Positions 1 through 24,954 of a stretch of DNA of 24,954 nt are shown piece after piece (position 1 is the first letter of the stretch; every line of letters starts with the position of its first letter). The stretch comes from a virus (lineage: Duplodnaviria; Caudoviricetes), in IMG/VR virus record IMGVR_UViG_3300011335_000621, positions 1 through 24,954 of that record. One strand, 5' to 3'. Under the pieces are notes generated by a model that was not told the DNA's origin, searched no databases, and was given only the letters and a program-made list of their open reading frames with translations. The translations under genes were made by a program, and so were the position numbers.

Positions 1-1897
1 ACCGTTTGTTTTTTTCTGGATCTGCTGGATCTCCAAAGACACCCATCTGTCTGAGCATGGCATACTTTTGCAATCGTGCGTCCGGTCCTTCATCACGGCT
101 TGATCCCGGTACATAAACAATGCGGAACTGACCACCATTACGGATTGCATCAAATCGCATAATGCCCTGTTCAATCTTGTCATTTGGAAGTTCGCCACCC
201 TCAACATTTCCAACAAACGGAACAATGGCAAACTGATTAACAAGAGCAACTTCCCATTCCTTAATACGTGCATTGCTAATTTCAATGTCTGCACGAATAA
301 AGCTATGTTGTGTATTGTCAGCCTTCTGCAATAAACGAACCGATTCAGCTGGAGTTCCAGCAGATGCCATACCCTGACTTACATCATGTAATCCAGCGAC
401 ATCCATCATGTCTTTTTCAACCATTTGCAACAACGGGAAAAGGTCTCCGCCAATACCCGGAGCACGTTGTATCTGTGGTGGATTAGAACCTCTATTGAAA
501 TAGACTTTGCGGTAAATGCGATTCTTGTCTTCAATTGCATCCGACTGATTGTCATATGCATCGGCGCCTACATTACTTAGACGCTCAATCATAATGTAAT
601 CTTTTTGACTCTCAAACTGCTCTAGTAGACGAGAGTAAATACGATTGTAAGTAGACTGCAATGCACATAAGTCAAAGCCTAATGAATATCCATATGGTGT
701 TCCAGATCGTGGTTGCCAGCGCAAAGGAATGAATGGAAATGAATCACGCTTTTCATATGGCCAGATGCCAGCATATAAAAGAACCCCGTTAGAAGAAACT
801 ATGTAACGACCTTTAGGGTAAAGAGCGGTTGGTTTCTCCCAATACTCATAGACCACAGAAGATAGCTTTCTGGTGTCGTAGTTATTAATTCGAGCAGTTG
901 ACGGAGGAACCCATCCACGCCCAGATCCATTAGCGCCTTCAAGATAACTGTCAATATATCCACTGTTATGTCCCATGACAGCATCAGGCTGTACTAGCTT
1001 ACCGATGTCTCCATAACTATCTACAAACCATGACAGCGGTTTAATCATGGCATGTATCATCCACCGGATGTCATCATCACGTTTTGCCGATGGATCAATG
1101 TACACATCAAAACAAGGAAGGATTTGTTCTACAACATCACCAACAGCCATTTGTTCATGACCAACAACTTGCTGTCCAGACATATCGTATTGCGGAACAA
1201 CTTGTTCTCGCTTAACATCCCAAAACACTTTTAAATAACTTGTGCCTGTAACGCAAGCCCAACGCACACGTTCCTTTAATTGAGTCTCACGATTAAACTT
1301 ACGATTGTAGTGATGGATTAAAAAGTTAGCTTCATCAGCAGCAGTCCTGTCATGATCAGAATCTGACAATGCAACAGCATTAGCATCTGGACTACATTGA
1401 GTTAGCTTGCCGATAACCCCATCAATTAATGGGCGAATCTTGTTTACAGTAATATATCTATTTGGTTCATTTGGATTTTGTAAATTAACTAGGTTGCGAC
1501 TATTAGTGTTAATCCTAAACCATTGGCGTCCTTCAAAAAACGCAGACGCCATTGCCCATTCAATTTCCATCTCACTGCGAGATCGATAAGCAGTATCAAA
1601 TTGAGTTTTTACAAAATCAACAATTTGACGATCTTGTTCTGGTTGATCACCGGGTACAACTTTCCAGTCTTTTCTTTGTAAATCTAAAGATAGGTTTTTA
1701 GGATCTTCAACTTTACTATTGAGTAATGGCTGTGAACCAACCATTCCAGTTGCTTTTGGCTTTGTGAATGCAGATACCTTAATTTTGTTATTCAATAACG
1801 CACGAGGAATCATACTGCGTAAAGCATTAGGATTTAATCCACGTGGTGGCAACGGAGGTTGCATATTCGGATCCATTGGAGGCATACTCATACCCAT
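1..1897 (-). CDS. Portal protein, P22-like (3' end truncated by window edge)
   Basis: Not in the ORF track because it runs off the edge. Manual translation from ATG 1897 (or ATG 1891, which overlaps the upstream TGA as ATGA) gives MGMSMPPMDPNMQPP...WAMASAFFEGRQW...NKIRPLIDGVIGKLT...D RTAADEANFLIHH...WACVTGTSYLKVFWD and ends in frame at ...GVFGDPADPEKNKR. These segments match P22-type portal N-termini, and the gene lies directly downstream of TerL. Confidence 0.85.
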   Translation of the reverse strand, partial: MGMSMPPMDPNMQPPLPPRGLNPNALRSMIPRALLNNKIKVSAFTKPKATGMVGSQPLLNSKVEDPKNLSLDLQRKDWKVVPGDQPEQDRQIVDFVKTQFDTAYRSRSEMEIEWAMASAFFEGRQWFRINTNSRNLVNLQNPNEPNRYITVNKIRPLIDGVIGKLTQCSPDANAVALSDSDHDRTAADEANFLIHHYNRKFNRETQLKERVRWACVTGTSYLKVFWDVKREQVVPQYDMSGQQVVGHEQMAVGDVVEQILPCFDVYIDPSAKRDDDIRWMIHAMIKPLSWFVDSYGDIGKLVQPDAVMGHNSGYIDSYLEGANGSGRGWVPPSTARINNYDTRKLSSVVYEYWEKPTALYPKGRYIVSSNGVLLYAGIWPYEKRDSFPFIPLRWQPRSGTPYGYSLGFDLCALQSTYNRIYSRLLEQFESQKDYIMIERLSNVGADAYDNQSDAIEDKNRIYRKVYFNRGSNPPQIQRAPGIGGDLFPLLQMVEKDMMDVAGLHDVSQGMASAGTPAESVRLLQKADNTQHSFIRADIEISNARIKEWEVALVNQFAIVPFVGNVEGGELPNDKIEQGIMRFDAIRNGGQFRIVYVPGSSRDEGPDARLQKYAMLRQMGVFGDPADPEKNKR

Positions 1898-2028
1898 TCA
1901 CCAACCTTCTCAATTAGCTTAAGTAACTTTTCAACTTTAATTTCTTGCAACGTTTTGTAAATCATATACTGTCCATATATCATTACGCTCATTAATAACA
2001 TAATGAGTATGCATTGAATCCATGCCAT
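1888..2028 (-). CDS. Small single-TM membrane protein (46 aa) between TerL and portal
   Basis: MAWIQCILIMLLMSVMIYGQYMIYKTLQEIKVEKLLKLIEKVGEWV. The start overlaps the TerL stop (TAATG) and the stop overlaps a portal ATG (ATGA), so it exactly fills the gap. Confidence 0.75.
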   Translation of the reverse strand: MAWIQCILIMLLMSVMIYGQYMIYKTLQEIKVEKLLKLIEKVGEWV

Positions 2029-3776
2029 TAAATGTAATCCTTTCGCTTATCTTCATCCAGCCATTTAGGACGATTGTTTTTACCTGTAAACTCTGAGTTC
2101 TTACTTACCTCTGGGCATTTAACTGGATTCATTCTCCACATTGCGCCATACCTAAAACTATCAATAGCGTGATCATTCTTAGTGCCATTGTCAATTTCAT
2201 CTGGATCTTTAGGACTTGCCATAGTTAATGACAACTGTTTAATTAAGTTTGGACAATTGCGACGTAAGATTCTTAACTTAGGTCTGATGATTCCAGCAAC
2301 AGAATCTAAATCGACCATCAATTCTTTACATCGTTGCCAGCCAGCTTTACGATCTTTAACAGCACGGACTGGGGGAAGGCCACGTTCCCACCAAATCTCA
2401 ACTGGATACTCACCAATACGTTCTTCTGTTTTCATGGGAGGAAACGTATTAGCCCAGTCAAAAGCAATAGCTTCTAACTTTGTATTCCACATTTTGTTTC
2501 TTTGTGCCGGGCTTTTAGGTTGCGCTAAATTATGTTTATCTAGTAAATCTAATACTGAACTTGCTTGCTCTGAACTCACTTGTCCAGCTTGATACCACTC
2601 ATCTATGACATAAACATTTTCACGTTCGTCACTAGCAAACAATAAGAAACACGCAGGTGCACCAGTACCAAAGTCATGACTGCCCCAGAACCTCCACCAA
2701 GGCTGTACCTCGATTGCATCGACTACATGCCAAGGTTCACCAGCCATGCCATATTCTTTAAACTCTGGGAAGAATTTACCGCCGACTCCAACGTCATGCT
2801 GACACTCACGCAAGAATGGTAACAGCCCAAAGTCTTCTATTTCACGCTGGCATACAGCAATGCTTTTATGCGACCACGTTGGTGTACCGCCAGTAATTTT
2901 ATATGAAATACGACCGTCTTCTTTTTCAACGGGATCATATTTCAAATCATTAATTGCTGGAACAATCTTGCTTTGAATTCTGTTTTGCAACATATCCAAC
3001 TCGCCAGTTAAAACACGACTCATGACGCTATTTGCATGAATAGCATTCTGGACAAAAACAATTGCAGCATCAGTACTTTTTGCAGGAAGGATGGTTTGCG
3101 TTATTGTTTGAATCTTCTTTTCAACTCGATTGACAGAGTCATCCAATTCATCGATGTCGTCCAAAATAATAAAGTCAGGACGTAGATGATCAAGCTTAAC
3201 ACCACGTGCACCGGTATCCAAACCAAAAGCCAACACGTTAAATCCGTTAGCAGTACGTAACTTAGATGCATTCCAACCTTTTGAAAAACCGTATTGGTTA
3301 ACAGCTCGCTCAATGCCACACTTTTCCATGACGTTAGCAATATCACTAACGTGTCTATTTGCTGCATCCTGTGTAGCGCACACATACAAAACAAATCGCC
3401 TTGTAGCACGTACAGCAGTTCGGCAGGTAATTAGTTCAACAGTAGTGGACTTTCCACCACCACGGAACCAGCATTCAATAAGTGCTGGTGGTGGGTCACC
3501 CTGCGAAAAAGTATCTGACCAATCCCACGCACGTACGTGATGACTACCTAATTCAGAGCTTGCTGCATGAGGGGCATACGTCTTTAACCAAGACCGATAA
3601 TCAAGATCGGCACCTACTAATGGAGTTGCTACACCAAAATCAAATTCACCATTATCAATAGATGATTCAATTTCATCATTTAATGCTTGAAGTAAACTTA
3701 GAGATAAAGACTGACTTGTACGTACAAACTTCTTAAGCTGTTTCGGTGTCGATGACTTGTTCACTGTTAGTTTCAT
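2028..3776 (-). CDS. terL: Terminase large subunit
   Basis: Walker A FRGGGKST, Walker B FIILDD, RNase H-like nuclease motifs WGSHDFG and C-terminal DHAIDSFRYG; adjacent to portal. Confidence 0.93.
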   Translation of the reverse strand: MKLTVNKSSTPKQLKKFVRTSQSLSLSLLQALNDEIESSIDNGEFDFGVATPLVGADLDYRSWLKTYAPHAASSELGSHHVRAWDWSDTFSQGDPPPALIECWFRGGGKSTTVELITCRTAVRATRRFVLYVCATQDAANRHVSDIANVMEKCGIERAVNQYGFSKGWNASKLRTANGFNVLAFGLDTGARGVKLDHLRPDFIILDDIDELDDSVNRVEKKIQTITQTILPAKSTDAAIVFVQNAIHANSVMSRVLTGELDMLQNRIQSKIVPAINDLKYDPVEKEDGRISYKITGGTPTWSHKSIAVCQREIEDFGLLPFLRECQHDVGVGGKFFPEFKEYGMAGEPWHVVDAIEVQPWWRFWGSHDFGTGAPACFLLFASDERENVYVIDEWYQAGQVSSEQASSVLDLLDKHNLAQPKSPAQRNKMWNTKLEAIAFDWANTFPPMKTEERIGEYPVEIWWERGLPPVRAVKDRKAGWQRCKELMVDLDSVAGIIRPKLRILRRNCPNLIKQLSLTMASPKDPDEIDNGTKNDHAIDSFRYGAMWRMNPVKCPEVSKNSEFTGKNNRPKWLDEDKRKDYI

Positions 3777-4473
3777 CTGTTACCTCCACATCAATTATTT
3801 CTTCATCAATTTGATATTGCTTAATCAATTTGCCGATCTCCGCGTTAATTGCTTTTAACTCGTCTGCACTTTTAATATGACGTTTCATTGCAGCATACAC
3901 CTGCATCACAAGACTGTAAGCCTGATCAACTTCAAGGGTATACGCTTTAACCTGCAACATGCGCTGCTCGGCTTCAATGATGTCTGTACGCTTTTCAATT
4001 AACTTTACGACTTCATCACTAGCACTTAACGCATCAACACCACGGTCTACAAGATCAGTAAGCTCACTAGCAGCTGCGGTCAATACATCCAAATCACCAG
4101 ACTTAGCAGCAGAAGTTAATGTTCGTGCAACTGATTTTATTTTGTTGTAATGATCAATGCTGATTCCATCAGAAATAGAAGCAGCTTTAATATCCATTAA
4201 TGCAGTCACAAATGCTGCATCGTCCTTTAATGAAAAAAGATCTGGATCTTCTCTAAGTTCGTTTATGCGATCTAATAACTGACGGCCAACCTCACTAAAT
4301 CGTTTTCTGTATGGAGATTTTAATCCATGCATAAATCTATTTTCGTGAACTATGGCTTTACTTTTTTTGTCATGCTTGTCGCAAAAATACGATCCATTTT
4401 TTGCATGGAGGTCACATTGCGTGGTTATACCGTTTGATCGAAATGTGGCTGCGCATTGTTGCATGTCATTCAT
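3733..4473 (-). CDS. Putative terminase small subunit with N-terminal Cys/His zinc knuckle
   Basis: Directly upstream of and overlapping terL. N-terminal C-x12-C-x10-C-x2-H followed by a HGLKS segment and a helical body. The call is mainly positional. Confidence 0.55.
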   Translation of the reverse strand: MNDMQQCAATFRSNGITTQCDLHAKNGSYFCDKHDKKSKAIVHENRFMHGLKSPYRKRFSEVGRQLLDRINELREDPDLFSLKDDAAFVTALMDIKAASISDGISIDHYNKIKSVARTLTSAAKSGDLDVLTAAASELTDLVDRGVDALSASDEVVKLIEKRTDIIEAEQRMLQVKAYTLEVDQAYSLVMQVYAAMKRHIKSADELKAINAEIGKLIKQYQIDEEIIDVEVTDETNSEQVIDTETA

Positions 4474-4492
4474 ACTACATCAATAAGTAATG

Positions 4493-5455
4493 TTACGGTA
4501 TAAACGAGTCTTGAGTAGCGCGACCAATTCCCTGTATAGATGCTTTTAAATCACGTTTATGGTTAGGCAATATGTAATCTCTCATAATCCGCGCTGCGTC
4601 AGACCACGATGATTTTTCTTTTGTATCTTCAAATGATTGTGTTGCCGGATTATAAGCTTGTTTAGGGCGTTTAGTCATAGCTGCTGATGCAAGAGAAACA
4701 GGATGAGAACCTAATTCAGTTAAACCATAACCAACAGGATTAAGAATATCTGTCAACAAATCTAAAACATGACTACCGTAATTAGGTTGTCCTTGTGCAT
4801 TTGGGCGCAACTCGGCCACTGTGTGTCCTCTGTATCCAGCAAGTTGTTTTGGAAGACGTGCATTAGATACTGGAACTGTAGCTTTCATTGCTTGAGGTGA
4901 ATTCATAAATCCTGCTAGTGCTGTTAATGGATCTTCTATTCGAGTGCCTTTTACATTTATTCCCGGATTACCATTATTTTTTCTATCTTCACTTTGCCAT
5001 TTAGGCCCCATGATTTTGTCTCTTAGAAATTTATCAATCTCAGGATAATTAGCTTGATACATAGAGTCAGCAGCAAAATTAATAGCAGGTGCAAAAGGAC
5101 CCGTTGGAATCGTGGCTGCATCTTGCACAGTGTTTAAAAATAAATGCAGTGCATTCATTTCTTGTTGTCTTTGTTTTGTGTTATTGCCAGACAAATCAAA
5201 TCGTGGATCATCTACTGGTAAAGCACTTGTGTCAATCATATTACGTAATAACACAGGAGCTTGACCCAGCATACTCATTCCTTTAGTTGCTCTAGAAAAA
5301 GCAGAAGGAACAGGTGGAAGGCGGCTGTTAGCAGAAGCGTGTGCTGGTGATTTAAAAACTTGTACACCATTTTTTGATGCAATAGGTTTTCGTGGATCAT
5401 ATCCAGCAGATATTCTCTGTGACCTTGGAGTAACATTTTGTCGTGGATCGGGCAT
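4493..5455 (-). CDS. Hypothetical protein (320 aa), possibly virion-associated
   Basis: Long ORF translationally coupled to the 1248-aa gene (TAATG overlap at 5455); no recognisable motif. Confidence 0.75.
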   Translation of the reverse strand: MPDPRQNVTPRSQRISAGYDPRKPIASKNGVQVFKSPAHASANSRLPPVPSAFSRATKGMSMLGQAPVLLRNMIDTSALPVDDPRFDLSGNNTKQRQQEMNALHLFLNTVQDAATIPTGPFAPAINFAADSMYQANYPEIDKFLRDKIMGPKWQSEDRKNNGNPGINVKGTRIEDPLTALAGFMNSPQAMKATVPVSNARLPKQLAGYRGHTVAELRPNAQGQPNYGSHVLDLLTDILNPVGYGLTELGSHPVSLASAAMTKRPKQAYNPATQSFEDTKEKSSWSDAARIMRDYILPNHKRDLKASIQGIGRATQDSFIP

Positions 5456-8400
5456 TATCTTCTCGCGTTAATTCCTGTAGCTGCTCCAACTCCTGCTCCA
5501 AATCCTAATAAACCTCTACCAAGTAATGCTGCCCGTCGTTTTTGTTGTGGTGTACGTCCTGCCGTTGACGTTTCAGCTGGCTCTGCATTATATTTGACTA
5601 CACCACGTGCACCGGTAGTTGGAGCGTCTAACTCTAATGAGACTGGGTTAACTCCAAGTTTCGGTGAACGTTGTGCCATTAATTTCATCACGCCAGTAAT
5701 TGCTTCTTGATGAGAAGCATTCTGTTCTTTTGTGCCAGATGGGTCATATGCCATAACTTGTGTAAGTGTCTTACCATTTGTTAACTGACGTCCTAACCAC
5801 ATGGCTGTTTTAGCATCAGCAGCTGGTAGGTTTCGTGCTGCGCCATTCCATTCAGATAACCATTCCTGTGGTGTTTGCTTGCCCATAAATGGTTGATGGA
5901 CTAAGTCACTTAACTGGGCAGGTGCAGGCGCTGGATATGCAGGACCCTTATCTCCAATTATTGAGGCATTTGAAACCATACTCCGACCTAATGCATTTCC
6001 TGCACCGGTAATAGGATCACCCGCTAATTCAGCCCTTCGAGTTTTTGATTGACGAACAACACTTCCAAGAGCAGCTGTTTCAGTTGGGCTAAATCTACTT
6101 GTCTTTACAGCTGGTCTTCGTCCCGGACTAGCTATTCCTTGCTTGGCTTCACCAATTAATTCCGTAATGCGTTGCAAGGTTGCTGGTCCAGTTTGTGGAT
6201 TTGAAAGTTTTCGTAAAAACCTTTCGCCGGGTGCCATTTCTCCTCTTTGATCTGTGTAATTAGTTAAATCTCCACCATTTCCAAATGTTTTAATTATTGC
6301 TTCAGCTTCACGACCAAAACTTGTAAACTCTTGATTAGACATTCCTAATGGATTTGTAGTAACAGCTCTACGTGTTGCACTTGGTTGAAACAACTGTAAT
6401 GTTGGCATTTTTTGAGTTGGATCTAATCCATTAAGCATGTCAACTACTTTTACTACATTGTCAGTATTACCTACTTGACCTGTTTTTGTTAACTTAGCAA
6501 TATGATTACGAAACTCTTGAAACACTGCAGAATCACCTTGTGATTTAGCTAGTTTGTCACCCTCTAAACGCAAAAGCCTTTGTACAGTTTCGGTGCTTTC
6601 ACCTGCTGTTGTACTCTTTACTTTTTGTGTTCCAGTTCCACCTGATGCAGCATATTTAACTCCAATAGACTTAATTAACTTGTCATTCATGTTTTGCAGT
6701 TGGAAATTGATAGCTTTTTTGACAGTAGGATTAGTATCTGTTCCTAAACGCTGCCACAACATCCACATCCTGTTATAGTCATCACCTGTAAATGGTGCAG
6801 CATCAGGTTTGACAACATCCGCTGTTTGAGCACGTTGTTTTTGAGCAGGTATAACAGTTGCTACAGATTTGACTGGCGCACCACCGGGACGTAATTCAGC
6901 AGCAAATTCAGGGAGTACTTTACCAAGTTCTCCTAACACAGACATGCTAGTGCCTTGAGCAGTAGGTGAATTTGGATTAAATACAGCATGCCAAATACGG
7001 TTTGATAACTGCGTACTTAGTTGTGTATCAGCATTAATTTCTCCAGTAAATCGTAATCCCGGAATGCTCCGTACGCCTTTTTTATTTGGTGCTGCTAATG
7101 CACGGTCAATTAAACTTGCGTAAAGTTCTGGGTTCTGTGACTTAACAGTTTCCAACATTCGTTGACCACCAAGGCCAAGGTTTGCAATGCGTCCAGCTTC
7201 GGTAGAATGTGGATCTGCAAAAATACCAAAGTTTAATTGGTTACTTGCAATACCTGATTTAATAGCCGAATTACGTAATGTTTTTAAATAAAGATCAAGC
7301 TTGCCTTGTTCTGGAGTGTAAAGAGTACCCTCTCCAAGTTGTTTTTTTACATCTACCGGATCCATATTAGCCGTTAAAGCATTTGCAGTACGCGGCATAA
7401 TGTTTGATAATGCGCGTTCATTTAAATGCGGTAGTAAACTTTTATGTATTTGACCCCAGTCTGTAGATGCTTTATTAGTTAGTAAATCTGTTGCCGCATC
7501 TAAATCGCGTACAAAATCTGGATGAGACCACGACATACCTAAACCACTAAGTAATTGATTAGGTAAATTTAAATTATTTACAAGATTAGCAACATATGTT
7601 GGGACAGTTGGTCCTCCAACACGAGCTTTATTTGATCGTGACATAGACACAAAACTAATAATCTCCTGCATTTTTTGCGGAGTCATTGTGCCTTTGTCGT
7701 TTAAATTTAACGTGTTTTCAATTTGTTTTGTTAATTGAACACCAATTGGTGAGTGTGGATTATTTACAAGGGCATCAACAAATCTACCCATTGCTAAAGA
7801 TGCTTCACGCAGTCCCGGCCTACCGGAATTTTTAAACTCACCTTCCATGCGGTTTTGAACAACTGTTCCAGCTGACTTTAAAATTGTAGGTGCAACATCT
7901 TTAATAGAAATTGGTGCTGGCTTATCTACTTTATTAATGCCTGAAAAACCAAATTGTTTAAATTCACCAAATGGAACATTACTTACAAATGCAGATAGGT
8001 TTGAATTTTTAGTTAAACTTGTACCTATGCGAGCATTTAAACGTTTGATATCTGTTGCTGATCCACTTTCAAGTGTTTTCATTGCATCGGATACAGTTTG
8101 TCCCCATGCATCAACAATTGGTTTTGTATATTGGCCCGTCCAACCACGTTCTTTAGCTGTTTCATTTGCAGTAGCTAGAGAAGTTGTTCCACGTGCAATA
8201 TTTAAAATAAGATCTTGAGCGTCTTTATTACCTTCGTTTTGTACAAACGCTGTGCCAAGTGTTCCCCAAACACCATAATCTCGTCCGCTTTTTGCTAATC
8301 CATGAACAACTTTTAACTTTTCACCAAGTGACTTATTTCCAGCATTTGCACCTTGTACAACTGAATCAAATACATCAAGTAATCCTGTACTGCTTTGTGG

Positions 8401-9201
8401 GCTGTATAATTTGTCTGTTAATGCTTGTACATCAATTTGCGGAGCAAATCGTGGCAGCATGTGACCAGACCTAGTTGTTTGTGGTGCTTGTCCTGTAACC
8501 AATGGTACTGGTGCCTTTGGTAACGCACTAACTACACGACCACCTTCGGTTTTAACTCGTGGTGCAGGCGTAGATACATCTATTGCCTTAGCACCCATAT
8601 CGCGAATGTATTTGATTCGCGCTGGCCCATCAGCACCTTTTGGAAAACCTTCTGGTGCAGCATACTCACCAGTTGAAATCTTTTTGTCAATTTCTGCTGC
8701 AGCTTCATCAATAGAGCCATGTCTAGTTGTTGATTGAACGGATACTCGTGGAGCAGCCGTCATACCCGATGCAGCACCACCTCCAGTTTTTGCTGGAATT
8801 GGAGCAGGTCGTATTGTTGCAGTAGATTGTCCACCTACCGTTGTTTTAAAATAATCACCAATAGCTTCTGGTGTCAGACGAGTAATTGGTTTAGGTGTTT
8901 CTACAGCAGGTGGTGCAAATGTTTTAATATGCTCCGCTGTTAAACCCGGAATAGATGTTCCAAGCTCAGACAAGATTCCTTCAATAGGTTCACCTTTACG
9001 TAGACGAGCACGAATTGAACCCTGTTGTGCAAATGGAATTAACTTTAACGCTTCAGATTTAAAGTTAGGTAATGGGGCAGCACCTTCTGCTGGAGGCGGT
9101 GGAGGAGGAGGAGGCATTGCCCCTGCAGTTGGCTGAGAGCCACCAGATTTACCACCGGGCATTTGTCCCAAAATCATTGCTGTTAAAGCTGAAACGTTCA
9201 T
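5455..9201 (-). CDS. Large hypothetical protein (1248 aa), possible internal virion/DNA-ejection protein
   Basis: Long ORF with a poly-Pro N-terminal linker, Ala/Gly/Thr-rich composition, no Cys seen, and a C-terminal Gly-rich hydrophobic tail GLLGFGAGVGAATGINARR. Function is inferred. Confidence 0.7.
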   Translation of the reverse strand: MNVSALTAMILGQMPGGKSGGSQPTAGAMPPPPPPPPAEGAAPLPNFKSEALKLIPFAQQGSIRARLRKGEPIEGILSELGTSIPGLTAEHIKTFAPPAVETPKPITRLTPEAIGDYFKTTVGGQSTATIRPAPIPAKTGGGAASGMTAAPRVSVQSTTRHGSIDEAAAEIDKKISTGEYAAPEGFPKGADGPARIKYIRDMGAKAIDVSTPAPRVKTEGGRVVSALPKAPVPLVTGQAPQTTRSGHMLPRFAPQIDVQALTDKLYSPQSSTGLLDVFDSVVQGANAGNKSLGEKLKVVHGLAKSGRDYGVWGTLGTAFVQNEGNKDAQDLILNIARGTTSLATANETAKERGWTGQYTKPIVDAWGQTVSDAMKTLESGSATDIKRLNARIGTSLTKNSNLSAFVSNVPFGEFKQFGFSGINKVDKPAPISIKDVAPTILKSAGTVVQNRMEGEFKNSGRPGLREASLAMGRFVDALVNNPHSPIGVQLTKQIENTLNLNDKGTMTPQKMQEIISFVSMSRSNKARVGGPTVPTYVANLVNNLNLPNQLLSGLGMSWSHPDFVRDLDAATDLLTNKASTDWGQIHKSLLPHLNERALSNIMPRTANALTANMDPVDVKKQLGEGTLYTPEQGKLDLYLKTLRNSAIKSGIASNQLNFGIFADPHSTEAGRIANLGLGGQRMLETVKSQNPELYASLIDRALAAPNKKGVRSIPGLRFTGEINADTQLSTQLSNRIWHAVFNPNSPTAQGTSMSVLGELGKVLPEFAAELRPGGAPVKSVATVIPAQKQRAQTADVVKPDAAPFTGDDYNRMWMLWQRLGTDTNPTVKKAINFQLQNMNDKLIKSIGVKYAASGGTGTQKVKSTTAGESTETVQRLLRLEGDKLAKSQGDSAVFQEFRNHIAKLTKTGQVGNTDNVVKVVDMLNGLDPTQKMPTLQLFQPSATRRAVTTNPLGMSNQEFTSFGREAEAIIKTFGNGGDLTNYTDQRGEMAPGERFLRKLSNPQTGPATLQRITELIGEAKQGIASPGRRPAVKTSRFSPTETAALGSVVRQSKTRRAELAGDPITGAGNALGRSMVSNASIIGDKGPAYPAPAPAQLSDLVHQPFMGKQTPQEWLSEWNGAARNLPAADAKTAMWLGRQLTNGKTLTQVMAYDPSGTKEQNASHQEAITGVMKLMAQRSPKLGVNPVSLELDAPTTGARGVVKYNAEPAETSTAGRTPQQKRRAALLGRGLLGFGAGVGAATGINARR

Positions 9202-9204
9202 AAG

Positions 9205-9438
9205 TTAGCCTTTAAACCCTTTACCAATAACTACCTTGCCATTCTTAAGGTGTTCTTTTTTCTCCATTGCCATGATCTGAGCTTTGGTAGGCGCCTTCTT
9301 TAATCCGTGTTCTTTCATTTCCATCTGAGGGAGACTTTTAGATGTAGGCATTTTTTTCATGCCGTGTTCTTTTTTTTCAATCCCCATCAAACCACTCCAT
9401 GACAAACTGTTGATGTGTTTATTCATTTTGTTTATCAT
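9205..9438 (-). CDS. Small basic Lys/Met-rich protein with three ExKEH repeats
   Basis: MGIEKKEHGMKK / MEMKEHGLKK / MEKKEHLK; ATGA-coupled to the upstream gene. Confidence 0.75.
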   Translation of the reverse strand: MINKMNKHINSLSWSGLMGIEKKEHGMKKMPTSKSLPQMEMKEHGLKKAPTKAQIMAMEKKEHLKNGKVVIGKGFKG

Positions 9439-10589
9439 TTTCCTACTACTCGCGTTCCTGAACTGTGTGTTTTGCCAGACTGACGAGGTTCACCGCCAGC
9501 AAATCGATTTTCTTGTGTTAGCATCCGTCCCTTTACTGGACCCATGTCTTCGGCTTTATCTCTACGGTGATTTTGAAGCGCTTCTGATCCAATGCGTTGT
9601 GCATTTAGTGCTCCTGCAACTGCAACGCCAGCACCTAAACCTGCAAGTCCTGCTTTTGCAAGACCCGGTGCATTCATCTTAAACTGGCTACCAATTGACT
9701 TAGGAGGTGCTTCGGAAACGTGCATTCCAGACGGTCGTTTTGTGCCAGCGTCAACAAACTCTTTACCTAATGGACGCATTGCGTAATTACCAAGATCACG
9801 TGCTACAGATTCTTTAGTAGCTGGTCCCGGCTGTTGACGATGCGAGTCACTAGGAGCAACACCATCGTAATTATCTACATTTGTTACATTGTTTCCAGTT
9901 TGTCGCTTATTACCCGTCATCTCACGCATGCGATCTGTTTGGTTTCCATAATATTCATTGGCGTGTGCGCCAGCCATTAGTTTTGCAGAATCTTCATGCA
10001 TACGCGCAGTGTTATTTGCATTGCGAACATTTTGATTATTAAACTCATCAAGTCCAACATTTTGACCACGGCTTGGACGATGTCCAGTTCGCGTGTCACT
10101 AGCTAATTTACGTAATTCTCTACCAGCACGAATATCTGGTGCAGATTTTGGGCTTGTGGTATTTTGTGTGCCTTTAATTACTGGCGGTCTCTTTCCAAAT
10201 GCATGCCCATTTACAATGTCATTTGCATCACTGCTAAACATGTCGCGGACATGGCGATTATCAATCTCACCTAATCGTTTATGGTATGTATCTAAGCGTT
10301 GATTAAAAGATGGACTAGCTAAACGGGCAAGATCAAGTGTTTCTCGTGCTGTATCACCGGGAGTTCGTCGATAATCAATAAACGATGCATTGTTGATAGC
10401 GCTTTGGCTTAAACCCATTGATGGTGGCTGTGAAGATCCAACTGGACTCATGCCGCCACGAACATTAGAGCGACTACCACCGGTTGTTTCACCACGCGTT
10501 GTACCTACAGCACGTGTTGTTACACCTTTAGCACGTGCTGCAGTTGCATCAGCACGACGTTGATCACCCGGACGATTACCCTGTGGCAT
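9435..10589 (-). CDS. Hypothetical Gly/Arg-rich protein (384 aa), largely disordered
   Basis: ORF with upstream AGGTG RBS-like sequence; contains the GLAGLGAGVAVAGALNAQR motif. Confidence 0.78.
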   Translation of the reverse strand: MPQGNRPGDQRRADATAARAKGVTTRAVGTTRGETTGGSRSNVRGGMSPVGSSQPPSMGLSQSAINNASFIDYRRTPGDTARETLDLARLASPSFNQRLDTYHKRLGEIDNRHVRDMFSSDANDIVNGHAFGKRPPVIKGTQNTTSPKSAPDIRAGRELRKLASDTRTGHRPSRGQNVGLDEFNNQNVRNANNTARMHEDSAKLMAGAHANEYYGNQTDRMREMTGNKRQTGNNVTNVDNYDGVAPSDSHRQQPGPATKESVARDLGNYAMRPLGKEFVDAGTKRPSGMHVSEAPPKSIGSQFKMNAPGLAKAGLAGLGAGVAVAGALNAQRIGSEALQNHRRDKAEDMGPVKGRMLTQENRFAGGEPRQSGKTHSSGTRVVGK

Positions 10590-10608
10590 GGTTACACCTA
10601 CCTATCCA

Positions 10609-10860
10609 TCAATTACAATTCCATGCTCGCAATGATTTATTAATACGCGAGTTTGGATCGTTAGCTGTTTTAGTTGAGGTGTTTACCTTCTTCATACCTT
10701 CCATGCGAGCACAAAACGATTTGCGTCGTGCTGCATCTTTAGGAGTCTTAGGAGTAGGTGCAGGTGGTTTGAGATTAGCTCCAGTTGTACGCTTAAAATG
10801 CGCACGACCAGCGGAATTTAACCCACCAGCAGGATTTTGATACTTCTTTACAACTCCCAT
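10609..10860 (-). CDS. Conserved small basic phage protein (DUF6321-like)
   Basis: NPAGGLNSAGR...RRKSFCARMEGM...DPNSRINKSLRAWNC matches a widespread aquatic-phage family recalled as DUF6321; GAGG RBS upstream. Confidence 0.75.
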   Translation of the reverse strand: MGVVKKYQNPAGGLNSAGRAHFKRTTGANLKPPAPTPKTPKDAARRKSFCARMEGMKKVNTSTKTANDPNSRINKSLRAWNCN

Positions 10861-10907
10861 TTGGTATACCTCACAGCATCATACACTCATTGATAATCTG
10901 GACGCAT

Positions 10908-10922
10908 TACTTGCGGTATACT
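10908..10922 (+). promoter_or_regulatory. Promoter (TACTTGCGG box + -10 TATACT) for a leaderless luxR-like mRNA
   Basis: TACTTGCGGTATACT followed by 5 nt and then ATG 10928; no SD sequence present. Confidence 0.6.
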
Positions 10923-10927
10923 TTATT

Positions 10928-11134
10928 ATGCTAAAACTAACCTTAAAAGAAAAAGAGGTCCTGCAACTCGTTGGCGAGTACAAAACCTCTAAAGAAATAG
11001 CATTACAACTAAAGCTAAGCCCACGAACAATCCAGTCTTATCTTGATAACATTTACTTTAAATTAAATGTCAAGGGACATGGCGCTCGCCACCAAGCATA
11101 TGCTGCAGCTTTAAGTGCTAACTTGCTTGATTAA
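10928..11134 (+). CDS. Stand-alone LuxR/GerE-type helix-turn-helix transcriptional regulator
   Basis: LTLKEKEVLQLVGEYKTSKEIALQLKLSPRTIQSYLDNIYFKLNV is a canonical LuxR C-terminal HTH. Confidence 0.9.
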   Translation: MLKLTLKEKEVLQLVGEYKTSKEIALQLKLSPRTIQSYLDNIYFKLNVKGHGARHQAYAAALSANLLD

Positions 11135-11529
11135 TCAGCAAATGGATCATCAATATCGTCTACCTTAATCTGTCCAGCAGGACGAGGATTTGGCGGAGGA
11201 AGAGTCTGATCGTCTTGCTCTTTACGTGAATCAAGTAATGTCCATTGGTCTACAATAATCTTAATAGACTGTTTCTTTACACCTTCCTTGTCGGTGTAGT
11301 TATCTAGCTGAATCTTGCCTACAATGGCCAACAAGCGCCCTTTAGTTGCATACGTGGCAAGTGCATCACCCGTCTGTCCAAATGCTGTACAGCTAAAAAA
11401 GTCTGTTTCTTTTTCACGACCTTTGCGGTCTACTGCGATACGAATATTACAAACAGATTTACCTGTAGTTGTTTGTTTTGACTCAGGATCTGCAACAAGC
11501 CGTCCAATTAATGTAACATGATTAAGCAT
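11131..11529 (-). CDS. ssb: Single-stranded DNA-binding protein
   Basis: LNHVTLIGRLVADPE...ETDFF...KGRLLAIVGKIQ, acidic tail DDIDDPFAD; AGGAG RBS. Confidence 0.95.
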   Translation of the reverse strand: MLNHVTLIGRLVADPESKQTTTGKSVCNIRIAVDRKGREKETDFFSCTAFGQTGDALATYATKGRLLAIVGKIQLDNYTDKEGVKKQSIKIIVDQWTLLDSRKEQDDQTLPPPNPRPAGQIKVDDIDDPFAD

Positions 11530-11545
11530 ACGGTTCTCCTATATG

Positions 11546-11560
11546 ATTATACCGTAAGTA
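11546..11560 (-). promoter_or_regulatory. Promoter (TACTTACGG box + -10 TATAAT) upstream of ssb
   Basis: Minus strand reads TACTTACGGTATAAT-CATAT-AGGAG-N6-ATG. Confidence 0.7.
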
Positions 11561-11581
11561 ATACTGGTGGAGTAAACAACC

Positions 11582-11737
11582 ATGAAGAACATTAAGCAGA
11601 TGAGAGATGGTGGAATGAATAAGAATGGCATGCGTAAGGGCATGCTGACCGGAATGAAAAAAGGGCGCGATCGCGGTATGGAAGATCAAGTCTGCACACA
11701 CTGCAAAAAGCGCCCTTGTGAATGCGAAAAGTGTTAG
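11582..11737 (+). CDS. Small Met/Gly/Lys-rich protein with C-terminal Cys cluster (51 aa)
   Basis: MKNIKQMRDGGMNKNGMRKGMLTGMKKGRDRGMEDQVCTHCKKRPCECEKC; GGAG RBS upstream; fills the intergenic gap; below the ORF-track cutoff. Confidence 0.7.
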   Translation: MKNIKQMRDGGMNKNGMRKGMLTGMKKGRDRGMEDQVCTHCKKRPCECEKC

Positions 11738-11985
11738 TTTTCTTCATCCATTAGTAGCTTGGTAACAAGCATGATTGTGTCATGAGCAATTTTCTTTTGC
11801 TCAGTAGCAGCCATGATTGCGTACCACGCTACTTTCAACATGTCTGATTGATAGGACGCGCCTTTTTTGTGACCAGCGCGTTCAATGTATTTCAACATGC
11901 TAAATTGATACGGATCGAGATTCCATTCCTTGACTAAATCAATTGTTTGAATCTTATGCTGAGTGTAATGACTGTTATCAATCAC
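11734..11985 (-). CDS. DUF3310-family (SaV-like) protein
   Basis: SHYT...IQTID...LKYIERAGHK...DMLKVAWY pattern typical of DUF3310. Confidence 0.8.
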   Translation of the reverse strand: MIDNSHYTQHKIQTIDLVKEWNLDPYQFSMLKYIERAGHKKGASYQSDMLKVAWYAIMAATEQKKIAHDTIMLVTKLLMDEEN

Positions 11986-12446
11986 CGATAATCACCAGTA
12001 CTGCCAAGACCGCCCTCACTACGCTTGGTCTCTACTTCAAATAGTGGTTCATCAGCAATAGCAATACAATCACAGAGTTCCACTGGTGCTAATACAGCTT
12101 GCGCAATAGCCATCTTGTCTCTAATGATTTGGATCTCTTGGCTATGATTGATGACAATAACCATCACCTCGCCTTGATAATCCTGATCAATAGTTCCGGG
12201 TGAGTTAAGTACGGCAAGACCATATTTAAATGCCATACCGCTACGTGTGCGCAACTGTAACTCATAACCCTTTGGAATCTTTACCTTCCATCCTGTTTTG
12301 ATTACTGTACGCTCACCGGGCTTAAGCCGAACTACACCAGTGTGTGCAAATACATCCCAGCCAGAAGACCCCGGAGTCTTGCGCGTAAACATATACTCAC
12401 GCCAGTCAAGCTTGGGGTCACCTATCCATTGGACCTCAAGCTTCAT
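11982..12446 (-). CDS. dut: Trimeric dUTP diphosphatase
   Basis: All five motifs present: SGWDV, RSG, NSPGTIDQDYQGE, IAQ, RSEGGLGSTG. Confidence 0.95.
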   Translation of the reverse strand: MKLEVQWIGDPKLDWREYMFTRKTPGSSGWDVFAHTGVVRLKPGERTVIKTGWKVKIPKGYELQLRTRSGMAFKYGLAVLNSPGTIDQDYQGEVMVIVINHSQEIQIIRDKMAIAQAVLAPVELCDCIAIADEPLFEVETKRSEGGLGSTGDYR

Positions 12447-12678
12447 TCTTATAACCTAACGCAGCACGAAGCATATCCATTACAAAAGTAGCTGGAATCT
12501 TTACCTTATCGCTACGCAAATCATGAAGATAAGATGCTGTATCTACAATATTTAAATCGATAACAACATTTGCTGTTTCGTCACCTTTAGATTGCACAAT
12601 CTTATAAACAGGCTTACCAGAATCTAACGCCATATGTACTTCAACATCACTAGTTGATCCACGCTTAAGGATAATCAT
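12436..12678 (-). CDS. Hypothetical protein (80 aa)
   Basis: Overlap-coupled ORF within the thyX-dut operon. Confidence 0.72.
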   Translation of the reverse strand: MIILKRGSTSDVEVHMALDSGKPVYKIVQSKGDETANVVIDLNIVDTASYLHDLRSDKVKIPATFVMDMLRAALGYKNEA

Positions 12679-12977
12679 TCTTTTTCTTCTTTCTTTTCAC
12701 TACCGTAGGTAGTATTAAGTATATGATTTATAACATCGTTTTGCAAATGGATTAACATTTTGCTTGGAAATAATGCTCCGTCATTCCATAACTTATATAT
12801 AACTGCAACTGCTTCTGCCGGAGGCATTGTTTTTTCATGTGCTGATTGATCATCTACACTAGATCTTAACGATAGTGTTATTAATGTTGATGGCTCATGT
12901 TGTACATGAATACTAATATCGGATTCCCGGCCAATCAAAATAATATTGTAACTGTGTCCTGCTTTACTTAAAAACAT
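12675..12977 (-). CDS. Hypothetical protein (100 aa)
   Basis: GGAGG RBS at the end of thyX; coupled to the next gene. Confidence 0.72.
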   Translation of the reverse strand: MFLSKAGHSYNIILIGRESDISIHVQHEPSTLITLSLRSSVDDQSAHEKTMPPAEAVAVIYKLWNDGALFPSKMLIHLQNDVINHILNTTYGSEKKEEKE

Positions 12978-12979
12978 AT

Positions 12980-13618
12980 CTAATCCTCCATGTAATGTTC
13001 TTCAAATGCTGCGGTAGTAATAGGAAGAGCTGTTGTCAAAACATTCCAACAATCTTTAGCTATTAACCGATGTTCTTCCTGAGTGTGTTTATTAGTACGG
13101 ACTCTGCAATAGTGCAACCAATCACGTACAGTTCCCTTCATATATAACCGTGTACCCACGCATAAAGGCAGCACAAGACGTGCTGACTCCAGAGCAACAC
13201 CGCTTTGAATAAGGTCGTTGTACGTACGTACTGCAAAAAGAACAGGAGCCAATGCTTTGTTATCTGCAATAAGTTGTTCTTCTGTGTCCACATATGGAAT
13301 GCTACCTTGCCGATTAGTGGCGCCTTTGCGTCTCATTATAGGCAGATCCATTTCAATCTTAGATGGATCAGCGTAGCGTTGGCTAAACTCTTGAAAATGA
13401 AAACTGCGGTGACGCAATATCTGTGCGGAGATAGCCCTAGATGTATAAATTTCCATGGTTACATCTACCATTTCAAATACTGACCAATGGCCTTCTCTCA
13501 TGCAATAGCGTAATAGGCGTTCATACTCAGGGTTATCATCGTTACTAGATGACACACGAGCTATGTGAATCATGAACTGCTCTGCATCGGGTTGAATGTA
13601 CTTTAGTGTGGCTGCCAT
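12980..13618 (-). CDS. thyX: FAD-dependent thymidylate synthase
   Basis: ThyX signature RHRSFHFQEFSQRY, plus GHWSVFE and ESARLVLP; AGGAG RBS. Confidence 0.96.
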   Translation of the reverse strand: MAATLKYIQPDAEQFMIHIARVSSSNDDNPEYERLLRYCMREGHWSVFEMVDVTMEIYTSRAISAQILRHRSFHFQEFSQRYADPSKIEMDLPIMRRKGATNRQGSIPYVDTEEQLIADNKALAPVLFAVRTYNDLIQSGVALESARLVLPLCVGTRLYMKGTVRDWLHYCRVRTNKHTQEEHRLIAKDCWNVLTTALPITTAAFEEHYMED

Positions 13619-13629
13619 TTTTACTCCTA

Positions 13630-13710
13630 TGCCTCAGACGGGACTCGAACCCGTACGTCTTGCGACAACGGATTTTAAGTCCGTCGTGTCTACCGTTTCA
13701 CCACCGAGGC
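13630..13710 (-). tRNA. tRNA-Leu (anticodon TAA), long variable arm, CCA not encoded
   Basis: GCCTCGG/CTGAGGC acceptor stem, D-arm GTGAAACGGTAGACAC, anticodon arm ACGGA-CTTAAAA-TCCGT, variable arm GTCGCAAGAC, T-arm ACGGG-TTCGAGT-CCCGT. Confidence 0.95.
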
Positions 13711-13717
13711 GTGTTTT

Positions 13718-13732
13718 ATTGTACCGTAAGTA
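13718..13732 (-). promoter_or_regulatory. Promoter (TACTTACGG box + -10 TACAAT) for the tRNA-Leu-thyX-dut operon
   Basis: TACTTACGGTACAAT ends 7 nt before the tRNA 5' end. Confidence 0.7.
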
Positions 13733-13745
13733 CGTATGATATTAT

Positions 13746-13845
13746 GGATGCACAACGCGATGAAAACTTAAAAAGCCACCCATCATGCCGATAGATCTTT
13801 AAGTCGAGCGACGTAGAAAAGCCCCTTCACAGAGGGGCTTTTTTT
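13746..13845 (+). ncRNA. Candidate small RNA of about 100 nt
   Basis: -10-like TATGAT at 13735-13740, ACTTAAA/TTTAAGT stem, ends in a U7 terminator. Confidence 0.35.
13817..13845. terminator. Intrinsic terminator, potentially bidirectional
   Basis: AAAA-GCCCCT-TCACAG-AGGGGC-TTTTTTT. The U7 tract is on plus and U4 on minus; the thermonuclease stop codon lies in the loop. Confidence 0.8.
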
Positions 13846-14207
13846 ATTGACCAAGCTTCGTTTTTATTTTTACCTGAGTATGGAACTGCGCATCCGTCTC
13901 TAACTAACTGTTCATTGAGTGTGCAAGATGCCCTGTCGGTCGCTACGTGGACCAACCTGCGACCATACTTATCTAATTGGTGTTCTACTCGGATGGTGAA
14001 TTTTTCGAGCTTAGCGGCGGCATCTTCAAACCAGAACTTGGCTTCAAGGATAGCTTTCTTTCCTTCCGCCGTAGATTTCTCCGGCGTATCAATTCCGTGG
14101 AGCCTACAGTGCTGATCCACAAGCCATACACCAAAACCGAGATCGATATCGCAAACGAAAGTGTCGCCATCAATAACTCTTTTGTATCTGATTCCATACT
14201 CATACAT
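13827..14207 (-). CDS. Thermonuclease (SNase-like) family protein
   Basis: RVIDGDT...IDLGF...RLHGIDTPE...DKYGRRL...LNEQLVRDGCAVPY. Confidence 0.92.
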   Translation of the reverse strand: MYEYGIRYKRVIDGDTFVCDIDLGFGVWLVDQHCRLHGIDTPEKSTAEGKKAILEAKFWFEDAAAKLEKFTIRVEHQLDKYGRRLVHVATDRASCTLNEQLVRDGCAVPYSGKNKNEAWSIKKAPL

Positions 14208-14210
14208 TAG

Positions 14211-14483
14211 CTATGCCTTTTTGTTGGAGCGTACAGAATGGTCACTGTTACGGCTAAATGACCTATTAGCCGATGGTGACATTAGTAGTAAATTACGGAA
14301 TGAATTAGAGCCACCTTGTGACAATGGTTTTTTATGATCAATGTCTTTACCTGCACGGCTGATACCTTTAGCATCCATAGCCCTACGAGCCGTCTGACGG
14401 TCCATACGCAGAGGATGCTCACCTCGTGCCACTTGTTGCTGGTACTCTTTCTTGTATGGTCGTTCTTTATTTACGTAGGGCAT
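14211..14483 (-). CDS. Small HNH endonuclease-like protein
   Basis: DIDHKKPLSQGGSN...NL...ANRS HNH core. Confidence 0.82.
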   Translation of the reverse strand: MPYVNKERPYKKEYQQQVARGEHPLRMDRQTARRAMDAKGISRAGKDIDHKKPLSQGGSNSFRNLLLMSPSANRSFSRNSDHSVRSNKKA

Positions 14484-14488
14484 TTTAG

Positions 14489-15094
14489 TTACATCCCCGG
14501 CTTTGTATTCTTGACTTTCATAGCCTTAGACATAGGTCCTTGACCAGAGTAAGAACCATTTGATCCGCCTAGTGCACTACGTCCATAAGAGGTGTTATCT
14601 TCTGGTTCATAGTTAGTTGCTCCGCGTCGTGCATTAATGTCACCAGCAACTAAAGCACCAGCACCAAGTCCAGCCATGATGCCACGCTGCGCCATTTTGC
14701 CAACGCCACGCTTTATCATGTTTCCACGTGCTGTAGACTCACTAGCTTTATCTGATGCTCGTCCTGCTAAACGCTGACGAGCTATTTGTGCATTCTGTGC
14801 ATCACGAGTACCAACAATTAGATTGTCAGCAGCTATACCTTTGCCTTCTGGGCTAGTAAAACTAATAGGCCGCCTAGCTGACAAACCAAAATCACTAATG
14901 TCTCCAGAGAATTTGTCACGTGCGTTTACGTCACCACGTGCTTGATCACCACCAACTGTGCGAGTATCACCCGCTCTATATCTATATGAGCCATCAGGGC
15001 GTCTGCCCATTTCTGACGTCATGGGAACGAGGCGTTGGTCATAAATACCAAAGTCACGTCTGGTAATAAATTTTGGTTTTTTATCGTCTGGCAT
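14489..15094 (-). CDS. Hypothetical Gly/Arg-rich protein (201 aa)
   Basis: GGGAG RBS and upstream TACAAT at 15115-15120; contains the GLGAGALVAGDINARR motif. Confidence 0.78.
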   Translation of the reverse strand: MPDDKKPKFITRRDFGIYDQRLVPMTSEMGRRPDGSYRYRAGDTRTVGGDQARGDVNARDKFSGDISDFGLSARRPISFTSPEGKGIAADNLIVGTRDAQNAQIARQRLAGRASDKASESTARGNMIKRGVGKMAQRGIMAGLGAGALVAGDINARRGATNYEPEDNTSYGRSALGGSNGSYSGQGPMSKAMKVKNTKPGM

Positions 15095-15123
15095 GAGTGT
15101 TAGTCTCCCATGTCATTGTACAC

Positions 15124-15156
15124 AAAAAAAAGACCAGCGTGACAGGACTGGTCTTT
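15124..15156 (-). terminator. Intrinsic terminator closing the tRNA-Asn/ncRNA transcript
   Basis: Minus strand AAAGACCAG-TCCTGTCACG-CTGGTC-TTTTTTTT. Confidence 0.8.
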
Positions 15157-15450
15157 CTCTTTTTGCAGAGTCCGAGTATGTCGGGCTAGAAGAGGAGGTT
15201 TCTAGACTTTCATAGCTAACCTTGCGGTTGCGGTTTAGTTATACCATTCTCATAGCACGACGTCGCTTTTCTTTTGCAAGAGCAACACGCTGTAACCAAC
15301 GAGCACCCGTAAGTACCTTACTAATCATAACGTTACGCCCTGTAGTAGAAAGAGTATAAAGGACCACAGGGGTAACGCTATCCCCAGTCGCTGCGCTCTG
15401 TTGCACTGTGCGTTTACGTACATGGCGCAATACAGACACGACATGGGGGA
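15124..15450 (-). ncRNA. Candidate structured ncRNA of about 325 nt directly 3' of tRNA-Asn
   Basis: A run of about 8 hairpins with G-U pairs favouring the minus strand, GCAA tetraloops and a terminator; no convincing CDS. Confidence 0.6.
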
Positions 15451-15522
15451 CTCCTACTGCTGGGATCGAACCAGCGACCATCCGGTTAACAGCCGGAGGC
15501 TCTACCGCTGAGCTAAGTAGGA
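15451..15522 (-). tRNA. tRNA-Asn (anticodon GTT), CCA not encoded
   Basis: TCCTACT/AGTAGGA acceptor stem, GCTC-AGCGGTA-GAGC D-arm, TCCGG-CTGTTAA-CCGGA anticodon arm, GCTGG-TTCGATC-CCAGC T-arm. Confidence 0.95.
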
Positions 15523-15538
15523 AGGTCTTCATGCCGTA

Positions 15539-15567
15539 AGTATATCTATACTGATGTAGTAGCGCAA
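15539..15567 (-). promoter_or_regulatory. Sigma70-type promoter for tRNA-Asn/ncRNA
   Basis: TTGCGC-N17-TATACT; the -10 overlaps a TACTTACGG box (15534-15542). Confidence 0.6.
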
Positions 15568-15576
15568 GGATATAGA

Positions 15577-15614
15577 TTTCTCCGTGGGGAGATGTGTTTC
15601 TCCGATGGGAGAAA
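15577..15614. repeat. Tandem palindromes TTTCTCCG-N3-GGAGA, 20-bp period
   Basis: TTTCTCCGTGGGGAGA (15577-15592) and TTTCTCCGATGGGAGAAA (15597-15614). Confidence 0.6.
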
Positions 15615-15654
15615 AGAAGAAAAAAGGAGATTGACTGTAGCTGTCGGAGTCCCC

Positions 15655-15732
15655 AACTGATTTTCGGAGGGGGGCAGGGGCTTGCCATGAGGGGGGCGGG
15701 GGGACGGGGGGTACCCCTCCTCCTAACTGATT
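15655..15732. other. G-tract block flanked by AACTGATT direct repeats (candidate genome end/packaging site or origin)
   Basis: G6,G4,G6,G6,G6 then TACCCC, located at the strand switch. Function is inferred. Confidence 0.45.
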
Positions 15733-15757
15733 ACTTACGGGCAGGTGATTCTATATG

Positions 15758-15990
15758 TTCACCACTACCGGATGGTACGGGTGAACTACGCCTGCTGAAA
15801 AGTGACTAGCGAACACTTTTCACCGGGCGTTTTGCTTATTCAAGGTTGCAATAAGTAGAATGTAAACCCAAACGATATATGAAAGGTATCGTACGGTTAC
15901 AAAGTCTACTGCATTGCATCGATTCTAGAATAGGTTATATACAATGATGACAATAGGGGAATCACACTATAGTGGTTCCCCTTTTTCTTT
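15758..15990 (+). ncRNA. Candidate structured ncRNA or leader of about 230 nt
   Basis: Four consecutive hairpins (15758-15785, 15788-15830, 15832-15859, 15861-15901), G-U pairs favouring plus, and a terminator. Confidence 0.55.
15955..15990 (+). terminator. Intrinsic terminator
   Basis: AGGGGAATCAC-ACTATA-GTGGTTCCCCT-TTTTCTTT. Confidence 0.8.
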
Positions 15991-16080
15991 GCCTAGTCTG
16001 TTAGAGGAGATATCGGGATGTTCTCGGTATCTCTTGTGCTAGATAGGCTAACACAAGCACACACAAAAGGATATGCCCCA

Positions 16081-16467
16081 ATGGCACGTACTAAGAAGCC
16101 CGTCATCGTTGTCCCCGCATCTGTCAAGGTTGCTGACCTGTTGTTGCAGGTTGGTACTCTTGGTGGCCACACAGAGGTATCCAAGTATGTAGGCTTGACT
16201 TACAACACCACTGTTGGTAAGCGCATACTTGATGCGCGGGCATCGTTGAAGGACGGGTTCACTGTTTCTTTCTTCAATAACCTGCGGGTTGTTGCCAATA
16301 CCATCAGCGCTGAGTCTGCTGATGTGCAAGCGTTGTTCGATGAGATTCTGTCAACCACTGCGGCGGCGGCAGAGACTGAGACACTCATTGAAGACACGAA
16401 GTCTGTAGTTGTCAAGCCAGCAGAGGTGAAGGCTGTCAGCCACATCCTGAATACTTTCAAGAAGTAG
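16081..16467 (+). CDS. Hypothetical protein, first gene of the right arm (128 aa)
   Basis: Start moved to ATG 16081 (MARTKKP...) after AAAGGA. Confidence 0.75.
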   Translation: MARTKKPVIVVPASVKVADLLLQVGTLGGHTEVSKYVGLTYNTTVGKRILDARASLKDGFTVSFFNNLRVVANTISAESADVQALFDEILSTTAAAAETETLIEDTKSVVVKPAEVKAVSHILNTFKK

Positions 16468-16505
16468 TCTGGCTACATCGTCAACCTATCCATCGTTTGA
16501 TATGG

Positions 16506-16553
16506 GACTGGCAGAGCTGGTGCGTATCTGGGTTCGATTCCCAGACTGCTGTT
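16506..16553 (+). ncRNA. Miniature tRNA-like element (acceptor-like stem + T-arm, no anticodon arm)
   Basis: GGCAG-AGCTGGTGCGTA-TCTGGG-TTCGATT-CCCAGA-CTGCT. Confidence 0.5.
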
Positions 16554-16584
16554 ACCTCAACAGAGGTGTTTGGAGGAAAGAGTT

Positions 16585-16851
16585 ATGAATCGTTTGGACC
16601 ACAGTATCCAGAAGGCTACGGTCTTCAACATCATCAACGACTTGGGTGCGCTCAAGTCCCCTAGGAATCGTCGGACTCCATCCGACATCACCGACAAGAT
16701 TGTTTTGTTCTGCGCAGAGATGCGTAAGAAAGACGGCGCTCTTGAAGCGTCAATCTACAACGTTGAAGACAGTATGTGGATGGTGAATGAGTGCCATGAA
16801 GCACTCGTAGCATTGGCAGTAGACGCAAAGATGATTGAGGTAATCGCATGA
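16585..16851 (+). CDS. Hypothetical protein
   Basis: GGAGG RBS before ATG 16585. Confidence 0.72.
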   Translation: MNRLDHSIQKATVFNIINDLGALKSPRNRRTPSDITDKIVLFCAEMRKKDGALEASIYNVEDSMWMVNECHEALVALAVDAKMIEVIA

Positions 16852-17090
16852 CAGTAACAGCAGGTTCCTTCCCAGCAGGGAAGTTTCAAATCAACATCAC
16901 ACCACAGGGAGTCGGTCTCCTTGTGCGTGTGACCAATCGCAACACTGACGGATGGATTGAAGGCAAGCACTGGTTCAGTAACATCACTGTGTTCGCAGAG
17001 AAGATTGCTGAGTTGGCGTTCCTCATTGGTGGTAGCGATCAAGATCAGGCAGAGATTCGGCGTGTGGTAGGAAGGTTGGCAAGCAAATGA
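16848..17090 (+). CDS. Hypothetical protein
   Basis: ATGA coupling at both ends; GAGG RBS. Confidence 0.72.
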   Translation: MTVTAGSFPAGKFQINITPQGVGLLVRVTNRNTDGWIEGKHWFSNITVFAEKIAELAFLIGGSDQDQAEIRRVVGRLASK

Positions 17091-17278
17091 GATTCACAGC
17101 ACTGGAAAAGACAGCCGTCAAGGGCTACGTAGTTATGGGCATTGTTGCCCTTGCACTTGGAATGACATGCATCTATCAACAATCATGCATTCAAGCTGCA
17201 GAGTTCAAGGCAAGCGTAGCAGAAGAACTGCTTGAGAAGAGTCAAGACCGCTTGGTTAATCAGGAGGTGGCAAATTGA
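17087..17278 (+). CDS. Small membrane protein (1 TM + coiled tail)
   Basis: Hydrophobic YVVMGIVALALGMTCIY segment; coupled. Confidence 0.68.
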   Translation: MRFTALEKTAVKGYVVMGIVALALGMTCIYQQSCIQAAEFKASVAEELLEKSQDRLVNQEVAN

Positions 17279-17559
17279 CAGTCTATATTGCTGACTTCCG
17301 TAAGGGTGAGTGGAAGGTGTATGCCAACAAGGGGCGTACACCAATCGTAGTTCCGGACTGGGCAACACACGTTCAGTTCGGTCCCGGATTCGTCACCTTT
17401 AAGGGTGATGACAAGGTTATGACTGAATCAACAGCCGAGCAAGTTGGCTGGAACGGTTGGTCACTTGGGCCAGCAGTTCTTGCTGGTATCCCCGCAGAAG
17501 GTGTTTGGGACGCATCCATTGAGCGTTCCTACCTTATTGAAAGAGAAGGATGTAAATGA
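17275..17559 (+). CDS. Hypothetical protein
   Basis: AGGAGG RBS; TTG start overlapping the upstream TGA. Confidence 0.7.
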   Translation: MTVYIADFRKGEWKVYANKGRTPIVVPDWATHVQFGPGFVTFKGDDKVMTESTAEQVGWNGWSLGPAVLAGIPAEGVWDASIERSYLIEREGCK

Positions 17560-17969
17560 CAACACAAGAACTTATCATGCTGAGAACTATTCTACTCAGC
17601 AAGCCAGAACAACTTGCGAAAATGAATTTGCGCCGTTACGACAGCGTATCAACTGGACGCAACAAGGTTAGGTGGAGTACTGACAGCATTGACAGACTCG
17701 CCACTGACTTTAGGGTTGATGTCGAGTGGGCTATGAGACATAGCCATGACCCATCGCAGTTCCGTGGCTTCATCACGATGCCATCAAACTGCACCAACAA
17801 CGAATGTCCGTTTTACACCGGACGGGTTGTGTCGTTTACCTTTGCTGTTCCAAGCTTTCCTGAAACAACAACTTGGTTATGGGATGCATCAGACACAGAG
17901 GGATATGACACAGCATGCGGTGACCACGCATGGCTTACAGAAACAATGAAAGTAGTGAGGGACTATTGA
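17556..17969 (+). CDS. Hypothetical protein
   Basis: ATGA coupling; AAGGA RBS. Confidence 0.72.
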   Translation: MTTQELIMLRTILLSKPEQLAKMNLRRYDSVSTGRNKVRWSTDSIDRLATDFRVDVEWAMRHSHDPSQFRGFITMPSNCTNNECPFYTGRVVSFTFAVPSFPETTTWLWDASDTEGYDTACGDHAWLTETMKVVRDY

Positions 17970-18556
17970 TGAATCTTACAATCAACAAGACTCGGCTGCG
18001 TCCGAGCATCACCGTCGGACCAGACTGCATACACAAAGAGACAGAAGGGCGGATGGTCTTCAAGACCAAGCATTCAGAACGCATCGCTGACAAGGTGGCT
18101 AGAATAATCGGCGAGCACGTACAACAGATGAACGATATATGGAAACGCATTGAGACAGGTAGTGTGTCTGACCCGACGTTTGAAAAGCCTTGTTACAAAC
18201 GTGGTAACTCATACTTCAAGGCTGCATTCGTCTGCCATCACATTGATCGTGACGATAACAAGGCTCTGTACTGGCTACGCAAAGCGTGGGCTTGCTTTGA
18301 TTGCGAGGGTTCATTCCACATTGAGGAAAGGGACGGATACGACGATTCCATCTGGCTGCACACTGACATCTTGAAGGACAACGAGTGGGATATAGCAGCC
18401 AAGGTCACTACTCGCAGCTTCCTTGGTGTAACCGTAACACATCACCGAATAGGGACCATCAAAGAGGACCCTGATATGACACCGCTCGCCATACGGTTAG
18501 GGACATTCGATAAGTACGTAACAATGGAAAGCAACAAACGCTTTTCATACAAATAA
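17969..18556 (+). CDS. Hypothetical protein (about 195 aa)
   Basis: Start moved to ATG 17969 (TGATG overlap, GAGG RBS). Confidence 0.75.
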   Translation: MNLTINKTRLRPSITVGPDCIHKETEGRMVFKTKHSERIADKVARIIGEHVQQMNDIWKRIETGSVSDPTFEKPCYKRGNSYFKAAFVCHHIDRDDNKALYWLRKAWACFDCEGSFHIEERDGYDDSIWLHTDILKDNEWDIAAKVTTRSFLGVTVTHHRIGTIKEDPDMTPLAIRLGTFDKYVTMESNKRFSYK

Positions 18557-18590
18557 GTTTCTCCGCACCGGAGAACAATAGGACAACACA

Positions 18591-18830
18591 ATGACAGATG
18601 AACAACTCAAAGAACATTACGAGTATTGCAAGATGGTCTTCTTAGACCACAGCATGATTGAACCATGGCAAAGACGTGAGTCCGAAGAACATACCGCATG
18701 GAAAGAAACACTCGATCGACTAGGCGCTGCCTTTACTGCAGCAGCAGAGGCACATCATCAAGCAACAATGAACAGAATGATAAGGAAACGTGATGAACGA
18801 AAAAGAAACTTGGTATCACCGAAAGATTAA
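18591..18830 (+). CDS. Hypothetical protein
   Basis: AGGA RBS; in the gene array. Confidence 0.65.
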   Translation: MTDEQLKEHYEYCKMVFLDHSMIEPWQRRESEEHTAWKETLDRLGAAFTAAAEAHHQATMNRMIRKRDERKRNLVSPKD

Positions 18831-19041
18831 CTTAGATGATGGATGGGTCATATCCATTATCTGTAAGGATCACGTCAGCATTGGCTATAGAGAACACCTG
18901 TTTGAGTGTGCTCTCATATCACCTACCGATGGCGTCGATGATAAAAGCGTGACTGGCTACCTCGACTTTGATGACGTAGCAAAATACATACGAAAGGCTA
19001 AGAAGAAACACAATGACACGATCAACACAACTCAAGACTGA
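18790..19041 (+). CDS. Hypothetical phage protein
   Basis: GWVISII...LFECALI...VTGYLDFDDV resembles a common small phage family; AAGGA RBS. Confidence 0.68.
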   Translation: MMNEKETWYHRKINLDDGWVISIICKDHVSIGYREHLFECALISPTDGVDDKSVTGYLDFDDVAKYIRKAKKKHNDTINTTQD

Positions 19042-19396
19042 ACTATGGGCACTCTTCACTGAGGGTGGAGGTATCACACGCACTCAGTACTACGACCAGT
19101 ACAATGAAGGCTCGATGGTAGTACATGAAGACCCGGATGACAAGAGCATCTGGGTCCTTCTCTTTGAAGACCTGATACATGCTGAACGTGTAGCAGGTGA
19201 GTACAAAGAATGTACAGGTGATACATGTGAAGTACTAAAGACAGAGATTAGAGGCCTCGATGATGACCAACACATCAGGCTCTATCGGATGGATGGTAGT
19301 TGGCAAGATTACATACGCGAGGAGTACATCGACCAACTAACACAACAGAAAACACCATCGTTTTGGGAGCAAGCATTCCCAGAAGAGGAGGATTGA
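19013..19396 (+). CDS. Hypothetical acidic protein
   Basis: ORF in the gene array. Confidence 0.7.
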   Translation: MTRSTQLKTELWALFTEGGGITRTQYYDQYNEGSMVVHEDPDDKSIWVLLFEDLIHAERVAGEYKECTGDTCEVLKTEIRGLDDDQHIRLYRMDGSWQDYIREEYIDQLTQQKTPSFWEQAFPEEED

Positions 19397-19408
19397 GCAC
19401 ACTCAAAG

Positions 19409-19474
19409 GGAGGGGTCAAATTTTATACCCCTCCAATTTTTACTCCCTACGAGGGGTCAGATATTACCCCCCTC
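19409..19474. repeat. Two GAGGGGTCA...ACCCC(CC)TC inverted-repeat units
   Basis: GGAGGGGT-N10-ACCCCTCC (19409-19434) and GAGGGG-N12-CCCCTC (19451-19474) in an intergenic gap. Confidence 0.55.
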
Positions 19475-19507
19475 ATATACATTGAACAATAATCAGAAGG
19501 AACTATA

Positions 19508-19744
19508 ATGGCACGGAAGCAACAACAACATGTCCAGCCTAGAGATATCCGCATCGAATACCCACTTAGTACCGACACCTACTTCCAACACAGATGGGGT
19601 GTTTTTGAGTACATCGTCGGGAAGGATGGTGATGATAACGCCAGACAAACTCGCCGCTTACTTCTTAACAGCTTTGACAGACGCGAAGACGCAATAGCCT
19701 ACTACCCGGAAGCAACGCTTCCAAATACAACGACAGAGGAGTGA
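19508..19744 (+). CDS. Hypothetical protein
   Basis: AAGGA RBS. Confidence 0.7.
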   Translation: MARKQQQHVQPRDIRIEYPLSTDTYFQHRWGVFEYIVGKDGDDNARQTRRLLLNSFDRREDAIAYYPEATLPNTTTEE

Positions 19745-19749
19745 CCACC

Positions 19750-19860
19750 ATGTGGTTCATAACATCTATCATCGTTCTAGTACTGTCCATCGTGGCAGTA
19801 CTAGGATGGTTCATCTACACAATACACACTTACCAAGACCGCATCGACAAGGACAACTAA
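19750..19860 (+). CDS. Small single-TM peptide (36 aa)
   Basis: MWFITSIIVLVLSIVAVLGWFIYTIHTYQDRIDKDN; GAGGAG RBS; fills the gap exactly. Confidence 0.7.
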   Translation: MWFITSIIVLVLSIVAVLGWFIYTIHTYQDRIDKDN

Positions 19861-19861
19861 C

Positions 19862-20080
19862 ATGACTACAGAACAGAAGAAGATAGCCTACTACGAATGG
19901 CTCGGACAGATGACATTCCTCAGCAAACTTATCGGTGAGAAATTCAAACAACCTACTAAACCAGACGGCACTATTGAGGATGACATCGACATCCTATGGA
20001 ACTGGTATCAAAACTACAACAACAACTTGGCACGTGAACTCAATCAAATACGAACGGAGATACGCAATGCAACTCATTAA
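19862..20080 (+). CDS. Hypothetical protein
   Basis: AAGGA RBS; in the gene array. Confidence 0.68.
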   Translation: MTTEQKKIAYYEWLGQMTFLSKLIGEKFKQPTKPDGTIEDDIDILWNWYQNYNNNLARELNQIRTEIRNATH

Positions 20081-20441
20081 TACTTATGTCCACCCACAAG
20101 ATGTAGCCAAAAGGGCTTATCACCACTTCCGTGGACAGTTCAATCAACACTTTGATTACATGTCCATTTCTTCATCCAGTTACTCAGCCCACAGCAACGG
20201 ACACTCTAAGACATGCACACAGATATGCACCATCGAGTTAGAACGAAGAGAGCCATTTCAATCCTGCAGGTTCCGAATGGATGTAGACATTGCAAGTAAA
20301 GACGCTAATGTGCAAATCATTGGCTCAGGTGTGCACGACTTGTACATTTTTCCAAGCGACGCAGACGCCTTGGAACTCTGGTTAACCCAGTTCAAATGTC
20401 ATCTGCGAAAAGAATTCAGTAAGGACCAAAATAATGACTGA
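20067..20441 (+). CDS. Hypothetical protein
   Basis: Start moved to ATG 20067 (MQLINTY...) after GGAG. Confidence 0.68.
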   Translation: MQLINTYVHPQDVAKRAYHHFRGQFNQHFDYMSISSSSYSAHSNGHSKTCTQICTIELERREPFQSCRFRMDVDIASKDANVQIIGSGVHDLYIFPSDADALELWLTQFKCHLRKEFSKDQNND

Positions 20442-20763
20442 CCTAACACACTACCGGACCATAATCCTCCGGTTTGCTTACCTTCATATTCATCCCGGCG
20501 GTGGCATTGGCGCAATGATTATGCTTAAGCCGGGCTTTGAAGACAAACTAGACCATATTGCACAGGCTAATCTGGCTGAACTACTCAGATTTGCTGGTGC
20601 TCATGTCCCTCATGACACACGTAATGCTCAGGGATTCAATGACTGGCTTGGCGAAGAACCAAATATGTTTGAGAAAGAATCCTACAACAAGTGGGTGTCG
20701 GCAATCACACCAATGCCAAGACCTACACCAGCAGGATGGGAAGAGGTAGATACAAGTGCCTAG
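20434..20763 (+). CDS. Hypothetical protein
   Basis: AAGGA RBS; overlap-coupled. Confidence 0.7.
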   Translation: MTDLTHYRTIILRFAYLHIHPGGGIGAMIMLKPGFEDKLDHIAQANLAELLRFAGAHVPHDTRNAQGFNDWLGEEPNMFEKESYNKWVSAITPMPRPTPAGWEEVDTSA

Positions 20764-21004
20764 ATATACGTATCACAATCAGATGTATGACTTTCAGGGC
20801 CGAGCAATCGGCCCTGTTGGTGTTTTTAATACCGCATTAAGTGCAAGGGCAGTGGCTATGATTCATGTCTATTGCCAATATCATGTCATGCAAATAAGAA
20901 TCACGAGATGCCTTGAGCACACCTACGAGTTCCAACCATACATGATGGTTTACATGAACATCGTGACTAATAAACCTGTAACCAGTAGAAAGAACGTTTT
21001 TTAA
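20756..21004 (+). CDS. Hypothetical protein
   Basis: GTG start with GAGG RBS. Confidence 0.6.
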   Translation: MPRYTYHNQMYDFQGRAIGPVGVFNTALSARAVAMIHVYCQYHVMQIRITRCLEHTYEFQPYMMVYMNIVTNKPVTSRKNVF

Positions 21005-21005
21005 A

Positions 21006-21260
21006 ATGATGCTACCTTTTGACGTTATTAGTGGAGTGCTTTTACTTGAAGCATTACTTAACGAAAACATTATCAATCAAGGACAATACGATAGAATCGA
21101 TAAACACTTTGATGATCTACGTAATAATCTTAACTACACACTAGTGATTACTTCCGAGTTAACAGACTTTATTGATGAATCACAATACATTAACGCAATT
21201 AACTTAGTTAAATCAAAATGTCCATTGACTCCCGGTCATGCATTTTATCTAGCTATCTAA
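21006..21260 (+). CDS. Hypothetical protein
   Basis: Begins 1 nt after the upstream stop; AT-rich. Confidence 0.62.
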   Translation: MMLPFDVISGVLLLEALLNENIINQGQYDRIDKHFDDLRNNLNYTLVITSELTDFIDESQYINAINLVKSKCPLTPGHAFYLAI

Positions 21261-21266
21261 TGTTTG

Positions 21267-21296
21267 ATGTGAGGGGTGCGCCTCACTAACAACGCA
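21267..21296 (+). repeat. 30-nt intergenic repeat, copy 1 (predicted H-type pseudoknot)
   Basis: ATGTGAGGGGTGCGCCTCACTAACAACGCA; 29/30 identical to copy 2. Confidence 0.8.
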
Positions 21297-21314
21297 TAGA
21301 AAAGAAACACAATC

Positions 21315-21803
21315 ATGTCTACAACACCTACGTTTGAATATTTTGTTAGCCGCCTCAATGATGACATCAATCGCATCGGAGAAGGCAAGGGCAACACATA
21401 TGACTTCTATGAGACAACAAGTCACGACAAAGATTTTAACGTCAATGGTCATAGAGTATCGCTCAGTTTTCAGTTACGTATTGAGGTTGCAACTAAAGAA
21501 TTGGTCCTACTCGATCGCATTGAAGCTAAGATCATTGTGGCACTAACAATGTACGAGGATGAGAATACTCGCATTGAGCCATCTAGTAGAAAGCTACGTT
21601 CGTTCAACATCAAGACAACATCAGAGACACTATGTGATCAGATTACAGAGGCTACTGCGGCTTTCAATGTAGTCATTAAGGATATTGATATCCCTGCTGT
21701 ACCGTTTGACTTCTGGAAGTACGTGTCAATATCAATGCCACAGTTTGACAAGGCTGTTGCATCTACTGCTCGTGACAATAGCGACTTAATCGAACTCGCT
21801 TAG
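21315..21803 (+). CDS. Hypothetical protein (162 aa) bracketed by the 30-nt repeats
   Basis: ORF lying between repeat copies 1 and 2. Confidence 0.75.
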   Translation: MSTTPTFEYFVSRLNDDINRIGEGKGNTYDFYETTSHDKDFNVNGHRVSLSFQLRIEVATKELVLLDRIEAKIIVALTMYEDENTRIEPSSRKLRSFNIKTTSETLCDQITEATAAFNVVIKDIDIPAVPFDFWKYVSISMPQFDKAVASTARDNSDLIELA

Positions 21804-21808
21804 TAACT

Positions 21809-21838
21809 ATGTGAGGGGTGCGTCTCACTAACAACGCA
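21809..21838 (+). repeat. 30-nt intergenic repeat, copy 2 (predicted H-type pseudoknot)
   Basis: ATGTGAGGGGTGCGTCTCACTAACAACGCA. Confidence 0.8.
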
Positions 21839-21863
21839 CACTACACAATAAGGAATATACACA

Positions 21864-22106
21864 ATGAATACAAAGTTAGCTCTAGTATCAGTACCAATGT
21901 TTAATGCACCCGGAATGCTCCGCTGGGCACGTCACTTCTATCGCATGAAGAATGCATCAAAGCAAGATAAGAAATACTTCCTTGGTGTGCTTAAAGCTTG
22001 GGTCAATAGTGACAAACGAGCAAAGTACTGTCTTGAATGCGATGACTCATTCATTGAATGGGAAGACGATGTTGTTACAGTCACAATAGTAGAGGAAACA
22101 AAATGA
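21864..22106 (+). CDS. Hypothetical protein
   Basis: AAGGA RBS. Confidence 0.7.
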   Translation: MNTKLALVSVPMFNAPGMLRWARHFYRMKNASKQDKKYFLGVLKAWVNSDKRAKYCLECDDSFIEWEDDVVTVTIVEETK

Positions 22107-22411
22107 AAGCAGAAGATCCAGTTGTATACAAGTATGAGTATTGGTCCACATATGGTGATGCCAGCCCTAATCGCAGGACAAACGTCTACCTCAAAATATA
22201 CAGGACACAACCTACTAAGGTTACTGTGCGACGTGAGCTTGCGGTGATGATTGGCTGCACTTCCTTACGCAGAGGCGTTGAGCAAAACGATGATGGCACT
22301 CAACTCAGGCTATACAGTGAGCGTCACGCAATGGTTGGGTTTGGTGGTCTATATCTAGCCAACACAGGTAAGACATACAAAGAATTGAAAGAGTTATACA
22401 ACAATGAGTGA
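22103..22411 (+). CDS. Hypothetical protein
   Basis: Start moved to ATG 22103 (ATGA overlap, GAGG RBS). Confidence 0.7.
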   Translation: MKAEDPVVYKYEYWSTYGDASPNRRTNVYLKIYRTQPTKVTVRRELAVMIGCTSLRRGVEQNDDGTQLRLYSERHAMVGFGGLYLANTGKTYKELKELYNNE

Positions 22412-22787
22412 ATGGTTTAGCTTAGAAGACCGCAACTATCAGAATGACCACCGTGTACGCGGTGGTCAGGATCGTTGGTGGATAGATATCAATGAACGCA
22501 AGATGATGGTGAGACACAAGTATGACACTGAAGATGACAAACAAGTTTGGTACAAGTTTAAGTATGAGACATGCGATACGTGTGATGGTAAAGGCCATCA
22601 TGTTAATCCTTCTGTTGATTGTAATGGTCTAACGTATGAAGACTTATATGACGATGGCTATGCAGAAGATTACTTTGATGGTGTGTATGACGTGGATTGC
22701 TACAAATGCCATGGCAACAGAGTCATGCCAGTAAAGTTTGGTAAGCCAATACACATAGAACCTCAAGAGGATGATAACGATGAGTGA
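22404..22787 (+). CDS. DnaJ-type zinc-finger phage protein
   Basis: CDTCDGKG ... CYKCHGNR pair (CxxCxGxG-like) around an acidic insert. Confidence 0.72.
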   Translation: MSEWFSLEDRNYQNDHRVRGGQDRWWIDINERKMMVRHKYDTEDDKQVWYKFKYETCDTCDGKGHHVNPSVDCNGLTYEDLYDDGYAEDYFDGVYDVDCYKCHGNRVMPVKFGKPIHIEPQEDDNDE

Positions 22788-23178
22788 CAGCATATTCCTG
22801 CAAGCATGGAATGAAATCATAGAAGATAGTGAGGTAGCACAAGAGTGCTACCTTTCTCTTTATGAAAACGTTTCGTATTACGGTGGACCAGAGGAAGGAG
22901 GATGGTGGGGGTACTTGCAACTACTCCAAAAATATTGCAAGTGTTCATCGCATGCGCAAGCAGAAATGCTGATGGAAAAATTGCGTGATCACTGCGAAGA
23001 ACTAACAGAAGAAGCAAAGAAAGCTGATGGTAATGATTGTTTACGTCACATGCACCGCGCTGATCAACGTGGTGAAGATGTTGATGATGACGGATATGAC
23101 GGACCATCAACATACTACATGATAATAGAATCGATGCCCGGACAGCATCAAAACACAACAAGGAGTCATTATGAGTAA
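22780..23178 (+). CDS. Hypothetical acidic phage protein with YGGPEEGGWW motif
   Basis: YGGPEEGGWW is recalled as a recurring phage motif; start probably ATG 22780 after GAGGA. Confidence 0.7.
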   Translation: MSDSIFLQAWNEIIEDSEVAQECYLSLYENVSYYGGPEEGGWWGYLQLLQKYCKCSSHAQAEMLMEKLRDHCEELTEEAKKADGNDCLRHMHRADQRGEDVDDDGYDGPSTYYMIIESMPGQHQNTTRSHYE

Positions 23179-23554
23179 ATACATACCACAGTACTATCAC
23201 CAAGCAGCTGACATCATTATGGCTATGGCAGCCCAAGTATGGGAACTGCAATGGCAAAACAGCGAGTGGGTGCATTGTGAATGCAATCAGCATCGGACGT
23301 ATGCAACAGACATCGTTGAAGACGAGTACTGCGTAGATACATGGAAGGTTAATGTCGAGGTTGGCATATGCCTTGACTGTAACCCAGCAACTTGCGAGGG
23401 TGAATGTGATGACCTAAACACAGTTAATATCGAGGTCGGCTGGGCAGGACTAAGCAAAGAAGACTGCGAAAAAATATGCCAAGTAATAGATTTGGATGAT
23501 GACAAATACGGAGAGTATTGGTTTTGGAATAGCAAAGGAGACAGTAGTGGATAA
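23171..23554 (+). CDS. Hypothetical acidic Cys-rich protein
   Basis: AGGAG RBS; CxC, CxxC and CxxxC clusters. Confidence 0.7.
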   Translation: MSKYIPQYYHQAADIIMAMAAQVWELQWQNSEWVHCECNQHRTYATDIVEDEYCVDTWKVNVEVGICLDCNPATCEGECDDLNTVNIEVGWAGLSKEDCEKICQVIDLDDDKYGEYWFWNSKGDSSG

Positions 23555-23973
23555 TGCCATCTAGAAAACTAACACCTAAACAAATAGCGTCAATACATCA
23601 TCAAGCAAACAATGGCGTAAGTGTTGTTGCATTATGTGCTAAATACAACTTATCGTCATCACATATCTACAGAATCAAGAACAACACACAACGTAATAGA
23701 AGGACAAAGAAATTGAGTACATATAATGGCTGGACGAATCACGCAACATGGTTGTTTTATCTGCATCACCAAGAAGATGTAGAGAACTGGCTTCAAGACC
23801 ACGATGAGGAAACACGTGAACATCTTGATGCGTCCGATATCGAATCATACTTTGAGGATATGTATGGTGAGCTAATTAATGGTATTGCCAACATCTACCT
23901 TACTGACATAATCAACAACGAATTACGTGACATTAATTGGCGCGAAATACTTAAGACAATAAAGGAAGACTAA
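23554..23973 (+). CDS. HTH domain fused to a YNGWTN-type phage domain
   Basis: N-terminal KLTPKQI...GVSVVALCAKYNLSSSHIYRI (HTH); C-terminal YNGWTNHATW...INWREI. Confidence 0.7.
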   Translation: MPSRKLTPKQIASIHHQANNGVSVVALCAKYNLSSSHIYRIKNNTQRNRRTKKLSTYNGWTNHATWLFYLHHQEDVENWLQDHDEETREHLDASDIESYFEDMYGELINGIANIYLTDIINNELRDINWREILKTIKED

Positions 23974-23975
23974 CA

Positions 23976-24869
23976 ATGACAGCAAGAGAATATCTAAACA
24001 AGTTCGGGCTGGATGCAAATCCAGCCCTTTTCACCAATGTACACAATGGCAAACATATGAAGCCTAAGTACAACTCATACTGCATGTATACAGGATGGTC
24101 ACAGCTTGACCCTAGGCATAACATCATTGCTGTTATGTCTAACTGCCAGACTAACAACGAGGACTACAACATCAAGACTGGTGACATGTTACAGACCTAC
24201 ATCATCATGCGTGATGTTCATCCACAAGAGGCTATCGACACAGGTCTTGACCGTTGTATCTGTGGAAGATGCCCACATATGAAAGGATGGAAGAAACATA
24301 TTGTCAATGGCAAGGTAAAGATGGTTCGTACTTGCTATGTCAATATAGGCAAAGGCGTTGCTGCCATCTATGAATCATGGCATCGTGGCAACATACCACT
24401 TGTGTCCAGTGATGTCGCTGCATCTATACAAGTAGTTGCTGGCAAAGAGACTCGTATAGGCTCATATGGTGACCCTGTAGCCGTCCCATTCCCTATATGG
24501 GGTGATCTGCTGCGGCATAGCCTTGGTCATCGAGGTTACACACATCAATGGCGTAGCTGGATTGCAGAACCATTCAAAGGAATACTGCAAGCATCATGTG
24601 ATAGTTACCTTGACCAGATAGATGCTGAGCGAGCTGGCTGGGGTACGTTTACCGTCCTGCCTGAGCATGACTACGTTAATCGTCGGCACGTAGCATACAG
24701 CAATGGTATGAAGCAATGCCCTAGCGATCCGTTCATCAATGAGATGCGTACATTCCGCAATATGCTACCGATGCACACAACCTGCGTAAGTTGTCCTGCA
24801 TCATTACAGTGTGATGGCGATAGTCACGTTGTCATCCGTGCTCACGGCAGTGCAGCTGCGTGGGTTTAA
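23976..24869 (+). CDS. Cys-rich putative Fe-S protein (phage GP88/DUF7227-like, radical-SAM-related)
   Basis: KTGDMLQTYI, ICGRCPH, CYV, RIGSYGDP, GYTHQW, ASCD, CP...CVSC...C...AHG motifs. Family name is recalled, not verified. Confidence 0.65.
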   Translation: MTAREYLNKFGLDANPALFTNVHNGKHMKPKYNSYCMYTGWSQLDPRHNIIAVMSNCQTNNEDYNIKTGDMLQTYIIMRDVHPQEAIDTGLDRCICGRCPHMKGWKKHIVNGKVKMVRTCYVNIGKGVAAIYESWHRGNIPLVSSDVAASIQVVAGKETRIGSYGDPVAVPFPIWGDLLRHSLGHRGYTHQWRSWIAEPFKGILQASCDSYLDQIDAERAGWGTFTVLPEHDYVNRRHVAYSNGMKQCPSDPFINEMRTFRNMLPMHTTCVSCPASLQCDGDSHVVIRAHGSAAAWV

Positions 24870-24902
24870 TTAAACAAATAAATAAACACAGAGGAGTTAG
24901 TA

Positions 24903-24954
24903 ATGTTTTATTCAATATGCGAAGAAGAAGAGTGGTCAACTGATCGTTACGATT
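24903..24954 (+). CDS. Hypothetical protein (truncated at window end)
   Basis: GAGGAG RBS, then ATG and an open frame MFYSICEEEEWSTDRYD to the edge. Confidence 0.55.
   Translation, partial: MFYSICEEEEWSTDRYD

What the first reader, a model, noticed from the sequence alone, without database searches (positions are those of the whole stretch)
15124..15450. Highly structured ncRNA of about 325 nt co-transcribed behind tRNA-Asn
Seen on the minus strand, starting at the base after the tRNA discriminator: (1) a 70-nt irregular rod TCCCCCATGTCG...CGACTGGGGA (15381-15450); (2) an 18-bp stem TAGCGTTAC-CCCTGTGGT/ACTACAGGG-C-GTAACGTTA with a 16-nt pyrimidine-rich loop (15328-15380); (3) GTAAG-GTA-CTTAC; (4) a GCAA-capped stem (15254-15291); (5) AACC-GCAA-GGTT; (6) CTAGAA-ACCTCCTC-TTCTAG; (7) CCGA-CATAC-TCGG; (8) a terminator. 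G-U pairs and GNRA loops read correctly only on this strand. Established: large tRNA-adjacent phage ncRNAs exist (GOLLD, ROOL) but are longer. I do not recognise this as tmRNA, RNase P, SRP or 6S. Inference: a possibly undescribed phage ncRNA released by tRNA 3' processing.
Basis: partly seen in the sequence, partly recalled or inferred. Interest (0 to 1): 0.75.

Follow-up and report, generated by a model that had tools for sequence, protein, structure and literature searches.

The report
Modular phage RNAs mimicking ribosome tail
Behind a tRNA gene, an uncultured phage carries not one long RNA but a row of conserved RNA modules: two hairpin loops that match ribosome-binding sites and likely dampen translation of the phage's early genes, and a small hairpin cap shared by many unrelated viruses whose partner is unknown.

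Summary
The structure is real, but it is a composite rather than one 325-nt RNA. Relatives show four parts.

(A1) A hairpin with a fixed 22-nt cap (tip 15405-15426). It occurs once per genome in unrelated viruses on long covarying stems (30 of 36 distinct non-clade copies) and has no Rfam match.

(A2) A long stem with an open CUCUUUC loop (36 of 36 clade copies).

(ORF) A 29-aa ORF, probably the remnant of an HTH gene found intact in relatives.

(B) A ~105-nt RNA (15124-15231) with an ACCUCC loop and terminator. It also stands alone in other phages, and 31 of 33 upstream regions have a -10 box; the window's own box is degenerate.

The A2 and B loops resemble the 16S anti-Shine-Dalgarno tail. 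The complement AGAAAG is enriched at start codons of the replication/early arm (6/33 vs 0/36 gene families). Best guess: antisense RNAs masking early ribosome-binding sites, like NfeR1 or c4, but members of neither family. Loop-target covariation was not found, no transcript was seen, and the host is unknown. The unrecognised cap is the most novel part.

The parts
15539..15567 (-). Probable promoter of the tRNA-RNA unit: -10 TATACT 15539-15544, weak -35 TTGCGC 15562-15567, 17-nt spacer
   Evidence: Read; not reported by the consensus scan (-35 only 3/6). TATACT-TACGG is kept before the tRNA in several relatives. Inferred.
15534..15542 (-). TACTTACGG clade motif beside -10 boxes (operator- or activator-like)
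   Evidence: 7 copies in the window vs 0.42 expected; 7-8 per related genome, mostly abutting -10-like hexamers
15451..15522 (-). tRNA-Asn(GUU), no encoded CCA
   Evidence: 67.4 bits
15381..15450 (-). Module A1: rod whose base is conserved in the clade; the long middle was seen only in this window
15405..15426 (-). Conserved cap CC-CA-UGY-ANGNAAAN-GCW-CY-GG (slightly deviant copy here) found in unrelated viruses
   Evidence: model R2 hits 15399-15432 at 23.7 bits, best of 12 matches
15328..15380 (-). Module A2: 18-bp stem with an open 16-nt pyrimidine loop (15347-15362; core CUCUUUC 15348-15354); the 3' arm abuts the ORF start and, in many relatives, overlaps the module B promoter
   Evidence: long stem and open core in 36 of 36 clade sequences; unpaired probability 0.98 in the window
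15239..15328 (-). 29-aa ORF, probable remnant of a 69-80 aa HTH gene; holds first-reader hairpins 3-4 and one TACTTACGG copy (15307-15315)
   Evidence: Same position as intact HTH ORFs in L019, L035, L047, L061, L097. 8.9 bits against their profile, reached by 1 of 1994 scored shuffles. Pairwise BLASTP to L047 found nothing.
15238..15246 (-). Module B promoter position: TG-G-TATAAC, 6 nt before G1; degenerate here (C at -7)
   Evidence: 31 of 33 distinct upstream regions have TANNNT 5-7 nt before G1, background 5%; the two misses are the window and the L047/L061 type
15124..15231 (-). Module B, ~105-nt RNA: 5' bulged hairpin 15215-15231; irregular hairpin 15177-15214 with loop ACCUCCUC 15192-15199; linker with invariant CUCUGC 15161-15176; intrinsic terminator 15124-15156
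   Evidence: Alignment A1 of 33 sequences, pair counts, RNAalifold, one full-length copy per genome in 5 of 5, stand-alone copies

Best explanation
The stretch is a row of separable conserved RNA modules, and its two open pyrimidine loops likely base-pair with purine-rich ribosome-binding sites, mainly those of the phage's own early and replication genes, so that these genes would be translated less once the tRNA operon is switched on. Shown: conservation, covarying stems, open loops, modular rearrangement, a promoter signature for module B in relatives, and enrichment of the complement AGAAAG at early-arm starts. Inferred: transcription, timing, release of the 5' part by tRNA 3' processing, pairing in trans and its effect. 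The A1 cap is inferred to be a binding site for a host factor (a stabiliser or chaperone) that rides along.
For: A2 keeps an open CUUUC loop on a long stem of changing sequence in 36 of 36 clade copies. The ACCUCC loop is open (0.83-0.97) and equals the E. coli 16S 3' tail word. It recurs in loops of non-homologous hairpins at the same locus in L028, L044, L470 and L097. In 13 clade genomes AGAAAG lies within -25..+3 of candidate starts in 30 of 264 opposite-arm vs 9 of 356 same-arm ORFs; by family 6/33 vs 0/36 (p 0.009). Own-loop 7-mer matches were 7/33 vs 1/35 families (p 0.025), and GAAAG peaks 11-18 nt before the start. A2-loop hits numbered 75 (4 of them the antisense of the locus itself) vs 40 on average and 65 at most for 30 shuffled loops. 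The opposite arm holds Gam-like, replication-initiator and DnaB genes. In the window, 7 of 23 plus-arm starts vs 1 of 17 minus-arm starts carry a >=7-nt complement to one of the loops. Module B pairs: 40 cells with double changes vs 17.1 shuffled, 0/500. Precedent: aSD loops of NfeR1 (PMC10746234) and c4 loops (PMC5320573).
Against: No loop-target covariation: the own loop beat other genomes' loops in only 5 of 11 (A2) and 7 of 12 (B) genomes. B-loop hits did not exceed shuffles (27 vs mean 20.8, max 42) and linker hits were below them. GGAGG, the B-loop complement, leans to the same arm (43/356 vs 16/264). Some B copies lack the aSD word (L008, L006, L148 types). Start calls were crude, with up to six candidates per ORF; genomes are related; the early arm is A-rich, though interior AGAAAG is only 0.0006 per nt. 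RNAalifold did not predict the hairpin carrying the B loop; I named that structure after viewing the same sequences. The window's B promoter is degenerate. The host is unknown.
Confidence: 0.42

Rival explanations
1. Protein decoys: the modules are aptamer-like RNAs that titrate host proteins, for example anti-phage RNases or RNA-binding proteins that read the 16S tail. The A1 cap would be an orphan antitoxin-like decoy.
For: The cap is sequence-fixed on freely varying stems and single-copy in 10 of 10 genomes. These phages share almost no proteins and span GC 34-63%. Contexts differ: terminator tip, own TATAAT, behind capsid genes. Two more distant B-bearing contigs carry an above-threshold Rfam abiF hairpin within about 100 nt of B, and a third a sub-threshold one. 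abiF RNA neutralises its toxin by protein binding (PMC12373285, passages).
Against: No cellular counterpart was found: 3 pattern hits in GTDB, one of them inside a LysR-like gene; model R2 rang in 1 of 151 and 0 of 151 genomes (weak searches, 46 candidates scored per listed genome). abiF was not found in 14 of the 15 records searched for it. This does not explain the early-arm RBS bias.
Confidence: 0.2
2. The loops mask host mRNA ribosome-binding sites (selective host shut-off) rather than phage ones.
For: The loops copy the general aSD word and do not covary with phage RBSs.
Against: Most called phage genes are themselves SD-led (e.g. 50 of 85 in G005), so a broad block would not spare the phage. 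The host is unknown, so targets were not tested.
Confidence: 0.13
3. One functional ~327-nt RNA released by tRNA 3' processing.
For: No terminator between tRNA and 15124; 15 of 46 clade arrangements are tRNA-A1-A2-B in a compact row; the window's internal promoter is degenerate.
Against: Modules are lost, separated by ORFs or stand alone; no conserved pairing between modules was seen; the middle is an ORF remnant.
Confidence: 0.1
4. A1-A2 is a cis leader that controls translation of the HTH ORF, and B is an unrelated sRNA.
For: The A2 3' arm covers the purine run just before the ORF start; outside the clade the cap is sometimes followed by an SD-sequestering hairpin.
Against: A2 stem and loop persist where no ORF follows (24 of the 46 arrangements have B directly behind A2); cap contexts vary.
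Confidence: 0.07
5. Module B's linker pairs with the 16S rRNA 5' end (nt 8-16) and hinders 30S maturation.
For: The best R1 hit in 7 kb of E. coli RNA genes is antisense to this site (15.4 bits, rough E 0.003); 5 of 9 linker columns pair in 38 of 38 sequences.
Against: Profile score 7.97 vs 7.87 for the next site; duplex energy rank 50 of 1272; two columns pair in only 23-24 of 38. Found after the fact, and the host 16S is unknown.
Confidence: 0.04

Closest known systems
alpha-r14 / NfeR1 sRNAs of Alphaproteobacteria
   Same: Anti-Shine-Dalgarno words shown in open loops on stems of variable sequence; proposed RBS occlusion (PMC10746234, passages).
   Different: Phage-borne; two different loops, not three identical CCUCCUCCC loops; no Rfam match; extra 5' bulged hairpin, linker and cap.
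c4 antisense RNA of phages P1/P7
   Same: Phage RNA whose loops pair with the phage's own ribosome-binding regions and which is cut from a longer precursor (PMC5320573, passages).
   Different: No Rfam C4 match; no three-stem C4 fold; processing here would follow a real tRNA 3' end; no long specific target found.
abiF RNA (Rfam RF03085; RCd22 antitoxin)
   Same: Small hairpin with conserved tip acting by protein binding; orphan copies lie near module B in some distant relatives.
   Different: The A1 cap has another sequence and loop plan, no abiF hit in the window, and no shared toxin gene.
Theta (HDV-like) ribozymes
   Same: Phage RNAs starting at a tRNA 3' end (PMC10879173, passages).
   Different: Starts with U, not G1; no HDV-like fold found; adjacency is optional.

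Membership tests
alpha-r14/NfeR1 | Three hairpins each with an identical CCUCCUCCC loop | tested here: not met
   Loops are CUCUUUC and ACCUCCUC; no Rfam hit
alpha-r14/NfeR1 | aSD word unpaired on a variable stem | tested here: met
alpha-r14/NfeR1 | Represses targets by pairing at the RBS | not testable with these tools
   Only complementarity statistics
c4 antisense RNA | Match to the Rfam C4 model / three-stem fold | tested here: not met
c4 antisense RNA | Loops complementary to the phage's own RBS regions | tested here: inconclusive
   Enrichment for A2, none over shuffles for B, no covariation
theta / HDV-like ribozyme | G1 at the tRNA 3' end; nested pseudoknot with J4/2 cytosine | tested here: not met
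   First base U; 0 hits with my own loose descriptor, not the published one and not run on a known positive
abiF RNA | Rfam RF03085 match and an adjacent AbiF-like gene | tested here: not met
   No hit in the window; neighbours have no such family
tmRNA, RNase P, SRP, 6S, GOLLD, ROOL | Match to their covariance models / ARAGORN tmRNA call | tested here: not met

The most novel reading that the evidence does not exclude
The 22-nt cap is a portable RNA decoy that unrelated viruses graft onto any stable stem to bind and neutralise one conserved host protein, such as an anti-phage RNase. This clade bundles it with ribosome-tail mimics into an RNA-only counter-defence and switching cassette behind its tRNA.
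Probability: 0.2. Interest if true: 0.85.

Novelty: new variant of a known kind. Interest (0 to 1): 0.58.

Why it matters
It adds RNA families that Rfam lacks and suggests an RNA-based early-to-late translation switch in an environmental phage clade. The cap is the more striking part: a fixed 22-nt motif kept once per genome by viruses that share almost no proteins points to a common host partner. It is small enough to find by a simple pull-down.

Tried and rejected
Rfam on the window and on 40 homologue loci: nothing for any module. Annotated phage collection: no record covered the element; the 40 listed of 922 matches were the tRNA. Related-locus search with the 201-aa neighbour: no relatives.

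Expression: one RNA run was listed (share 0.05) and its contigs do not cover 15124-15404; this says nothing either way.

Host: not identified. I had no handle on candidate host phyla, so host RNAs and host targets were not tested.

Global host shut-off sparing leaderless phage genes: rejected, most phage genes are SD-led. Cap as a mimic of an rRNA, RNase P or tmRNA hairpin: best score 10.9 bits, E 1, on E. coli genes. Cap as a coding motif: it is mostly intergenic, and some copies read ATG-TAA. A shared phage protein partner: none. Theta ribozyme. The 13-nt complement between the 5' end and 15102-15114 is window-only (0 of 32 relatives). Recalled likenesses (lambda boxB, 16S h31 and h45, anticodon loops, an RNase P word in the rod) were untested or unsupported. 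One search's codon-model start calls were poor and are superseded. Of the seven new loci only L225 was a true B copy.

Literature: searches showed no description of these motifs. In Fremin et al. (PMC10690425; passages) three supplementary files were not searched and three were unreadable, so overlap with its 8495 candidates is open.

Full report
Setting. The window is a 25-kb linear virus record of a tailed phage: portal, large terminase, SSB, dUTPase and thymidylate synthase lie on the minus strand, small unknown genes on the plus strand. No close cultured relative was found. Complete relatives are about 66 kb. The host was not identified.

Observation. Rfam and ARAGORN find only the tRNAs.

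Homologues. A tRNA-anchored pattern gave 44 viral loci, a cap pattern 89 and a pattern for the 5' hairpin of the 3' part 57, some of them chance. Relatives carry shorter versions made of the same blocks in different combinations. One search listed 51 distinct arrangements; I dropped 5 that come from unrelated phages. Of the remaining 46, 30 are tRNA-adjacent (15 compact A1-A2-B, 5 with B far off behind an insert, 7 without B nearby, 3 without A2) and 16 are not. Adjacency is inflated by the tRNA-anchored search.

Module A1. The conserved part is a 22-nt cap: two C-G pairs, a 2x2 internal loop, three pairs and an 8-nt loop ANGNAAAN. A looser pattern gave 100 viral hits: 67 distinct, 36 outside this clade, and 30 of these 36 sit on long outer stems of unrelated sequence (at least 6 extra pairs, shuffle p<=0.05). 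On 36 rows chosen for having outer pairs, 101 cells show double changes against 36.5 shuffled (the pre-selection inflates this). One cap pair alternates C-G and U-G (23 and 13), which fits RNA on this strand. The metagenome scan returned 120 more loci, 59 of 80 distinct contexts being new. The cap is single-copy in 10 of 10 records, in phages of GC 34-63% that share almost no proteins. Contexts include terminator tips, a position just behind TATAAT, and the 3' side of capsid-like and other genes. GTDB gave 3 pattern hits, near my own chance estimate of about 4. One can form the hairpin but lies in frame inside a LysR-like gene. The model rang in 1 of 151 and 0 of 151 sampled genomes, in weak searches. 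In the window the cap is slightly deviant and sits on a longer rod.

Module A2. All 36 distinct clade copies fold into a long, nearly perfect stem of changing sequence, with the CUUUC core unpaired (probability >=0.96).

The ORF. Five relatives examined have a 69-80 aa ORF at this position; the four scanned match HTH families. The window's 29 aa align to the C-terminal half (8.9 bits; 1 of 1994 shuffles as high), although pairwise BLASTP found nothing. So it is probably a remnant. Hairpins 3-4 lie in it and the stretch folds no better than chance (z -0.89).

Module B. Thirty-three aligned sequences share a 5' hairpin with a bulged A, an irregular hairpin, an invariant CUCUGC linker and a terminator. 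RNAalifold supports the first and last only. With my structure 90.2% of cells pair; 9 pairs show double changes (22/500 shuffles reach this) and 40 cells do (0/500); slid controls pair 35-46%. The structure was derived from these sequences. B stands alone in other phages and has one full-length copy in 5 of 5 genomes. A TANNNT hexamer lies 5-7 nt upstream in 31 of 33 distinct contexts against 5% background, mostly with TG at -15/-14; the window has TATAAC and is one of the two misses.

Mechanism. Both loops resemble the 16S tail (one search shows the E. coli tail; longer tails ending CUUUCU in other phyla are recalled). An ACCUCCU loop reappears in unrelated hairpins at the same locus. AGAAAG is found near starts of 30 of 264 opposite-arm and 9 of 356 same-arm ORFs, or 6/33 and 0/36 families, and that arm holds replication genes. 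A2-loop matches exceed shuffled loops. Against this, B-loop and linker matches do not exceed shuffles, GGAGG leans to the other arm, and loops do not covary with targets. The tRNA promoter carries a TACYTRCGG motif that also marks the SSB and tRNA-Leu promoter regions and that of a sigma-like regulator gene, which suggests a shared expression phase (inference). I therefore commit, at 0.42, to RBS masking of early genes. The main rival is a protein decoy, which is most attractive for the cap: orphan abiF hairpins lie beside B in distant relatives, but only 1 of 15 records searched had one. A 16S 5'-end pairing surfaced but ranked poorly. No reads cover the element.

Comparison. It works like NfeR1 (PMC10746234, passages) or c4 (PMC5320573, passages) but fails both membership tests. 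It is not a theta ribozyme (PMC10879173, passages) or abiF (PMC12373285, passages). Uncharacterised ncRNA candidates are common in lytic phages (PMC10914365, passages). Other windows of this scan hold similar aSD-loop notes; these are unchecked leads, not support, and they make that theme less rare. Nine literature searches showed no description of these motifs; the Fremin et al. alignments could not be searched.

Verdict. Real, conserved, composite. The aSD-loop RNAs are a new phage variant of a known kind; the cap is an unrecognised, widespread viral motif with no known partner. Interest 0.58.

Noticed in passing
window 10908(+), 11560, 12711, 13732, 15315, 15542 (-), 15732(+): TACYTRCGG occurs 7 times (0.42 expected), usually abutting -10 hexamers, including before a sigma-like/HTH regulator gene at 10928; probably a clade-specific operator or activator site.
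   Followed up: partly
L181 507-543(+), L148 875-911(-), L150 583-618(+): Rfam abiF hairpins (45.8, 44.6, 34.2 bits) near module B; I saw no abiF-like gene but did not search for one. Possible phage-borne antitoxin mimics.
   Followed up: partly
L146, L155, L163, L167 at 701; L148 and L181 upstream of module B: A sibling small RNA with the same 5' bulged hairpin, then AACAACAAC and a terminator, with its own -10 box.
   Followed up: no
L198 ~1400-1490; L196 ~1420-1490: Further short terminator-ended RNAs with C/U-rich seeds directly upstream of module B in ~83-kb phages.
   Followed up: no
window 15102-15114 vs 15440-15452: 13-nt complement between the element's 5' end and the RBS region of the next gene; window-only (0 of 32 relatives).
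   Followed up: yes
window 15570-15830: C-rich/G-rich tract and several hairpins between the divergent arms, where GC skew flips; part is conserved in relatives. Possibly an origin, packaging or control region.
   Followed up: no
L126/L346, L385: The cap lies in frame inside a basic-tailed ORF of small contigs yet keeps an outer stem (dual coding).
   Followed up: no
L010/L013/L017 upstream of tRNA-Asn: A tRNA-like insert of about 100 nt between the promoter and tRNA-Asn.
   Followed up: no
L284 ~405-522: In an unrelated phage the cap hairpin directly precedes a tRNA-Ser.
   Followed up: no
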